From Planctomycetota bacterium (lineage in GTDB: Bacteria; Planctomycetota; Phycisphaerae; UBA1845), in contig JAJRPG010000051.1 of the NCBI GenBank assembly GCA_024280855.1, positions 107-64,106 on the forward strand: a DNA stretch of 64,000 nt. The letters run 5' to 3'. Shown here in pieces: positions 1 to 64,000 of the stretch. The stretch's first letter is position 1. Each line of letters starts with the position of its first letter. Position numbers and translations under genes: made by a program. Below the pieces are notes generated by a model that made no database searches, had not been told where the DNA came from, and worked only from the letters and a program-made list of their open reading frames with translations.

Positions 1-378
1 TGTGCCTTGCGTGTCGGGTAGCAAAGTCTTTTTGTCGGCGAGTACTTCCAGCTTCACCCATTTCGCGCCGGGGTTGCCCAGGCCTTCGAGCAGTTCCCGA
101 CTGAGCTTAGCTGAGCGAATGGCGTCGCGGGCGGTGAAACAGCCAGCTGTGTTGGGTAGAATGGTTAGTTTGGTCAGGTCGAGATGGTCGAGAATGTTGT
201 CAGCCTTTGCGCCGCCTTCGGAGGTGAGGACGTCTCGACGGATAGCTACGGTGACGACTTCGCATTCAGCTGCGCTTAGCGAGGCTTTCATGAGGTCGAA
301 GCTGGCGTATTTTCCGGTTCCCACGAGTAAGCGTGACGTAAATTCAAATGATCCGATGCGAAAAGTTTGGTCTGACAT
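1..378 (-). CDS. thiG: Thiazole synthase ThiG, N-terminal part (gene runs off the window start)
   Basis: The minus-strand frame is open from the ATG at 376-378 to position 1. My translation, [48 protein letters not shown]..., shows the ThiG N-terminal motifs SRLxxGTGKY and TVAxRR. The start overlaps the thiS stop (TAATG). Confidence 0.85.
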
Positions 379-578
379 TATCCACCTCCTACGAATGTGA
401 CGATTTCAATTCGATCGCCGTCTTTAATTTGTGTTTGTTCGAATGTTTTTCGAGGAACTAAGTTTTCGTTTATTTCCACAGCTACCCGGACTGGCTCTAG
501 CTTTAACGTGGCTAGTAACTGCGTGACCGTCGTATTCTCACTAACCGTTGTATCTGATCCGTTGACGTTTACTTGCAT
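378..578 (-). CDS. thiS: Sulfur carrier protein ThiS (66 aa from the internal ATG; the ORF track extends to 653)
   Basis: The translation MQVNVNGS...[13 protein letters not shown] has ubiquitin-like ThiS length and ends in the C-terminal GG typical of ThiS/MoaD carriers. It sits directly upstream of thiG with an overlapping stop/start. Confidence 0.85.
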
Positions 579-624
579 GTTTCGTGCCTGCGTAAGTTTC
601 GTATTTCCTGGCTCGTTGATGTCA

Positions 625-1047
625 TTATAGAATTGAGGCCGTGGTTGGTACAAGTGGTTCGAGCTTTTGTGAGTGGATTATTAAAATATAGACAATCGCA
701 GCCGCGAGAATAGCTAGGGTCATGCCGACCTTGGCTTGGAGTCGTTGGGACTGGATAGCTGGGTCGCTGTCATCTTCCTTGCGATATGCCCAGAGAATTA
801 GACCGCCGAAGCAAAGTGCGCCGGGTGATTCAAACCAGAGTACGCCCACCACGTTCATATCGGTGAAAAATGGGCGATGAATAGCCATGCTTCCTGCGAT
901 GATGAGGGAGAGAAGCCCGACCCAAACACTTAGTAATGCCAGCATGATTTTGAAAAGCCTATGTTGCAACCCTATTTCGTCCGAGCATACGGCTCGTTCG
1001 GGCTGATAGGATACCATGTTTGGCTTGGCTGGGGGATGCCTTATCAT
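625..1047 (-). CDS. Small hypothetical integral membrane protein
   Basis: A 140-aa ORF with several hydrophobic helices (LALLSVWVGLLSLIIAGSMAI, VVGVLWFESPGALCFGGLILWAY, MTLAILAAAIVYILII). No family was recognised. Confidence 0.4.
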   Translation of the reverse strand: MIRHPPAKPNMVSYQPERAVCSDEIGLQHRLFKIMLALLSVWVGLLSLIIAGSMAIHRPFFTDMNVVGVLWFESPGALCFGGLILWAYRKEDDSDPAIQSQRLQAKVGMTLAILAAAIVYILIIHSQKLEPLVPTTASIL

Positions 1048-1085
1048 GCAATCCTAGCGCTTTTTGATGTACTTGCCTGAAATAG

Positions 1086-2333
1086 ATGGCAAAGGCTCCA
1101 GGTGATAATGACATGATTGAATTAGAAGAAGCTCAACGAATTTTGCTGGAACAGGTTCCTGTTGGTCCTACGGTTTCGCTGAAGCTGCGTGATGCGGCTG
1201 GATGTCGGCTGGCGAAGGCGATTGGCTGTGATATGGATTATCCGCCGTTTGCTCGTTCGGTGATGGATGGGTACGCGGTGAAGGCTGCTGATGTAGCTAA
1301 GGCGCCAGTTGAGCTTCGGGTGGCGGGGCAGGTTCCTGCGGGGCTGGATTCTTCGCTGGTGTTGAAAGCTGGTGAGGCCATTCAGATAAATACTGGTGCG
1401 CCGATACCGGATGGTGCGGACGCCGTGGTTCGCGTGGAAATTACCAAGCTGAGCGATGATGGCTCGCATGTGGAGATTTTGGAATCGGTACCGGAGGGGA
1501 AGTTTATCACGGAGCGGGCGACGTATGCGCGGGCGGGTGACGTAGTGCTGGAGGCGGGTGCAATACTCTCTCCGATGAACATGGCTGTGGCTGCGACGGC
1601 GGGTGCGGCGGAGGTTTGCGTTTATAAAAAACCGACGGCGGCGTTTCTGGTGACGGGTGATGAACTGGTTGATGTGGACGCTCAGCCTCGCGGTGCGCAG
1701 ATTCGTAATTCGAATGAATATCTATTGGCTTCGCTGTTGAAGGCGGATGGGCTTGATGCGAAGTCGCTCGGTGTAGCTGGTGACGACCCGGCTGAGCTGC
1801 GCCGGAAAATGGAGGCGGGGTGTGAGCAGGGTGTGCTGATTACGACCGGGGGAATTTCGATGGGGGCGTTTGATTTTGTGCCCCGCATTTTGGAAGAGCT
1901 TGGTGCAGAGATGCTGGTTCATAAAATTGCGATTAAGCCAGGTCGTCCGACGATTGTGGCACGGATGCCGGGAGGGGCTTGGGTGTTCGCGCTGCCGGGG
2001 AATCCGTTGAGCGCGTTGGTGGGGTATGAGTTAATGGTGCGCCCGGCGCTTTCTCGAATGCAGGGTGGTGATGGTAAGGCTGCGCGAGAGATGCAGGCGA
2101 TATGTGACGGGGAGTTGTCAGCTGTGCGCGACCGGCAGACGTTTATCCCGGCTGTGGTGCGGGTGAATGATGATGGCGCGTGGGCGGTGCGGCTGTTGTC
2201 ATGGTTCGGGTCAGGCGATGCGGTTGGGGCAGCAAATGCCAATGCGCTGATTCATCGTCCGGCGCATGCGGCTGCGGTTACGCGTGGCGATATAGTTTCT
2301 GTGATGTTGTTGCCGCATAGTATGGATGTTTAG
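1086..2333 (+). CDS. moeA: Molybdopterin molybdenumtransferase MoeA
   Basis: 415 aa with typical MoeA architecture and motifs (SVMDGYAV, INTGAPIP.GADAVV, ITTGGISMGAFDF, KPGRP...LPGNP). Confidence 0.9.
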   Translation: MAKAPGDNDMIELEEAQRILLEQVPVGPTVSLKLRDAAGCRLAKAIGCDMDYPPFARSVMDGYAVKAADVAKAPVELRVAGQVPAGLDSSLVLKAGEAIQINTGAPIPDGADAVVRVEITKLSDDGSHVEILESVPEGKFITERATYARAGDVVLEAGAILSPMNMAVAATAGAAEVCVYKKPTAAFLVTGDELVDVDAQPRGAQIRNSNEYLLASLLKADGLDAKSLGVAGDDPAELRRKMEAGCEQGVLITTGGISMGAFDFVPRILEELGAEMLVHKIAIKPGRPTIVARMPGGAWVFALPGNPLSALVGYELMVRPALSRMQGGDGKAAREMQAICDGELSAVRDRQTFIPAVVRVNDDGAWAVRLLSWFGSGDAVGAANANALIHRPAHAAAVTRGDIVSVMLLPHSMDV

Positions 2334-2354
2334 TGTTACGATTGGTGAGCCGAC

Positions 2355-3182
2355 ATGAATCCTGAATCAGAATTGAAAGCAAGTGTTGATCGCGATGTTT
2401 CGTGCGTAACGTGCGGATATAATTTGCGCGGGTTGCAGGAGGATGGGAAGTGTCCGGAGTGTGGCGAAAAGGTAAGCGACACGCTGGAAAATGTGTTGGC
2501 GATGGCTGACCGTAAGTTGCTTGTGGAATTGCGGAAAACTGTCACTGTGCTTGCGATTGTGCGTGTCTGTTTATTGGTTTGTGTATTGTCTCCGGTTGTG
2601 GTTGGCATTATTTTGCAGGGGCAACCTAGCAAATATAGTGATGAGTTAATGGGCGCAGATTTAATTTTGCTAATCGTTTCAATGTGTTTATACGTTGGCG
2701 GGTTGTTCGGGATGGCTGGGATAACCTGGGATTTGCTAGATACTCGGCCGAGCATGATGAGATATCTTGTGTTCGCTGCCGTGATAGTAATGTTTTCTGC
2801 TTTGTTGGTCAGAATGATTGAGCCATACATTCTTTTTTTGCTGATTTGGCCATTGACCATAATTCCATTGTTGATGGAAGCTTATGTCTGCGGCTTAGCT
2901 GGAAGTATTGCGAAAAAAACAGGTAACAAGATTTTTAAAAGGATTACGAGATTGGCTAAGGCAATTGTTAGGTTTGCAGTGGTGATTACGAGTCTGGCGA
3001 TTTTACTGTTAATGTTTTGTGGGACCGATTTGCAAGGCTTAACGGGTATGAATGTGTTGGAAATGATGAACTATGTAGCGCTTGGTGGTGTTGTAGTGTT
3101 GGGAACTATTTTATTGCTCAATGCTGTTATCCTATGGCGATTACGACGGATACTCAAACCTTTTTGCGCGGCGCTCTCGTGA
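2355..3182 (+). CDS. Polytopic membrane protein with an N-terminal CxxC...CxxC zinc-ribbon (paralog 1)
   Basis: The N-terminus DRDVSCVTCGYNLRGLQEDGKCPECGEKV is followed by about 6 hydrophobic helices. It is a tandem paralog of 3213-4013. Confidence 0.6.
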   Translation: MNPESELKASVDRDVSCVTCGYNLRGLQEDGKCPECGEKVSDTLENVLAMADRKLLVELRKTVTVLAIVRVCLLVCVLSPVVVGIILQGQPSKYSDELMGADLILLIVSMCLYVGGLFGMAGITWDLLDTRPSMMRYLVFAAVIVMFSALLVRMIEPYILFLLIWPLTIIPLLMEAYVCGLAGSIAKKTGNKIFKRITRLAKAIVRFAVVITSLAILLLMFCGTDLQGLTGMNVLEMMNYVALGGVVVLGTILLLNAVILWRLRRILKPFCAALS

Positions 3183-3212
3183 TGTGTTTACTTGTGAAGT
3201 TATCGAATTCGA

Positions 3213-4013
3213 ATGAAGCTTAGCCCTGAATTAAATGCCTGTGTTGACCGCGATGTTTCGTGCGTAACGTGCGGATATAATTTGCGCGGGTTGCAGGAGG
3301 ATGGCCGATGTTCGGAGTGTGGGGCGAATGTGCGTCCTTCGCTTGTGAATGTACTGTCATTGGCTAGGCCGTCGTTTCTTGCGCAATTGCGGGGTACGAT
3401 CTCGTCCTATGCAATAGCGCGGGTAATTATTTTGGCGGGCGTTATATTGCGATGCCTACCTTATGATTTGGGTGATCTGGTGTTTACCACTGTGCTTGTG
3501 CTGCAAAGTGTTTCGGCATTGCTATATTTTGGGGGGATGCTTGGCATAGTTAGAATGGCTAGGGAAATGAATTGCGTCAGCACTGACCTGTTGCGTTATG
3601 TGGTATACGTTTTCATTTCGTTTGTGTTTGCTTTACTAGCGGAGGTGTCCAGGTCACAATTTCAATTGGTGGCGAACTGGTCAATTTCTATTGCACCATT
3701 TTTGTTTGAAGAACTAGTATGCCGTTGCGTTGGACAAATTGCTCATAGGTCAGGTAACGATCCTCTTTTTCGTTTCACAAAATGTGCGAGGTTGATTATA
3801 TTTTCTGCATTGATAGTCACTGGCATTACTGTCTTGACGTGCCTATTAAGTGGTAACACTTGGCAAGGATTTTTCATGACGGCGGGGGTGTGGGGCATTA
3901 TAGACTACGTTGCTATAGGTACTATGGTTGTGTTTGGCGTCGTTGTCGTACTGGATACGATTATTCTTTGGCGATTTCGGAAAATGCTTCGGCCCTATTA
4001 TGTTGGGGCCTAG
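3213..4013 (+). CDS. Polytopic membrane protein with an N-terminal CxxC...CxxC zinc-ribbon (paralog 2)
   Basis: The N-terminus DRDVSCVTCGYNLRGLQEDGRCSECGANV, the helix layout and the C-terminal ILWRFRKMLRPY tail all match paralog 1. Confidence 0.6.
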   Translation: MKLSPELNACVDRDVSCVTCGYNLRGLQEDGRCSECGANVRPSLVNVLSLARPSFLAQLRGTISSYAIARVIILAGVILRCLPYDLGDLVFTTVLVLQSVSALLYFGGMLGIVRMAREMNCVSTDLLRYVVYVFISFVFALLAEVSRSQFQLVANWSISIAPFLFEELVCRCVGQIAHRSGNDPLFRFTKCARLIIFSALIVTGITVLTCLLSGNTWQGFFMTAGVWGIIDYVAIGTMVVFGVVVVLDTIILWRFRKMLRPYYVGA

Positions 4014-4068
4014 TGGAATGGACTGTATGGTCGGCAGAAATAACTTCATGTGTGCAGATCCAGTTTGT

Positions 4069-4098
4069 CATGCCCGCGCAGGCTGAAGCCCGCGGCTC
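4069..4098. repeat. GC-rich palindromic intergenic repeat, copy 1 (CCGCGCrGGCTrAAGCyCGCGG family)
   Basis: catgCCCGCGCAGGCTGAAGCCCGCGGCTC lies 56 nt after the stop of 3213-4013. Near-identical copies are at 20252-20281 (opposite orientation) and 35503-35525. It can fold as a hairpin. Confidence 0.65.
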
Positions 4099-4163
4099 GG
4101 TTAGATTGACAATTTGTAGTATGATATGCAACGGTAGCGGGCTGGACATCGGAAGGTTTTTAG

Positions 4164-5921
4164 TTGACACGAAGTAAGAAAAATAAAAAACGATCGCAAG
4201 TCGAGATGGCTGAGCCGGAAGCTTCACTATTGCGCGAGGTGATGGAGCCTACCGATTTTGTCATCTCTTCCCATCGGGCTTTTGCGTGGCTGTCGCTTTG
4301 CTCGCTGGTGTCGATGAGTTTGATCTTTGCGCCGATTTCCTTTTGGCCTTTGTCTTTCGTTTGCTTGGTCCCGTGGCTGGTATTGGTGGGTGGGGCTAAG
4401 CAAGCGCCGCGGGTTTACTTTTATAGCGTGGCGATGGGGCTGGCGTTTTTTCTTATCAATATGCGATGGATGTATCTGACGACAGGCCCTGGATATGCGG
4501 CTATGTCGGTTTATCTTTCGTGGTATTTCCCGCTGATGGCTTGTCCGGTTCGCTCGGTGGTGCGTCGTCGTCGCTGGCCTTTGGCGATTGTGTTTCCTTT
4601 TGTATGGGTGGGCAGCGAGATTGTTCGCTCGGTGGTGATCTCCGGGTTTCCGTGGTTTTTCCTTGCGCATAGCGTGTCCGGCGTACAGACGCTTATTCAA
4701 ATTAGTGATCTGGTCGGTGCGTACGGCGTGAGTTTTATGATCGCGGCGGTGAACGGCGCAGCTGCGGATGTGATTATCAAAAAGTTAGCAGCGAAGCAAT
4801 CACCACCGGCGAAGCTTGGCCCGGTGCATCGAACGTTAGGCGGGCTAGTGGCGCTGGGCTTGGTCGTGTTTACCGTGGGGTATGGCGTCATTCAACTCAA
4901 TCGCGATACGACCAGCGTTGGCCCGAAGATAGCTACCCTGCAGGGCGATTTTGTGAATTTGGTAGAAGGTGACGCAGTGGATGATGTGGGGAAACGCGCG
5001 CTTTATATGAAGATGTTGCAGGCATCGACCGCGGATGATCCAGATTTATATTTGTTGCCGGAAACGCCTTGGATCATGTATTTGAATCAAGAAGCTCGTC
5101 ATTTTCAGTCGTTCTGGTTGGATAGTTTTCAGCGATTGCAAAGGCACGCCAGCGAGCATCGGGCTTATGTGGTGACGGGCAGCGCGTCGGCTGAGCAGAC
5201 GCCGAATGATTTAGTGACCAAGCAACGTCGGTACAACTCGGCTAATGTTTTTCATCCGGATGCGCGTGAGCCTGACCGTTACGATAAGGTTCATCTGGTC
5301 TATTTCGGTGAGACAGTTCCGTTTCGATTTGGCAACTTTAGATTTTTATACTTTTGGCTGAATCGTCTGATGCCGTTTAGCATGGGCGGTAAGTATGAGT
5401 ATTCGCTAATTCATGGCAAAGCGTTCGACGTGTTTACGATGGCTCCGAAGTCGCAGCAGGGGAAGCAGTATCGCTTTGGCATTCCCATTTGTTATGAAGA
5501 CGTGATGCCTTATGTGAGCCGGGCGTTTGCGTTTGGTGAGGATGGGAAGAAGCGGGTCGATTTTCTTTTGAATATCAGCAACGATGGTTGGTTTGGCCGA
5601 GGTATTCAGCAGCCTCAACATTTGGCGATAAGCACATTTCGTGCGGTGGAAAATCGCATCGGCATCGTTCGGGCGGTTAATACCGGCATCAGTGCGTTTA
5701 TTGATCCCAGCGGCTATGTGCATGACGTGGTTAATGGTTATGAGCAAACGGAGTTTGATGGTAACGCGGGATACGTCTCGGCTAATGTGCTGGTCGATTC
5801 GCGTTATACTTTCTATACGAGGTTCGGCGACTGGTTTGGCTGGTTGTGTGCGGTGCTTTGGCTGGCGTTTTTTGTGGATTATTGGATCGTGCGCGTAAGA
5901 ACGAGGAATGACGAGCCATGA
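4164..5921 (+). CDS. lnt: Apolipoprotein N-acyltransferase Lnt (start may be the ATG at 4206)
   Basis: An N-terminal multi-TM region is followed by a CN-hydrolase domain with conserved blocks (YDKVHLVYFGETVPF, PICYEDVMP with the catalytic Cys, NISNDGWF). Confidence 0.85.
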   Translation: MTRSKKNKKRSQVEMAEPEASLLREVMEPTDFVISSHRAFAWLSLCSLVSMSLIFAPISFWPLSFVCLVPWLVLVGGAKQAPRVYFYSVAMGLAFFLINMRWMYLTTGPGYAAMSVYLSWYFPLMACPVRSVVRRRRWPLAIVFPFVWVGSEIVRSVVISGFPWFFLAHSVSGVQTLIQISDLVGAYGVSFMIAAVNGAAADVIIKKLAAKQSPPAKLGPVHRTLGGLVALGLVVFTVGYGVIQLNRDTTSVGPKIATLQGDFVNLVEGDAVDDVGKRALYMKMLQASTADDPDLYLLPETPWIMYLNQEARHFQSFWLDSFQRLQRHASEHRAYVVTGSASAEQTPNDLVTKQRRYNSANVFHPDAREPDRYDKVHLVYFGETVPFRFGNFRFLYFWLNRLMPFSMGGKYEYSLIHGKAFDVFTMAPKSQQGKQYRFGIPICYEDVMPYVSRAFAFGEDGKKRVDFLLNISNDGWFGRGIQQPQHLAISTFRAVENRIGIVRAVNTGISAFIDPSGYVHDVVNGYEQTEFDGNAGYVSANVLVDSRYTFYTRFGDWFGWLCAVLWLAFFVDYWIVRVRTRNDEP

Positions 5922-6982
5922 ACAAGCGTCGCAAATTGTTGAGACTATCAGTTTCGACTTTGTTATTCTTTGCCATGTTTTGGGTATCGGGTTGTGCTGC
6001 GCCGAAGAAGGCGATGCCTGTCATGCAGAAGGCGAAGCTTAGTCGGGCGGCATGGGATTGTTTGGGCGCAGGTGTGCGTTACCAAGACAATCCGGCCGTG
6101 CGAGCGCAGGCGGTTGAGGCGATGCGACATAGTGCCAGGGATGAGGCGCTTCCGTGGATTCGTTCGTCACTTTTAGATAATCATCCAGCGGTGAGGTTTG
6201 CAGGATGTATGGCTGTGGGCGAGTTGGCGGATGAGAGGGCAAGGTCAGCGGTTGAGAAAATTCTTGATGATGCGGACGACAGCGTGCGCATCGCCGCGAT
6301 TTTTGCAGTTCATCGCTTGGGAGATACTTCTCATACAGCTAAGCTTACAAGTTACTTGTTGCGTGATGATGATCCGCTGGTTCGGCGCAACGCAGCTATG
6401 GTTTTGGGGCGTTTGCGTGAGCATTCTGCTGTCATGCCATTGGCACAGTCTATGAAGGATTCGGATGGTGGTGTGCGTAATTATGCTCTGGAAGCCATGG
6501 CGTTGCTGGAAAATAAGCAGGCGATTCAGGAATTGACTTTCATGGCGAATACCGGCGTCGGGGCGGAGGAAGTTTTTGCGGTGCAGGCATTATCGACGTC
6601 TCGCAGCCCACGTTTTATTGAGTTGTTTCGATACAAATTGGTCAATGCGGTGCATATTGAAACGAGGCTTGCGGCGGCGAAGGGGCTGGGGATGTTGGGC
6701 TTGATGGACGGTTTTGGATTGGCGCTGCGTGCGTTGAAGCCTGGCGTGGCGAGAAAATATGAGTCGAGCGATGGTCCCGAGCAGCAGCAGCTTCGGACTT
6801 GGTTGATGGCTTCGTCGGCGCTGGGGGCGATGGGGAATGAAGGGGCGTTGCCGGGGCTGATGGTTTTGATGGAGTCGTCGAAAGATCCACGCGTGCAGGT
6901 GTCCGCCGCTCAGGCGATTTTACAAATTTTGCAGGCGCACCATTCGAGTGCCTCGGACGTTGCATCACTATTTAAGAAGTAG
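5918..6982 (+). CDS. HEAT-repeat lipoprotein
   Basis: Signal peptide plus lipobox (FWVSGC). Repeated HEAT/PBS-lyase-like units are present (NPAVRAQAVEAM, HPAVRFAGCMAVGEL, DDSVRIAAIFAV, DPLVRRNAAMVLGRL, DGGVRNYALEAM, DPRVQVSAAQAI). ATGA overlap with the lnt stop. Confidence 0.7.
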   Translation: MNKRRKLLRLSVSTLLFFAMFWVSGCAAPKKAMPVMQKAKLSRAAWDCLGAGVRYQDNPAVRAQAVEAMRHSARDEALPWIRSSLLDNHPAVRFAGCMAVGELADERARSAVEKILDDADDSVRIAAIFAVHRLGDTSHTAKLTSYLLRDDDPLVRRNAAMVLGRLREHSAVMPLAQSMKDSDGGVRNYALEAMALLENKQAIQELTFMANTGVGAEEVFAVQALSTSRSPRFIELFRYKLVNAVHIETRLAAAKGLGMLGLMDGFGLALRALKPGVARKYESSDGPEQQQLRTWLMASSALGAMGNEGALPGLMVLMESSKDPRVQVSAAQAILQILQAHHSSASDVASLFKK

Positions 6983-6994
6983 CCGGAGTCACCG

Positions 6995-7525
6995 ATGCGT
7001 TGGATTGGATTTATTGTTATAGCGGGTATCGTGGTGACGATGCAGGCGTCGCTTGGGCCTTGGCTTTCGGTTGGTGGCGTGAGGCCTGATTTGTGCCTGG
7101 TGTTTGTCGTGTTTCTGAGCTTGCGGGTGCGTGCAGGAGATGCGGGGATTGGCGCATTTTTTATGGGCGTCGCGGGCGATTTGATGTCCATCGAGCGTTT
7201 CGGCTTGTTAGCGGTGTCTTATATGTTGGTGGCCATGCTCGTTTCGTTTGCCAAAGAATTTCTTTTCCGTCGTCATGTGGTCGCGTTCGTCGCGGTAACG
7301 TTGGTGGCGGGATTGGTTTTGCGAATGTCGTGGCTGATATATCGCCATCTGTTGTACGATTCCAGTGAGCGTATCGCAGCTGCGCTGTTGGATGATGTGT
7401 TTGGTGGTGCCGTATATTCCGCTTTCTTCGCGCTCATCAGTTCCGGGGGGTTGGTAAGCATTTCGGCGGTTTTTTGCGAAGATAAGTCTGGCTATGCGCA
7501 TTCTACACGGAATCGGTTAGCATGA
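6995..7525 (+). CDS. mreD: Rod shape-determining protein MreD
   Basis: 176-aa polytopic protein with MreD-like N-terminal signature (VRPDLCLVFVVFLSL, GFxxGxxxDL-like FFMGVAGDL). It sits directly upstream of mrdA-rodA. Confidence 0.65.
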   Translation: MRWIGFIVIAGIVVTMQASLGPWLSVGGVRPDLCLVFVVFLSLRVRAGDAGIGAFFMGVAGDLMSIERFGLLAVSYMLVAMLVSFAKEFLFRRHVVAFVAVTLVAGLVLRMSWLIYRHLLYDSSERIAAALLDDVFGGAVYSAFFALISSGGLVSISAVFCEDKSGYAHSTRNRLA

Positions 7526-7529
7526 CCGC

Positions 7530-9737
7530 ATGTTTGAAAACCGCCTGCGCATCTTGTTATCTGTTTTAGCGATCGCATGTCTGGGCGTATTCCTCCGGTT
7601 AGCACAGTTGCAACTTGTCAGGGCTGATTACTACACGCAACGGGCAAACCGTTCGCTTATCTCGCGGCCTAAGTCATTACCGTTTTTACGCGGGCGAATT
7701 CTCGATCGAACTGGCGAGGTCCTCGTCGCGGATACGCCGACATGGGATGTGTGCATTGATTATGCCATGATAGCGGCTTCGGTCGATTCAGAAGCTAAGG
7801 CGTGGTCGAGTTTGTTGCGCAGATACCGCAGGCGTTATGCGAAAAACTCAGATGGTACGATGGCGACGGTTGAGCAGCGTCGCGAGCGCCTACAAGAAGA
7901 CATGGAGGGCAGTTGGCGGGCGCTGGTTCAATTCGCTCAGCGTCTTGGCCAACCCGTGACGCTGGAGGATATTCGTTCGCGCGGTTTAGATATATATGAA
8001 CAAGTGCAGCGAATTCGACGTGCAGTGTCTAGGAGGCGAGGTTTCGATAGTCCCGTCGCGGAGGAAAGGATAGCTCAGACGATCATTCCGGATATCGGTG
8101 CCGACCATCAGGCACTATGGGAAGATCAATTTTCCGCTTGGCCTTGGGTGCATGTTCAGGCATCTACTAAAAGGCGGTGCCTGGGAGACGCTACGCCAAT
8201 CGCGCATGTGCTTGGCCGCATGGGGCGTGTGGATGCCGAGACGGTTTCGGCTGACCCTCAAGCGGATAACCCTTTTGCGAAATACTTAGCCAGCGAAAAG
8301 CACGGCATTAGCGGTGTCGAGTATGCAGCGGAGGATTTATTGCGCGGTCGGCGCGGTCAGATTGTTTCCAGCAGAGATGGCACGGTCACGGAAGATGTCC
8401 CCGCGGCTCATGGGCTGGATGTTAAGTTGACGATTGATGCGCCGCTTCAACGTCAGCTTTATGATATGTTAGGCGAGGTGGTCGAATCTGTGCCGCTGTC
8501 ATCAGGCGGTGCGATTGTGGTTTTGGATGTAGCTTCGCGCGACGTGCTTTCTCTCGTGTCATATCCGTCTTACGATCCGAATCGGTTTAGCGAATTATAT
8601 TCTGTCTTGCGTGATGATACGGATCGGCTGCCATTACGGTTTCGGGCTTTGTCTTCCCGGTACGCGCCGGGGTCAACGATTAAGCCGTTGTCGTGTTTGG
8701 CTGGGCTATACAGTGGAAAAATTTCGTTGGATACGCGGGAAACATGTACAGGTTATATGTTTTCTGAAAAGCGCGATGGTTGGCGATGTTGGGAAATTCA
8801 CGGGACGGGTATACGCAAAGCGCATGGCTCTATCAACGTGACCGAGGCGCTAACTGGTAGTTGCAACATTTTTATGTATCGTCTTGGCGAGCGCGTGGGT
8901 GTGGACGGATTGTGTAGCGTGTTTGATATGGTGGGCGTGGGGCGTGGTAGTGGTATTGGATTGCGAGAAGATAACCCAGGCATCAATCCGACCCCAGCTT
9001 GGCTATCGTCTCATTTGAATCGGACTACAACGAAGGCGCATAGCAGGCTTTTTGCGATGGGGCAGGGCGAGATTTCGTTGACACCTATTCAGGTGGCGAA
9101 TCTCATGGCTACTTATGCTTCGGGGAGATATAAGCCGGTGACGCTGATTCGGCGACGTAAAGATCATCCAGAATGGCGGCTGCCGGGTTCGGATGCGCAG
9201 TGGTTAGCTATTCGGCGCGGCATTTTCGGCGTGACCAACGACCCGGATGGCACGGCTTATAAGTATGCAAATTACGTTCGCGATGGTTACGCACTAGCGG
9301 GTAAGACGGGGTCAGCCACCGCGACACCCTGGCCTACGGCGTATAAAATTCCTTATATGGAAGAAGACGGGTCGCATCGGGAAGTGGTTTTAGCGGAAGG
9401 AGCGCGCGGGCCTGCGATCAAACGGTTTGAGCGAGAGTTTCCTGATGCGGTGTATGACAAGAAAGACGTCAAAGCCGTGCGATATTGGCCCGTAGAGAAA
9501 CCGCCGGAAGGGCAGAAATATTCGCACGCATGGTTTGGTGGCTATCTTCAGCCTTTGGGCGCAGACGGTAAACCTGATTGGCGACAACAGCCTCCGGTTG
9601 CGTTTGCGGTGCTGATAGAGTTTGGCGGTAGTGGCGGACGGACCAGTGGGCCTTTGGCGAAACGGGTGTGTGACGCGATTTTGGATCGATTCGGAAGTGA
9701 CATAGCGACGACGCTTAGAAAAAGTAGTGGTTATTGA
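7530..9737 (+). CDS. mrdA: Penicillin-binding protein 2 (elongasome transpeptidase), with an enlarged N-terminal module
   Basis: N-terminal TM anchor and transpeptidase motifs SxxK (PGSTIKP), SxN (TGSCN) and KTG (GKTGSA). It is followed by rodA. At 735 aa it is about 100 aa longer than typical PBP2. Confidence 0.9.
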   Translation: MFENRLRILLSVLAIACLGVFLRLAQLQLVRADYYTQRANRSLISRPKSLPFLRGRILDRTGEVLVADTPTWDVCIDYAMIAASVDSEAKAWSSLLRRYRRRYAKNSDGTMATVEQRRERLQEDMEGSWRALVQFAQRLGQPVTLEDIRSRGLDIYEQVQRIRRAVSRRRGFDSPVAEERIAQTIIPDIGADHQALWEDQFSAWPWVHVQASTKRRCLGDATPIAHVLGRMGRVDAETVSADPQADNPFAKYLASEKHGISGVEYAAEDLLRGRRGQIVSSRDGTVTEDVPAAHGLDVKLTIDAPLQRQLYDMLGEVVESVPLSSGGAIVVLDVASRDVLSLVSYPSYDPNRFSELYSVLRDDTDRLPLRFRALSSRYAPGSTIKPLSCLAGLYSGKISLDTRETCTGYMFSEKRDGWRCWEIHGTGIRKAHGSINVTEALTGSCNIFMYRLGERVGVDGLCSVFDMVGVGRGSGIGLREDNPGINPTPAWLSSHLNRTTTKAHSRLFAMGQGEISLTPIQVANLMATYASGRYKPVTLIRRRKDHPEWRLPGSDAQWLAIRRGIFGVTNDPDGTAYKYANYVRDGYALAGKTGSATATPWPTAYKIPYMEEDGSHREVVLAEGARGPAIKRFEREFPDAVYDKKDVKAVRYWPVEKPPEGQKYSHAWFGGYLQPLGADGKPDWRQQPPVAFAVLIEFGGSGGRTSGPLAKRVCDAILDRFGSDIATTLRKSSGY

Positions 9738-11008
9738 TGCAAATCAGGGCGTGGAAATTATCTGAGCCTGGCGTCTTGATTATTCTGGCGACTGGCGTAC
9801 TCCTCGCGGTGGGCTTGGCGTGTATTTATGTGACGGATACGCATTATGTCAGCGGTCACGATGGCCCGGCTAATGCGAAGAAGCAATTTATTTTCGTGAT
9901 GATTAGCATGGTCGCCGCTAGCATTGTGCTTCGCGTTGGCTATCACACCATTTCGCAGTATGCGTACATTATTTTTGGCATTGTATTGCTGTTACTCTTG
10001 CCGCTTGCTATCGCCAGGGTTTTTCATTTGAGTTTCGGCGGGCTTACGGCTCCGCGTAACGGTGCGTATCGTTGGATCAACCTGCCCGGCTATCAGCTTC
10101 AACCTTCAGAAATTATGAAAGCGGCGTACCTCATCGCGTTGGCGTGGTATCTTCGCTATCGCAGCAACTACCGACATTTTGGTGGATTGCTTTTACCTTT
10201 TGCCATTTCTGTGGTGCCGTTCGCGCTGATTTTGATAGAGCCTGATTTGGGTACGGTGTTGCTGCTGGTTCCGGTTTTATTCGCTATGCTATTTTTAGCG
10301 GGTGCTAGAATTTCGCATCTGTTATTAATCATGCTAATGGGCTTAGCCATGACGCCCCTTGCTTGGGGGCAGATCAAGAGTTATCAGCGATTGCGCATCG
10401 CGTCTGTTTTGTTGCAAAACGATAGCTTGCGACAAGCGGTGATCGATAGCCCGCAGGATTACGAATTATTAGCGACCAAACGGCAGGCGATGGAGTGGGC
10501 GGCGAGTTCGGGCTATCAACTGGTTCATTCAAAAAATGCAGTAGGCAGCGGCGGCTGGTTTGGCTATGGTTGGGGCGAGGGCATTTATGTTAATAATAGC
10601 TTGCTGCCCGATCGCCACAACGACTTCGTCTTTTCGCTCATAGGCCATCAGTGGGGGTTCATCGGTTGTAGCGTGGTGTTGTGTTGTTATGTAGTGATCG
10701 TAACAGCTGGAGTGCGCATTGCCTCTGTGACGAAAGACCCGTTTGGCCGATTACTAGCCGTGGGCGCGGTGACACTACTCGCGGCTCAGGTACTCATCAA
10801 CGTAGGCATGACCATCGGCTTATTGCCCATCACAGGCATGACCCTGCCCTTCGTCTCCTACGGGGGGAGTAGTTTACTGAGTAATTTCGTGGTGCTTGCG
10901 CTGTTGATTAGCGTTTCGCAACATAGGCCATTTTTGTTAGCGGGTAAGCCGTTCGATTTCCGTAAACGGTCGATTGTTGATCGTATCGATATCATGTCGG
11001 GAAGATGA
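9737..11008 (+). CDS. rodA: Peptidoglycan glycosyltransferase RodA (SEDS family)
   Basis: About 10 TM helices and FtsW/RodA/SpoVE motifs (LQPSEIMK, EPDLGT, PDRHNDFVFS, LPITGMTLPFVSYGGSS). The ATG overlaps the mrdA stop (TGATG). Confidence 0.9.
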   Translation: MQIRAWKLSEPGVLIILATGVLLAVGLACIYVTDTHYVSGHDGPANAKKQFIFVMISMVAASIVLRVGYHTISQYAYIIFGIVLLLLLPLAIARVFHLSFGGLTAPRNGAYRWINLPGYQLQPSEIMKAAYLIALAWYLRYRSNYRHFGGLLLPFAISVVPFALILIEPDLGTVLLLVPVLFAMLFLAGARISHLLLIMLMGLAMTPLAWGQIKSYQRLRIASVLLQNDSLRQAVIDSPQDYELLATKRQAMEWAASSGYQLVHSKNAVGSGGWFGYGWGEGIYVNNSLLPDRHNDFVFSLIGHQWGFIGCSVVLCCYVVIVTAGVRIASVTKDPFGRLLAVGAVTLLAAQVLINVGMTIGLLPITGMTLPFVSYGGSSLLSNFVVLALLISVSQHRPFLLAGKPFDFRKRSIVDRIDIMSGR

Positions 11009-11168
11009 CGAGGCATGGGCATCGTCCTGACGTGCATCAGATATCTACAGCCATAATTTAATTCAACATTCGTGTCAAAGACTAACAAGAACTTGTCTAT
11101 AAATTTCCCGGAAATGTCTTCGTGCTGTGTCAGTATTTCTCAACGTGTGAAAAAGTTTAATAAATTTC

Positions 11169-11197
11169 TTGAGAAGTGTATTATCGGGGTCTAAAAT
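11169..11197 (+). promoter_or_regulatory. Candidate sigma70-like promoter for the Cys-rich repeat gene
   Basis: TTGAGA, a 17-nt spacer, then TAAAAT, about 80 nt upstream of the start in an AT-rich 265-bp spacer. A 13-nt palindrome ATTTCCCGGAAAT lies at 11103-11115. The consensus is borrowed from model bacteria. Confidence 0.3.
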
Positions 11198-11273
11198 TGC
11201 AAAAGGGGGAAGTGTCTATTCGTAAGAGGCTTCAAATTAGCGTCACTGTCTTTGCATATCACAAAGGATCAAT

Positions 11274-14192
11274 TTGATGAACCGACTAGCCGAGCGTTCG
11301 CGTATTATGTGTAAACTTTTCTTGGCCGTGTGGCTGTTGCCTGTCTTGATGTTGGCCTCTGTCAGTAGCGCGCAAGTGACTTGTGATACTGACGCGCAGT
11401 GTGACGACGGGATTGCTTGCACGCGCGATTTCTGTGTTCAAAATAGCTGTATAAATTTACAAAAATGCTGCCAGTCTAACGCCGACTGCGATGACCTCAA
11501 CAGTTGCACCAAAGATGAATGTGTTAATGGCCAATGTTTCAATCAACCAGATACGACTTTATCTAACTGTTGTCAGTTCGATGATGAGTGCGACGACGGT
11601 AGCCCTTGTACGGAAGACGCATGCATTGACGGCTTATGCCGCTTCATTCCTAATCCAACTTTACTAGGATGCTGCGTGGATGACCCAGGGTGCGACGACG
11701 GAAATCTTTGCACGGATGACGTTTGTGTAAACAATAGTTGCCAACATATTCTCGGGCCAGGATGCTGCCAGTTTAATGAAGATTGTCAGGATGATGATAG
11801 CTGCACGGTAGACCGTTGCAATAATGGCCAATGCGAAAACATTTTTGTTTGCTGTGATGTTGATTTTGATTGCGATGATGGCAATGCGTGTACGGTTGAT
11901 AAGTGTAACGATCAACATTGTGCTCATGAGCCTGACTTGAGCATCCCTGGATGTTGCCAATTTAACCGGGATTGCGATGACCGTAATGTATGCACGCGCG
12001 ATTATTGCGTCGATGGCTCTTGCCGAAATGCTGTTGACCCAAATAATCCAGACTGTTGTACAACAGATTTAGATTGTGATGACGCCGACAATTGCACGAG
12101 AGATGTTTGCGGCGCCAATGGCCAATGTCGTCATGCGTATACCTGCTGCACCAACAACGCACAGTGCAATGACAATGATCCATGCACGGCTGATAGATGT
12201 TTGAATGGGCAGTGCTTTAGCCGAGACATCTGCTGTAAAACGGATCAAGATTGCGACGATTTTAATGCCTGCACTATTGACACTTGCAGCATGGATCGCT
12301 GCCGGCACAGGCCGGATGTGAACAATCCTGAATGCTGCCGATACGACGACGATTGTGATGATGGCTTGCCCTGCACACGCGATATTTGCCGAGATCATTT
12401 TTGCGTTTCTCTGCCCGATCCAAATTTGCAAGGATGTTGCCGCGACGATACTGACTGTGACGATGGAAACGAATGTACTGTGGAAAGATGTCGCGCGGAT
12501 GGCCAATGCGAGCGAACATTCATTTGCTGTCAAACAAATGTAGATTGTAACGATGACAATCCATGCACCGTAGACGTATGTGATTTGAATACGGGTTCTT
12601 GTCGAAATGTCCAAGACCCAACACGGCCAAATTGTTGCCAAACAACCGCTGATTGCGACGACGCCAATGATTGTACGCGTGATGCGTGTATAAACGGTAA
12701 TTGCGTCCACGCGCGGGTATGTTGCCAGGCTGACATTGACTGCGATGATAACGATTCCTGCACGGTTGATGTTTGTGACGCAGGAAGATGTCGCCATCGT
12801 GACACTTGTTGTTCTGCGACGACGGATTGCGACGACGGGAACAGATGCACGTTAGATTTCTGCTCGAATGGCCGATGCGAACATCAATTCATATGTTGTC
12901 GCAGCGCATTAGACTGTGATGATGGCGATTCATGCACCCGCGACTTCTGCGAGAATGGCGTCTGCCGTCATGCCACAAATCCGAATAATCCAGACTGTTG
13001 CAGTCAAGACCTTGACTGTGAAGATAACGACCGCTGCACGCTGGACAGATGCGTGAGTGGGCGATGTGTGCAGCGCCGTGTGTGCTGTGATACGACAGCC
13101 GATTGTGACGACGGTGATGACTGTACGCGAGATATTTGCGAGTGCAATGAATGTCGGCACGTCGAAGTATGTTGCTCAACAGATGCTCAGTGCGACGACA
13201 ATGATCCTTGCACCCGCGAAATATGCAATAATGGTGTGTGCGAACGAAAGTTCATCTGCTGTCAGGCTAACGACGACTGCGACGACGGAAACGCTTGTAC
13301 TATAGACCGATGTAATCATGGCCGATGTGAAAGCGTACTTGATACGACAAACCCGAATTGCTGTAATGCGGATGCCGACTGCGAAGATGGCGATCGTTGT
13401 ACGTTGGATGTGTGCGTCAATGGCTTCTGTCGGCAGCGACAATTGTGTTGTGTTTCTGACGATCAGTGCGACGACAATGACGATTGCACGGTGGACGTTT
13501 GTGATAATGGCCGATGTCGAAGAAGGAACGTTTGCTGCCTGAGCGCGGCTGATTGTGAAGACAATAATGTTTGCACGATTGAAGATTGTGTCAACGGGGC
13601 GTGCGTGCGAAGGTTTAATACGAATGATCCGAACTGTTGCCTGTCCGACACTAATTGCGACGACAATCGGCCTTGCACCCGTGATGTCTGTGTTGCAGGT
13701 ATTTGTCGGCACGATTTCTTGTGCTGCCAAAGTGATGCCGATTGTGATGACAATGATAATTGTACAAGAGATTTTTGCGATGCAGGATTCTGCAAGCATG
13801 TTGATCCATTGCCCGGCACATCAACATGTTGCCGAGTGGATGCGGAATGCGATGACAATGACGCATGTACGGTAGACTATTGCCGTGATAACGTTTGCGT
13901 TCATCCGATGCGTGATACGGATCAAGATGGCGTTTGTGATTTGAAAGACAATTGCGTTTTCATCTTTAATCCTGGCCAAGCCGATTGTGACAACGACGGC
14001 AAAGGCGATCGATGCGATCCAGATATTGACAATGATGGCGTGCCTAATGCGATTGACATTTGCGACTTCACGCCTGCGGGCGCAGATGTGCAGCGTAATG
14101 GTACGTTGCTAACGGACACGGATGGCGATTGCGATTCGGACTTAGAGGACATCGCCATCTGGCAACGAGAAATTACCGGGCCGGGCAAATAG
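11274..14192 (+). CDS. Secreted cysteine-rich repeat protein: 27 tandem CC-x(4,5)-DCDD-x3-CT-x-D-x-C modules plus C-terminal thrombospondin-type-3-like calcium repeats
   Basis: Signal peptide ([23 protein letters not shown]). By manual parsing there are 27 units of 29-36 aa with six conserved Cys each. The C-terminus [14 protein letters not shown]...[22 protein letters not shown] is TSP3-like, and it ends in a dockerin/EF-hand-like [17 protein letters not shown]. Confidence 0.85.
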
Positions 14193-14237
14193 TTCGCCGA
14201 GACGAGCTTCCCTGGAAAGGAAGCAACCGGAATACAG

Positions 14238-14282
14238 AAGGGCGTTTCAGATCAACAAAGCCTGGAACGCCCTTTGTTTTTG
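14238..14282 (+). terminator. Rho-independent terminator after the Cys-rich gene
   Basis: The stem AAGGGCGTTTCAG / CTGGAACGCCCTT (13 bp, one G-U pair, 11-nt loop) is followed by TGTTTTTGG. It lies between the convergent Cys-rich gene and ribD. Confidence 0.7.
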
Positions 14283-14294
14283 GTCGGCCATGTC

Positions 14295-15416
14295 TCAAGA
14301 GTGTTTTGATAGATCAGTAAAATGAAGCTGATGCACCACGTCGCAGCCGCTTCGCGATGTTTTTATGAGTCGTGGATGAAGTGCGTCAGCTATGGTGGGG
14401 CTTCCTTTTTCCATCCAAACGGCGGGAGCTTTTTCTCCGCCGATGATTAATGGGGCCGTGAATATTAGTGCTTCATCAACATGGCCTGCCGTGAAGAACG
14501 ATGACAAGACCTTGGCTCCGCCTTCGATCATCACGTTAGTCGCATCCATCGCATAAAGTTTATGTAATATGTCGCTGGGCTGCAGTAACCCGCCACGGGA
14601 TTTGCCGGCGACAACTTGTGCGCCATGTTTCTCAAGTGACGCTGCTTTTTTAGAATTTATTTGTGCGGTCGTTGTAAAAATAGTTAGCGGTATTTGCCTG
14701 GCTGATTGCACGAGTTGGGATGAAGCTTTTATTCTCAAGTGGCCATCAAGCACAACACGCCTGGCGACGCGGCGCACGCGAACCTCGCGGGCAGTAAGTT
14801 GCGGGTTGTCTCGAATGGCTGTGCCGCAGCCAACGATGATAGCGTCAACTCTTGATCGCAGTTTGTGAACAAGTCGTCTTGAAGCTGCGCAGGAAATCCA
14901 TTGCGAATCGCCGCGATGCGTAGCTAACTTTCCGTCCAGGCTTTGTGCCCACTTAGCTATGACGTAGGGTCGTTGCAGAATCATGCGGGTTGCGAAAGGG
15001 GCGATTAGTTCGCGGGCTTCTTGCTCGCATAGGCCAACGTCTACCGCAATGCCCGCCCGGCGTAATCGTAGAATGCCCCGACCTTTTACCTTTGGGTTAG
15101 GGTCTTTGGTGGCGACGACGACTCTCGAGATTTTGGCCTGGATAAGTGCAGAGGTGCAAGGCGGCGTTTTTCCTGTCGTGCAGCATGGTTCTAGCGTGAC
15201 GTAAGCCGTCGCGCCTCGGACGGCTGATGTGCAGTCTTGTAACGCGCTCACTTCCGCATGAGGGCCGCCGAACTTTTTATGATAACCTTGGCCAAGGATT
15301 TTATTGTTCTTGACAATTACGCAGCCGACCATGGGGTTAGGCTCGACGTATCCTTGCCCTTTGCGGGCTAGTCGCAAAGCAAGGTTCATCATGTCGTGGT
15401 CAAAAGTTGAACTCAT
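14295..15416 (-). CDS. ribD: Bifunctional riboflavin biosynthesis protein RibD (deaminase/reductase); start taken at MSSTFDHDMM
   Basis: CMP/dCMP deaminase zinc motifs (GGPHAEVSAL, LEPCCTTGKTPPC) are followed by a RibD_C reductase domain (RPYVIAKWAQSLDGKLA, QWIS, VMIEGGAKV). Confidence 0.9.
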   Translation of the reverse strand: MSSTFDHDMMNLALRLARKGQGYVEPNPMVGCVIVKNNKILGQGYHKKFGGPHAEVSALQDCTSAVRGATAYVTLEPCCTTGKTPPCTSALIQAKISRVVVATKDPNPKVKGRGILRLRRAGIAVDVGLCEQEARELIAPFATRMILQRPYVIAKWAQSLDGKLATHRGDSQWISCAASRRLVHKLRSRVDAIIVGCGTAIRDNPQLTAREVRVRRVARRVVLDGHLRIKASSQLVQSARQIPLTIFTTTAQINSKKAASLEKHGAQVVAGKSRGGLLQPSDILHKLYAMDATNVMIEGGAKVLSSFFTAGHVDEALIFTAPLIIGGEKAPAVWMEKGSPTIADALHPRLIKTSRSGCDVVHQLHFTDLSKHS

Positions 15417-15436
15417 GATAGATACGCCTTGATTTC

Positions 15437-15656
15437 CCGTCATTCCCGTCCCGATGTACTTCGGGAGCGGGAATCCAGTCCGGTAGGGCATATCGTTCTT
15501 TCGTCTACTGGCGAAAGGTTGACATGCCTGAACTATCGAATTTCGAACTGCCAATGCTTTTCTAAGCGCACACGCAAGCGTATACGATTACTAACTGCCG
15601 CAACGAATATATATATTGGCGCTTAATAGTAAAGGCAGGCCCACGACCTGCCCTAC
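15437..15656. repeat. MITE-like intergenic repeat, copy A (core 15483-15656, preceded by an ATTCCCG...CGGGAAT hairpin module)
   Basis: The core begins GTAGGGCAtatCGTTCTTTCG...GCGAAAGGTTGACaTGCCTGAACTATC and ends GTAAAGGCAGG...CCTGCCCTAC, giving imperfect terminal inverted repeats GTAGGGCA/TGCCCTAC. A second copy of the same length is at 59288-59459 and a degenerate copy at about 61270-61372. Confidence 0.65.
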
Positions 15657-15674
15657 AAGATGGATAGTCACCCA

Positions 15675-16403
15675 CTAGGCCTGCGCTCGTTTACCCAAGC
15701 TTGATGTAAACAATAAGATGATGACGCCGCAAACTAAAGCAGAATCTGCGATGTTGAACACCCAAGGCCAAGCCTGTTGGCCGCCGATGACGGGAACCCA
15801 CGCTGGCAAGTTAGGCACGAATTTAATGAAGTCGCGTACGACACCTTGTTGATGGTGCGTGACTTCTGACCTCACAAATGATTGCGTGTGCGTACCTTCA
15901 GGCCAAACGCCGATGCGGATGTTCGGTGCGTCCTCATCAGAAACAATTTTCCCAATGACCACCCGTTGCTGCGCGTTGGTGCCGTCTTTCATGCTGATAA
16001 TGTCAGCTTTGATGAACGTTCGGTCGTACATGTTTCCGACCGCGCCAGCTAAGATCAATCCTAACGCAATGTGTAATACGAACGATCGCTTCGGGCTTTG
16101 TACGAAAAGATAAACGACAAAGGCTAACGCTAGAATGGAGGCTACGATAAAAAGCTCTGTTTGCCCGCTGAATGATCCGAATACCGCGCCGTCGTTAAGA
16201 GAACGGCGGAACATTAGCCATCCATCGATCATGCTGCGCGGTTCGTTTGGCTCAATGTTAGAAAAAGCCCAATGTTTGGACCAGAGGTCCAACCACACGA
16301 AGACAATAGCCGTGACCCAGAATCGGCCATGAGACCATAGATGAGTAAGCGCTCGTGTGTCTTCGTGTTGTGATGGCGATTCCAATGGTTGTGTATCATT
16401 CAT
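15675..16403 (-). CDS. lspA: Lipoprotein signal peptidase II (LspA) with a roughly 55-60 aa insertion
   Basis: LspA motifs SLNDGAVFG, GAVGNMYDR, VVRDFIKF and WPWVFNIADSAL are present. At 242 aa it is longer than the usual roughly 165 aa. Confidence 0.8.
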   Translation of the reverse strand: MNDTQPLESPSQHEDTRALTHLWSHGRFWVTAIVFVWLDLWSKHWAFSNIEPNEPRSMIDGWLMFRRSLNDGAVFGSFSGQTELFIVASILALAFVVYLFVQSPKRSFVLHIALGLILAGAVGNMYDRTFIKADIISMKDGTNAQQRVVIGKIVSDEDAPNIRIGVWPEGTHTQSFVRSEVTHHQQGVVRDFIKFVPNLPAWVPVIGGQQAWPWVFNIADSALVCGVIILLFTSSLGKRAQA

Positions 16404-16424
16404 AAGATTGCGTGTTTAGATTGG

Positions 16425-17294
16425 CTAGGCCCGGCCTTCGTCTCGTGCCCGCGCGTGATCGATGCAATACTTTGCCCAAGGTTTTGCATGTAGCCGAGCA
16501 TGGCTTATGGTTTTGTGAGTGGCTAGGCAAATGCCGTATGTTTTGTTCTTAATGCGCGACAAGGCATCGTCGATTTCACGAATCCTTTTTTGTTCGTTGA
16601 CGATTAGACCAAGCGTGAATTCATGTTCCCAATTGTCAGTACCCAGGTCAGCCATGTGTACCGGGGCGGATGAGTGTTCCGCGCCGCCTGACCCTGCAGC
16701 TTGTGCAGACGAACCAGACATGTGATTGACGTCGCCGGTGAGTTCGTCTCGTTTTTGAATTAACAGCTTCTTATATTCTCGTAGCTCTTTGGCGCGTAGT
16801 GATGTCTTGGGAGTTTTTCGTTGTTCAATAAATTGAATTGGATCTTCCGTAGTGGCGGCTGTGCTTGTGTGATTGTTAGCTAAACGCGACGACGCTGGCG
16901 TTTTCTTGGGGATATTCATGCCGACGCGAACAGCCAGCTGAGGCTTGGTAGGTTTTTTCTTAGCGATGTTAACCTTTTTGGATGAAGCCACTACTTTCTT
17001 TTTGGCAACCTTCTTAGTTTTTTTCTTTGAAATAGCCGTCAAAGTCCGTTTAGCAGTTTTCTTCGTTACTTTTTTGGTAGCTGACTTTTTAGTTGTAGAT
17101 TTTTTTCTATTTGCCGTGGTCGCCGCCTTCTTCTTCGTCACCTTTTTCTTGGTAGGCTTTTTCGCATTGGACGCCGCAGCGGATTTTGCGGATTTTTTGA
17201 CCTTCTTTGCAGCACGGACACTGGAACTGCCCGTTTTCTTTTTCTTGGAAACGCGACGCTTAGAAGTCGAAGTTTTTTTCACTTTTTTGGCCAA
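16425..17294 (-). CDS. DksA/TraR-family protein with a Lys-rich histone-H1-like N-terminal tail
   Basis: The C-terminal half has DksA-like blocks (DLGTDNWEHEFTLGL, IREIDDALSRIKNKTYGIC...ISHARLHAKPWAKYCIDHAR). The N-terminal roughly 115 aa are K/A/T/S-rich (KKVKKTSTSKRRVSKKKKTGSS...). Confidence 0.65.
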   Translation of the reverse strand: MAKKVKKTSTSKRRVSKKKKTGSSSVRAAKKVKKSAKSAAASNAKKPTKKKVTKKKAATTANRKKSTTKKSATKKVTKKTAKRTLTAISKKKTKKVAKKKVVASSKKVNIAKKKPTKPQLAVRVGMNIPKKTPASSRLANNHTSTAATTEDPIQFIEQRKTPKTSLRAKELREYKKLLIQKRDELTGDVNHMSGSSAQAAGSGGAEHSSAPVHMADLGTDNWEHEFTLGLIVNEQKRIREIDDALSRIKNKTYGICLATHKTISHARLHAKPWAKYCIDHARARDEGRA

Positions 17295-17426
17295 GCTGCT
17301 AACCCCATCGGTGTTGATTATAATTCTGTTCTTTCGTCTCTAATCTCTTTAATAACAAGGACTTACATAAGCATGGAACGCCGAAGTATATGCGCTGGTA
17401 CGCTGATTGTCAAGCGGTTGAATTGT

Positions 17427-19190
17427 CTAGTCCTGTTGATAAAGGACTTCCACTACTGTCGGTTTTTGCACCGTTTGAGGCAGTTGAAACAGCAATTGCC
17501 CCACGCCATCGTGGGAGACTTGCTTCAGGAGAAGGTTGTTCACATACACCCAAGCCGAGGCGTTTGGTGGTCCTTTGATGAGGAAAGCTGGCGAGAACAA
17601 GGGGCGGGGTGAGCCGGGCATTTTTAAGCGAATCCGTCCTTGAGCAGGGATTAATGTCATGCTTCCAGTAGTCGGGTTGAGCCATGCGCTGGATGTTTTT
17701 AGGTCGGAAGCATCCAAGGCATGACCGAGTTCCAGCTCCGCCACCGCGACACGATTGTAAGCTAACGCGCGCTGCTGGGCCTGGGCGTCACTCAGCGTAC
17801 TACTCGAAGTCAGAAATAGTTGAGCGGACCAACGGGCGACTTTTTCGGAACCTGTGTTCGCAACATAGACGACGGTGGTTCGATCTCGATTAGCACTTAA
17901 CTGTTCGACCATTTGCCCACGAGCATTTTCCTGGTCAGTCTTAGCCATGAAAAGTAGCGCGGCGTCCGTAGCACGAAGCCGCACTAACGCATAAGGCTGG
18001 GAATCGGTGTCGCCTTCCGTTTGACTTTGCGTTCTCACAATGTCGCCATCGCGCGTCGCGACGGATATAGCTAAGCCCATATCGCCCGCGTTCCAATCCG
18101 GGCTTCGCTGCGTCGCCTGGACATCAACGAATACCTGTCCGGTTGCGTAAATGGTGTACGTCCATCGATGCACCGGACGATTCGTATAGGCCTGCGCGGG
18201 GTCATCCACAAAATGCCATGTGGTCTCCATGACAATGCGTGTTTCATTCATTTCTGGAAGCTGGCTACGCACCACTACTTGTTCACCCAGCTTTTTGAAG
18301 TCTTGCTCAACAGAGGTCGAAAGCGCTGCCCGAATTGGCATAGGCCCCAGCGTGGTGTGATCGCACAAATTGTGCAGACGATACGGATCCCCCGAAGTTT
18401 GATACCAGCCTACGATCTGTCCGTTGGCAAACTCAAGCTCAAATTTTCCGCCAGCGCCGACGCGCCATCGTCGCCCCACTCGTTGCGCGTATAGCAAGCC
18501 TTCTTTATTTTCTGCGTTACCAAAAATAGATTCACGATGCGCCGCTAGAATAATATCATCAATCAATAGCTCGACCGGCTTAATGACTTTGTCTAGTGAG
18601 AGCCTGATCTCGCGTACGTCATCGAGTGCCAACCTCTCGCCGACTTCTGCAAGGTCAACGGCTAACTCATTCCAGCCTTGATGAAGTTGAAGCGGTGTCC
18701 CCGCCGAGACGCGATCGCGCAAAGGCCCCGCCGACAGAGTAAGTTGTAACTTGGCTTGTGGAACGGGCGAAAACACGGACATCATAAGCAGGTCGTAGTC
18801 TCGCCAATCTCTTTTAAGAAACCAATTTTCCGCGCGGTCGCTATTCAGCACCGCCGAGTCGTGCGTAGAACCAGCCGTAAACGCAAGACAGCGTCGGCCA
18901 GTTTCACTACGTCCTCGACGTGCATCCAAAATGCAACGAGCCTGCGGCGATACACTACTAAGTTGCACCAGCTCCATGTGCGAGTCATTTTCAAAATCTG
19001 CAATAACGGCAAATCGCCCGCTGCTAAGTTCGGAATATGTGCGAATCAATCGATCGGTCTGCGTAGGGTCGTTAACGCCAACAGGCGGCGCTGTTTGGCA
19101 ACCACTTAGCCAAGACAGTGAAAGCGCTAGCCAGCCAATAATACTCAGGCGATGAAAAAGCCGTACATTTATGTATCGTGGTGTGTCCAT
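17427..19190 (-). CDS. Hypothetical lipoprotein (about 588 aa from the MDTPRY start)
   Basis: Signal peptide with lipobox (LALSLSWLSGCQTAP). The ORF is long with uniform coding character. No family was recognised. Confidence 0.5.
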   Translation of the reverse strand: MDTPRYINVRLFHRLSIIGWLALSLSWLSGCQTAPPVGVNDPTQTDRLIRTYSELSSGRFAVIADFENDSHMELVQLSSVSPQARCILDARRGRSETGRRCLAFTAGSTHDSAVLNSDRAENWFLKRDWRDYDLLMMSVFSPVPQAKLQLTLSAGPLRDRVSAGTPLQLHQGWNELAVDLAEVGERLALDDVREIRLSLDKVIKPVELLIDDIILAAHRESIFGNAENKEGLLYAQRVGRRWRVGAGGKFELEFANGQIVGWYQTSGDPYRLHNLCDHTTLGPMPIRAALSTSVEQDFKKLGEQVVVRSQLPEMNETRIVMETTWHFVDDPAQAYTNRPVHRWTYTIYATGQVFVDVQATQRSPDWNAGDMGLAISVATRDGDIVRTQSQTEGDTDSQPYALVRLRATDAALLFMAKTDQENARGQMVEQLSANRDRTTVVYVANTGSEKVARWSAQLFLTSSSTLSDAQAQQRALAYNRVAVAELELGHALDASDLKTSSAWLNPTTGSMTLIPAQGRIRLKMPGSPRPLFSPAFLIKGPPNASAWVYVNNLLLKQVSHDGVGQLLFQLPQTVQKPTVVEVLYQQD

Positions 19191-19364
19191 ATCACAGATA
19201 AATAGCCTAGAGCGAGGGTCTACGCAATTGTTGAGCCAAGTAGCCGCTTGATACGCACGATTTCGGGCTATGATGATTAGAAAATATGGTAAGATAGTCA
19301 TGAGTGGTAATTATTCAGGTGCGCTAACTAGGCATGTGGCTATATGAGGGAGGCGTGATTCGTC

Positions 19365-19586
19365 GTGAGAAAAAATATAACTATGGCAGGTCGGGTTGCC
19401 AGGGCGATATCGGGCGCGATATTTATCGGCGCTGGCGTGGCCTGTTGGTTGTATGCTTGGCCGGAGAGTATCGGCTGGCGCTGGACCGTAATCAGCGTAG
19501 CTGTGCTTTTAGGCCTATTCCAAATGTTTGAAGCAAGAAAATCCTGGTGTGTAACACGCGCTTGCGGATTCAAAACGCCTATGTGA
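19365..19586 (+). CDS. Small YgaP-like / DUF2892-type membrane protein
   Basis: About 70 aa with two hydrophobic helices and a C-terminal WCVTRACGFKTP motif resembling the DUF2892 C-terminal Cys motif. Assigned from memory. Confidence 0.45.
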   Translation: MRKNITMAGRVARAISGAIFIGAGVACWLYAWPESIGWRWTVISVAVLLGLFQMFEARKSWCVTRACGFKTPM

Positions 19587-19780
19587 TATTAGCCGATCAT
19601 AAAAACTGTTGCGCTTGTTATCTGGACGCATCCCTGTGAATAGTGATCTATCAAACTTATTCACTCATGCTATAATTTGAATTGTCTCTTGCGGATTGTT
19701 GAGGAATTTGAACAATCCAATTTTCAGTGTGCGTATCTTAGAGATTCTGGGGCGAGCTTTTTTGAAGGACGTTTGAAATC

Positions 19781-20227
19781 ATGGCCGATGCGAAAATTAT
19801 CGTGGTAGGCCCGAGTGAAGTTGAACTCATTACGGACCTATACAACCAAGTCTTCTCCCCCGGTGTGGACACCGAATTTTTTACACGACGCTTTGCAGGC
19901 CGTCACAACGAAACGATGATGGTCGCGATGATCGAAGGTATGCATGTAGGTTTCATCATCGGCTTTGAGTTAATGCCCTCCACCTATTTCACCTGGCTAT
20001 GCGGCGTCCTGCCAGACTTTAGACGAGCGCGCGTGTCTACTCAACTCATGCAAGCTCTATTTGCATGGTCTAGAGATAATGACTATTCAATTCTGCGCTT
20101 CGAGTGTCGCAACCAACACCGCCCCATGCTACACGTAGCCATCACCGAAGGCTTCGACTTAGTGGGCATGCGCTACGACACCTTCACGGCCAATAACGTA
20201 GCCATTTTTGAAAAAGAGTTACGCTAG
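19781..20227 (+). CDS. GNAT-family N-acetyltransferase (putative)
   Basis: 148 aa. The block RRARVSTQLMQALFAWSRDNDYSILRFEC resembles the acetyl-CoA-binding motif A region of GNATs. Confidence 0.5.
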   Translation: MADAKIIVVGPSEVELITDLYNQVFSPGVDTEFFTRRFAGRHNETMMVAMIEGMHVGFIIGFELMPSTYFTWLCGVLPDFRRARVSTQLMQALFAWSRDNDYSILRFECRNQHRPMLHVAITEGFDLVGMRYDTFTANNVAIFEKELR

Positions 20228-20251
20228 AAATTCCGTGTAAGTTTTCGCATC

Positions 20252-20281
20252 GAGCCGCGAGCTTCAGCCCGCGCGGACGTG
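20252..20281. repeat. GC-rich palindromic intergenic repeat, copy 2 (inverted relative to copy 1)
   Basis: GAGCCGCGAGCTTCAGCCCGCGCGGACGTG lies 25 nt after the stop of 19781-20227. It is the reverse complement of the 4069-4098 sequence apart from a few substitutions. Confidence 0.65.
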
Positions 20282-20427
20282 GGAATGTAATTGAGAATCG
20301 TTGATTAATAATTAGTCGCTAAAATTGTACATCGGCAGGTCTTAGATGTTATGCGAATCTATTCTCAAATATACGATCTTCAAGTATTGCGCAATGGGCA
20401 TGAGGTGAAAAGAGGTGTCTTCGCAAC

Positions 20428-20934
20428 ATGACACGGCGCTCCTATCGTAAATGTGCTTATATTGGATTCTTCCTATCTGGCTTAAGCATTTTGCTGCTTA
20501 TTATCAGTGTCGATTATACCTTCGGATGGTCGGGCCGTTATGTAAGTATCAATTGCTATAATGGAGTGATTGATTGCTTCGTTTACGAAGGATTCAAACA
20601 GTTTCCGTGGGCGGAGGACTACGGTTTCTATGGGGGGAGTGAATCAGTACATGACGCAAATTTTATGGCTCGTCTGTTGTTTATCGACATGAGGTGGTTG
20701 CCAAAAATAACTAACATCTTCAACTTAATCTCGCTCGAAATTCCATTGTGGATGTTTGGATTGTTGTTCGCACTGTTGTCTGCAGGATTTCGTAAGTATG
20801 GCGGGAGGATTCGCCCTGGCCATTGCTACCATTGCGATTACGATCTTACCGGTAACAAATCGGGCGTCTGTTCGGAATGCGGCACTGATATTCCAGACTG
20901 TCAGGCGGTTGACCCCAATCAAAAGGGCGAATGA
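20428..20934 (+). CDS. Membrane protein with a C-terminal CxxC...CxxC zinc-ribbon
   Basis: Two or three hydrophobic helices are followed by GHCYHCDYDLTGNKSGVCSECGTDI. This is the same CxxC(G/D)Y(N/D)L.G...CxECG motif as 2355-4013 but at the opposite end of the protein. Confidence 0.5.
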   Translation: MTRRSYRKCAYIGFFLSGLSILLLIISVDYTFGWSGRYVSINCYNGVIDCFVYEGFKQFPWAEDYGFYGGSESVHDANFMARLLFIDMRWLPKITNIFNLISLEIPLWMFGLLFALLSAGFRKYGGRIRPGHCYHCDYDLTGNKSGVCSECGTDIPDCQAVDPNQKGE

Positions 20935-21450
20935 CTAGTCCTGCCGCCTTTCAAAAGCATAAAGTACAGCCTCGGTTCCATCATAATCCGCATATCCTTC
21001 AAAACTCATCCCGCACTTTTCAAGCACGCGAACCGAAGCTTTGTTTTCAGGAATAGCCATGCCGATAATGCGTTTCAAATTTAACACTTCAAAACCATAT
21101 TGTATTGAAGCCAACCCCGATTCCGTGGCTAGTCCTTTCCCCCAAAATTCTGGAAAGAAGCGATAACCCAAATCGACTTCACCATGAAATTTTTCCAGAA
21201 ACTTCAAGCCGGAAAACCCGATAAACTTTCCGGTTTCTTTAAGAATGCAAGACCATCTTCCGAAGCCATGTTTCTTGTAATCGGGATAGTCCACAATCCT
21301 CTGACGCATTTCTTCGACGCTGCTCGGCGCAGTTTCGGCAGTAAGATAACGCATGACCGCTGGGTCGTTGTACATCGCTAAGAACGGCTCCGCATCATCA
21401 GGATGAAATGGCCTCATACCTAGTCGGTCGGTTTCTACGATAAAAGACAT
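20935..21450 (-). CDS. GNAT N-acetyltransferase, RimJ/RimL-like (start at MSFIVETDRL)
   Basis: TDRLGMRPFHPDDAEPFLAMYNDPAVMRYL, LGYRFFPEFWGKGLATE and NKASVRVLEKCGMSFEG are typical of the Acetyltransf_3/RimJ-like subfamily. Confidence 0.8.
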   Translation of the reverse strand: MSFIVETDRLGMRPFHPDDAEPFLAMYNDPAVMRYLTAETAPSSVEEMRQRIVDYPDYKKHGFGRWSCILKETGKFIGFSGLKFLEKFHGEVDLGYRFFPEFWGKGLATESGLASIQYGFEVLNLKRIIGMAIPENKASVRVLEKCGMSFEGYADYDGTEAVLYAFERRQD

Positions 21451-21575
21451 CTCTTCATGCTCGCATAGACGACGAGACGCCGCAACTTTGAGTAGCGCGG
21501 GTGCTCCAATCAGAGCCGCACGGCGCAAGCCTGCGGGCATGTATTACGAGGTTCGTGTTGAATCATGGAGGCAGT

Positions 21576-22349
21576 CTACTGTTTGCCACCAGGCTCGCGC
21601 CAGGTGCTCTGATGTATCAAGATGAGATCGATCTCATTTTTCATATTCCATGTCGTAGCATATTCATGTCTGGCGCGTTCGAAGTGCTTACGGATATAGT
21701 CCTGCATCAGCCAATGGCACATCTGCGATTCCTGCACCGTCCTATCATCCCACCACGGCCCCAACCAAAGTCTATCCTGCCGTCCGTGAATCATAAGTTT
21801 AGTATGATAGAAATCGACAAGATGTCTAAGAGCGGGCGATGTGTTTTGACATTGCAAATCCCATTCATCCAAATACGGCAATAAATCGTCCTCAGCCTGA
21901 GCGATGGCGCTTATCGCATCACCGATTTTTAGATTTGATGGATAATAGCTTATAGTCCAACGCCACCATTCAATAAGAAAAGTACGAACAGCTAGCAATT
22001 CCTTGTTAGGCCAAGATAGCCAGTGAGAATGCCGTAAGGTGCTAAGGTAAATTTCTGTCATATCATTATTGTAGAGTTCGTCTGGCAAGAGTTCAAAAAA
22101 GCGGGGCAGGAAATGCTTCCAATCTGTAATACTACCGTGAGTTCCGACCGCAACAGAAGCGAATACATGTATTGTATTTGCATCGAGTAAACGAAGCGGT
22201 TTAGCAAAAAGTGCTTCCAACTCCTGCTCATTAACGCAGTTACCACAAATACCAATTGATGTCGGCTGGGCTTTATACGATGCAAAAGCCGCGTATAGAG
22301 TTTTAATACTACCGGCAAACTCGCTGGACCAAGGATGATTAGTACCCAT
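21576..22349 (-). CDS. Hypothetical protein (257 aa, Trp-rich, no recognised family)
   Basis: Long ORF on the same strand and immediately upstream of the GNAT gene. No motif was recognised. Confidence 0.45.
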   Translation of the reverse strand: MGTNHPWSSEFAGSIKTLYAAFASYKAQPTSIGICGNCVNEQELEALFAKPLRLLDANTIHVFASVAVGTHGSITDWKHFLPRFFELLPDELYNNDMTEIYLSTLRHSHWLSWPNKELLAVRTFLIEWWRWTISYYPSNLKIGDAISAIAQAEDDLLPYLDEWDLQCQNTSPALRHLVDFYHTKLMIHGRQDRLWLGPWWDDRTVQESQMCHWLMQDYIRKHFERARHEYATTWNMKNEIDLILIHQSTWREPGGKQ

Positions 22350-22580
22350 TTGTATTACCGAAAATCAGAACTCGTGATGCTCGTTGAACAGATAGTGTTG
22401 CGGCAACTCTTAAAGAAAACGCAATCCCGCCGACAGCAATCCATAATAAGAATGAAATCACTTAATTTCAAGAGTACTTCATTTCTAGGCATTATTTAGA
22501 TGTATGTTTTCGCAGCTTCTTCCTTAAAAACCTCATCTTTGCCTGCAAGCGTCCGAACCTCATGAGCCGATATACATCCT

Positions 22581-24491
22581 ATGATGACAGGGTCTCAGGC
22601 TTTACCTTCCGTGTTCGCCCATTTGGATCAGCACGCCAACCCGGCTGTGGACATGGCTCTATGGCAAGCACTGCCCCATCTGTCCGCGCCGGCTGACGAA
22701 GCGGCGATTGATCTATTGGTGAAGCGGATGCGAAAGCCGGTGGTCGTGTCTTTAATCGGGCACTTCACCCACATGGAACATCGCTTGCAATCACTTCTAC
22801 TAAATCGTGTGCATGATCTAACGCCAGCTATCCGTCAGGCGATGGGGTCCGCTGATATAAATCAACGTCTCGGCGCTATCGAGATCATTCGGCAAAGCCA
22901 GGACTTTTCGCTCGCCTATTTGCTCGGTGAAGCCATTCGCGCCCGATGCGAACAAACGCACAAGTTAGCGGCTCTTTCTCTTTATGAGATGACCGCTAGA
23001 TGGCTTGATGTAGCTACTCACCCGGAGTCGCTCAACGATTCAAGTCATCGCACACGATGTCAGCAGGCGTTGTGTGAAGGTCTGCGCACAGCCCTGAACC
23101 GCTGGGACCATCATCGACAACGAAACGTACTCGAAGCAGCTCTATGGATGGGTGACGCTCTTAAAGATGATATCGCTTCGCTGGCATCAGACCCACGCCA
23201 TCCGGTCTTGCATGCGATGCGGGGCATTCTAAAAACTTCGACCGACACACGCTTAGCTGGTTTTGCCCTACAGGCACTAGCCGTGACGCCGCTCAAAGAC
23301 GCAGCTGTCACCTCCATTTCGCAGGCCAATGACCCAACATTTGCAGCAGCGATTTTGGATAACACCTGGCGGCTGGCAGACCCACGTATTCAGCGGGCTT
23401 TTCGAAAAGTAAATCTGACACCCTGGCTAATGGGCGCGGCGCCTTTGTTGGATAGTTTGGACGAATCGCAATTGACGAATTTCGTGCGTCGTCTCAAGGA
23501 TTCTGGCGGCACAGGCCAGGACAAGTTCGATCACCTGCGACTTTTGCTAGCTAGCGATTCTGATGTCGTGCGCGAAGCGGCGATCTGGGAAATAATTTCG
23601 GATCAAAGTGATAAAGCGACTTCTCTTCTTGAAACCATGACGAGCAGACGGCGTGACCGGGTGGCTAGCTTAGCCCTGCGAGAATTACAACGTCGAGACC
23701 CGGAGTTCAAGGTTCAAACTGCTATAGTAGGTCAAACAGGAGGGGAAGCCGGGCACGAGCGAGATCGAGTGCAAGCCGCGTGGCATCAATTAGCCCAGGA
23801 TTTGGATGCGGGTATTGAGTCAATGCGCGTGTGCCATGGCGCACACAAGTCTACGGTGTTCATGTTCTTGCGGGCTAAGAGTGCGTCAAGTCGCACACCG
23901 GACCGTGTCAAATTATTGCAAGTTGTTCTGGCGCTCGATCTTATCCCAGATATGCAGGAGCAGGTTTACAGTTTGTCGTATGATCCAGATGTTTTTGTAA
24001 GAGCCAGTGCGATAAGTATGTTGCCTTGGCTACCGGGCGTTATTTCGGAGCGCATTCTGCGGGCCGCGCTAAACGATCCTGATGATCGCGTGGTAGCCAA
24101 TGCGATCGAAGCGCTGGAAGAGTTAGGTGCGTTGGGATTGGAATTAGAAAATCAGACAGAAGAAAAACTGTCCTCGCCGAGTGCGCGGGTGCGGGCCAAT
24201 GCCATCAAGTCGTTGATACGCTCAGAAAATAAACAAGCCGCCGAGTCGCTTTTGGAGATGTTGAGTCATCCGTCTCAGGCTTATCGTCTCAGCGCGCTGT
24301 GGGTGGTGGAGCGTTCTAATCTTCGCTCGATTCTAAATGATGTCGTGCACATGTCACAAAATGATCCCGATGATCGTGTGCGACGACGGGCACAAAGATT
24401 ACTGCGCGGATGGGGCGGAGCGTTTGCTGATAGCGACGACATGTTTTCTTTGGAACACTTATTTGCGTCACACGCGGGGGGTGAAAGTTGA
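22581..24491 (+). CDS. HEAT-repeat protein (636 aa)
   Basis: Repeated HEAT/PBS-lyase-like units, especially at the C-terminus (DPDVFVRASAISML, DPDDRVVANAIEALEEL, SPSARVRANAIKSL, DPDDRVRRRAQRLL). Confidence 0.6.
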   Translation: MMTGSQALPSVFAHLDQHANPAVDMALWQALPHLSAPADEAAIDLLVKRMRKPVVVSLIGHFTHMEHRLQSLLLNRVHDLTPAIRQAMGSADINQRLGAIEIIRQSQDFSLAYLLGEAIRARCEQTHKLAALSLYEMTARWLDVATHPESLNDSSHRTRCQQALCEGLRTALNRWDHHRQRNVLEAALWMGDALKDDIASLASDPRHPVLHAMRGILKTSTDTRLAGFALQALAVTPLKDAAVTSISQANDPTFAAAILDNTWRLADPRIQRAFRKVNLTPWLMGAAPLLDSLDESQLTNFVRRLKDSGGTGQDKFDHLRLLLASDSDVVREAAIWEIISDQSDKATSLLETMTSRRRDRVASLALRELQRRDPEFKVQTAIVGQTGGEAGHERDRVQAAWHQLAQDLDAGIESMRVCHGAHKSTVFMFLRAKSASSRTPDRVKLLQVVLALDLIPDMQEQVYSLSYDPDVFVRASAISMLPWLPGVISERILRAALNDPDDRVVANAIEALEELGALGLELENQTEEKLSSPSARVRANAIKSLIRSENKQAAESLLEMLSHPSQAYRLSALWVVERSNLRSILNDVVHMSQNDPDDRVRRRAQRLLRGWGGAFADSDDMFSLEHLFASHAGGES

Positions 24492-24925
24492 ACGACTCAA
24501 TACCATTTGATGGCCGAATACTCAGTCCGGTTCAGCAGGCGGTAAAAGACCATTTTCGTGACGGTGGCTCTTGGGTGGCGATCTTGGTCGTCCTGGGGAT
24601 TTTAGCGGCGGTGATTTGCGCCATTACTATCGTGAACCACTATCAACAGCGAAAGCATATTCTCAAGCCATTAGCCAGCGATCCTCAAAAACTGTTCGAA
24701 GGGCTGACGCACGGTTTAGCATTGCCACCGTCACAGGCTACCTTGCTCACGGAAATTGTCCGTGATTTGAAGCTGGCTCATCCTACCGTGTTGCTGATGA
24801 GTTGTAGCTTCTATGACGCCTCAATGTCTCGTTGGGTTCGACAAGCCCGCTTGTCGTCGGAGAAGTTATCAACGACGCAGCAATCACTAATGAACCTCAG
24901 AAACCGTTTGTTTCCCAACGCCTAA
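24488..24925 (+). CDS. Hypothetical single-pass membrane protein, translationally coupled to the HEAT protein
   Basis: A TTG start overlaps the upstream stop by 4 nt. One TM helix (WVAILVVLGILAAVICAITIV). Confidence 0.4.
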   Translation: MNDSIPFDGRILSPVQQAVKDHFRDGGSWVAILVVLGILAAVICAITIVNHYQQRKHILKPLASDPQKLFEGLTHGLALPPSQATLLTEIVRDLKLAHPTVLLMSCSFYDASMSRWVRQARLSSEKLSTTQQSLMNLRNRLFPNA

Positions 24926-25741
24926 GACTGGGACGATGCATGGCTGCGCTCGCCTCCGTGCTAGCGCCGCCCGCACCAATACGCCCATTCAAGGAGATTG
25001 TGTAAACGGTTCAATGTCCTTTTTGAAGCTTCACTGAATGCCAGGCAATTAAATAACCCTTACTATTTAGAAAATGCGATCCAGCTCATCGACAAATCGA
25101 TTAAAGCCGCTCGAATTATTCCTGTTTTGGTCGATCAGGAGCTGGCCGGTGGCCGCTTCTACTCCAGCGAAGACGGCCTGGACGTTTCGAGCGTTACAGG
25201 AACTGCCGTAAAGCGTTGTTGCTCCGAGGCTTACGACGATGGTTCGCCATACATTTTTTTTCCAATTAGTACGCATGATATTGTTTCCTATGTTTTCCAT
25301 GTTGCCCATTTCAACATTCTCATTTCCGCAGTATCGGATGGAGTGATAAAAAATCTTCAGACGATTTGGAAAGATATTTACCTATTTTAACATCGTGAAG
25401 TTTCGTCCTGGGGTATGAGTTGGTGCTGACAGTATTGGAAAAGGGGCTGAAGTTGTATTATTGACAATATCAATAACAGTTCGTAACCTCTTGCCGAGCC
25501 GAGTGGTCCTTGACCAGAGATTGAGGATTGTTTTGGCTAATCCGTTGTTGACTGGCATCAATGGGGTGAATGGGTTTGATTTTTGGCTCATAGTGGACGT
25601 GGCTCCTCGCGGCGCGGCGTTCAGGCCTCCGATGTGGTACTGCAGCCGCGAACCCTTCGGAATGCGGCGTTCTATACATAGCGACATGCGGATTTGCGAT
25701 GCCGAATGTTGATGGCCTTGACCTTGATTTTAGGTTCAAGC

Positions 25742-25812
25742 TGCCCGGTGGTGTAATGGTAACACACCAGGTTTTGGTCCTGGCGTTCCAGGTTCGAGCC
25801 CTGGCCGGGTAA
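25742..25812 (+). tRNA. tRNA-Gln (anticodon UUG)
   Basis: Manual cloverleaf: acceptor TGCCCGG/CCGGGTA, D-stem GTGT/ACAC, anticodon stem CCAGG/CCTGG with loop TTTTGGT (anticodon TTG), T-arm CCAGG-TTCGAGC-CCTGG, discriminator A. The U1:A72 pair is typical of bacterial tRNA-Gln. CCA is not encoded. Confidence 0.9.
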
Positions 25813-25846
25813 TTTCTTTCGCGGTTTACTCAATACAGAGTGCCGC

Positions 25847-26836
25847 ATGGATGACAGTAGCTTGAGCGATACGGCGGCGATTATTCTGGCGGCGGGTAAA
25901 AGCACCCGGATGAATAGTGACCGTCCTAAGGTGTTGCACGAGATTTGCGGACGACCGATGCTCGGCTTCGTCCTGAGTGCCTGCCGGATGGCAGGTGTTG
26001 ATAAGATTGTAGTTATCGTTGGTCATGGCAAAGAAGAAGTCATGGCTGCTTTTTCCGATGATAGCGATCTTGTCTGGGTGGAGCAGACAGAGCAGCGGGG
26101 TACTGGTCACGCGGTTTTGTGTGCCCAGGAGTCGCTGAAAGATTTCGACGGTAGTGTGCTGGTTATTGCTGGCGACATGCCGTTGATTAGGCGACCGGCT
26201 TTGTCGGAGTTGTTGCATGCTCGCGAGGCGTCGAATGATGCCGCGACGATAGCGACAACGATGATTGACGACCCGACGGGTTATGGCCGAATTGTTCGTG
26301 ATGAGGATGGTCAGCTCGAGGCCATCGTAGAGCAGCGAGATTGTACGGAAGCGCAGCAAGAGATTCGGGAAGTGAACCCGAGTTATTATTGCTTTGATGC
26401 GCGAAAGATGTTTGAAACGCTTGGTAACGTGCAGGTAAATCCTAACTCCGGTGAGCTTTATGTCACTGATGTTGTGAAGGTGATGCGCGAGAACGGGCTG
26501 AGTGTTTCGGCGACGGTATCGATAAACGCGGAAGACGCGACGGGTGTTAATTCCCGATTGGACCTGGCGAAAGTCGGTCGGTTGATGCAGGATCGCATAC
26601 AGTTGGTAGCCATGAAAGATGGCGTGACGATTGTTGACCCTGATACGACCTGGATCGAGGCGGACGTGACCTTGGGCAAAGATACGGTGATTTATCCGTT
26701 TTCTGTGATCGGGGTTGGGGCTGTGGTTGGTCGGGACTGTCGTGTAGGTCCGTTTGCTAATGTGAAAAAAGGTTCGACGGTCCCAGATGGTGGCGTCGTT
26801 GGGCCGGTTAATGATACGGGAGTGATGGCAACATGA
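25847..26836 (+). CDS. glmU: GlmU-like UDP-N-acetylglucosamine pyrophosphorylase with a truncated left-handed beta-helix domain
   Basis: N-terminal nucleotidyltransferase motifs (ILAAGKSTRMNSDRPKVLH, EQTEQRGTGHAV, VLVIAGDMPLI) are present. Only about 90 aa of hexapeptide-repeat region precede the stop, which overlaps the prs start. Confidence 0.7.
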   Translation: MDDSSLSDTAAIILAAGKSTRMNSDRPKVLHEICGRPMLGFVLSACRMAGVDKIVVIVGHGKEEVMAAFSDDSDLVWVEQTEQRGTGHAVLCAQESLKDFDGSVLVIAGDMPLIRRPALSELLHAREASNDAATIATTMIDDPTGYGRIVRDEDGQLEAIVEQRDCTEAQQEIREVNPSYYCFDARKMFETLGNVQVNPNSGELYVTDVVKVMRENGLSVSATVSINAEDATGVNSRLDLAKVGRLMQDRIQLVAMKDGVTIVDPDTTWIEADVTLGKDTVIYPFSVIGVGAVVGRDCRVGPFANVKKGSTVPDGGVVGPVNDTGVMAT

Positions 26837-27816
26837 TGACGTCGAGCAGTCGACGAACTCGAAGCGGTAACACTGACGGTCTGGCGATCTTCGGTGGTAC
26901 GGCTAGTGATGCGCTGGCGGATAAGATATGCGCTTATCTTGATACGCCCCGTGCCCATGCCGTGATTAGCAAGTTTCCTGATGGTGAGACGCTGGTCAAA
27001 GTCGACGACGATGTGCGTGGGACGGATTGCTTTATTGTTCAATCGACGTGTCCTCCGGTCAACGACAATCTGATGGAACTGCTGATTATGATTGACTGCC
27101 TGCGCCGTGCGAGTGCCAGGCGGATTACAGCGGTCATCCCTTATTATGGTTATGCCAGACAAGATCGTAAGTCTGAGGGGCGCACGCCGATTACGGCCAA
27201 GATGGTGGCCAATATGATTACGACCGCCGGGGCTGATCGCGTGTTGACGATGAATCTTCACGCTGACCAGATTCAGGGCTTTTTTGATATTCCAGTAGAT
27301 CACTTGACGGCTGCCCCTGTTTTGGCGGCGCATTTTTTGACTCGTGATTTACATGATGCCGTGTTTGTGTCACCGGATGTTGGCAACATTAAGTTTGGTA
27401 GTGAATTCGCCTCGCGTATTGGTGGCGAGTTAGCCGTGGTGCACAAGCGTCGCTTGTCTGGTGACAAGACTGTGGCAGTCAGTATTATTGGTGATGTGAA
27501 GGGCAAGCGCGTGATGATGTTTGACGACATGATTACGACGGCTGGGACAGTTAGTGAGGCGGCAAGGCTGGTGCGTGAGCATGGGGCTGAGGCGGTTTAT
27601 GTAGCTGCGACGCATGGCGTTTTTGCTGGTCCTGCGGTGGAGCGATTGCTGGCGGCTGAGATGGATGAGATTGTGGTGACGGATACGATTCCGACCAGTC
27701 CGACGGTAGCATCGAGTTTGAAAAATTTGACGGTTCTTTCGGTTTCGGATCTGGTTGGTGAAGCGATTAAGCGAATCCATGAACATCGGTCGGTGAGCGA
27801 GCTTTTTAAGAAGTAG
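26833..27816 (+). CDS. prs: Ribose-phosphate pyrophosphokinase
   Basis: Prs motifs are present (ITAVIPYYGYARQDRK, LTMNLHADQIQGFF, MMFDDMITTAGT PRPP-binding loop). Confidence 0.93.
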   Translation: MMTSSSRRTRSGNTDGLAIFGGTASDALADKICAYLDTPRAHAVISKFPDGETLVKVDDDVRGTDCFIVQSTCPPVNDNLMELLIMIDCLRRASARRITAVIPYYGYARQDRKSEGRTPITAKMVANMITTAGADRVLTMNLHADQIQGFFDIPVDHLTAAPVLAAHFLTRDLHDAVFVSPDVGNIKFGSEFASRIGGELAVVHKRRLSGDKTVAVSIIGDVKGKRVMMFDDMITTAGTVSEAARLVREHGAEAVYVAATHGVFAGPAVERLLAAEMDEIVVTDTIPTSPTVASSLKNLTVLSVSDLVGEAIKRIHEHRSVSELFKK

Positions 27817-27912
27817 CTACTGGTCGCAAAGATGAATGCACAGAGCAATAAGGCTCTATATTTGATGAATGCAGCAAGGCAATAAGAGCCGGCGTGCTAT
27901 AGAAAAAGAGGA

Positions 27913-28569
27913 ATGAGGATCGGTATGCAAGCAGAGAAGTTAAAAGCAGTCCCCCGTACTGAGATGGGCACCAGGGTGTCGCGTAAGCTTCGGGCGGAGG
28001 GTCAGATTCCAGCCATTATTTACGGACATGGCGAGACGCCGGAAGCGGTGGCTGTGGGCGCTCGTGAATTGGCGATGGTGCTTGCACACGGCGCACGCAT
28101 GGTTGAAGTTGATGTGAATGGAAATACGAAGCCTCATTTGATTAAATCTGTTCAGTACGATCATTTGGATCAGTATCCCATACACTTGGATTTGACTCGT
28201 GTTGATTTGAATGAGCGGGTAACGGTTTCGGTTTCTATTGAGTTAAAGGGTACGCCAAAGGGTATTAGCGATGGCGGTGTTCTTGAGCAGATTATGAATG
28301 AGATCGAAGTCGATTGTCTGGTGACTGAGATTCCTGGCACGCTTCATCCTTTCGTGACTGAATTGGGTATTGGCGATGCCTTGTTGGTGAAAGATTTAGG
28401 ATTGCCTGCCGGCGTGAATGTGACGCCAGGGCCTGAAGATAAAGTCGCTTTGGTTCGTGAGGCTGAAGAAGAAGTAGAAGCTGATGCAGACGGCGAAGAA
28501 GCGGCTGAGATGCCAGAGGTTATTGGCCGGGTGCGTAGTGACGAGCCAGAAGAAGATAAGAAGAAGTAG
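27913..28569 (+). CDS. rplY: 50S ribosomal protein L25 / general stress protein Ctc form
   Basis: RKLRAEGQIPAIIYGHG, VQYDHLDQYPIHLDL and a second beta-domain, followed by an acidic C-terminal tail. The start is possibly the ATG at 27925. Confidence 0.88.
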   Translation: MRIGMQAEKLKAVPRTEMGTRVSRKLRAEGQIPAIIYGHGETPEAVAVGARELAMVLAHGARMVEVDVNGNTKPHLIKSVQYDHLDQYPIHLDLTRVDLNERVTVSVSIELKGTPKGISDGGVLEQIMNEIEVDCLVTEIPGTLHPFVTELGIGDALLVKDLGLPAGVNVTPGPEDKVALVREAEEEVEADADGEEAAEMPEVIGRVRSDEPEEDKKK

Positions 28570-28599
28570 TTTGAATCGATTGTTGGTGGGGCGTGAGTC

Positions 28600-29169
28600 G
28601 TGAAGCTGGTTGTCGGTTTGGGCAATCCTGGCAAACGTTACGATGGCACGCGCCATAACGTCGGTTTTGATGTCGTAGACGTGCTGGCTTCTCGCTGGCA
28701 GGCTTCGATGTTGACAGAAAAATTTCACGCGTGGTTTGGCGATGCGGTTTGTGGTGATGAGCGTGTTGTGTTGCTCAAGCCGACCACGTGGATGAATCGT
28801 TCCGGGCAGGCAGTAGCTGCGGCGGGTCGGTTTTATAAGCTTGAGATGGCAGACGTTTTGATAGTGGCGGACGATTTGGCTTTGCCACTCGGACGCATTC
28901 GGTTTCGGTCGAAAGGATCAGCCGGGAGTCATAACGGTTTGCAGGATGTGATAGATCGGCTTGGCGGAAACGATTTTAGTCGTCTTCGCGTTGGTATTGA
29001 TAAGCCGATCGGTGTGCCTTCGGTGTTTGTGTTGAGTCGCTTCACTGAGGCTGAGGAAATGGAAATGGCGGCGTCGCGTAAACGTGCGGCGGACGCGGTA
29101 GAGCATTGGATTTGTAACGGCCCTGAGTCGACCATGAATCGGTATAATAGCGACCCCGTGGAACCTTAA
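28600..29169 (+). CDS. pth: Peptidyl-tRNA hydrolase
   Basis: The GTG-start protein begins MKLVVGLGNPGKRYDGTRHNVGF and also has GSAGSHNGLQD, both canonical Pth motifs. Confidence 0.93.
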   Translation: MKLVVGLGNPGKRYDGTRHNVGFDVVDVLASRWQASMLTEKFHAWFGDAVCGDERVVLLKPTTWMNRSGQAVAAAGRFYKLEMADVLIVADDLALPLGRIRFRSKGSAGSHNGLQDVIDRLGGNDFSRLRVGIDKPIGVPSVFVLSRFTEAEEMEMAASRKRAADAVEHWICNGPESTMNRYNSDPVEP

Positions 29170-29199
29170 TGGTACTGATGGGTTAGTTGGAAACGATTT

Positions 29200-29706
29200 T
29201 TGGTTGAGTTGACAGGGTGCAGGAGATCAAAAGCATTGAACCAGTATGAAGCTATGTTTCTGTTCGATCCGACGTTTGGCGCGTCGATGGAGCAGTGCGA
29301 AGGAGAGGTCCGGCGCCTGATGGAACGGGCTGAGGCGGAGCTGCTATTCTGCAAGAAGTGGGATGAGCGGCGGTTGGCTTACCGGGTGGATGGACGTAAG
29401 CGTGGTGTGTATGTGTTGACTTACTTCAAGGCTAACCCCGAGAAGATTGGCGGCATTGAACGCGACACCAAGCTTAGCGAAGATATTCTTCGCATTTTAA
29501 TCCTCCGGGCGGATGGTGTGTCGGCTGAACGGATGGAGCTTTGGGGTGCTGCGCATGGCGAGAGCCGTGACGGCGATCCAAGTGATCCGAGTCGTGATCG
29601 TGATGACAGAAAGCCTTCGGCTTCGAAAGATGATGGCAAGGATAAAGAAGCCGTCGGAGCTGATGCCGGGGCAGACAAAGCTAATGCTGACGCGGCTAAG
29701 GCTTAG
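29200..29706 (+). CDS. rpsF: 30S ribosomal protein S6 with a charged C-terminal extension (likely start TTG at 29236)
   Basis: The YEAMFLFDP...WDERRLAYRV...GVYVLTYF pattern is typical of S6. A GGAGA motif lies 9 nt before the TTG at 29236. The gene is followed by ssb. Confidence 0.85.
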   Translation: MVELTGCRRSKALNQYEAMFLFDPTFGASMEQCEGEVRRLMERAEAELLFCKKWDERRLAYRVDGRKRGVYVLTYFKANPEKIGGIERDTKLSEDILRILILRADGVSAERMELWGAAHGESRDGDPSDPSRDRDDRKPSASKDDGKDKEAVGADAGADKANADAAKA

Positions 29707-29782
29707 TTAGCTTTTTGTGTGTCACTTGCGTGTCGTGCTGTAGTGTGTTGACTTAGACTTTTGTGAAAGTCGAGGGTGTGTG

Positions 29783-30244
29783 ATGAGCAGCTATAATCGA
29801 ATTGTTCTCGTGGGCAACCTGACACGTGATCCGCAATTGAGTTACACGGCGTCAAATACGGCGATATGTAAATTCAGTTTAGCCACGAACCGCAAATGGC
29901 GCGATAAAGAAGGCAATGAACGCGATGATACGTGTTTCATTGACTGTACTTTGTTTGGTCGTGGCGGCGAGACGTTTAACCAATATATGGGCAAAGGGCG
30001 ACAAGTTCTCGTTGAGGGGCGTTTGAGTCTTAATCAATGGACAACTCCCGAAGGCGACAAGCGCAGCAAGCATGAAGTGCTTGTAGAGAACTTCACTTTC
30101 TTAGGCGGTGGCGGCGGTGGTCAAGCTCAAGGTGGTGGTGGCGAATCTCGTAATGAGTCTCGCGGTCCTGCGCCGGTGGCTTCTGGTGCGGTAGGTGGGT
30201 TTGACGGTCCGCCTGCTCCTACGGATGAAGATATTCCGTTTTAG
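29783..30244 (+). CDS. ssb: Single-stranded DNA-binding protein
   Basis: An OB fold starts NRIVLVGNLTRDPQL, followed by a Gly-rich linker and the acidic C-terminal tip DEDIPF. Confidence 0.93.
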   Translation: MSSYNRIVLVGNLTRDPQLSYTASNTAICKFSLATNRKWRDKEGNERDDTCFIDCTLFGRGGETFNQYMGKGRQVLVEGRLSLNQWTTPEGDKRSKHEVLVENFTFLGGGGGGQAQGGGGESRNESRGPAPVASGAVGGFDGPPAPTDEDIPF

Positions 30245-30349
30245 TATGAATTTTCCAGGCTAATGCCCGCGTGATGTGGGCGGCTGGGTTTGATGATAAT
30301 GAAGGCCGTTATTAGGCGGCGTAGGCGCGAAAGAGGTTGGTATCAAGCT

Positions 30350-30898
30350 ATGAAATTACTGCTTTGCAAAACTATCGACAAACTGGGTATTGTCGGTGAT
30401 GTCGTTAATGTGGCCGCTGGTTATGGTCGTAACTATTTGGTTCCTTACGGTTTGGCGACGACGCCTACTGAGGGGAATATGCGTCGTTTAGCTGAGGCTC
30501 GTCGCGTCGCAGAAATTGAACGTTCCAAGGCGCGTGCTGAGTTGGAAGCCTTGGCTGCCCGCATGACGGATGTTGAGGTTACGATTCGCGCTAAGGCTAA
30601 TGAAGACGGCGTGTTGTACGGTTCGGTTAGCGCTCGCGACATTGCGGATGCGTTAGCTGAGGACCAGCTTTTCCTCAAGACGGAACAGATTTTGCTTGAT
30701 CATCCTATTCGACATTTGGATAATGTGATGGTTGATGTGCGCCTAGCCCAAGACCTTCGAACGCAGGTTAAGGTTTGGGTGGTGCGCGATAAGGTAGATG
30801 AAGAAGGCGCGGAAGGCGAAGAGGGCGAAGAAAAATCGGCTGAAGAAGTCGAGGCTGGCACGGAGGCTAGCGGTGATGGTGACAGCACCGACGCATAA
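30350..30898 (+). CDS. rplI: 50S ribosomal protein L9 with an acidic C-terminal extension
   Basis: MKLLLCKTIDKLGIVGDVVNVAAGYGRNYLVPYGLA is the canonical L9 N-terminal domain. The tail is E/G-rich. Confidence 0.9.
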   Translation: MKLLLCKTIDKLGIVGDVVNVAAGYGRNYLVPYGLATTPTEGNMRRLAEARRVAEIERSKARAELEALAARMTDVEVTIRAKANEDGVLYGSVSARDIADALAEDQLFLKTEQILLDHPIRHLDNVMVDVRLAQDLRTQVKVWVVRDKVDEEGAEGEEGEEKSAEEVEAGTEASGDGDSTDA

Positions 30899-32291
30899 GC
30901 CAGAAGGACGCTCCGGGGTGACGGAGCGCGTACCCCCACAAGATATTGACGCCGAAGCTGCGCTGCTTGGCTCTATGATGATGAGTCGGGACGCCATTGG
31001 CGATGTCATCCCGATCATTGGTCGGCCTGACAGCGAGTGGTTTTACGTCCCTGCGCATCAGCAACTCTTTGAAGTTCTTATCGATTTATATGACGATCCT
31101 ACCAAGGCGATCGACCTGATTATCGTTACGGACGAACTCCGTCGGCGTGACATGTTAGAGTTGGTGGGCGGTCAGGAATATATGGTCCGGTTAGCTGAGA
31201 GTTTTGGCGACTGGGCGAATGCTGAGCATTACGCGCGGATTGTTCGTGATAAGGGCATGCTGCGGTCGTTGATTCGATGCGCGTCTGAAATTACGGATCA
31301 AGCCTATGCGGGCATGGAAGAGGCTCGCGAAATTCTCGACAAATCTGAGCAGCGCATTTTTGAAGTGACTGAAAGGCGGGTCAGCGGTCAGACAGTAGCT
31401 ATCCGCGATGCGGTGGCGAAGTTGGCGCAGCAGTTGGAAGAGGGTTCGGATTCTATATGTACGGGTTTGCCTTCGGGGTTTAACAAGCTTGATGAATTGA
31501 CGACCGGTTTTCATGGCGGTGAGTTGATTATTGTCGCGGCTCGACCTTCTATGGGTAAGACGGCGTGGGGTCTGAACGTGGCGGAGCACTTAGCGATGGT
31601 TGAGAAGAAGAGTGTCGCGTTTTTCTCTATGGAGATGGGTTGCGACCAGATAGCTCAACGTTTGATGTGTTCGCACGCGGGGATTGATGCGCAGCGATTG
31701 CGTCGTCGTATGCTTAATGATGATGAAATGTTTCGGGTGGTGAATGCGCGAGAGGATTTTCGTGAGGCGAAATTCTATGTGGATGATACGCCTGGAACGA
31801 CGGCAATGGAGCTTCGGGCTTCTGCTCGGCGTATGCGGAATAAGTATGGGATTGAGATTGTGTTCGTTGATTACTTGCAACTGATGCATAATCCTGGATC
31901 GAATAATCGTCAGGAAGAGATTTCGACGATTAGCCGCTCGTTGAAGAGTTTGGGCCGAGAGCTTGGTATTCCCATTGTCGCCATGGCCCAGTTGAACCGA
32001 ATGTCGGAAGGTCGTCAGGATAAGCGGCCTATCATGAGTGACTTGCGGGAGTCGGGTGCGATTGAGCAGGATGCGGATGTGATTTTGCTGATTCACCGTG
32101 AAGAGTATTACAGCCCGGAAGATGAATCCGTTCACGGGTTAGCGGAGCTAATTTTAGCGAAGCAGCGAAACGGGCCTACTGGCAGCATCCAATTGCAATT
32201 TAATAAAAAGCTGACACGGTTCTCAAATTATTCGATGCAGGAAGTTCCATTCTCAGCCGGGCAGATCGATCATGGTAATGCGCCCTTTTAG
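30876..32291 (+). CDS. dnaB: Replicative DNA helicase DnaB (start taken at MVTAPTHK; overlaps the rplI 3-prime end)
   Basis: PPQDIDAEAALLGSMM N-terminal motif, Walker A (ARPSMGKTA), Walker B (FVDYLQLM) and the RESGAIEQDADV and AKQRNGPTG blocks. Confidence 0.93.
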   Translation: MVTAPTHKPEGRSGVTERVPPQDIDAEAALLGSMMMSRDAIGDVIPIIGRPDSEWFYVPAHQQLFEVLIDLYDDPTKAIDLIIVTDELRRRDMLELVGGQEYMVRLAESFGDWANAEHYARIVRDKGMLRSLIRCASEITDQAYAGMEEAREILDKSEQRIFEVTERRVSGQTVAIRDAVAKLAQQLEEGSDSICTGLPSGFNKLDELTTGFHGGELIIVAARPSMGKTAWGLNVAEHLAMVEKKSVAFFSMEMGCDQIAQRLMCSHAGIDAQRLRRRMLNDDEMFRVVNAREDFREAKFYVDDTPGTTAMELRASARRMRNKYGIEIVFVDYLQLMHNPGSNNRQEEISTISRSLKSLGRELGIPIVAMAQLNRMSEGRQDKRPIMSDLRESGAIEQDADVILLIHREEYYSPEDESVHGLAELILAKQRNGPTGSIQLQFNKKLTRFSNYSMQEVPFSAGQIDHGNAPF

Positions 32292-32441
32292 TCGTGGCTG
32301 GATAGGGTTACGCTTGCCTGTGAATTTTAGTTGGGGTCTCGATGGTCATGCAAGGCTGTTGGTGGGCTTTGCTCTGGCTTGAATCTGGCGTTAAGATTCG
32401 CCGGTCGTTTGAGTAGTGTTAGACCACGGTGATGACGAACG

Positions 32442-34802
32442 TTGCATACTTTCCAAAAAAATATAACGATGACGAAGTTTTTTTCAGCGGTCGAGCCGTT
32501 TGGTTTTATCTATGCGGTGTTGGTGGGGATGGTTCTGTCGTTTGGGCATGTAGCCAGTGCTAACCAATCTCAGCAAGTAGGCGCTATTTCAGGTGTCGAG
32601 TTTCGTGGTTTATCTGCGACGTCTAACACGTTAGCTGTACAACTTGCGGGGCTTGGTGTGGGTGACTTAGCTACTGAGGCTACGCTGGTCGCAGCGGTTA
32701 ATAGGCTTAAACATTCCGGTCGATTTATATCCGTTACGCACCAGCTTGAAACTCAGGATGATGGCGGGGTGCTGGTCATTATTGAAGTTGTCGAAAAGCG
32801 GGTTGTGACGGCGATTCGGTTTGAAGGACAGGCTAAGCTTAGTGATGGTCAGTTGCAAAACGAACTGACGTTTAAGGTGGGAGACGATCTGGATTGGTTT
32901 GCGATCCGAGAAGGTCGAGAAGCCATCGTTGCGCGGTATCGAGACCTTGGTTATGGCGATGTAGCTGTGACGTTTGCCCGGGCTGAGATTGGGCGAGCCG
33001 GTGAGGTTGTGTATGTCATTCAAGAGGGCATTCGCGTCGTGATCCGCGAAGTTGCCTATGAAGGCAATACGGCTTTCGATGTTGGGCAGTTAAAGAAGAA
33101 AGTTGAATCGAAGACGGCTTGGTGGATCATCCGCACAGGTGCGCTTGATCCGTCGCGGGTTGATGCTGATGTCGTGAACTTACGACGATTTTACAGAGAC
33201 GAAGGATTTTTTGATGCGCAGGTTACGTTTCGTATTGACGTGCGTGAGGACAAGAACATTCGCCTTGTTTTCGTGGTCGAAGAAGGCGCACGGTATACGA
33301 TCGAGCAGATTCAGTTCATGGGGCTGACGGTTTTTTCTCAAGACGAATTGTCAGCGGAGATGGCTTCGCGGGTGTCGGAAATCGCGCGGCGACCCAGGAT
33401 CGAAGCCGACGCTCGATTGATTCGAGAAAAGTATGGCACGATTGGCTATATTCACGCGGCTGTGCGGGTGACGCGGGTTTTTTCTGACGATCCGGGTCTG
33501 GTTCGCGTGACGTATCATGTTGAAGAAGGCGAGCAGTTTCGCGTGGGTAGGATCGCGGTTCGAGGTAATGCGCGGACGAAGGATAAAGTCGTTCGACGCG
33601 CGTTGGATTTATATCCGCCTGGCGATTTGCTTGATCTATCCGCGGCTCGAAACGCGGAAAAGCAGTTAATGCAGTCTCGTATTTTTAGTTCCGCCCGCGT
33701 TTATCCGGTAGGAGATCTGCCCGGCGTTCGTGACGTGGTGATGGACGTTCAAGAGGCTGAGCGATTGGGCGATTTTATTTTTGGTGTGGGTGTGACGAGT
33801 AACAGCGGTTTGGTTGGTACGGTTACGTTGGACTTGCGAAACTTTGATTTATACGATCCGCCGACGAGTTGGGAGGAGCTTTACAAATTTAAGTCTTTCT
33901 TTGGCGCTGGTCAGCGGATGCGTATAGAGTTGCAGCCTGGTACTAATGTCAGCCGGTTTCGCATAGATTTTACAGAGCCTTATTTGTTCGATAAGCCGGT
34001 TCGATTTGATTATAGCGCTTATCTGTTTAGTCGTGGCCGCGAGGGTTATGGCGAAAGGCGCATTGGTTCGACGGTCAGTTTTGGGAAGCGATTTGATCGC
34101 GGACAATTACGTGGTTGGACGAGTGAGTTAGCTTTCCGCGTGGAAGATGTTCGTCTGGATCAATTTGAGGTGTTCACTGCCCGTGCGATTCGGGAAGATC
34201 AAGGTTCTAATTTGATTACGAGCCTTAAAGGTTCGCTGGTTAGAGATCGGACGGATAATCGTTTTAAGCCTAGTAGTGGTGATCGCTTGCGTCTTTCGCT
34301 TGAGCAGTTCGGCATTTTGGGCGGGGATCATAATTTCGCCAAAATGATAGCGAGCTATCGTTGGTATAAGACGCTTCACACGGATTCACGCGAGCGGAAG
34401 CATGTGTTACAGCTTCGATCAGAAGGCGGCGCGATTATTGGTGACGCGCCGGTGTTCGAGCGATTTTTTACGGGTGGTACTGGCTCGGTTCGTGGATTCA
34501 ATTTTCGTGGCATTGGTCCGCATGAGGGCATTGATCGTAATAATGTTGGCGGTGATTTTCTAGTGTTGTTAGGGGCGGAGTATAGTTATCCGTTGTTTGG
34601 CGACAATGTGAGAGGTCATGTGTTTTTGGATAGTGGCACGGTGGATACTGATGTTTATCGAGCGGCTGTTGGTTTTGGCGTTCGGTTGACGCTGGATGTT
34701 TTTGGCCCGGTTCCGCTGGAGTTTAATATCGCGGTTCCCATGTTAAGCGATGCCGATGACGACGTTCAAGTATTTAGTTTTGTGGTGGGCGGGCTGTTCT
34801 AG
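32442..34802 (+). CDS. bamA: Outer membrane protein assembly factor BamA (Omp85 family)
   Basis: A signal region is followed by POTRA-like repeats (IxFEGN... units such as IRFEGQAKLSDGQL, VAYEGNTAFDVGQL, IQFMGLTVFSQDEL, IAVRGNARTKDKVV) and a C-terminal beta-barrel with RGF/GG motifs. The protein ends in F. Confidence 0.88.
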   Translation: MHTFQKNITMTKFFSAVEPFGFIYAVLVGMVLSFGHVASANQSQQVGAISGVEFRGLSATSNTLAVQLAGLGVGDLATEATLVAAVNRLKHSGRFISVTHQLETQDDGGVLVIIEVVEKRVVTAIRFEGQAKLSDGQLQNELTFKVGDDLDWFAIREGREAIVARYRDLGYGDVAVTFARAEIGRAGEVVYVIQEGIRVVIREVAYEGNTAFDVGQLKKKVESKTAWWIIRTGALDPSRVDADVVNLRRFYRDEGFFDAQVTFRIDVREDKNIRLVFVVEEGARYTIEQIQFMGLTVFSQDELSAEMASRVSEIARRPRIEADARLIREKYGTIGYIHAAVRVTRVFSDDPGLVRVTYHVEEGEQFRVGRIAVRGNARTKDKVVRRALDLYPPGDLLDLSAARNAEKQLMQSRIFSSARVYPVGDLPGVRDVVMDVQEAERLGDFIFGVGVTSNSGLVGTVTLDLRNFDLYDPPTSWEELYKFKSFFGAGQRMRIELQPGTNVSRFRIDFTEPYLFDKPVRFDYSAYLFSRGREGYGERRIGSTVSFGKRFDRGQLRGWTSELAFRVEDVRLDQFEVFTARAIREDQGSNLITSLKGSLVRDRTDNRFKPSSGDRLRLSLEQFGILGGDHNFAKMIASYRWYKTLHTDSRERKHVLQLRSEGGAIIGDAPVFERFFTGGTGSVRGFNFRGIGPHEGIDRNNVGGDFLVLLGAEYSYPLFGDNVRGHVFLDSGTVDTDVYRAAVGFGVRLTLDVFGPVPLEFNIAVPMLSDADDDVQVFSFVVGGLF

Positions 34803-34856
34803 AGCTATCGCTCGAAGATTGGGATTACGAAGCAAACCTTCTAAGCAAGTGAGACA

Positions 34857-35450
34857 ATGATGATATTGCGTAAAACATTTTTACATATGGTGCTGGCGTC
34901 TTTGGTATTGCAGTCTGTTTCGTGGGGGGCTACGTCGGTGGCGGTGGTGAATATCCCGGACGTGTCAGAGAGGTACAATCGTCGCGCGGACCTTGAGGCG
35001 CAGTTTGAGTTGATTCGTGAAGGCTTGAACAAAAAGCGTGATGAATTGCGCGATAAAATTACGCGTGCTGGTCGATCGTTGCAGGAAGAACTCAAGCCCG
35101 GTACGTCAGAGTTTCAGGCTCGTCAGAAAGAGTTGGCTATGCTGGAGGCTGAGCTTCAGTATTTTGTGGAATCGGAAGGACGTCGGATCGAGCGCGAGCT
35201 AGCTGGTTCGTTGAAACTTATATTCGATGATATACAGGTCGCGGTCAGTGAGATAGCCAAGCAGCGTAATATTGAAATCGTGCTAGCGGCGGATCAATTG
35301 CCAGTGAGTGCGCCGGAAAACACGTCTCAAGTTAGGCAGCAGATTGTGTTGCAGAAGGTTGTTTACTGGCATCCCAACGTGGATATCACCGACGATGTCG
35401 TGAATCATCTTAATGCACGATATGACGCTGCGAAAAAGGGGTCGAAATAG
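34857..35450 (+). CDS. skp: Periplasmic chaperone Skp/OmpH family
   Basis: Signal peptide and a coiled-coil-rich roughly 170-aa body. It occupies the conserved position between bamA and the lipid A genes. Confidence 0.75.
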   Translation: MMILRKTFLHMVLASLVLQSVSWGATSVAVVNIPDVSERYNRRADLEAQFELIREGLNKKRDELRDKITRAGRSLQEELKPGTSEFQARQKELAMLEAELQYFVESEGRRIERELAGSLKLIFDDIQVAVSEIAKQRNIEIVLAADQLPVSAPENTSQVRQQIVLQKVVYWHPNVDITDDVVNHLNARYDAAKKGSK

Positions 35451-35502
35451 GCTGTTATGTAGAGTAGTCATTCTCTCGGAGCGGGTGTCGACTGTTATGA
35501 CT

Positions 35503-35525
35503 CCGCGCGGGCTAAAGCCACGCGG
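35503..35525. repeat. GC-rich palindromic intergenic repeat, copy 3
   Basis: CCGCGCGGGCTAAAGCCACGCGG lies 53 nt after the skp stop and belongs to the same family as 4069-4098 and 20252-20281. Confidence 0.6.
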
Positions 35526-35571
35526 ATTGGGGTGTGGATAGGACCGTCTTCCGGCTTATTTTCGTCATTTA

Positions 35572-37002
35572 TTGATTCACGTTGAAAATAGCGAAGTATT
35601 CCCTCATAATACGCCAACTGTATCGCACGGGCCTGTGGTCGCGGTAAGCGATTCGGTCGATCGACGAGGGATTTTGTTGCAGCATCAACGAACGATTAGC
35701 CAAGATGTTTTGTTATCCGGGCGAGGCCTGTTCACGGGCGACCCGGTTTCGGTTCGGCTGCGCCCTGGTGAACCGCATACGGGGATATGGTTTGTGCGTA
35801 CCGATCAGTCCCCGCCAATGCGGATAGCGGCTAAGGTAGAAAATGTTATCAAGCGTGCGCGTCGAACCGTGATAGAAAGCGGGGCTGTGGCAATTGAAAC
35901 GGTGGAGCATTTTCTGGGGGCGCTGTCGGGTCTTGGTATTGATAATGCGCTCATCGAAATTGACGCCCATGAATTGCCTGGCGTGGATGGTAGCTGCATG
36001 CCGTTCGTGGAGTCTATTAAAGAGGCTGGATTGCAGCAGCAAGATGCGTTTCGTGATCCTTGTGTCATCAGTGAGCCTGTGCGGGTGGTTGACGGAGATG
36101 CGGAGTTGGTTGCGTTGCCGCTATTGGATGGCGATGCCGAGTTATTGCATATTGCGTATGAGCTAGATTATGGCGATGGGAATCCGATTGGGGCGCAAAG
36201 CTATCGCGTATCGGTGACGCCGGAGCGTTTTATTGCTGACATCGCGCCGGCACGAACCTTTGTGCTGAAATCTGAAGCGGATCAATTACATTCGGCTGGA
36301 TTGGGTGTTCACCTTTCGTATCAAGACATTTTGGTTTTTGGCGATGATGGCCCGATTGATAATCCGCTTCGTTATACGAATGAATGTGTGCGACACAAAA
36401 TTTTAGACCTTATCGGCGATTTGTCGTTGTTGGGTCGGCCAATTGTCGGTCGTGTGCTAGCTAGGAAAAGTGGGCACGCACTAAATCATCAATTGGTTCG
36501 AGCTATTATCGCGCAGAGCGATGCCGTTAAGTCCCGCGATGGTGAGGGGCGTCAATCCGTTATTGATGTTCATCAAATACAACGAATTTTACCTCATCGA
36601 TATCCGTTCCTCATGGTCGATCGGATCATTGAAATTCAGGGGCTTACGAAGGTGGTTGGGGTGAAGAATGTGACGTCTAATGAGCCTTTTTTTCAGGGGC
36701 ATTATCCCGGCGACCCGATTATGCCTGGCGTGTTGATTGTGGAGGCGTTGGCTCAGGTTGGGGGTATTCTGCTGAGTCAGGCATTGGAGCATAAGGGTAA
36801 GGTAGCTGTGTTGTTGGGGTTGGATAAGGTAAAGTTTCGTCGTCCGGTTCGTCCTGGCGATCAGTTGATTTTGGAAGTTGAAGCTATTCGTGTGCGACCG
36901 ACGTCGGGGCATGTGAAGGGGCGTGCCCTGGTGAATGGTGAAATCGCGGCGGAAGCGGAAATTAAATTTATGCTAGCTGATTCGGGCAAGCGATATAATT
37001 AG
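35572..37002 (+). CDS. lpxC-fabZ: Bifunctional LpxC deacetylase / FabZ dehydratase fusion (true start probably downstream of the TTG at 35572)
   Basis: The LpxC part has QRTISQDVLLSGRGLFTG, TVEHFLGALSGLGIDN and HKILDLIGDL. The FabZ part has LPHRYPFLMVDRIIE, FFQGHYPGDPIMPGVLIVEALAQ and KFRRPVRPGDQL. Confidence 0.9.
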   Translation: MIHVENSEVFPHNTPTVSHGPVVAVSDSVDRRGILLQHQRTISQDVLLSGRGLFTGDPVSVRLRPGEPHTGIWFVRTDQSPPMRIAAKVENVIKRARRTVIESGAVAIETVEHFLGALSGLGIDNALIEIDAHELPGVDGSCMPFVESIKEAGLQQQDAFRDPCVISEPVRVVDGDAELVALPLLDGDAELLHIAYELDYGDGNPIGAQSYRVSVTPERFIADIAPARTFVLKSEADQLHSAGLGVHLSYQDILVFGDDGPIDNPLRYTNECVRHKILDLIGDLSLLGRPIVGRVLARKSGHALNHQLVRAIIAQSDAVKSRDGEGRQSVIDVHQIQRILPHRYPFLMVDRIIEIQGLTKVVGVKNVTSNEPFFQGHYPGDPIMPGVLIVEALAQVGGILLSQALEHKGKVAVLLGLDKVKFRRPVRPGDQLILEVEAIRVRPTSGHVKGRALVNGEIAAEAEIKFMLADSGKRYN

Positions 37003-37018
37003 CGGAGAAGTGTAACTC

Positions 37019-38116
37019 GTGAGTGTTCATCCTCAAGCTGTGATAGAATCGGGCGCGAAGCTCGGACGAGATGTGATTGTTGGCCCGTTGGCATATATCG
37101 GCCCGCATGTGGTGATTGGTGACGGTTGTCATATTCATCATCACGCGACGGTCGAAGGCCATACGACGCTTGGCGAAAACTGCGAAGTGTTTCCGCAGGC
37201 GGTCCTTGGCGCACCGCCTCAAGATGTTAAGTATGAAGGTGAGCCTACGACGCTTGAAATTGGCTCGAATAATGTATTTAGAGAAATGGTCACCTGTCAT
37301 CCGGGCACCGCGAATGGCGGCGGGGTGACTAAAATTGGTAGCCATAATCTCTTTCTCGTTGGTGCGCACATCGCGCACGACTGCACGATTGGTAGCCATT
37401 GCATTTTCGCTAACTACGTTCAGTTCGCGGGTCATGTTCATGTGGAAGACTATGTGAACATGGGTGGTCATAGTGCGGTCCATCATTTTGTGACAGTTGG
37501 TAGGCACGCATTTGTTGGCGGCATGACGCGCGTGCCTGCGGATGTGCCTCCGTTTATGATCGTTGTGGCTGCGCGGGGGACACGGTCGGAAATTCGCATG
37601 GTTAATGGGGTTGGTCTTGAGCGGTGCGGGTTTAGCCATGAAGATGTGGGGGCGCTTAAAGCGGCGTACTTAAAAATATTCTCACGACGCGCGAGGCTTA
37701 CAAAAACTTCGATTCGTGACCGTGTTGAGGTGATGCTTGAAACGTCTGATTTGAATGAACACGTTAAATATCTGTGCGATTCGCTGATGCGTTCATTTGC
37801 ACATGGTAGGCATGGCCGATACTTGGAGTCGCTGCGAAAAGACCCGGTGCGTCGCTCATCCTGGAAGCTGAGTCGAGAGGATAAACAGTCTGGCTCTGGT
37901 GAAGGCCTGACGGTTGATGTTGTGGGCGATGGCCAAGTGACCAAAGTTAGTACTGGGAAACGCGATCAAGGTGATGTGTTGCAACTGACGGCGAAGGCGG
38001 CGACTGGCTGGTCTTTTAGCGGTTGGAATGGCAATCTTTCCGGTGATACCAATCCTGTAGATGTCGTGTTGGACGGTCCTAAGCGGGTGACCGCTACGTT
38101 TACTAAACATGTCTGA
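37019..38116 (+). CDS. lpxA: Acyl-ACP:UDP-GlcNAc O-acyltransferase LpxA with an extra C-terminal beta-domain of about 70 aa
   Basis: GTG start, then VHPQAVIESGAKLG and hexapeptide repeats, and an LpxA C-terminal helical domain (GLERCGFSHEDVGALKAAY). About 100 additional residues end in an InlB-B-repeat-like segment. Confidence 0.88.
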   Translation: MSVHPQAVIESGAKLGRDVIVGPLAYIGPHVVIGDGCHIHHHATVEGHTTLGENCEVFPQAVLGAPPQDVKYEGEPTTLEIGSNNVFREMVTCHPGTANGGGVTKIGSHNLFLVGAHIAHDCTIGSHCIFANYVQFAGHVHVEDYVNMGGHSAVHHFVTVGRHAFVGGMTRVPADVPPFMIVVAARGTRSEIRMVNGVGLERCGFSHEDVGALKAAYLKIFSRRARLTKTSIRDRVEVMLETSDLNEHVKYLCDSLMRSFAHGRHGRYLESLRKDPVRRSSWKLSREDKQSGSGEGLTVDVVGDGQVTKVSTGKRDQGDVLQLTAKAATGWSFSGWNGNLSGDTNPVDVVLDGPKRVTATFTKHV

Positions 38117-39157
38117 GTGGAAATTATGAAGCAATTATCTGGCAAGCCCTTGCGGGTGGCTGTTATTGGTGCGGGTCATATGGGCCGTCATCATGCGCGT
38201 ATTTATGGTGAATTAGATAGCTGCGAACTCGTGGCTATTGTAGATAAAGATATTGAGCGGGCGAAGAAGTTTGTCGAGCAGTACGGAGGCAAGGCTTACG
38301 AGAGCGTGGCTGATATTGTTGGTCTTGTAGATGCCGTGACAGTGGCAGTTCCGACGGTCTATCACGCGGATGTAGCTATTGAGCTTATGTCTCATGGTGT
38401 GAATGTATTAGTAGAAAAGCCGCTCGCGCCGGATACGACAACCGCCAAGCAAATTGTTGATGCGGCTCACAAGTATGATTGCCTGTTGCAGGTTGGCCAT
38501 TCGGAGCGGTTTAATCCGGTGGTGCAAGCTATGCTGCGGATGAAAATTAAGCCGAAGTTTATCGAGACCGATCGTATTAGCCCATTTACTTTTCGTAGCG
38601 CTGATATTGGTGTGGTGTTCGATATGATGATTCACGATATTGATATTGTGTTACATCTTTTGAATCAGCGTGAGTATACGGTGGATGCTGTGGGCGTAGC
38701 TGTGTTGGGCGATTGCGAAGACGTGGCGAATGCGCGTATCCGTTTTCCGGATGGAACGACGGTTACGATGACGGCGTCGAGATTGGCGTTAAAGACCGAG
38801 CGAAAAATTCGTATCTTTTCGCCGTCGGCGTATTTGTCAATGGATTATCATAAGAAGTCGGGTGTAGCTGTGAAGCTCGATGATAATTTGAATCTGATAA
38901 AACTCGCACGCGAACGAAACTTTGAAGATTTGTCGCAGATGGCGGATATGGATTTCGGGTCCATGATGCAGATAGAGCCATTGGAGATAGACGATGTGGA
39001 GCCGCTTAAGGCGGAACTCGAATCTTTTCTTACCTCCGTTCGTGACGGGGAAGACGCTGCGGTCAGCGCGGAAGATGGATACGCAGCTGTGGAGATGGCT
39101 GAGCGAATTACGAATGCGATTAAGGCGCAGAATTGGGCGCCAGCACTAACGTCTTAG
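38117..39157 (+). CDS. Gfo/Idh/MocA-family NAD-dependent oxidoreductase (possible GnnA-like lipid A sugar dehydrogenase)
   Basis: N-terminal Rossmann motif RVAVIGAGHMGRHH and EKPLA and GHSERFNP blocks typical of the family. It directly abuts the lpxA stop. Confidence 0.75.
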   Translation: MEIMKQLSGKPLRVAVIGAGHMGRHHARIYGELDSCELVAIVDKDIERAKKFVEQYGGKAYESVADIVGLVDAVTVAVPTVYHADVAIELMSHGVNVLVEKPLAPDTTTAKQIVDAAHKYDCLLQVGHSERFNPVVQAMLRMKIKPKFIETDRISPFTFRSADIGVVFDMMIHDIDIVLHLLNQREYTVDAVGVAVLGDCEDVANARIRFPDGTTVTMTASRLALKTERKIRIFSPSAYLSMDYHKKSGVAVKLDDNLNLIKLARERNFEDLSQMADMDFGSMMQIEPLEIDDVEPLKAELESFLTSVRDGEDAAVSAEDGYAAVEMAERITNAIKAQNWAPALTS

Positions 39158-39282
39158 GGAAAAATTTAGACTTGGACGTTTGGAAAGATAAAGACTATTA
39201 TTCTCTCGCGATCACACCATCACGGTGTGAAGCTAGTGTGAAGCTGAAAAATTAAGCTTATTTCGACGGAGCAACGGACAAC

Positions 39283-40308
39283 ATGTCAGCAGCGAATAAC
39301 ATTGAAAAATTGGTCATCATCGGTTCAGGTCCAGCTGGTTGGACGGCGGCGTTATATGCGGCGCGAGCTAATCTTAGTCCGTTGGTTTATCCGGGAAGTG
39401 CGGTGAGCAAGGATTTGGTTCCGGGTGGGCAGTTAATGCTCACGACGGATGTCGAAAACTATCCAGGATTTCCAGAGGGTATCAATGGCCAGGAGATGAT
39501 GGATCTGTTTTTCAAGCAGGCGATGCGGTTTGATACGCGCGTCGTGACAAATGAAGGCATTGCGACGGAAGTGTCGGCTGGTCTTTATAGCCAATTTCAG
39601 GGCGTTACATCAATTGATTTATCGAAGCGGCCTTTTGCGATTAAGGGTGATGGCGGCTTCGACTGTCTTGCTCAAAGTGTCATCATTTCGACAGGGGCTA
39701 AGGCGAATTGGTTGGGGTTGGAAAATGAGATGCGACTAGCCCAGACCGGTGGGGGCGTGAGTGCGTGTGCGGTTTGCGATGGTGCGTTGCCGGTGTTTCG
39801 TGATAAGGTGTTAGCTGTGGTTGGCGGCGGTGATTCAGCTGTCGAAGAAGCGACTTATCTCACAAAATTTGCGTCGAAAGTTTATATGATTCATCGGCGT
39901 GACAAACTTCGTGCTTCAAAAATCATGGCTGATCGGGCGTTGGAAAATCCTAAGCTTGAAGTCTTGTGGAACAAAGGCGTTGTTGATGTGATTGGCGATA
40001 AATCGATTTCAGCCGTGAAGTTAAAAGATACCGTGACGGGCGAAGAGTCTACCGTTGAGCTGAGCGGATTGTTCATGGCTATTGGTCATACGCCTTCGTC
40101 TGATTTTCTTGATGGACAGCTTGAACTCGATGCGAAGAAATATATTAAGCTAGCTGACCCCTATCGATCTACGACTAGCGTGGAAGGCATTTTCGCGGCG
40201 GGTGATTGTGTGGATAGTGTTTATCGTCAGGCGATTACAGCTGCGGGGATGGGATGTAAGGCGGCGATTGATGCGGAGCGGTGGTTGGCGGACCAAGGCA
40301 TTGAGTAA
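39283..40308 (+). CDS. trxB: Thioredoxin-disulfide reductase
   Basis: FAD motif IIGSGPAGWTAA, redox-active CAVCDG, NADPH motif VVGGGDSAVEEA, and the C-terminal GIFAAGDC...RQAITAAGMGC block. Confidence 0.93.
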   Translation: MSAANNIEKLVIIGSGPAGWTAALYAARANLSPLVYPGSAVSKDLVPGGQLMLTTDVENYPGFPEGINGQEMMDLFFKQAMRFDTRVVTNEGIATEVSAGLYSQFQGVTSIDLSKRPFAIKGDGGFDCLAQSVIISTGAKANWLGLENEMRLAQTGGGVSACAVCDGALPVFRDKVLAVVGGGDSAVEEATYLTKFASKVYMIHRRDKLRASKIMADRALENPKLEVLWNKGVVDVIGDKSISAVKLKDTVTGEESTVELSGLFMAIGHTPSSDFLDGQLELDAKKYIKLADPYRSTTSVEGIFAAGDCVDSVYRQAITAAGMGCKAAIDAERWLADQGIE

Positions 40309-40341
40309 AGATAAATTTCGACTACTAAGATTTAAGACCAC

Positions 40342-40361
40342 GGGTAAGCTGGGGCTTACCC
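40342..40361. terminator. Short hairpin between convergent trxB and the GT-C-like gene (weak terminator candidate)
   Basis: GGGTAAGC-tggg-GCTTACCC is a perfect 8-bp stem. There is no strong U-tract on either strand. Confidence 0.3.
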
Positions 40362-40376
40362 ATGCCACCCGGCGTC

Positions 40377-42443
40377 TTACATGCTTTTTACTGGTTCGAT
40401 TTCATATAGCGTGATGTATCGCTCGGCATTCGCTGGGTGATCGAAATCCTTTAATACATGCAAGCCATGAGGTAATAAACGTTCGAATAGTGAATGCGTA
40501 ATTTCTTCAGCGAAGCCATAACTTTTTCTTAGTCGCAAAATTTCCGACCAGTTGACCAGGACATGGGTGTACGAATTTTCGCGCAGCCAATTGACGATGG
40601 CTTCGTCTGTATTGGTCAGGATTATTTTTGCGAAATCGCTCTGATTAAATACCACGCAATAATCGACTTCCCGACGAATGTAATACGCCTTGGCGTCACC
40701 GACCATGAGTATTTTAGCTGGGGTTGGTAAATCGTGGTTGATTGTTTTTAGATATTCAAAGCCGGGGAGTTGGCCATCATAGAAAATTGAAGGTGGTGCA
40801 CCGTTTGGTCCTTCATTGGCTATCAATTTTCCACTGAAATAGCCGCTGAACACGCAGCCCAGAGTCAACATGGTGAATACGGCCGCTCGAACAGAAATGG
40901 ATTTTGTTTCTTTGAGTATGCTTCCGGTGAGTAGCGTTAATGGGATTAGCAGCACGACCGCAAAACGCGCGTAAAGGTGGGTGGCGAACAGCCACACGGT
41001 TAGTTGCGCCGCTAATAGAAAAAGTAAAAACGCATCTTCGCGTTGCCATCGACGTAGTGCCAGGCCTGCGACAGCTAGTATCATGATGGCAGGCCCGAAG
41101 CGATGTTTCTCATCTGCAATGACGCGATGCCATAAGGCTGAAAGCTTTGCGGAAACGGTTTGTTCATGTTGCTGAGGCTGATGACCTGCGTTCCATTTTT
41201 CATCAGCCGTATCTGACCATCCATCCGGCTGGGCGTGAAACGTGTTGTTCATAAGTGGAAAGACCGGGTTGCCGGTGGCTAAAGTATTTTTTATAAGCCA
41301 GGGGGAAAGGGTCAAGATGGTAGCCAATGAGAATACGCAGGCAAAACTTAGTCGGCGAACCATAGTTGTGAATGGCGTAACGAGTGCGGCCAAGCAAAGC
41401 GGCAGCGCGATCATTGGTCCTGCGGTGTATTTGCATCCGCACGCAAAGCCTGCGCATGCGCCAGCAAGCAGCCATAAACGCCATGGCTCTGTCGGGTGTT
41501 GATCGTGCGGACTATGTGGACGTATCGCGCGAAGTGTTAGGCCGGTCGCTACCATGCCAAAGAGTAGCAGTCCGCCTTCGTTGTAGGCTAACCCGCTTAA
41601 ATAAGGTATCCATCCGCAGGTTCCTAGGGCGACGGCTGCGACTGCGCCTGCTCTGGATGACCAGTCTTTTCCTATTACCCAGGCGGCGAACACGCTTAGC
41701 CAAAGTAAAGCGGCGTGAATGAAATTAGCCGTGACGCCGACGTCAACATCTTCGCCAAGAAGCATCATGGCTGAGAGATATAGCATTTCGACATTGGCTG
41801 GGAAGTTGGCGTAGACATTGTGTGGGCGATAGGAGATAACGCCTTCCGCGAGGTATTCTTTAGGTAGTTGCAAATGATATTCAAGAACGTCATAGCCAAA
41901 GCCCTCTTCCTGCCAGATAAGGCCCGGTGCATTCGCCGCAGCTAGTAACGACATGATGGCGAAAGGGCAGGTGAGTAGTAGTAACGCGCCAATAAATCTA
42001 GCGCTAATGTCGGGCGATGGCGGTTGGTTTTTGACAGGCCCAGATACTAGCCATAATTGTCTTGCGCGCACGACGCCAGCAGTCGTGAGGAGAATATAAA
42101 TGATTGTCCAGACAGGTTTATTGAGCAGGCTACACGCGCCGCTTAGTAAGATAGCCAATGATAACCCGCCCAGCCCGAATGAGGCTCCTAATAACAAGTG
42201 CCAACGTAGTGGCATATGTTCCAGTCGCGCGAGTCGCATCACCCACAGGCCTGCGAGCATAGGTGGGATGAGAATAATACCCGCAGATAATCCGTCGATA
42301 GCTAGGGATATTAAGGCGTAAGGAGAGGCGACACCTGTGCCGAATAATGTGATGGCTACGAATAAAATGGAAAACCGTAGTCGCCAGTTAGGCGTTATCG
42401 CAACGCCCGGATGATGAATTCGCTGCTGATGACGTCTGCTCAC
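40377..42443 (-). CDS. Large polytopic membrane protein, GT-C (ArnT/PMT-like) glycosyltransferase fold suspected
   Basis: 688 aa with at least 12 hydrophobic helices and then a soluble C-terminal domain of about 150 aa. An acidic loop motif (GYDVLEYH) follows the early helices, as in GT-C enzymes. Assigned by architecture only. Confidence 0.4.
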   Translation of the reverse strand: MSRRHQQRIHHPGVAITPNWRLRFSILFVAITLFGTGVASPYALISLAIDGLSAGIILIPPMLAGLWVMRLARLEHMPLRWHLLLGASFGLGGLSLAILLSGACSLLNKPVWTIIYILLTTAGVVRARQLWLVSGPVKNQPPSPDISARFIGALLLLTCPFAIMSLLAAANAPGLIWQEEGFGYDVLEYHLQLPKEYLAEGVISYRPHNVYANFPANVEMLYLSAMMLLGEDVDVGVTANFIHAALLWLSVFAAWVIGKDWSSRAGAVAAVALGTCGWIPYLSGLAYNEGGLLLFGMVATGLTLRAIRPHSPHDQHPTEPWRLWLLAGACAGFACGCKYTAGPMIALPLCLAALVTPFTTMVRRLSFACVFSLATILTLSPWLIKNTLATGNPVFPLMNNTFHAQPDGWSDTADEKWNAGHQPQQHEQTVSAKLSALWHRVIADEKHRFGPAIMILAVAGLALRRWQREDAFLLFLLAAQLTVWLFATHLYARFAVVLLIPLTLLTGSILKETKSISVRAAVFTMLTLGCVFSGYFSGKLIANEGPNGAPPSIFYDGQLPGFEYLKTINHDLPTPAKILMVGDAKAYYIRREVDYCVVFNQSDFAKIILTNTDEAIVNWLRENSYTHVLVNWSEILRLRKSYGFAEEITHSLFERLLPHGLHVLKDFDHPANAERYITLYEIEPVKSM

Positions 42444-42451
42444 GGCGGTAG

Positions 42452-42889
42452 CTATCCTTTGCGTCCGTATAGCACTTCTCTGGTTTTCATGAGGGCGATG
42501 AGTGCATGTTGGACGTGGTCGATGCGAAGTAGGTTAAGTGATGGCGACGTGCGAATGCCGCCAATGGCATCCTGGCGACTGCGAACAAAGTAAGCTTCGT
42601 CGTTGCGGAATTGTAGCTGCATGACAAAACGTACGGCTCGGCGCACGACTCTTTCGTAACGATTCACGCGGGCTTGGTCGCCTCGGCGATTGGCTAACGC
42701 GAGGGCATCGGCAAAACCTTCAAGGTAAGACGCCGTCGAGACGCCAACGCGATTGGTTTGATACGCTGCGATACCTCCCCAAAGCTCGGGCCAATCGCAG
42801 TTGTCACGGGTGAGTTGTTTACTGGCCAGCCAATCAGTCAACTCGAATACATAGTTATCGTAATCATCACGCTGCGTGTGCTTGGTCAT
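42452..42889 (-). CDS. Hypothetical protein; in frame with, and probably the C-terminal continuation of, 42902-44257
   Basis: It is in the same reading frame as the upstream ORF, separated only by a TAG (42902-42904) plus 4 codons. Confidence 0.4.
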   Translation of the reverse strand: MTKHTQRDDYDNYVFELTDWLASKQLTRDNCDWPELWGGIAAYQTNRVGVSTASYLEGFADALALANRRGDQARVNRYERVVRRAVRFVMQLQFRNDEAYFVRSRQDAIGGIRTSPSLNLLRIDHVQHALIALMKTREVLYGRKG

Positions 42890-42901
42890 TTGCGTAAAGG
42901 C

Positions 42902-44257
42902 CTACACCTGCCAGGGAACGAATGCCGGGCTGGGACGCTCACGGAAATAGGGCTTATAAAACTGTATAGCTTTGTTGAACGCGTCAAAAATTCGCTCGTC
43001 CGGATACTGCTGGTAATGCGTTGCCATAGCTAGGAGCGCTTCACCGGGGAAATAATCCTGCGCGGCGATAGACTCCGCCGGGGGGAACGCGGTAATAAAA
43101 AGTCCGGAAGGCCGTTGCAACCAAATCATGCCATTGATAAGTTTTTTTCGTACATCCAAAAAGCGATCCGCCTTAGGATGAGCCGCGAGCGCCTGGCAAA
43201 ATAGAGCTGTCACGCCAAGCTTGTGCAGCCCATCTGCCGTAGCGAGAAACGCGGCATTAGCTACATGGGGAATATCCGTGACGCCTTTCATGTGATAGCG
43301 AATAGCTATGTCTGCCGCCGCGATGGAAGCGCTTCTACCAGACCAGGTCGCGTAAGCAGCCATAGCTGAGGTCGCGCCGATCTGTCGCACGAGATTTTCT
43401 TCGTCGCTATAGCGGTCCATTGCCGGTTCGTATTGATAGGTGAATAAGCCGTTTGGCTTTTGACGATATACCAAATACGCGCCGAGTGATTCGATAACTT
43501 CGTCAAGTTTTTTCCGCGTGACTGCTTCTTGGGGGATAATTGTTAATCCCCGCGATAGTGACACAACCTCCGCGTCCTTGCGTGTTTGATACCAATGCAC
43601 CGTTCGAAAACGAAGAAGCGCCGTCTTGAGAACTTGGGACGGGTCTGAATGCGTAAGTTGAGCCAGGTTCTTGAGTGACTCTGACAACGTCATGTCACTG
43701 GTGAAAAGTTCTGTCGGAGAAAAACGGTGTTGAGATTGTTGACCGAGTAAAATCAGTCCGTCCAGGCCAGGCTCCACAAAAGCATCCAGTGCATGAGGCT
43801 GAGTCCAATCATCCTGGAAAGGGATGTCTACCGGGTCTCCGATGACCTCAATTTCCATGAGCAACCGATCGACCTGCGAGAGGTCTGTGACCTTGGACTT
43901 TTTCAATAGTTCAAAAGCCCCCAAAGCCGCGTCTCTCACAGCCAGGGAGATGGGCGCTTTAGCTCCGACACCCGCACAGAGCAGATAGCCATCTTGTCGC
44001 AATCGGATAATGACCTCGCGCTGCATGGATTGTAATCGTTTAGGAATATAGCCCGGTTCGTACATGCTTTTTTGAGCGTTTGCGTCGCTGATTGAGCGTC
44101 GGGCAATGCGTGAGAGGAATAGCTTTTCCGACGGGAACAATTGAGGTTGAACCGGTTCCGGTACGGGCTGAGTCGTCTGTCCATAGCTGCAAACTGGCAG
44201 CAGCAACATGGTGGAAAAGAAAATATATAGATGTCGTTTGTCGGTCATGTTACCCAA
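42902..44257 (-). CDS. Secreted hypothetical protein (451 aa) with a weak AMMECR1-like N-terminal region; terminated by an in-frame TAG
   Basis: Signal peptide MLLLPVCSYGQ. The segment EVIIRLRQDGYLLCAGVG...LLMEIEVIGDPVDIP loosely follows the AMMECR1 pattern. The remainder is helical-repeat-like. Confidence 0.45.
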   Translation of the reverse strand: MGNMTDKRHLYIFFSTMLLLPVCSYGQTTQPVPEPVQPQLFPSEKLFLSRIARRSISDANAQKSMYEPGYIPKRLQSMQREVIIRLRQDGYLLCAGVGAKAPISLAVRDAALGAFELLKKSKVTDLSQVDRLLMEIEVIGDPVDIPFQDDWTQPHALDAFVEPGLDGLILLGQQSQHRFSPTELFTSDMTLSESLKNLAQLTHSDPSQVLKTALLRFRTVHWYQTRKDAEVVSLSRGLTIIPQEAVTRKKLDEVIESLGAYLVYRQKPNGLFTYQYEPAMDRYSDEENLVRQIGATSAMAAYATWSGRSASIAAADIAIRYHMKGVTDIPHVANAAFLATADGLHKLGVTALFCQALAAHPKADRFLDVRKKLINGMIWLQRPSGLFITAFPPAESIAAQDYFPGEALLAMATHYQQYPDERIFDAFNKAIQFYKPYFRERPSPAFVPWQV

Positions 44258-44317
44258 CAGTATAGTGAACGTATAAAGGTGCTACAAATGTAACCGCCAA
44301 ACGAGGTAAGATAAGCC

Positions 44318-45235
44318 GTGAATGCCGACGAGAAGAACTTCACCGAGCCGATCATCACCGCTGCGGCCCAAGTGGCTCAGTCTGTCGGTGCAGCTACGCT
44401 TTTTGCTTATGTAGGCTCCATTCGAGATTTGCCCGCTTTATCAGAGGCGATTAAACCCCCGACGAAATTAGTGTTGGTCTGTCGTGACCAGCAGGATATT
44501 GACAAAGCCAAGGAAATTTCTGCTCAGATTTTATCTGTTCCGAAGTTCTCGCTGACGCGAATGGGCCAGATCAAGATGGCTACCCTCATCGCGTTTTCTC
44601 AACAGCTTCTCAAGTCGGACGATGTTTTCGTATTTCTCACGGGGATTAGTGAAGGCGACATTGATACGTTAGTGACCATGCGCGTGGGTAAGGAATACGA
44701 AATTTTTCGCAGCGTAGGCCAGCCCAAACTTACCGAACACATTCGTCGGCCAGTGTTCGAGCGCGTGCTTCGGTTGACGCTGGAACTCGCGCATGAAGGT
44801 CGTGAGGGTAAGCCGGTCGGTGCGTTGTTTGTCATTGGCGATCATCGTGAAGTGCAAAAGTATAGCCATGAGGGTCGGATTAATCCGTTTAAGGGTTACA
44901 CGGAAAAAGAGCGGAACATTCTGGACGATTCTATCGGTGATACTGTTAAGGAAATCGCTAAGCTGGACGGCGCGTTTATTATTAAAGGTAACGGTGTGAT
45001 TGTTTCAGCTTGTGCGACCTTGCGGCCTGCGATTTCAGATGAGCCTATCCCGCAGGGTGTTGGCACTCGTCACGCAGCAGCGGCTAGTATCACCGGGTGT
45101 ACCAAGAGCATTGCGATGACACTTTCGGAATCCACCGGCGATGTGCGTGTGTGGCGATTGGGTTCGATGATTACCGAGATTGAAAAGCAACCAGCAGGCA
45201 GCATGGATGGTACCAAGCCGCCATTGGCAGGATAA
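44318..45235 (+). CDS. Diadenylate cyclase (DAC/DisA_N domain) without TM helices; N-terminal pyruvate-kinase-C-like regulatory domain suspected
   Basis: The C-terminal DAC motifs are LDGAFIIKGNGVI and GTRHAAAASIT...SESTGDVRVW. The N-terminal roughly 130 aa are soluble and alpha/beta-like. Confidence 0.7.
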   Translation: MNADEKNFTEPIITAAAQVAQSVGAATLFAYVGSIRDLPALSEAIKPPTKLVLVCRDQQDIDKAKEISAQILSVPKFSLTRMGQIKMATLIAFSQQLLKSDDVFVFLTGISEGDIDTLVTMRVGKEYEIFRSVGQPKLTEHIRRPVFERVLRLTLELAHEGREGKPVGALFVIGDHREVQKYSHEGRINPFKGYTEKERNILDDSIGDTVKEIAKLDGAFIIKGNGVIVSACATLRPAISDEPIPQGVGTRHAAAASITGCTKSIAMTLSESTGDVRVWRLGSMITEIEKQPAGSMDGTKPPLAG

Positions 45236-45304
45236 AAACAGAACCGCGCCCGTCAGGAAGCGGCTTCTTATTGGCTCCCGATGAACATTGAATCGTCCAA
45301 TTGT

Positions 45305-47077
45305 TTACTGAGGTGACTGAGTCAAGCCATTATGCGCATTGACTGTCGCCGCGAGCGTTCGTGGCTTTTCAGGAACCTTTGGCCCCAGCAACACAAGCAC
45401 CGTTTCTTTGCGGCCACCGTTTTTTTCATTAAGCGAATTGGCCTGCTCGACATCAATGTTAACCAGGCTAATGGTGTGCATGCTTTCTCTTTGAACCGTG
45501 ATTAGCGGTGTTTGATGTTGCCAGGCCTGAATGTCTTGTTCAGGCAAATGCACGCCATAGTCCCACGTTTCGGGTTGGCCTAGCCATTGCAAAGGCGTTG
45601 CAATTAGGTATGCCTGACTCGGTGACGGTAACGGTTCGGCGCGGGATGCGATGTCAACCGTGGCCTTTTTCCACCACGGTGGCGACTGATCGCTCACGGC
45701 TACGCGTAGTCTGGATCGCATATTAGCTGGGAACATGATTCTATGTCTGCGGTATAGCGAGGGCGGCATGAAAATTTTGTAGTCTTTGTTAATAGGTTGC
45801 GACTGGATATAGTTGGCAATTTTCTCCACAGCTAGGGCAACACGTTGGGTATCGCGCTTACGGAAAACGTATAATTCGCGTGGGTTGGCGTAGGCAAGCA
45901 TCACGATAATAGCCATGACTACAGGCCAGCATCGACGGATAATGATTGGGTTTAATTTATAAGCCAGGCAACGACGTAGTGACCAAGCCAGACAAAGTGC
46001 GAATGGAATGCAGGCTAGTAAATCATTTCGCCCTTCAAATACAGGGTATGGCTGAGGCCCGTTTCTAAAATTCACGGGTAGGAAAGCCACCAGCAAATAG
46101 GCCGCTAGTGCCCAAATGCCAATCCAACGCCCACGGCGATTTACCGCGACGACGACAAGAACTGCGGGCCAAAAGACAACGGAGATAATCCCCCAGCCGA
46201 ATGTCTTGTATTCCAGCATAACTATTGTTAGCCGTTTCCATATCAAACCGGTTAACGTCGCTGCTTCGTGAAATCCGTTTACTGGATATATCCAGTTGAT
46301 AGCGTTGGTATTGCCGAGTGCGTGAACGCGGAACCAGAAATCATTGGCTACCCGCATGTAAAAAACGCTTTCGGCGAGAAAGTAAGTTATTAAACCAGCG
46401 CCGCAAATCGTGATGGTACCAAGGCGGACCGCCCAAGACGCCTTAAGATGTGCGCTTATAATGGCGGCAACCGCGACGAAGGTGTAGACGGAAAATTCCT
46501 TGGCTGAAGTCGCCAAGCCAACGAACAGGCCACATGTAAGACTAAGTAGTATGATACGTTTTGGGGATTGGCATCGTACGATGGCCATAGTGATTAGTAC
46601 TGCACTGACACTCCAAAGGCACGCTTGAGTTTCGGGATAGGCTGTGGTCGAGAGAATGCGATAGTAGGGTAATACTGAAATAATGGTCGCTGCGCAAAGT
46701 CCTTCCCACCAACCCCACACGCGGCGACCTAATAATGCGATCAGCCATACGCACAGCAAGGAGGCTAAAAAAGAGGGGAGTGCAATAGCTGCGGGGTTTT
46801 CGCCAAACACAACCATAGACAGGGCGATGGGAGCAATGACGGATAGTCGAGCGTAGTGATGATGGGTGCGTTGGATGGTTTCGCCGGTCAGAAGATGTTC
46901 CGCAGCACAATAATAGGAGACATCATCCGAACCAAGCCAGCCGGTGGGGGACGTGAGTCGTACCGAAACCGTCATAACCATTAACGTGATTAGCCAAAGC
47001 GCTGCCCATGTAGGTATGCCTTGGCGACGTTGCCCAGTGTTTTCAAGATCAGTTTGTAACGCGTCGTTGGTTAACAT
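45305..47077 (-). CDS. GT-C family glycosyltransferase (ArnT / PMT_2-like)
   Basis: 590 aa. The first loop carries the acidic motif (GSDDVSYYCAAEHLLTGE) typical of GT39/GT83 enzymes, followed by about 11 more helices and a soluble C-terminal domain. Confidence 0.55.
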   Translation of the reverse strand: MLTNDALQTDLENTGQRRQGIPTWAALWLITLMVMTVSVRLTSPTGWLGSDDVSYYCAAEHLLTGETIQRTHHHYARLSVIAPIALSMVVFGENPAAIALPSFLASLLCVWLIALLGRRVWGWWEGLCAATIISVLPYYRILSTTAYPETQACLWSVSAVLITMAIVRCQSPKRIILLSLTCGLFVGLATSAKEFSVYTFVAVAAIISAHLKASWAVRLGTITICGAGLITYFLAESVFYMRVANDFWFRVHALGNTNAINWIYPVNGFHEAATLTGLIWKRLTIVMLEYKTFGWGIISVVFWPAVLVVVAVNRRGRWIGIWALAAYLLVAFLPVNFRNGPQPYPVFEGRNDLLACIPFALCLAWSLRRCLAYKLNPIIIRRCWPVVMAIIVMLAYANPRELYVFRKRDTQRVALAVEKIANYIQSQPINKDYKIFMPPSLYRRHRIMFPANMRSRLRVAVSDQSPPWWKKATVDIASRAEPLPSPSQAYLIATPLQWLGQPETWDYGVHLPEQDIQAWQHQTPLITVQRESMHTISLVNIDVEQANSLNEKNGGRKETVLVLLGPKVPEKPRTLAATVNAHNGLTQSPQ

Positions 47078-47109
47078 GGTATGGATGACGCTAGCGTGGC
47101 ACTCTCAGG

Positions 47110-47850
47110 TTATTTGCTTCCTTCTGCGACCAAGGCAATGCGCATCGAATAGTCGCACATCCCTGGTATCCGATGCAGTAGTGAATCGAACGGGCGAAGC
47201 ATGGACACGACCGATTGATTAACTCCGTTGGGGATAAAAGCGAAATGGCCAAGTTTGTTGACTTGCATCCCGGCTTCCTTAATCAGCTTGCATAGCGATG
47301 AACGCGTAGATTGACTTACTTCACTGTACCACTCACGCATTTCATTTTTACCAGTCATACGCATCATGCGGTAAAGGGGCGATCGACCATTCATATCAAG
47401 GATGACGAGCTTGCCAGTTTTCGTCAATAATTGGTTGTAACAACGAAGCGCTTCGCACTTATTGGGATAATAGCTAAACGTATTGACGCCTAAAATGATG
47501 TCAAACTGGTTTTGTACGACAGCTTTATCAAGATAATCTTTAGGATTCTCGCAGTCGCCTTCGACATATGTAGCTTCAGGGCAGCGCCGACGTGCGCATT
47601 CGATTATGTTGTGGCTGATATCCATCGCGGTTACATGGCAGCCATGGTCAACCAGCCATTTAGTGTAAAAGCCAGTTCCACAGCCAAGTTCGAGAACGTG
47701 GCTGCCTTTAGGAATCGTTTCACGCAAAAAAGGCTCGTAGTAATGCGTGAAATTGTGGCCTTGGCCTGCCCAGGAGACGCCATGCTTGTTGTCATAGACG
47801 CTGGCGTAGCGGTCGTAATATTTCTGAATTAAAGCTGTCTTCCCATGCAT
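47110..47850 (-). CDS. Class I SAM-dependent methyltransferase
   Basis: SAM-binding motif I VLELGCGTGFYT, post-I acidic residue (VTAMDIS) and motif II-like FDIILGVNTF. Confidence 0.8.
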   Translation of the reverse strand: MHGKTALIQKYYDRYASVYDNKHGVSWAGQGHNFTHYYEPFLRETIPKGSHVLELGCGTGFYTKWLVDHGCHVTAMDISHNIIECARRRCPEATYVEGDCENPKDYLDKAVVQNQFDIILGVNTFSYYPNKCEALRCYNQLLTKTGKLVILDMNGRSPLYRMMRMTGKNEMREWYSEVSQSTRSSLCKLIKEAGMQVNKLGHFAFIPNGVNQSVVSMLRPFDSLLHRIPGMCDYSMRIALVAEGSK

Positions 47851-48116
47851 TTAAAGAAACTCCAGACCCTGGGGTTGGCCATGCATGTCCTCATCATAGC
47901 CTGCTGCATCCCGCGCCTCATAGGATTATCGGTAGTTTTTTACGTCCACTAAAAGTGCTATCCAGGGGGGCTGATTCTATTTTTTCCCTGACTTCCGCTT
48001 TGGAACGCAAATTGCGGGGCGCATTATGGGGCTGGCTACCCGCGTAACGGTAGTGAATCCCGGTTCGTGGGCTGGAATCATTCATTTACGATCCTTAGGC
48101 GCAATGGAGAAACGTC

Positions 48117-51100
48117 ATGTCAGTACAAAATGTGACAATAGACGGTAACGAGGCTGCGGCATATGTGGCCTACCATACCAACGAAGTGATAGCTATTTAC
48201 CCTATTACACCAGCCTCGACGATGGGTGAGCTGTCAGACGCGTGGTCTGCGGTAAATAAACGTAATATCTACGATGCAGTGCCGCGAGTCATAGAGATGC
48301 AAAGCGAAGCCGGGGCAGCAGGCACTTGTCACGGCGCGTTGCAGGCTGGGTCACTGACCACGACATTTACCGCGTCGCAAGGCTTGTTGTTGATGATTCC
48401 CAATATGTTCAAAATCGCTGGTGAACTATCGCCCACGGTTTTCCATATCGCAGCCCGGACTTTGGCGACTCATGCTTTGTCCATTTTTGGCGACCATAGT
48501 GATGTGATGGCTGCTCGAACGACGGGGTGGGCGATGTTGGCGTCTTCTTCAGTACAAGAAGCTCAAGACATGGCTTTGATCTCGCAGGCGGCGACCCTCA
48601 AATCGCGTATTCCGTTTCTACATTTTTTTGATGGATTCCGTACTTCTCACGAAATCAACAAAATTGAGCAGGTCAGCCTGGGTGATATTCGGGAGATGAT
48701 TGATGACGAATTGGTCGAAGCCCATCGCAATCGGGCCATGAGTCCCGATCACCCTGTGTTACGCGGTACGGCCCAAAACCCCGACGTTTTTTTCCAGGCC
48801 CGAGAAGCCGCTAATCAATTTTATGATGCAACACCTTCGATTGTTCAGCAAACGATGGACCAATTCGCCGCGATGACTGGCCGATCTTATCACCTATTTG
48901 ATTATGGCGGCGCTGATGATGCGACGCGGGTAATTATCATCATGGGTTCAGGTGCAGGCGCAGTGCAAGAAGCCGTCGAAAGCATGCGTGCACGTGGCGA
49001 AAAAGTGGGTGTATTAAAAGTTCGTCTGTTTCGTCCATTTGATACCCGTGCTTTTATCGACGCCTTGCCCAAATCGACCCGTTCGATTGCGGTGTTAGAT
49101 CGAACGAAAGAGCCTGGCGCCATCGGTGAGCCGTTATATCAGGATGTAGTTACCGCTTTGTCTGAAGTTTGGCATCGCGCTGACCATAATGGCGCGCTTC
49201 CGAAGGTGATAGGCGGGCGTTATGGATTATCTTCCAAGGAATTTACACCAGCGATGGCTATGCGTGTCTTTGATGAACTTGACCACGACGAGCCGAAAAA
49301 TCATTTCACCATAGGTATCGTGGACGACGTGACGCATACTTCGCTGAAGTGGGACCGGGAAGCTTTTTCGGAGCCGTCGGATGTTACGCGGGCCATATTT
49401 TACGGGTTAGGTAGCGACGGCACGGTCGGTGCTAATAAAAATTCTGTGAAAATTATTGGTGAAAATACAGATTTATTTGCCCAGGGATATTTCGTCTACG
49501 ACTCTCGCAAAGCGGGATCGGTGACCACCTCACATTTACGTTTTAGTCCCAGGCCAATTAAGTCTACTTACCTAATAGAACAAGCTGGCTTCGTCGCATG
49601 TCATCAATTTTCTCTACTGTCGCATATGGACGTATTAGCGCACGCGGCTCAAGGGGCGACCTTTTTACTTAACTGTCCCTATGGCCCGGACGAAGTGTGG
49701 GGGAAACTTCCGGTTGAAGTTCAGGAAGTCATCATCAGTAAGAAGCTAAAATTCTTTGTCGTAGATGGAAACCATGTGGCGTTACAAGCCAAGATGGGCA
49801 TGCGCATCAATACGATTATGCAGGCATGTTTTTTCGCTCTCAGTGGTATCCTGCCGCGTGAACAAGCTATTCAGCAAATTAAAGAAGCCATCCGCAAGAC
49901 ATACAGCAAACGCGGTGAAACCATTTTGGAACGTAACTACGCGGCTGTCGATGGTGCATTGGCTGAGATGTATGAAGTGGCTGTTCCTGAGAAAACGGCT
50001 GGACAACTTATTCGCCAGCGAGCTGTTCCAGAGCAAGCACCAGATTTTGTGCAGCGCGTTACAGCTATGATTATTGAAGGCAAAGGAGATTTGTTACCGG
50101 TTAGTGCGATGCCAGTTGATGGCACTTTCTTAACGGGGACTACAAAATACGAGAAGCGTAGCATTGCTCACGAGATTCCCATTTGGGATTCAGAAATTTG
50201 CATCGAATGTGGCCTATGTCCTTTGGTTTGTCCACACGCGGCTATTCGTATGAAGCCGTTTGAAGAAAATGAGCTTGATAGTGCGCCAGAAAATTTCCCC
50301 TCAATGTCTTGGAGGGGAAAAGATTTTCCTAATTATCGCATGACGATTCAGGTTGCGCCAGACGACTGCACCGGCTGCGGTGTTTGTGTAGATGTTTGCC
50401 CGGCTAAGAGTAAAGAAGTGGCGAAACACAAGGCGATCAATATGTCCCCCAAGGACGATCATCTGGAACGCGAACGGGCTAATTTCGACTTCTTCTTGAA
50501 AATTCCAGAAGTTGATCGCAGTCTGGTTGTGATGGATACGATCAAGGGTTCACAGATGCTAGAGCCGTTGTTTGAGTTTTCGGGGGCGTGTGCCGGTTGT
50601 GGCGAGACGCCTTATCTCAAACTACTATCGCAGTTATTTGGCGATCATATCATGATCGCTAACGCCACCGGATGCTCGTCTATCTACGGTGGAAATTTGC
50701 CAACCACGCCGTGGACAACCAATAAAGAGGGTCGCGGTCCAACCTGGTCAAACTCGCTATTTGAAGATAATGCGGAATTCGGTTTGGGCTTGCGTATGGG
50801 CTATGACTACAAGCGTCTATACGCTCAACAGTTATTGAAAAAGCTATCTCCTAAGGTTGGCGATCAACTCGTCCACGCCATTTTAGAATCCGAGCATTTA
50901 AGTGAGCAAGAAATCACGGAGCAGCGCAAGCGGGTTGCGATTCTAAAGCATAAACTTAGCGAATTTGACGGTCAGGATGCGCTCCGATTACTCACCTTAG
51001 CTGATGACCTAGTGCGTAAGAGTACATGGATCGTTGGTGGTGATGGGTGGGCTTACGACATTGGTTACGGTGGCTTGGATCATGTGATAGCGTCAGGTCA

Positions 51101-51695
51101 TGATGTCAACATCCTCGTGTTGGATACGGGCGTATATTCCAACACCGGGGGCCAGGCGTCTAAATCAACACCGCGTGCAGCCGTCGCAAAATTTGCGGCC
51201 GGTGGCAAAACAGCTCGCCGCAAAGACCTCGGTATGATCGCGGTAGCATATGGCTCGGTATATGTAGCGCAAATCGCTGTTGGCGCGAATCCTCGGCAGA
51301 CGATTCGAGCCTTTATGGAAGCAGAAAGTTATCGTGGCCCATCGTTGATTATCGCCTATAGCCAATGTATTGCGCATGGGATTGAGATGTCTACTGGGAT
51401 GTCTCATCAAAAGGAAGCAGTCAACAGTGGTTTTTGGCCTTTGTATCGCTTTGATCCCAGATTATCGAAGAATGGAAATCATCCGTTCCATCTGGATAGT
51501 AGAAAACCAACGATCAGATTCAAGGAATTTGCGATGAAGGAAGCGCGATTCGCTATGCTCGCTCGCGGAGATAAACAGCGGGCTGATGAACTAATGACTT
51601 TGGCGCAGCAGGATGTGGATGAGCAATGGCATCTGTACGAACAGATGGCTAATGTCGAGCGCACCATCACATTAAACGTGGAGGCAAACGCATGA
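48117..51695 (+). CDS. nifJ: Pyruvate:ferredoxin (flavodoxin) oxidoreductase, single-polypeptide NifJ/PFOR type
   Basis: 1192 aa. It begins IDGNEAAAYVAYHTNEVIAIYPITPAS, has two ferredoxin-type CxxCxxCxxxCP motifs (CIECGLCPLVCP, CTGCGVCVDVCP) and a TPP-binding region (GGDGWAYDIGYGGLDH). Confidence 0.95.
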   Translation: MSVQNVTIDGNEAAAYVAYHTNEVIAIYPITPASTMGELSDAWSAVNKRNIYDAVPRVIEMQSEAGAAGTCHGALQAGSLTTTFTASQGLLLMIPNMFKIAGELSPTVFHIAARTLATHALSIFGDHSDVMAARTTGWAMLASSSVQEAQDMALISQAATLKSRIPFLHFFDGFRTSHEINKIEQVSLGDIREMIDDELVEAHRNRAMSPDHPVLRGTAQNPDVFFQAREAANQFYDATPSIVQQTMDQFAAMTGRSYHLFDYGGADDATRVIIIMGSGAGAVQEAVESMRARGEKVGVLKVRLFRPFDTRAFIDALPKSTRSIAVLDRTKEPGAIGEPLYQDVVTALSEVWHRADHNGALPKVIGGRYGLSSKEFTPAMAMRVFDELDHDEPKNHFTIGIVDDVTHTSLKWDREAFSEPSDVTRAIFYGLGSDGTVGANKNSVKIIGENTDLFAQGYFVYDSRKAGSVTTSHLRFSPRPIKSTYLIEQAGFVACHQFSLLSHMDVLAHAAQGATFLLNCPYGPDEVWGKLPVEVQEVIISKKLKFFVVDGNHVALQAKMGMRINTIMQACFFALSGILPREQAIQQIKEAIRKTYSKRGETILERNYAAVDGALAEMYEVAVPEKTAGQLIRQRAVPEQAPDFVQRVTAMIIEGKGDLLPVSAMPVDGTFLTGTTKYEKRSIAHEIPIWDSEICIECGLCPLVCPHAAIRMKPFEENELDSAPENFPSMSWRGKDFPNYRMTIQVAPDDCTGCGVCVDVCPAKSKEVAKHKAINMSPKDDHLERERANFDFFLKIPEVDRSLVVMDTIKGSQMLEPLFEFSGACAGCGETPYLKLLSQLFGDHIMIANATGCSSIYGGNLPTTPWTTNKEGRGPTWSNSLFEDNAEFGLGLRMGYDYKRLYAQQLLKKLSPKVGDQLVHAILESEHLSEQEITEQRKRVAILKHKLSEFDGQDALRLLTLADDLVRKSTWIVGGDGWAYDIGYGGLDHVIASGHDVNILVLDTGVYSNTGGQASKSTPRAAVAKFAAGGKTARRKDLGMIAVAYGSVYVAQIAVGANPRQTIRAFMEAESYRGPSLIIAYSQCIAHGIEMSTGMSHQKEAVNSGFWPLYRFDPRLSKNGNHPFHLDSRKPTIRFKEFAMKEARFAMLARGDKQRADELMTLAQQDVDEQWHLYEQMANVERTITLNVEANA

Positions 51696-52699
51696 GCATT
51701 TCTCTTAAAACAGAGTATCTTGGCCTGAATCTGAATAATCCAATCGTCGCTTCAGCGTCTCCGCTAACGGGTAACGTTGAATCGCTTGTACAATTAGAAA
51801 AAGCTGGCGCTGCGGCTGTTGTATTACCCTCTTTGTTTGAAGAGCAGATCGAGCATGAAGCGCAAGAGGTTCATCACTTGCTAGCATTTGGTGCCGAGTC
51901 CACGCCTGAGGCGATCAATTATTTCCCTGAATTAGCTTCTTATAATACAGGTCCAGATACATACATTCAGTTGATTAAAGACGCGAAGCAAGTGTTGGGG
52001 ATTCCAGTGATAGCTAGTCTAAATGGTATCTCGCGTGGCGGATGGGTTCGCTATGCAAAATTAATCCAATCTGCGGGCGCAGATGCGCTCGAGCTAAACA
52101 TTTATTTCGTGCCAACAGATGCTAATGTGTCTGGTGATGAGGTAGAACAACGCTACATAGACTTAGTGCGCGATGTACGAGAAGTGGTTTCGCTGCCATT
52201 GTCTGTGAAAATTTCTCCCTATTTCAGCAGCCCGGCTAATATGGCTAATAAACTTATAAAAGCTGGTGCAAATGGTCTGGTATTGTTCAACAGATTTGTC
52301 CAACCTGATATTGATTTAGAGACGATGCAAATGGTCTCACAACTCGAATTAAGTCAATCGAGCGAAGCCCGACAGGCTCTGCAATGGATCGGAGTTTTAC
52401 ACAATCGCATCAACGCTTCGTTAGCCGCGACGGGTGGCATACACGCTCGTGAAGACCTGATTAAACTTCTGTTGGTAGGCGCAGACGTTGTCATGATCGC
52501 TTCTTCACTTATCAAGAAAGGTCCATCTCATGTCAGCAAGCTAATTGAAGGCTTGTATGATTGGCTTGGTGGATATGAATACGCTTCAGTCGGGCAAATG
52601 AAGGGTAGCATGTGTTACGATCATTGCCCTAATCCTAAAGGCTATGACCGCAGTAATTATATGAAAGCGCTCGTGAACTATACCAGTAAAAGTGCGTAG
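51692..52699 (+). CDS. Dihydroorotate dehydrogenase-like TIM-barrel flavoprotein (PFOR-associated)
   Basis: YLGLNLNNPIVASASPLTG, ADALELNIY and TGGIHAREDLIKLLLVGADVVMIAS resemble class 1 DHOD / DHOD-like proteins. The start overlaps the nifJ stop. Confidence 0.65.
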   Translation: MSISLKTEYLGLNLNNPIVASASPLTGNVESLVQLEKAGAAAVVLPSLFEEQIEHEAQEVHHLLAFGAESTPEAINYFPELASYNTGPDTYIQLIKDAKQVLGIPVIASLNGISRGGWVRYAKLIQSAGADALELNIYFVPTDANVSGDEVEQRYIDLVRDVREVVSLPLSVKISPYFSSPANMANKLIKAGANGLVLFNRFVQPDIDLETMQMVSQLELSQSSEARQALQWIGVLHNRINASLAATGGIHAREDLIKLLLVGADVVMIASSLIKKGPSHVSKLIEGLYDWLGGYEYASVGQMKGSMCYDHCPNPKGYDRSNYMKALVNYTSKSA

Positions 52700-52784
52700 T
52701 ACATATTCGTCATAGTATGGTGCAGTAGCTCCATCGTACCAGCATGTTGACATGCGGCTGCGTTATGTGGCTAACTACTGCTAA

Positions 52785-53384
52785 TCAAAGCCCTGCGAGT
52801 TGTGTCGCTTCGGCTAACATTTTCTTCTCAGCGTCGCTTAGCGAAAGTTCTGAGATTCGGTCTCGGCCTGCTTCGGTCATTTTTCTTAGCGTACCCATGA
52901 GTACACGAAGTGATTTGTCGCTGTCCCATTCGTTGGCGTATTTGTGTAGCTTAGTCTCAAAAAACACCAGGCAGTCCGCGTCTTCGAGAATGCAGGCCTC
53001 TGGGTCGTCGGGCCAATTGGCTCGCAAGATGAAGGCTTTTACCGCCTCGATTCCTTCGGCGGGATAGTCGGCTTTTTGTAGCGTCTTTTCAGCTTCGCTA
53101 GCATGGTAATTAGCCAATGCCTTACGCCATTCGTGATAGCCCGGCGTAGTCTTTGGGTATGTATCGCGCGGTATCATCCAGCGGCACATCGTGTGTGACC
53201 GGGCAGCAAGGAGAAGCGCCTCGGAAGGGGGATCGGTCAGCTTTTCTACCCATTGGTAAACTCGTTGCGAGAATAATAATTCACACGGAAAATCTTCCCC
53301 TTCTACATTTTCTTTGCGCGGGTCTAGTGCGTTTGCGTCGTCAATAAGTTGAATAGCTTGATCGAATGCTTGTGTGTAAACCAT
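52785..53384 (-). CDS. DUF4202-like protein
   Basis: The 199-aa helical protein has blocks ELLFSQRVYQWVEKL, LLAARSHTMCRWMIPR, GYHEWRKALANYHA and LEDADCLVFFE, which match my recollection of DUF4202. Confidence 0.5.
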   Translation of the reverse strand: MVYTQAFDQAIQLIDDANALDPRKENVEGEDFPCELLFSQRVYQWVEKLTDPPSEALLLAARSHTMCRWMIPRDTYPKTTPGYHEWRKALANYHASEAEKTLQKADYPAEGIEAVKAFILRANWPDDPEACILEDADCLVFFETKLHKYANEWDSDKSLRVLMGTLRKMTEAGRDRISELSLSDAEKKMLAEATQLAGL

Positions 53385-53456
53385 CGGAAAAATCCTTCAT
53401 AGAAAGAAAATCATCGATGGGAGTTTAATATGTTTGGAAGTAACCGTCGAGTATGC

Positions 53457-54953
53457 TTAACATGCCCCGCGCAGGAAAGTCCCTAGCGTGCGGAAGAGAA
53501 TGGTCATATCCAGCTCGAAGGCCATGTGTTTGAGGTAGTATAAGTCAAATTGCAACTTGCGTTTTGAGTCTGCGACGGTATTGCCGTAGCGAAAGCTGAT
53601 CTGTGCCCAGCCGGTGATGCCTGGTTTGATGAGATGGCGTTCGGCGTAGTAAGGGATTTTTTCGCACAGATTGCGCACGATGTCAGGTCGTTCAGGCCTT
53701 GGCCCTACTACCGACATTTGCCCTACTAAAACATTGTATAGCTGCGGCAATTCGTCCAGGCGAGACTTACGAAGAATTCGGCCAAACCTGGTCACGCGAG
53801 GGTCGTTTGTTGATGCCCACACACTCTTGCCGTTTTCTGCATCGGTGCGCATCGTGCGAAATTTATAGAGTCGAAAGTTTTGTCCGTTTTGCCCGACGCG
53901 GTCCTGCCAATAAAAGACTGGGCCGCCGTCGCCGAGCTTAATAGCCAGGGCAATCAAAGGCCAAAGTGGTGCAGTTACTAAGAACACTAATGTCGTGGTG
54001 ATAACATCGAAGACCCGCTTTATGGCCGCCACATGGTTGCAGTGGACTTTTAGGTCAGCGAAAAGAAACCATGACGGGGTAATTTGATCGACGAGAATTT
54101 GGCCCGTCGCTTTTTCATAAAAAATGGCTTCATTAATGACTCGACAGCCTCGTTGCAAACAAGGGACAATCCAATCCATCACCGCCGGATCATTAGCGGT
54201 ATCGGCATCAACGACGATGTCGGTGATACCCGCTTTGTCTATACTGGAAGTCTGATCGAGAACTTGTCCGAGATATTTTGGACTCTTACGATCTTCATGG
54301 GAAGCTTCTTCGCCTGTGGTATAGCCAACAAGATCATATTCGTGTAGATGGCCCTCTTTTTGGGCATTGGCAAACGAGTTATATAATTTGCGCGAACCGA
54401 CTACCAATAACAATCGGTGGATACGATGAGATGCCCACCAAGCGCAGAAGCGGACTGTTGTTCCCAGCACTAAAAATGTACTTAGGGCAAATCCTGTTGC
54501 GCGACGACTCACCGTGGCGTAGAGGAAAATATAGATTACAGCATAGGCCGCAACGGGAAGGGTTGTCGTCGTGAGAAGCATGCGCGTCAAAATGCGAGAA
54601 CGGCTCTGTGTCGTCTCGCGTTCGTATAGGCCAAATACCATGCTTGCCGCTGTGAGTGTACAGGAAAATATCAGGCACGCTTGCCAAAGTGGAATGTGAG
54701 GCGTGGCCAGTTCAGCGGGAGGCGGGAAGAAGTCGTAAGCAAAAATCAAGCCAGTCGAAATCATGGCTGAATCGATAATCAGCCACATCCACAACGGCAT
54801 GGCTGTGAGCATGCCGCCGATTCGGTGAATCGCGTGTTCCCAAATAGAACCAAGCGCGACACGCCTTGGCGCATGTCGTTCCTGCGTCAATCGATCAAAC
54901 GCAGTCGAAGTAACGGCCGATGGGCCTGTACTAGTAGCTAGCTGAGCGCACAT
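53457..54953 (-). CDS. Undecaprenyl-phosphate sugar phosphotransferase (WbaP/exopolysaccharide priming transferase, Bac_transf family)
   Basis: The N-terminal TM helices and a central domain are followed by the C-terminal catalytic domain (RVGQNGQNFRLYKFRTM, SRLDELPQLYNVLVGQMSVVGPRPERP, KPGITGWAQI). Confidence 0.85.
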   Translation of the reverse strand: MCAQLATSTGPSAVTSTAFDRLTQERHAPRRVALGSIWEHAIHRIGGMLTAMPLWMWLIIDSAMISTGLIFAYDFFPPPAELATPHIPLWQACLIFSCTLTAASMVFGLYERETTQSRSRILTRMLLTTTTLPVAAYAVIYIFLYATVSRRATGFALSTFLVLGTTVRFCAWWASHRIHRLLLVVGSRKLYNSFANAQKEGHLHEYDLVGYTTGEEASHEDRKSPKYLGQVLDQTSSIDKAGITDIVVDADTANDPAVMDWIVPCLQRGCRVINEAIFYEKATGQILVDQITPSWFLFADLKVHCNHVAAIKRVFDVITTTLVFLVTAPLWPLIALAIKLGDGGPVFYWQDRVGQNGQNFRLYKFRTMRTDAENGKSVWASTNDPRVTRFGRILRKSRLDELPQLYNVLVGQMSVVGPRPERPDIVRNLCEKIPYYAERHLIKPGITGWAQISFRYGNTVADSKRKLQFDLYYLKHMAFELDMTILFRTLGTFLRGAC

Positions 54954-55231
54954 AAATCCCTCGCAGAAAGACTCACTATCTATCAAGACCCATCGGATGC
55001 CCCTCAAACAGACCTGAGTTATCGGGAAGAGTACCGCTTATCAGACGCTCCCTCTGACGCCCGATAATAGAAAAGGGCTGTGGTTGCTTGAAAAGTAGGT
55101 TTTTTTTGGACCAGTCGCGCGCCCAATAGCCCGATATCTAATCAGTGCTGCACCGCAATTAGGCCGAAAATACAGGCCTTTGGGGGGTAAGTCAGCGGGA
55201 CGCCGGTATCGCGTTACACAGGAATAGAACC

Positions 55232-55984
55232 GTGAAAAAACGAATCGTAAATGCCATGCTTTTGACAGCGTGTATCGTCGTCATGTCTTCGGGTTGTAGC
55301 AAGCCAAAAGAAAACCCGTGGATGCCTCGTCCACGCGTCGATTGGGCGGACCTGTCCATACACGCAATCTCCTATGACGAAAATAGTTATCGCATCTTGA
55401 ACAAACAAACGACTAAGGGGTTGTTCCCGGCGGCTATTGCTGTGACACGGGTCGCCGTAACTGATCTTCCTACAGCGGTATCAGGCCTGAATACGAAATT
55501 GGTTCGTGATCCTCGTAATGAATTTTTACAATGGAACGAGGCCTTCGACGATCAGATGGCTATTAGCGAAGTGTTTCCCCTAGCTCAGAGAGATTTAGGC
55601 GGCGCAGAAACCTCGCCGCAGCAAATTACTCGAGCGATAACTGCGCTGCATGCCAGAATTGGTTTCGTGTACGCTTTTAATGAGTTAAGTCCTGACGAAA
55701 CAGAAATGATTGGTACGCTGATTGATACGAAAGAAAACCGAATCCTAGCAACGCTGCACGCGCACGCAGTATCCATTCCCGTTGATAAAGACGACCCGGA
55801 AGCCAAAAATCCGGACCTTTGGAAAGTGGATTCACGCGGCATTGTTCGCTTAAGATTTGCCAAGCTCGCGCATGCGTGCATCCGTGAAATGATTCTTCGT
55901 GACGAACCTGCGGAAGTGGAATCGTCCGCTGGCTGGAAACCACTCCCGCCATCCCGGCCGGCAGTTTGGCCACCGCGTGGGTAA
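55232..55984 (+). CDS. Hypothetical lipoprotein
   Basis: GTG start. Signal peptide with lipobox (VVMSSGCSKP). No family was recognised. Confidence 0.5.
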   Translation: MKKRIVNAMLLTACIVVMSSGCSKPKENPWMPRPRVDWADLSIHAISYDENSYRILNKQTTKGLFPAAIAVTRVAVTDLPTAVSGLNTKLVRDPRNEFLQWNEAFDDQMAISEVFPLAQRDLGGAETSPQQITRAITALHARIGFVYAFNELSPDETEMIGTLIDTKENRILATLHAHAVSIPVDKDDPEAKNPDLWKVDSRGIVRLRFAKLAHACIREMILRDEPAEVESSAGWKPLPPSRPAVWPPRG

Positions 55985-56099
55985 GTCTTGCCGCCGACTA
56001 ATCGGGCGATGGACGTGTCATTTATGAGCATGATCTAACGATCTAAGGTTGTTGGTGTCATAAAAAATTGAGAGCTTGCTCCAGGAATACCCGGGCGTC

Positions 56100-57662
56100 A
56101 TGTCAAAGCATTCACGATCAACCGCGTTTAAGCTAATATCAAGCCGGTACGTGGAAATTCTCACGGTTGTGAGTCTACTGTTTATTATCCAAACGGGTTT
56201 GCTACCGTTCGACTTTTTCAATCTAGATGACAACGCAGGCCATAGAGGCTTGTTCACCTTCGACGTCGATAATTTTACGTTGCCCGATATTCTCAGCAAC
56301 ATTTTTCTATATATTCCGCTAGGATTTTGCTTGCAATGGCGATTGTTTCGCTTGCGAAGAAATAGGTTGATCCGCTGGGTGATAGCTATGGTAGGCGGGG
56401 TAGTGACAAGCGGTGTCATTGAATGGATACAATGCCTATCTCCTTCGCGCGTCTCGTCATTTATCGACTTGGTGAGTAACACAATTGGCTGCGCATTGGG
56501 GGGCGTGCTATTTGCTGGGTTGTATAAGTATCTCCCACGCTTTGTCGCTGTAGTCATGGCTGAGCTTCGTACTTGGCGACTTCATACCAGCGTGAAAGCC
56601 TACATGCTCGCCCTCGTATTTTTCTCGGCTATGCCTTTTTCGTTCTCCATTAATCCAGGGCTTCTCAAACGAGAAGCAAGCAAAGTGACCGTCGTACCAT
56701 TCGCCAGCGCCGCAGCTGATGTCGAAGACGCAGACGTAGCGTTGAAGCGTCATGACCATCGGGCCTACGCCTTCGCTCGATGGCGACTACTGGAAAGATG
56801 CGCGCGGTGGGTTGTCGAATGCCTCGCATTTGCCGTGTTAGCCCAACTAATGATTGTACTCCTGCGGAGCGACTATGGATTTACAATACGCACATCAACG
56901 ATGCTAACCGGCTGGTATTGTGTGGGATTCGCCGCTGTGCTTAGCGCGATACAATTTCCCGTCATTAGCAGGCATGTAGACACGACGGATATTCTATTCC
57001 GCAGCGCAGGTGGCCTTGCCGTGGTCATGATAACATGGTGGTCGCATCGGTCGGTCGGGTTAATTTCCATGAGGCAGACGCTCACGAATTTGCAACGACA
57101 GACGCGAACAGGCTTATATCTTACGATGGCTTACATCATATATTCTGGTGTCATCCCAATGACATTCGCACCAGCAGATGGGTCCGCATTCGCCCCAGTT
57201 GCACAGACTGATCCACTCATGCCATTTCTGGGATACTTCTATACAAGATTCGATATCGCAGCGGATGACATATTAGAAAAAATCGTCACCTACAGCGTGT
57301 TAGCTATCATGTTGGTTGTCAGCACGCGATGGTATCGCCGAGGCAGCCTGGGATGGCGGGCGTACAAAGTAGCTAAGTTCGGCGTGTTATTGTCTATCCC
57401 TATTGAAATCGTGCAGATTTTCATACCCGTGCGTATAGCTACGATTACAGACCCCATGCTCGCCGCTACGGGATGCGTGGTTGGCGTGCTCATGTTAGAA
57501 GTAATAGCCAATGCTTGCAGACTCACCCTAGCGCCGGAATTAGCCACGGTAGCCAAGCAGCCGAAATTTTCGCCGGTGGACGAGCTGATTCAAACGCTAA
57601 TGGAGCCAGACCCAAACGCGCCGAAGGAACCATCTCCAGAGCGCACAACAATAAATGTCTGA
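56100..57662 (+). CDS. VanZ-like polytopic membrane protein (duplicated/extended; ORF track start 56076)
   Basis: The N-terminal module has VanZ-like features (DILSNIFLYIPLGF, EWIQCLSPSRVSSFIDLVSNTIGCALGG). A second, similar membrane module follows (DILEKIVTYSVLAIM, EIVQIFIPVRIATITDPMLAATGCVVG). Confidence 0.5.
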   Translation: MSKHSRSTAFKLISSRYVEILTVVSLLFIIQTGLLPFDFFNLDDNAGHRGLFTFDVDNFTLPDILSNIFLYIPLGFCLQWRLFRLRRNRLIRWVIAMVGGVVTSGVIEWIQCLSPSRVSSFIDLVSNTIGCALGGVLFAGLYKYLPRFVAVVMAELRTWRLHTSVKAYMLALVFFSAMPFSFSINPGLLKREASKVTVVPFASAAADVEDADVALKRHDHRAYAFARWRLLERCARWVVECLAFAVLAQLMIVLLRSDYGFTIRTSTMLTGWYCVGFAAVLSAIQFPVISRHVDTTDILFRSAGGLAVVMITWWSHRSVGLISMRQTLTNLQRQTRTGLYLTMAYIIYSGVIPMTFAPADGSAFAPVAQTDPLMPFLGYFYTRFDIAADDILEKIVTYSVLAIMLVVSTRWYRRGSLGWRAYKVAKFGVLLSIPIEIVQIFIPVRIATITDPMLAATGCVVGVLMLEVIANACRLTLAPELATVAKQPKFSPVDELIQTLMEPDPNAPKEPSPERTTINV

Positions 57663-57773
57663 AACGAGCCGCAGGCGTAATGAAATCCCGATTCATCGGG
57701 AGCCTACGCGGACGTGCGAATATATATGACTTACGTTCGCCTAATGACCACACATAAAAAACGCGACTTGTTG

Positions 57774-59054
57774 CTAACTCGACGCCGCTTTACGCCGCTT
57801 ACGCATAGCAATTTCCGGTGCTTCGAGAATACAGGTCCACATGATTTTCACGGACATCCAAAGAAGTTTCCCTACGCTGCGAACGATGCCAGGTTTTTGC
57901 TCGCCCACGTTGGGGTATCCCTTTTCGTCTGGTTTCACGTCATCCCAGTTATGAAATAGTTTACCCCATGTGCTATTGAGCGTCTCCTGTACCCGCTTTC
58001 GGCCCTTCATTGGATACCAGAACCAGTCGTGATAAAACACGCTCGCGATATACGCCCACGGTGCTAGCCAAGTTTTTAATGACCATTCGACAATGCCCTT
58101 CATCCAGCCCCAGTAGATAAGATGCTGCATGCGTGAGGCAAAAGTCATATCTTTGAAAGGCCCAACGAAGTGCCAGTTCTCTGTCGCTAGTTCTAAATCG
58201 CCAACCACTTCAATTTCTTTAACATCCCCACATCCTAAGCCCAGTTCATGAGCCAGGCGAATAAATTTTACATCACTAAGTGGATCAAAGCCCATCAGCT
58301 TGGCAGCCATTGCGTCAATAGCGACTTGATCGGATGAGGCGAGCAGCACATTTTTAACATGAGGAATCATGCACCGAGGCCCAGGCCCGTCACCGGCGAA
58401 CGTGCCATCCATCACCGCGAAAACACCCGAGTGAATTTTTTGTTGAATCATAAGAAGATCAACCAGTGTTTCGTGGATGACCGGGTGAGTCCAATGACGA
58501 TGTTCATTAAGCAAGCCACCGAACGCATTTTTCATCGAGCCTGTCATCGTCGTGAAAACATGCGTTTTCACCGTCGGTAGGTGAATAATGTTTTCACCGA
58601 TAAATCGTTTGGGAATGTTAAAGCCCTGAGGATAAACCTCATTAAGACACAAGAATTTGTCAGCGATCTCGCCCACCGCATCGCGCACATTCACCCATTC
58701 GATACCGTCTTCATATAAATGTATATTGCGAAGTTTGTGAGCCTCTACTACGTTCACCTGTTTATTTTCGCGTTCGCCCAGATACGCATCAATGACGACC
58801 GTTCGATTATGGCAGGCATGGATTAAATCAGGATCATACCCGTCTCGTTTCATCGCGCGGATAACCCCATCGAGCTGCCAGGGTGTTGTCGAGCTGCCTG
58901 GGTAGAAAAAATGCCAGGAGATATTAACCTTCAGCGCAGTATCAACGTCTTTGCCCAGCGTATCTTGATAACCCGCTAGGTTCATCAGCCGATGATAATC
59001 TTCCAGCACCGTCTCCGGCGAGGTGCGGACCATAGCTACTTTTGATTGACTCAT
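57774..59054 (-). CDS. DUF362 domain-containing protein
   Basis: The N-terminal pattern (ALKVNISWHFFYPGSSTTPWQLDGVIRAMKRDGY; later MDGTFAGDGPGP) follows my recollection of DUF362. Confidence 0.5.
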   Translation of the reverse strand: MSQSKVAMVRTSPETVLEDYHRLMNLAGYQDTLGKDVDTALKVNISWHFFYPGSSTTPWQLDGVIRAMKRDGYDPDLIHACHNRTVVIDAYLGERENKQVNVVEAHKLRNIHLYEDGIEWVNVRDAVGEIADKFLCLNEVYPQGFNIPKRFIGENIIHLPTVKTHVFTTMTGSMKNAFGGLLNEHRHWTHPVIHETLVDLLMIQQKIHSGVFAVMDGTFAGDGPGPRCMIPHVKNVLLASSDQVAIDAMAAKLMGFDPLSDVKFIRLAHELGLGCGDVKEIEVVGDLELATENWHFVGPFKDMTFASRMQHLIYWGWMKGIVEWSLKTWLAPWAYIASVFYHDWFWYPMKGRKRVQETLNSTWGKLFHNWDDVKPDEKGYPNVGEQKPGIVRSVGKLLWMSVKIMWTCILEAPEIAMRKRRKAASS

Positions 59055-59287
59055 GTTCGTATTCTACCGCCCGATAATCTTATCCAAAACAATTATAGAA
59101 ACTTACATGTAGATCGGCTATTCCCCCCGCGAAGCTTCGCCCGATTCATGCTTTTCAGCGATTATAGTAACCTGTCTACACTGATACGCTATCAATTATT
59201 GGTGCCCCATTCTTCGGGTACTCCCGAAGGGTGGGGGAAGGATTTTTTCACCACCCTCCCCCAAAAGCTTTCCAATCAACAATCCAA

Positions 59288-59459
59288 GTAGGGCACGGTC
59301 GTTCTTTCGCTTACTAGCGAAAGGTTGACCTGCCTGAACTATCAATACGCGTATCACCACCAGAAGCTACAAGATACACCATTCAACCTGAACACCAAAA
59401 GCCGTAATCACATCAATACCGCACCAAATGGTAAAGGCAGGTCTATGACCATGCCCTAC
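59288..59459. repeat. MITE-like intergenic repeat, copy B
   Basis: GTAGGGCAcggtCGTTCTTTCGcttactaGCGAAAGGTTGACcTGCCTGAACTATC...GGTAAAGGCAGGtctatgaccaTGCCCTAC. The ends and length (172 bp) match copy A (15483-15656, 174 bp), while the central roughly 85 bp have diverged. Confidence 0.65.
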
Positions 59460-59587
59460 AAGAAAATAACCGACACGCATTAGGCAAAGGATTGGGCCGG
59501 GGCAACGCTTTCAAACGCCACGCCGGCCCATTCACGTTTTTCGATCATTCCCTGAGAATGATTAAGGTCATTAGCTAACAGTAGGAC

Positions 59588-60292
59588 TTACTTCTTGTAC
59601 TTAACCGAGCATCCATACTGCTTAGTCTTAGCCACTGCTACGGTCGAGCCTTTCAGCAACGACGTGACAGCTTCCTCGACGTAATTACGCGCGTGATCGC
59701 TTGACCCCATTGGATCATCATCAATCGCACCCGTATAAGCCAGGTTCCCCTTCTGATCGATCACGAACATATGCGGCGTAGACTTCGCGCCGTACATATG
59801 GCCAACCTTGCCAGATGCGTCCATAAGGATCGGGTACGTTACATCATTCTTTTTCACCCAGGCCTTCGCGCCGTCAATCTTTTCCATGCAATAATGGCTG
59901 GAGTCGATACCAAACCAAGCCACAGGCTTACCGGCGAACTTGGCAAACGTTTTTTGCATGGTCTTCTTGTCGCCCTGATGGCGAACGACGAACGGGCAAG
60001 TGTGGTTGGTCCATTCCAGGACAATAACTTTCCCCTTCAGGTCTGAGAGTTTGTACGTCTTACCGTCCACGCCCGTAAGCGTGAAGTCCGGCGCAGGATG
60101 GCCAAGCGTTGCCGTAGTTGCTTCGCCGTGTTCAGCATGGTCGTGACCTGCGTGTTCAGCATGTCCATGACCAGCATGAGAATCAGCCTGGTCCTTCTCG
60201 CTACCACCAACTCCGCAGTTGCCGCAATGTGCCCAAGCAGGCAATGCGACCACCAACAACGCAACAACCATCAAACTTTTTCGTGCATTCAT
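59588..60292 (-). CDS. Secreted thioredoxin-fold protein (PRX-like/redoxin family) with an N-terminal CxxC plus His-rich segment
   Basis: Signal peptide [14 protein letters not shown], then HCGNCG...[19 protein letters not shown]. The thioredoxin fold carries [12 protein letters not shown], the NHCP(Y/F)V signature I associate with the PRX-like1 subgroup. Confidence 0.6.
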
Positions 60293-60536
60293 CTCTAGTC
60301 TCTCCGAAACTTTTTTATTCTCGTGCCATCGACTTCCAGCCAATGACAACCCCCATGACGCTTTTGATGCGAGCCTGCATGCACGTCCCGCACCAATCGT
60401 GTATTATCCTGAAGGTTTGTGGCCGATGCTAGTGGTTGATTGCCATTTGTTGAATTATACATGTGTAGTGCGAGAAGAATTGACGCTAAAATGTTTTGCA
60501 GTAAGCAATTACGAAATCCTGAGATCAATTGATAAA

Positions 60537-61223
60537 ATGACTGATACACGAAAAAAAGCAGTGGTATTGCTATCCGGCGGATTGGACTCTGCCACCGTCG
60601 TAGCCATTGCCAGCGAAATGGGCTTCGACATCCACGCGCTATCATTCGACTATGGCCAGCGTCACGCCATTGAACACGAAGCCGCAAGGCGCGTAGCCAA
60701 GAGTGCGGGCGTCGTTGAGCATGTCTTCCAGAAAATCGACCTACGATCATTCGGCGGCTCAGCTTTGACGGCCAACATCGACGTGCCCAAGTCTGTTGAT
60801 GCGTCACATATTTCGCCCGGCATCCCCATCACCTACGTCCCGGCCCGCAACACCATCTTCCTTTCGTTTGCCTTAGCTTATGCAGAAGTGATTGGCTCAA
60901 GGGACATTTTTATTGGTGTAAACGCCGTCGATTACTCAGGCTATCCTGACTGTAGGCCGGACTTCATAGCCGCTTTTCAAAAGCTAGCCCAGTTAGCGAC
61001 GAAAGCCGGCGTCGACGGCGGGACATGTTCAATCCTCGCACCGCTAATCCACATGAGTAAGGGAGAAATAATCCGCGAGGGCCTGCGCCTTGGTGTTGAC
61101 TATAGCTTAACCCACAGCTGCTACGACCCCGCGCCAGAAGGAAAGGCCTGCGAGAAATGTGATAGCTGCTTGCTAAGAGCAAAGGGTTTCGAGCAGGCCG
61201 GGATAGCTGACCCAATACTCTAG
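60537..61223 (+). CDS. queC: 7-cyano-7-deazaguanine synthase QueC
   Basis: PP-loop [29 protein letters not shown], and the C-terminal zinc cluster SCYDP...[13 protein letters not shown]. Confidence 0.92.
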
Positions 61224-61269
61224 CACGTTTGCGCGAGCATGATTATGCTTGCATGTGGTCGCCGCCCAT

Positions 61270-61372
61270 CCCCCCGTCATTCCCGTGCAGACGGGAATCC
61301 AGAAGCGGCATGGCTTATTGGGAATTGCTGCCGAATGGCGTGGTTTCTGCGACCATCCCTGCTACCAAATGG
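61270..61372. repeat. Degenerate/short copy C of the hairpin plus MITE-like repeat
   Basis: CCGTCATTCCCGTgcagACGGGAATCCAGaagCGGcAtGGC parallels 15437-15490. The distal part (GACCATcCCTgCTACcAAATGG) resembles the 3-prime end of copy B. Confidence 0.45.
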
Positions 61373-61474
61373 ACACCAATCAAAGCCCTGGACCTTAATT
61401 GGTTCGTTTTTTTTGTTTTGTATTGCGGTCGTCGCATTAAGATGGCATAAGGTAAACTTAGTCTGCGATAGGAA

Positions 61475-61813
61475 CTAAGAGAACATTCTACAAATGTCGG
61501 CTTGAATTCTAGTAACAATGTTCTGTGGGATTACGCCGAGTGGCTTATGTACAATGCTATTATTGACAGTCATTAATTTGTACCACAATACGGTCGAGGA
61601 TTGTTTCAATTGAGTGTCTGAGAAATAAGGCTCTTGATCTGAAATGATAAAGCCTTGGCGGTTAGCTTTTATTTGAGAACTAAGAGGGACGGCTGTAAAA
61701 TCATATTCACTATTACATTTGGTAGAAATCACGAGTACTGGCCTAACTTTACCTGTCGTATGATCTGTAAAGGGAAACCGTACAAGAATGATCCGACCAG
61801 TGTCAAAATGCAT
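61475..61813 (-). CDS. PemK/MazF-family toxin-like protein
   Basis: GRIILVRFPFTDHTTGKVRPVLVIS....DFTAVPLSS follows the PemK/MazF N-terminal pattern (G.i..v.fpf.d....K.RP.lVis, then d....plTs). 112 aa. Confidence 0.55.
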   Translation of the reverse strand: MHFDTGRIILVRFPFTDHTTGKVRPVLVISTKCNSEYDFTAVPLSSQIKANRQGFIISDQEPYFSDTQLKQSSTVLWYKLMTVNNSIVHKPLGVIPQNIVTRIQADICRMFS

Positions 61814-61822
61814 CCAAAACTC

Positions 61823-62026
61823 TCAATAAATATTTTCTTCGGGATCATCCCAGAAATCGAGACAGCCGGAATAATCAATAGCATTCATTTGGTCTTGCGT
61901 TGTTAGGTCAGAAGGGAATCCGACATACTGGTTTGCATTTGCTGTAGTGATGGCCATTTCTTCCACGGTGATGCCCATCTCTTCTGGCTTAATGATCTCG
62001 AATGATGATGTATTTATTGTTGTCAT
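61823..62026 (-). CDS. Putative cognate antitoxin (67 aa, acidic)
   Basis: A small acidic ORF lies 9 nt upstream of the MazF-like gene on the same strand. Assigned by position and size only. Confidence 0.4.
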   Translation of the reverse strand: MTTINTSSFEIIKPEEMGITVEEMAITTANANQYVGFPSDLTTQDQMNAIDYSGCLDFWDDPEENIY

Positions 62027-62472
62027 AGTTGCGTTCCTAAGTCTGTTGCATCACCCACGAAAAATGGTCTGCTTGCCAGAATCTGTTCGTTACCCCAAAA
62101 GTTGATAAAATATGTCCCTGGACTTGGAAACACAATATTCCGTAAAAAGAAGGTCATATCTAGGATTGCCAATGGATTTTCATCGCCAGGGAAATCGCCA
62201 CCAGTTGAGACGACAACTTGATCAGTCTCAGCATTAACAATTTCCACTTTGCCTGTGGAACCCTTACGCAACCCTGTTACAGACACAAATACCACCATCC
62301 TTGCGTGTACCACAGGAAAAGTAGACGCATAAACGCGGCTAAACAAGCCGACTAGAGCAAGTTTACCATCTGGTTCTTTATAAACATTGTCGCACACCAC
62401 CAAAGCGATGAGGTTAGGCTTAACTTGTTGATGTCCTTTTACCATGAAACCGCCGTTACATGTTAAGCCCAT
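62023..62472 (-). CDS. Hypothetical beta-rich protein (possibly DUF6941-like), first gene of the three-gene cassette
   Basis: 149 aa. Its stop overlaps the antitoxin-like start by 4 nt. The pattern KPNLIALVVCDNVYKEPDGKLALVGLFSRVYASTFPVVHARMVVFVSV resembles a DUF family I recall only loosely. Confidence 0.4.
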   Translation of the reverse strand: MGLTCNGGFMVKGHQQVKPNLIALVVCDNVYKEPDGKLALVGLFSRVYASTFPVVHARMVVFVSVTGLRKGSTGKVEIVNAETDQVVVSTGGDFPGDENPLAILDMTFFLRNIVFPSPGTYFINFWGNEQILASRPFFVGDATDLGTQL

Positions 62473-62702
62473 ATTTACTCACGAACGATACCAACGATAC
62501 TGACTCAGCTATCAAACATCGTCCAACTGCCAATAAATACTATCATGTTGCGTATTCTTTTTCCACGAAAATATAGATTTCGTCGAATTTGCAAAGCGGT
62601 AACGCAGTTATCAGACTAAAAAAAGCGATTGGCGACATTCTGCCAAATAAAAGCTGGTATAGATTAGGCATGAGTGTAACGGCTTAGACGCCGCATTCCA
62701 AA

Positions 62703-62747
62703 CTGGGCTGCCAAGACTCGAACTTGGAACCTTCTGATCCAGAGTCA
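62703..62747 (-). other. 3-prime fragment of a tRNA-Gln(CUG) gene (anticodon loop to discriminator), candidate att-site remnant
   Basis: The minus strand reads CTCTGGA(loop, anticodon CTG)-TCAGA-AGGTT-CCAAG-TTCGAGT-CTTGG-CAGCCCA-G. The 5-prime half is absent (no TGGGCTG acceptor strand, no D-arm, and the anticodon stem partner is only 3/5 matched). Confidence 0.6.
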
Positions 62748-62824
62748 TTACAGTGCTTTCATAAACGGCTTTATAGTAACAAGTTATGAGAACCGCTTTG
62801 TTTTTGTACGCATTTTTGTACGCA

Positions 62825-63160
62825 TTACTGTCCGTAGACAGATTCAATAATGAATAGCTCGCATAGAACGCATGACGTCTCGCACGTTGAAGATTCGTTT
62901 GAATACTGGCATCCGAATTCGCATCCTTCAACAGATAAATCTATCGCTCGCCCTAAAGACCATCCCCTAGACCTCAATAGTAAATAGGCTTCAACGAAAT
63001 CATCAAACAGTTCTCCGCTGTGCGACCCAAGTGATTCACAATCTTCTCTGTCATCTTGCAAAGAAGCCCTGAAAGCAGATTGGTCAATAGTGGGAACTTC
63101 TGCGACCACTCCGCAACCCGACAGCATCACACATAATGCTAGAATTGTAAAAGTTTTCAT
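62825..63160 (-). CDS. Small hypothetical lipoprotein
   Basis: Signal peptide with lipobox (ALCVMLSGCGVV). 111 aa, acidic and Cys-containing. Confidence 0.45.
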   Translation of the reverse strand: MKTFTILALCVMLSGCGVVAEVPTIDQSAFRASLQDDREDCESLGSHSGELFDDFVEAYLLLRSRGWSLGRAIDLSVEGCEFGCQYSNESSTCETSCVLCELFIIESVYGQ

Positions 63161-63470
63161 CTCGTTATTTCCTAAATTCTTAAAGCCTAAATTCCATAAT
63201 TGTCGATGTAAAATGTTTCATTTTTTCATTGATATATAAACATAATCTTGATACAATCCACACGCTGAACGGCACTTGCCGTTGCCAGTCATATTCTCGC
63301 CGGTGGGGTCATGGAATTACCCTTCAAGGATGAAGGACACCGGCAGTCCTACATACTACGGGAGTCCACCTGTATGCCTGAATCTACGCCCGCAGAACGC
63401 ACAGTAATCCACGAATCCGATTCTCTTATGTTGGCCATCGGCTACTTAAATGATTTGGAAAAAATAGCAC

Positions 63471-63749
63471 TTACGCGGAAGCTTTTGAATCACGTTTCTT
63501 CTCGGATTCCTTCTTCATTTCCTCGACTATTGACACCGCCCACGCATCGAACGCATGAGAGAACCACTTTTGAATCCGTTTCTTGTCACCCATAAGCGCA
63601 GCTTCTCTCAAGTCAGGGGGGGCGAATGAAAACAGATACACCCCGGCATTCACTATACCTTGCTTGCTATAGCCTCGCTCATTAAGCGCCTTCATTTCCG
63701 CGATGGCGTCCGTCAGAAATTCGTAGGTTAATTTATTCCTGCTGCTCAT
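63471..63749 (-). CDS. Hypothetical small protein with a K/E-rich tail
   Basis: ATG-start ORF (MSSRNKLTYEF...). It is preferred over the overlapping plus-strand ORF 63311-63595 because of more protein-like composition. No family was recognised. Confidence 0.35.
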   Translation of the reverse strand: MSSRNKLTYEFLTDAIAEMKALNERGYSKQGIVNAGVYLFSFAPPDLREAALMGDKKRIQKWFSHAFDAWAVSIVEEMKKESEKKRDSKASA

Positions 63750-63842
63750 ATTTATATTATCCCTTCTCAAGCCCCGTCTGCCACCCCATAAAAAACTTGT
63801 AATTTACTTGACACCATACAAAGCATGTAATGAGCTTGGGGC

Positions 63843-64000
63843 ATGGCACACTTAGTATTTGAAAACCGACACAACGACAGATATTCGGACATTATTGACG
63901 TGGCAAGTTACTTCTCCAAGAAGTACGGATCACGCACGTTGGCTCTCGCTGTAATTATTCGCAACAGCAAAGAGTATTCCCAATACGAATTACAAAAGGA
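63843..64000 (+). CDS. Possible 5-prime end of a hypothetical gene running off the window
   Basis: The frame from the ATG at 63843 is open to the window end (MAHLVFENRHNDRYSDIIDVASYFSKKYGSRTLALAVIIRNSKEYSQYELQK). It is not in the ORF track. Confidence 0.25.
   Translation, partial: MAHLVFENRHNDRYSDIIDVASYFSKKYGSRTLALAVIIRNSKEYSQYELQK

Follow-up and report, generated by a model that had tools for sequence, protein, structure and literature searches.

The gene at positions 11274-14192 of the window, the whole stretch of 64,000 nucleotides analysed here, is real and codes for a secreted, very acidic protein of a Phycisphaerae planctomycete. It consists mainly of 27 tandem six-cysteine modules, followed by thrombospondin type 3 repeats and an acidic tail. 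The repeat is not new; the protein is a new member of a large, catalogued bacterial repeat family, no member of which appears to have been characterised or solved. Its function is read here, with somewhat better than even confidence, as that of a disulfide-stapled, calcium-binding structural rod or fibre of the envelope or extracellular matrix, a bacterial counterpart of the Dictyostelium EcmA-type matrix proteins. The parts of the gene and its product are listed below.

11274-14192, forward strand: coding sequence, 972 aa, stop codon at 14190-14192
11274-11372, forward strand: putative Sec-type signal peptide, residues 1-33, from inspection and the orthologue alignment
11382-13937, forward strand: array of 27 Dicty_CTDC-type six-Cys modules, residues 37-888, from the PF00526 score (127.3 bits), a manual parse and AF2
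13908-14078, forward strand: thrombospondin type 3 calcium-binding repeats, residues 879-935, from phmmer matches in the PDB and Pfam TSP_3
14112-14189, forward strand: acidic tail, residues 947-972, one EF-hand-like DxDxDxD loop and then a probable helix

Orthologues with 75-78% identity are present in two Phycisphaerae/Planctomycetota MAGs (loci L001 and L002), and both have the identical number of modules and the identical series of module lengths. The gene is under strong purifying selection, with a dN/dS of about 0.06 and 167 of the 169 cysteines conserved across the orthologues. These two are the only close relatives, one of them also occurring as a fragment (P0121), and a metagenome scan for further orthologues or for variation in repeat number found none. 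The annotated start is the TTG at 11274; the ATG directly after it, at 11277, is likely the true start, and this codon and the AAGGA sequence 9 nt upstream of it are kept in both orthologues. Repetitive sequence, and nothing else, would favour an assembly artefact or a non-expressed low-complexity reading frame, a concern raised in the initial annotation. Against it stand three independent assemblies that are colinear with identical architecture, module cores with a mean DNA identity of 56% and a longest exact repeat of 18 nt, the strong purifying selection, and the conservation of the start region and terminator. Collapse or expansion of the repeats during assembly is excluded, and the artefact reading as a whole has a negligible probability. 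Tandem Repeats Finder returned nothing on the DNA because the repeats are too diverged. Long antisense reading frames inside the gene (e.g., 12069-12797, 242 aa) were rejected as genes, being by-products of the Cys/Asp codon composition.

The signal peptide has a basic n-region, RLAERSR, followed by a hydrophobic core, and is probably cleaved after SSA, with ANA and VSA at this place in the orthologues; by inspection, the n/h/c pattern is kept in them. Besides the signal peptide, no anchor or sorting signal is recognisable in the protein, and thus a periplasmic and an extracellular location are both possible. Behind it, the 27 six-Cys modules described earlier were confirmed by the parse and make up 852 of the 939 mature residues. 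Twenty-six units begin with a CC doublet and the N-terminal one has no doublet. The modules are 29-36 aa long with the phased pattern C-x5-C-x5-C-x4-C-x4/5-C-x4..12-C, and the core motif C-[DN]-D-x-[ND]-x-C-T-x-D-x-C-x(3-6)-C is found, with minor substitutions, in all 27. A 46-row alignment has invariant Cys, and D and T positions that are at least 90% conserved, whereas identity between modules is only about 35% once Cys, Asp, and Thr are set aside. Two length classes of units are real, as 11 of the 25 CC-to-CC units measure 29 aa and nine measure 34 aa, the others being 30 (two), 31, 35, and 36 aa. The proposed linker P-[DN]-x-x-N-P is approximate: DPNNPD, DVNNPE, and NPNNPD agree with it, but HEPDLSIPG and one further linker do not. 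The length series (34,34,31,29 / 34,34,30,29 and so on) was also examined for a higher-order super-repeat, and no lag stands out in the module-module identity.

Kinship of the module to the Dictyostelium CTDC repeat, first suggested from the core motif, is now formal membership in Pfam PF00526 (Dicty_CTDC). The whole protein scores 127.3 bits (E 1.7e-37, 16 stretches) against a curated gathering cut-off of 27 bits, and an internal piece of 135 aa alone scores 41.2 bits. On the other hand, the six-Cys unit with the CC doublet, which had been taken for a distinct, larger module, is a common bacterial variant of Dicty_CTDC, since at least five such units occur in 67 of the 120 best homologues. 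Homologues also bear 23-24-aa units with four Cys, and the units of Dictyostelium are likewise short, with four Cys. A word-indexed search found at least 1,563 homologues, and the matching representative clusters at 50% identity number 15,593, 3,663, and 433 at E<=1e-3, 1e-10, and 1e-30, respectively, part of the 15,593 matching via the TSP3 tail only. CTDC-repeat proteins occur in Myxococcota, Bacteroidota, Planctomycetota, candidate phyla, and some archaea. NCBIfam, including its Myxococcus cysteine-rich repeat, gave no family at E<=1. In agreement with the initial annotation, no structurally or functionally characterised bacterial CTDC member was found in the open-access literature searched.

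Elsewhere, CTDC arrays have partner domains that are all secreted or surface-type: Peptidase_M64, InhA-like_MAM, Big_7/13, PKD, He_PIG, VWA, DUF11, T9SS tail, Dockerin_1, and CBM96. Such bacterial multidomain proteins share the CC-type module with the window protein at 36-47% identity over long stretches and have arrays of comparable length. P0001 joins Peptidase_M64 and Big_7 to 26 CC-type units, P0009 joins PKD to 24 units, and P0091 has VWA, DUF11, and a T9SS tail. In contrast, the window protein lacks any enzymatic, Ig-like, or sorting domain and is composed of the array and the calcium tail only.

The phase of the module can be judged from its cysteines. When phased from C37 to C888, every one of the 27 units has six Cys, except unit 19, which has a seventh that is conserved. 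In the orthologues the mature Cys count is 167; being odd, it would leave a Cys that is free or bonded between molecules, probably within unit 19. Of the homologue arrays with a clean start, 52 of 62 open with a lone Cys, and of those with a clean end, 107 of 112 close with CC; 0 or 2 Cys are present in about 89% of the module junctions, which number roughly 2,800. Cysteine book-keeping suggests a structural unit that begins at the second C of a CC doublet and ends at the first C of the following doublet, and a phase beginning at the CC, as initially parsed, is probably one Cys off this unit, judging from the Cys counts of the 27 units and the array starts in homologues. For arrays ending in CC, the proposed phase would leave one Cys for a downstream partner, a point against this connectivity.

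AF2 modelled five consecutive modules (residues 453-605) with a pLDDT of 94.1, and the identical short helix and β-hairpin is predicted in every module. The pTM of 0.54 is as expected if there are few long-range contacts between modules. Foldseek found no significant match of this model in the PDB, where the scorpion-toxin-like matches are tiny local overlaps. Against BFVD, only a Pithovirus transmembrane protein was found (E 1.8e-4), which probably carries this repeat in a virus of amoebae. Each module would then be a short helix and a β-hairpin held by three predicted disulfides; on the most parsimonious book-keeping, a module would open with the second Cys of its CC and close with the first Cys of the doublet that follows, and only one peptide bond would separate each closed module from its successor. 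That the CTDC modules may bind calcium is suggested by their conserved Asp/Asn residues and by a weak local resemblance to LDL-receptor class A, likewise an Asp-rich six-Cys module of about 40 aa; that match is non-significant (E 0.051) and the Cys spacing is different; LDL-receptor class A is an analogy for caging Ca2+ only.

The composition of the protein is extreme, with 169 Cys (17.4%) and 182 Asp (18.7%) among its 972 aa, and the mature form has a mass of about 103 kDa, a pI of about 4, an Asp+Glu content of 21%, and a net charge of about -135. CC and CxC motifs occur in metallothioneins, and these figures would also suit a periplasmic metal or calcium buffer, in which at least partly reduced Cys would chelate soft metals, or in which Ca2+ storage or mineral nucleation would fall to some 200 acidic residues. 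That role is quite improbable, however, because the cysteines are spaced as in a folded disulfide-rich domain, which AF2 models with high confidence and with regular secondary structure. Moreover, the protein is exported to an oxidising compartment, its family is fused to ordinary extracellular domains, and metallothioneins lack such conserved hairpins.

The initial annotation had named a calcium-stabilised rod or an adhesin, and the combined claim is plausible. Taken separately, an adhesin or lectin-like multivalent binder, each module of which would offer a binding surface for, e.g., polysaccharide, mineral, or host or prey, is an unlikely alternative to the rod. It would draw on one homologue that joins a CTDC array to a carbohydrate-binding-type domain (CBM96/disaggregatase) and on the best fold match in the PDB, the Entamoeba Gal/GalNAc lectin heavy chain, and cellulose binding has been reported for some cysteine-rich coat proteins of Dictyostelium. 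However, that fold match is non-significant (E 0.069), the protein has only two W and four Y among its 972 aa, and its module has no conserved aromatic position, in contrast to most carbohydrate-binding modules. The low identity of the modules outside Cys, Asp, and Thr further argues against one repeated specific site.

The C-terminus contains TSP3-like repeats, as first described, and these are now recognised by Pfam TSP_3 (PF02412) at 42 bits (cut-off 25, E 7.4e-11) in the last 100 aa, a family that the whole-protein scan missed and that appeared when the C-terminus was scanned alone. In the PDB, phmmer matches COMP (3fby, E 8.6e-21) and TSP-2 (2rhp, E 4.4e-20). Residues 880-893 match DxDxDGxxDxxDNC exactly, the region overlaps C888, the closing Cys of module 27, and the four conserved Cys that are left agree with the DNC...GDxC pairing canonical for TSP3 repeats. 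The window protein therefore shares the DxDxDGxxDxxDNC...GDxCD pattern and the Cys placement of thrombospondin and COMP type 3 repeats (PF02412; PDB 3fby, 2rhp, 1yo8, and 1ux6) in residues 879-935. In contrast to these proteins, it has about two to three repeats and no coiled coil, EGF domain, or TSP C-terminal lectin-like domain; only Dicty_CTDC and TSP_3 were found in Pfam, and the PDB alignments cover the type 3 repeats only. Thus it is not a thrombospondin, and the repeat is borrowed, as in many bacterial surface proteins.

Behind these repeats, most positions of the acidic tail are identical in both orthologues, and residues 917-970, tail included, are 46% identical over 54 aa to an N-terminally placed segment of another CTDC protein (P0080). 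No Pfam family was found for the tail in scans of the last 100 aa and the last 50 aa. The suggestion of a dockerin was dropped, as Dockerin_1 (PF00404) gave no match at E<=10 in the last 100 aa or at E<=0.01 in the last 50 aa, and as a dockerin needs two tandem loop-helices whereas only one is present (residues 948-968). The EF-hand-like part of this suggestion is retained as that single loop. The tail helix (residues 957-968) appears in the low-confidence AF2 model of residues 817-972, which was built from a 7-row alignment, has a pLDDT of 48, and is unusable. When the C-terminal 96 aa or a three-sequence tail profile served as the query, homology searches returned only the orthologue fragment and two short TSP3 proteins. 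That a DxDGDCDVDLxDxAxF...TGP motif is widespread found no support in these searches.

The gene appears as a stand-alone transcription unit, as had been claimed, and its upstream region is conserved even in L001, where the upstream gene is different. The signals around the coding sequence are listed below.

11009-11273, forward strand: conserved non-coding upstream region, with putative own promoter and 5' leader, 78% mean column identity among the window, L002, and L001
11169-11174 and 11192-11197, forward strand: promoter-like site, -35-like TTGAGA and -10-like TAAAAT at 17-nt spacing
11094, 11213, and about 11247, forward strand: TGTCT(A/T)T motifs of the upstream region
11263-11267, forward strand: AAGGA ribosome-binding site, conserved in the orthologues
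14240-14281, forward strand: intrinsic terminator, 12-bp G+C-rich stem (14240-14251 / 14261-14272), loop of 9-11 nt, T-tract at 14273-14281

The 265-bp spacer is indeed AT-rich, its GC content being 0.43-0.45 compared to 0.50-0.54 in the flanking genes. The sigma70-like promoter fared less evenly: the TTGAGA-17-TAAAAT site is conserved in the orthologues, but promoter-like sites in the region are at the chance level (5 found, 5.1 expected). Transcription would be expected to begin beyond 11197, about 75 nt before the ATG. The TGTCTAT motif has no window-wide enrichment, and Rfam gave no match on the conserved leader and gene. The strong terminator is borne out by its hairpin and T-tract, the 102-nt region folding at -42.5 kcal/mol (z = -3.95); a simple terminator scan missed the hairpin because its loop is 11 nt, and folding recovered it. 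The terminator sits between convergent genes and has an A-rich arm upstream with which the T-tract can base-pair, and thus it may act in both directions.

Both the window and L002 have rodA immediately upstream of the gene, so that the placement after mreD-mrdA-rodA given in the initial annotation holds for these two, but in L001 this place is taken by a divergent SBF-family transporter. A link to the elongasome operon was rejected on this lack of conserved synteny, and the placement is therefore uninformative on function. A wall- or shape-related envelope protein acting as partner of these genes might be argued from this position and from the cysteine-rich YTV proteins of planctomycetal envelopes, yet it is very improbable. 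In L001, the upstream region is conserved despite the different neighbour, and the gene has its own promoter-like site. The YTV secreted proteins, implicated in a protein-rich planctomycetal envelope, are reported only in Planctomycetales and not in early-branching groups (PMC8567305). They resemble the window protein in being secreted, cysteine-rich, and from the same phylum, whereas their repeat (PF07639) is unrelated, with no YTV match among the Pfam matches at E<=1.

The closest parallel to the preferred reading, a structural rod or fibre, is found in Dictyostelium. EcmA and EcmB consist of a signal peptide and cysteine-rich repeats (PMC4406040), and a listing of Dicty_CTDC matrix proteins includes both (PMC4931340). 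The window protein is like these EcmA/EcmB-type proteins (PF00526 / IPR001673) in having a signal peptide and then nearly nothing but tandem CTDC repeats, with the shared core motif [DE]-C-D-D-x-N-x-C-T-x-D-x-C. In contrast, it is bacterial, its units, extended by a CC doublet and a linker, have six Cys and measure 29-36 aa, compared to the 24 positions of the PF00526 model, it ends in a TSP3/EF-hand-like calcium module, and it lacks PA14 or any other amoebozoan partner domain. In the proposed mechanism, an uninterrupted chain of 27 Dicty_CTDC modules would be exported by Sec and would end in two to three TSP3 repeats and one EF-hand-like loop-helix. The resulting rod would be stiff, protease-resistant, and calcium-loaded and would belong to the cell envelope or to the extracellular matrix, and the C-terminal calcium module would be its attachment or interaction end. 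As a rough guess, such a rod would span roughly 2.5-3 nm for each module, with few contacts between modules. Established here are the reality of the gene, its family, the predicted fold of the module, the TSP3 homology, and the purifying selection; the disulfides and their connectivity, calcium binding by the modules, the rod shape, the localisation, and the function are inferred. Such a role mirrors that of EcmA/EcmB and of the bacterial CTDC arrays that stand as spacers beside peptidase, Ig-like, VWA, and sorting domains.

A bolder version of the rod, which is speculative and unlikely to hold in full, takes the CC-type module for an experimentally unsolved fold of covalently closed rings, each ring being closed by a bond between the later Cys of one doublet and the earlier Cys of the doublet that follows. 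Linked like a chain and loaded with calcium, the 27 rings would make up a nanorod with a length of tens of nanometres, serving as a dedicated envelope or matrix fibre of Phycisphaerae, with the seventh Cys of unit 19 as an intermolecular cross-link. It would be the bacterial counterpart, and possibly the evolutionary source, of the amoebozoan slime-sheath matrix proteins.

In itself, the protein is one more member of a catalogued family and opens no long-standing question. The CTDC proteins are a very large secreted bacterial set, comprising thousands of clusters at 50% identity, for which the open-access literature searched yielded no bacterial structural or functional study. Within this set the gene is close to the purest natural CTDC array, since its 27 modules are accompanied by a calcium tail alone, and each module is kept between genomes; this purity and conservation make it a convenient object for the fold, the disulfide topology, and the question of the rigid spacer. 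Moreover, it touches the relation of a matrix domain of "amoebozoan multicellularity" to an abundant bacterial one.

The open reading frame lies exactly where the initial annotation placed it (11274..14192, + strand, 972 aa). With one genome scanned per species, two orthologues of the encoded protein were found:

L001: orthologue in Phycisphaerae MAG OFTM182, 972 aa, 78% identity
L002: orthologue in Planctomycetota MAG Dive96_bin2.90, 75% identity

The frame opens with TTG at 11274 and ATG follows directly at 11277. The orthologues keep this ATG and the AAGGA lying 9 nt before it, so ATG 11277 is probably the true start. At L002 the longest ORF starts 25 codons before the conserved ATG and reads through the conserved leader (L002 7929-8003); it is probably over-extended, with the real start aligning to window 11277. 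Long ORFs of up to 242 aa, rich in I, V, A and T, also lie antisense or out of frame (window 11664-13875, - strand and other + frames). As genes they were rejected, being by-products of the Cys/Asp codon composition.

The protein contains 169 Cys and 182 Asp. Cut at each Cys doublet (CC), it falls into 26 units; a further N-terminal unit, which lacks the doublet, brings them to the 27 modules counted initially. The two length classes also hold, at 29-31 and 34-36 aa, and the linker motif proposed for the long units matches some of them and not the remainder. The window protein, L001 and L002 have 26 CC doublets each, with 25 unit lengths in an identical series, and 167 of the 169 Cys are conserved in the orthologues; the exceptions are C905 of the tail and one signal-peptide Cys. 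Comparison of the window with L001 gives a pN of 0.12 and a pS of 0.71 (saturated), hence a dN/dS of ~0.06. Colinear orthologues, Cys retention and dN/dS together exclude an assembly artefact or a non-coding ORF. The repeats in the gene are old and diverged: the 24-aa module cores have a mean DNA identity of 56% (maximum 74%), the longest exact repeat within the gene is 18 nt, and identity between modules outside the cysteines is ~35%. Tandem Repeats Finder reported no repeat in the gene DNA, and module-module comparison revealed no periodicity indicating recent block duplication. The metagenome collection yielded no more orthologues, and the protein databases added nothing beyond a 116-aa fragment that matches the L001 C-terminus exactly; thus the lineage carrying the gene is rare in public data.

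Assigning the protein by sequence is routine: it belongs to a very large, already known Pfam family, PF00526 Dicty_CTDC, and scores 127 bits (cut-off 27) over 16 stretches. The Pfam model has 24 positions; it begins one residue ahead of the third Cys and ends shortly after the sixth (e.g. residues 518-537). Homologues have at least three types of unit: 23-24 aa with four Cys, equal in length to the Pfam model; 33 aa with two extra Cys split as C-x2-C; and the 29-36-aa CC unit of the window protein. CC units are common, with at least five in 67 of the 120 best hits and 18 in one hit, and the junctions between cores over 236 homologues are CC (1,551), empty (602), C-x-C (340) or a single C (205). 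The larger unit described initially is therefore real; it is not distinct, being a widespread bacterial variant of the PF00526 family. A word-indexed search matched at least 1,563 proteins, and a full HMMER scan matched 15,593, 3,663 and 433 cluster representatives at E<=1e-3, 1e-10 and 1e-30, respectively, some of them via the TSP3 tail. Among the named sources are Myxococcota, Bacteroidota, Planctomycetota, Candidatus Azambacteria, and some archaeal MAGs. Two archaeal contigs, L003 and L010, which come from MAGs of Candidatus Woesearchaeota and Candidatus ainarchaeum sp., carry relatives at 26-29% identity; unless the contigs were binned wrongly, the CTDC family extends to DPANN-type archaea. 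Elsewhere, CTDC repeats adjoin Peptidase_M64, InhA-like MAM, Big_7/Big_13, PKD, He_PIG, VWA, DUF11, a T9SS sorting tail, Dockerin_1, and CBM96, which are kinds typical of secreted or surface proteins. No NCBIfam model exists for the protein. The open-access literature searched gave Dictyostelium work, a repeat-structure survey and one mention of Dicty_CTDC as a variable N-terminal domain of bacterial teneurin-like proteins (bioRxiv 10.1101/2025.11.11.687626), and no bacterial CTDC characterisation, so within that literature the earlier statement that no characterised bacterial example is known holds.

Dicty_CTDC was listed in a 2021 survey among the repeat families without known structure (PMC8078820). 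Five modules (residues 453-605) were modelled with AlphaFold2 from 46 aligned five-module segments, taken from the paralogous modules of the window protein and from homologues. The mean pLDDT is 94.1, with at least 90 at 142 of 153 residues, and the pTM of 0.54 is as expected when small modules follow one another in a chain and make no long-range contacts. Each modelled module has a 4-residue helix around the third Cys, followed by a two-stranded hairpin with Cys 4-6. A metal or calcium buffer is less well supported as a function, since the modules are predicted to be folded disulfide-rich domains. In a Foldseek search of 350,542 PDB chains no match was significant (best E 0.069), and PDB sequence matches were limited to the TSP3 part. 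Against BFVD, the sole significant match of the five-module model is a Pithovirus LCPAC103 transmembrane protein (E 1.8e-4, 22% identity), with weaker structural matches in Orpheovirus and Pandoravirus. By these model comparisons, CTDC-like repeats seem to occur also in amoeba-infecting giant viruses, besides amoebae and bacteria.

When units are started at CC, the first is one Cys short, with five, and C888 at the far end belongs to no unit. When they run from the second Cys of one doublet to the first Cys of the next, 27 units from C37 to C888 have six Cys each, except unit 19, which has seven. The remaining conserved Cys (C894, C914, C930, and C954) align as the DNC...GDxC pairs of TSP3 repeats. 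Of 62 homologue arrays preceded by 20 aa free of Cys, 52 open with a single Cys, which fits the first Cys of the doublet belonging to the preceding module. In the simplest topology, both core disulfides known from the four-Cys unit would be kept, and a C2(i)-C1(i+1) staple would be added to close each module. On the other hand, homologue arrays end in CC in 107 of 112 cases, so that one Cys needs a downstream partner, which counts against this topology. Judged from Cys book-keeping, the stapled arrangement has about an even chance of being correct. The seventh Cys of unit 19 (CECNEC; window 13086-13172, residues 605-633) is kept in all three orthologues. It leaves an odd number of mature Cys (167) in L001 and L002, and C905 raises the window protein to 168. 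One free or intermolecular Cys is possible, with the seventh Cys of unit 19 as a candidate.

The calcium repeats first noted as TSP3-like can be regarded as bona fide thrombospondin type 3 repeats (residues 879-935), with 42 bits to Pfam TSP_3 when the C-terminus is scanned alone and PDB sequence matches to COMP (3fby, E 8.6e-21), TSP-2 (E 4.4e-20), and TSP-1 (E 2.6e-10). The final 26 residues, conserved in the orthologues, comprise one DxDxDxD loop and a probable helix. The dockerin reading of this tail is not supported, as Pfam assigns neither a dockerin nor an EF-hand to the C-terminus and only one loop is present; a single EF-hand-like calcium loop would be a reasonable description. The AlphaFold2 model of this region is poor (pLDDT 48). 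A 54-aa stretch including these residues recurs at 46% identity directly after the signal peptide of P0080, another CTDC-repeat protein, and thus behaves as a small mobile module.

The 265-bp upstream spacer has a GC content below its surroundings and is 78% identical across the three genomes (window 11009-11273, L001 2880-3172, L002 7737-8003), which equals the conservation of the coding DNA, though synonymous sites are saturated. Conserved leader blocks include CTAATTTAATTCA, TGTCAAAGAC, GGGGGAAGTGTCTATTCG, and three TGTCT(A/T)T motifs. This conservation points to binding sites for regulators or to a folded 5' UTR; the leader has no Rfam match. A promoter-like site, TTGAGA-17-TAAAAT at 11169-11197, has TTGAGA / TAACAT counterparts in the orthologues; such sites occur at chance level in the region. 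At L001, a divergently oriented SBF-family transporter gene replaces rodA upstream and the spacer is still conserved, so the upstream region travels with the gene. Downstream, a hairpin with a 12-bp G+C-rich stem and a T-tract (14240-14281) separates the gene from a convergent ribD-like gene, and the 102-nt terminator region folds at -42.5 kcal/mol (z = -3.95). The conserved upstream region and this terminator-like hairpin support the stand-alone unit first proposed. A role as elongasome partner is less well supported, since synteny is not conserved; the rodA linkage is absent at L001, and lying next to elongasome genes says nothing about function. The downstream arrangement in the window (convergent ribD, lspA, and a DksA-like gene) looks conserved by ORF size, order, and strand, which match at both orthologous loci. 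The LspA (signal peptidase II) homologue (15675-16403, - strand, 242 aa) is covered by the 142-position Pfam profile over residues 31-232, implying a putative insertion of ~60 aa relative to typical LspA. The DksA/TraR zinc-finger protein (16425-17294, - strand, 289 aa) has a ~120-aa Lys/Ala/Thr-rich, histone-H1-like N-terminal extension, and similar-sized ORFs occupy its position at L001 (296 aa) and L002 (301 aa).

The mature protein (residues 34-972) has a computed mass of ~103 kDa, a pI of ~4.05, and a formal charge of ~-135, and neither an anchor nor a sorting or enzymatic domain was detected in it. Most likely, it would form a rod or fibre in the envelope or extracellular matrix, stapled by disulfides and binding calcium, and would interact through its TSP3/EF-hand end. 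Such a passive structural role is favoured because the CTDC family adjoins surface domains in other bacteria, the module number is strictly conserved, and the architecture resembles that of the Dictyostelium matrix proteins EcmA/EcmB, which likewise consist of a signal peptide and cysteine-rich repeats (PMC4406040); Dicty_CTDC is also placed under 'Matrix' (PMC4931340). A multivalent adhesin is less well supported, as aromatics are few and the module surfaces vary. The main value of the protein is as a clean model for a widespread extracellular module of unsolved structure.
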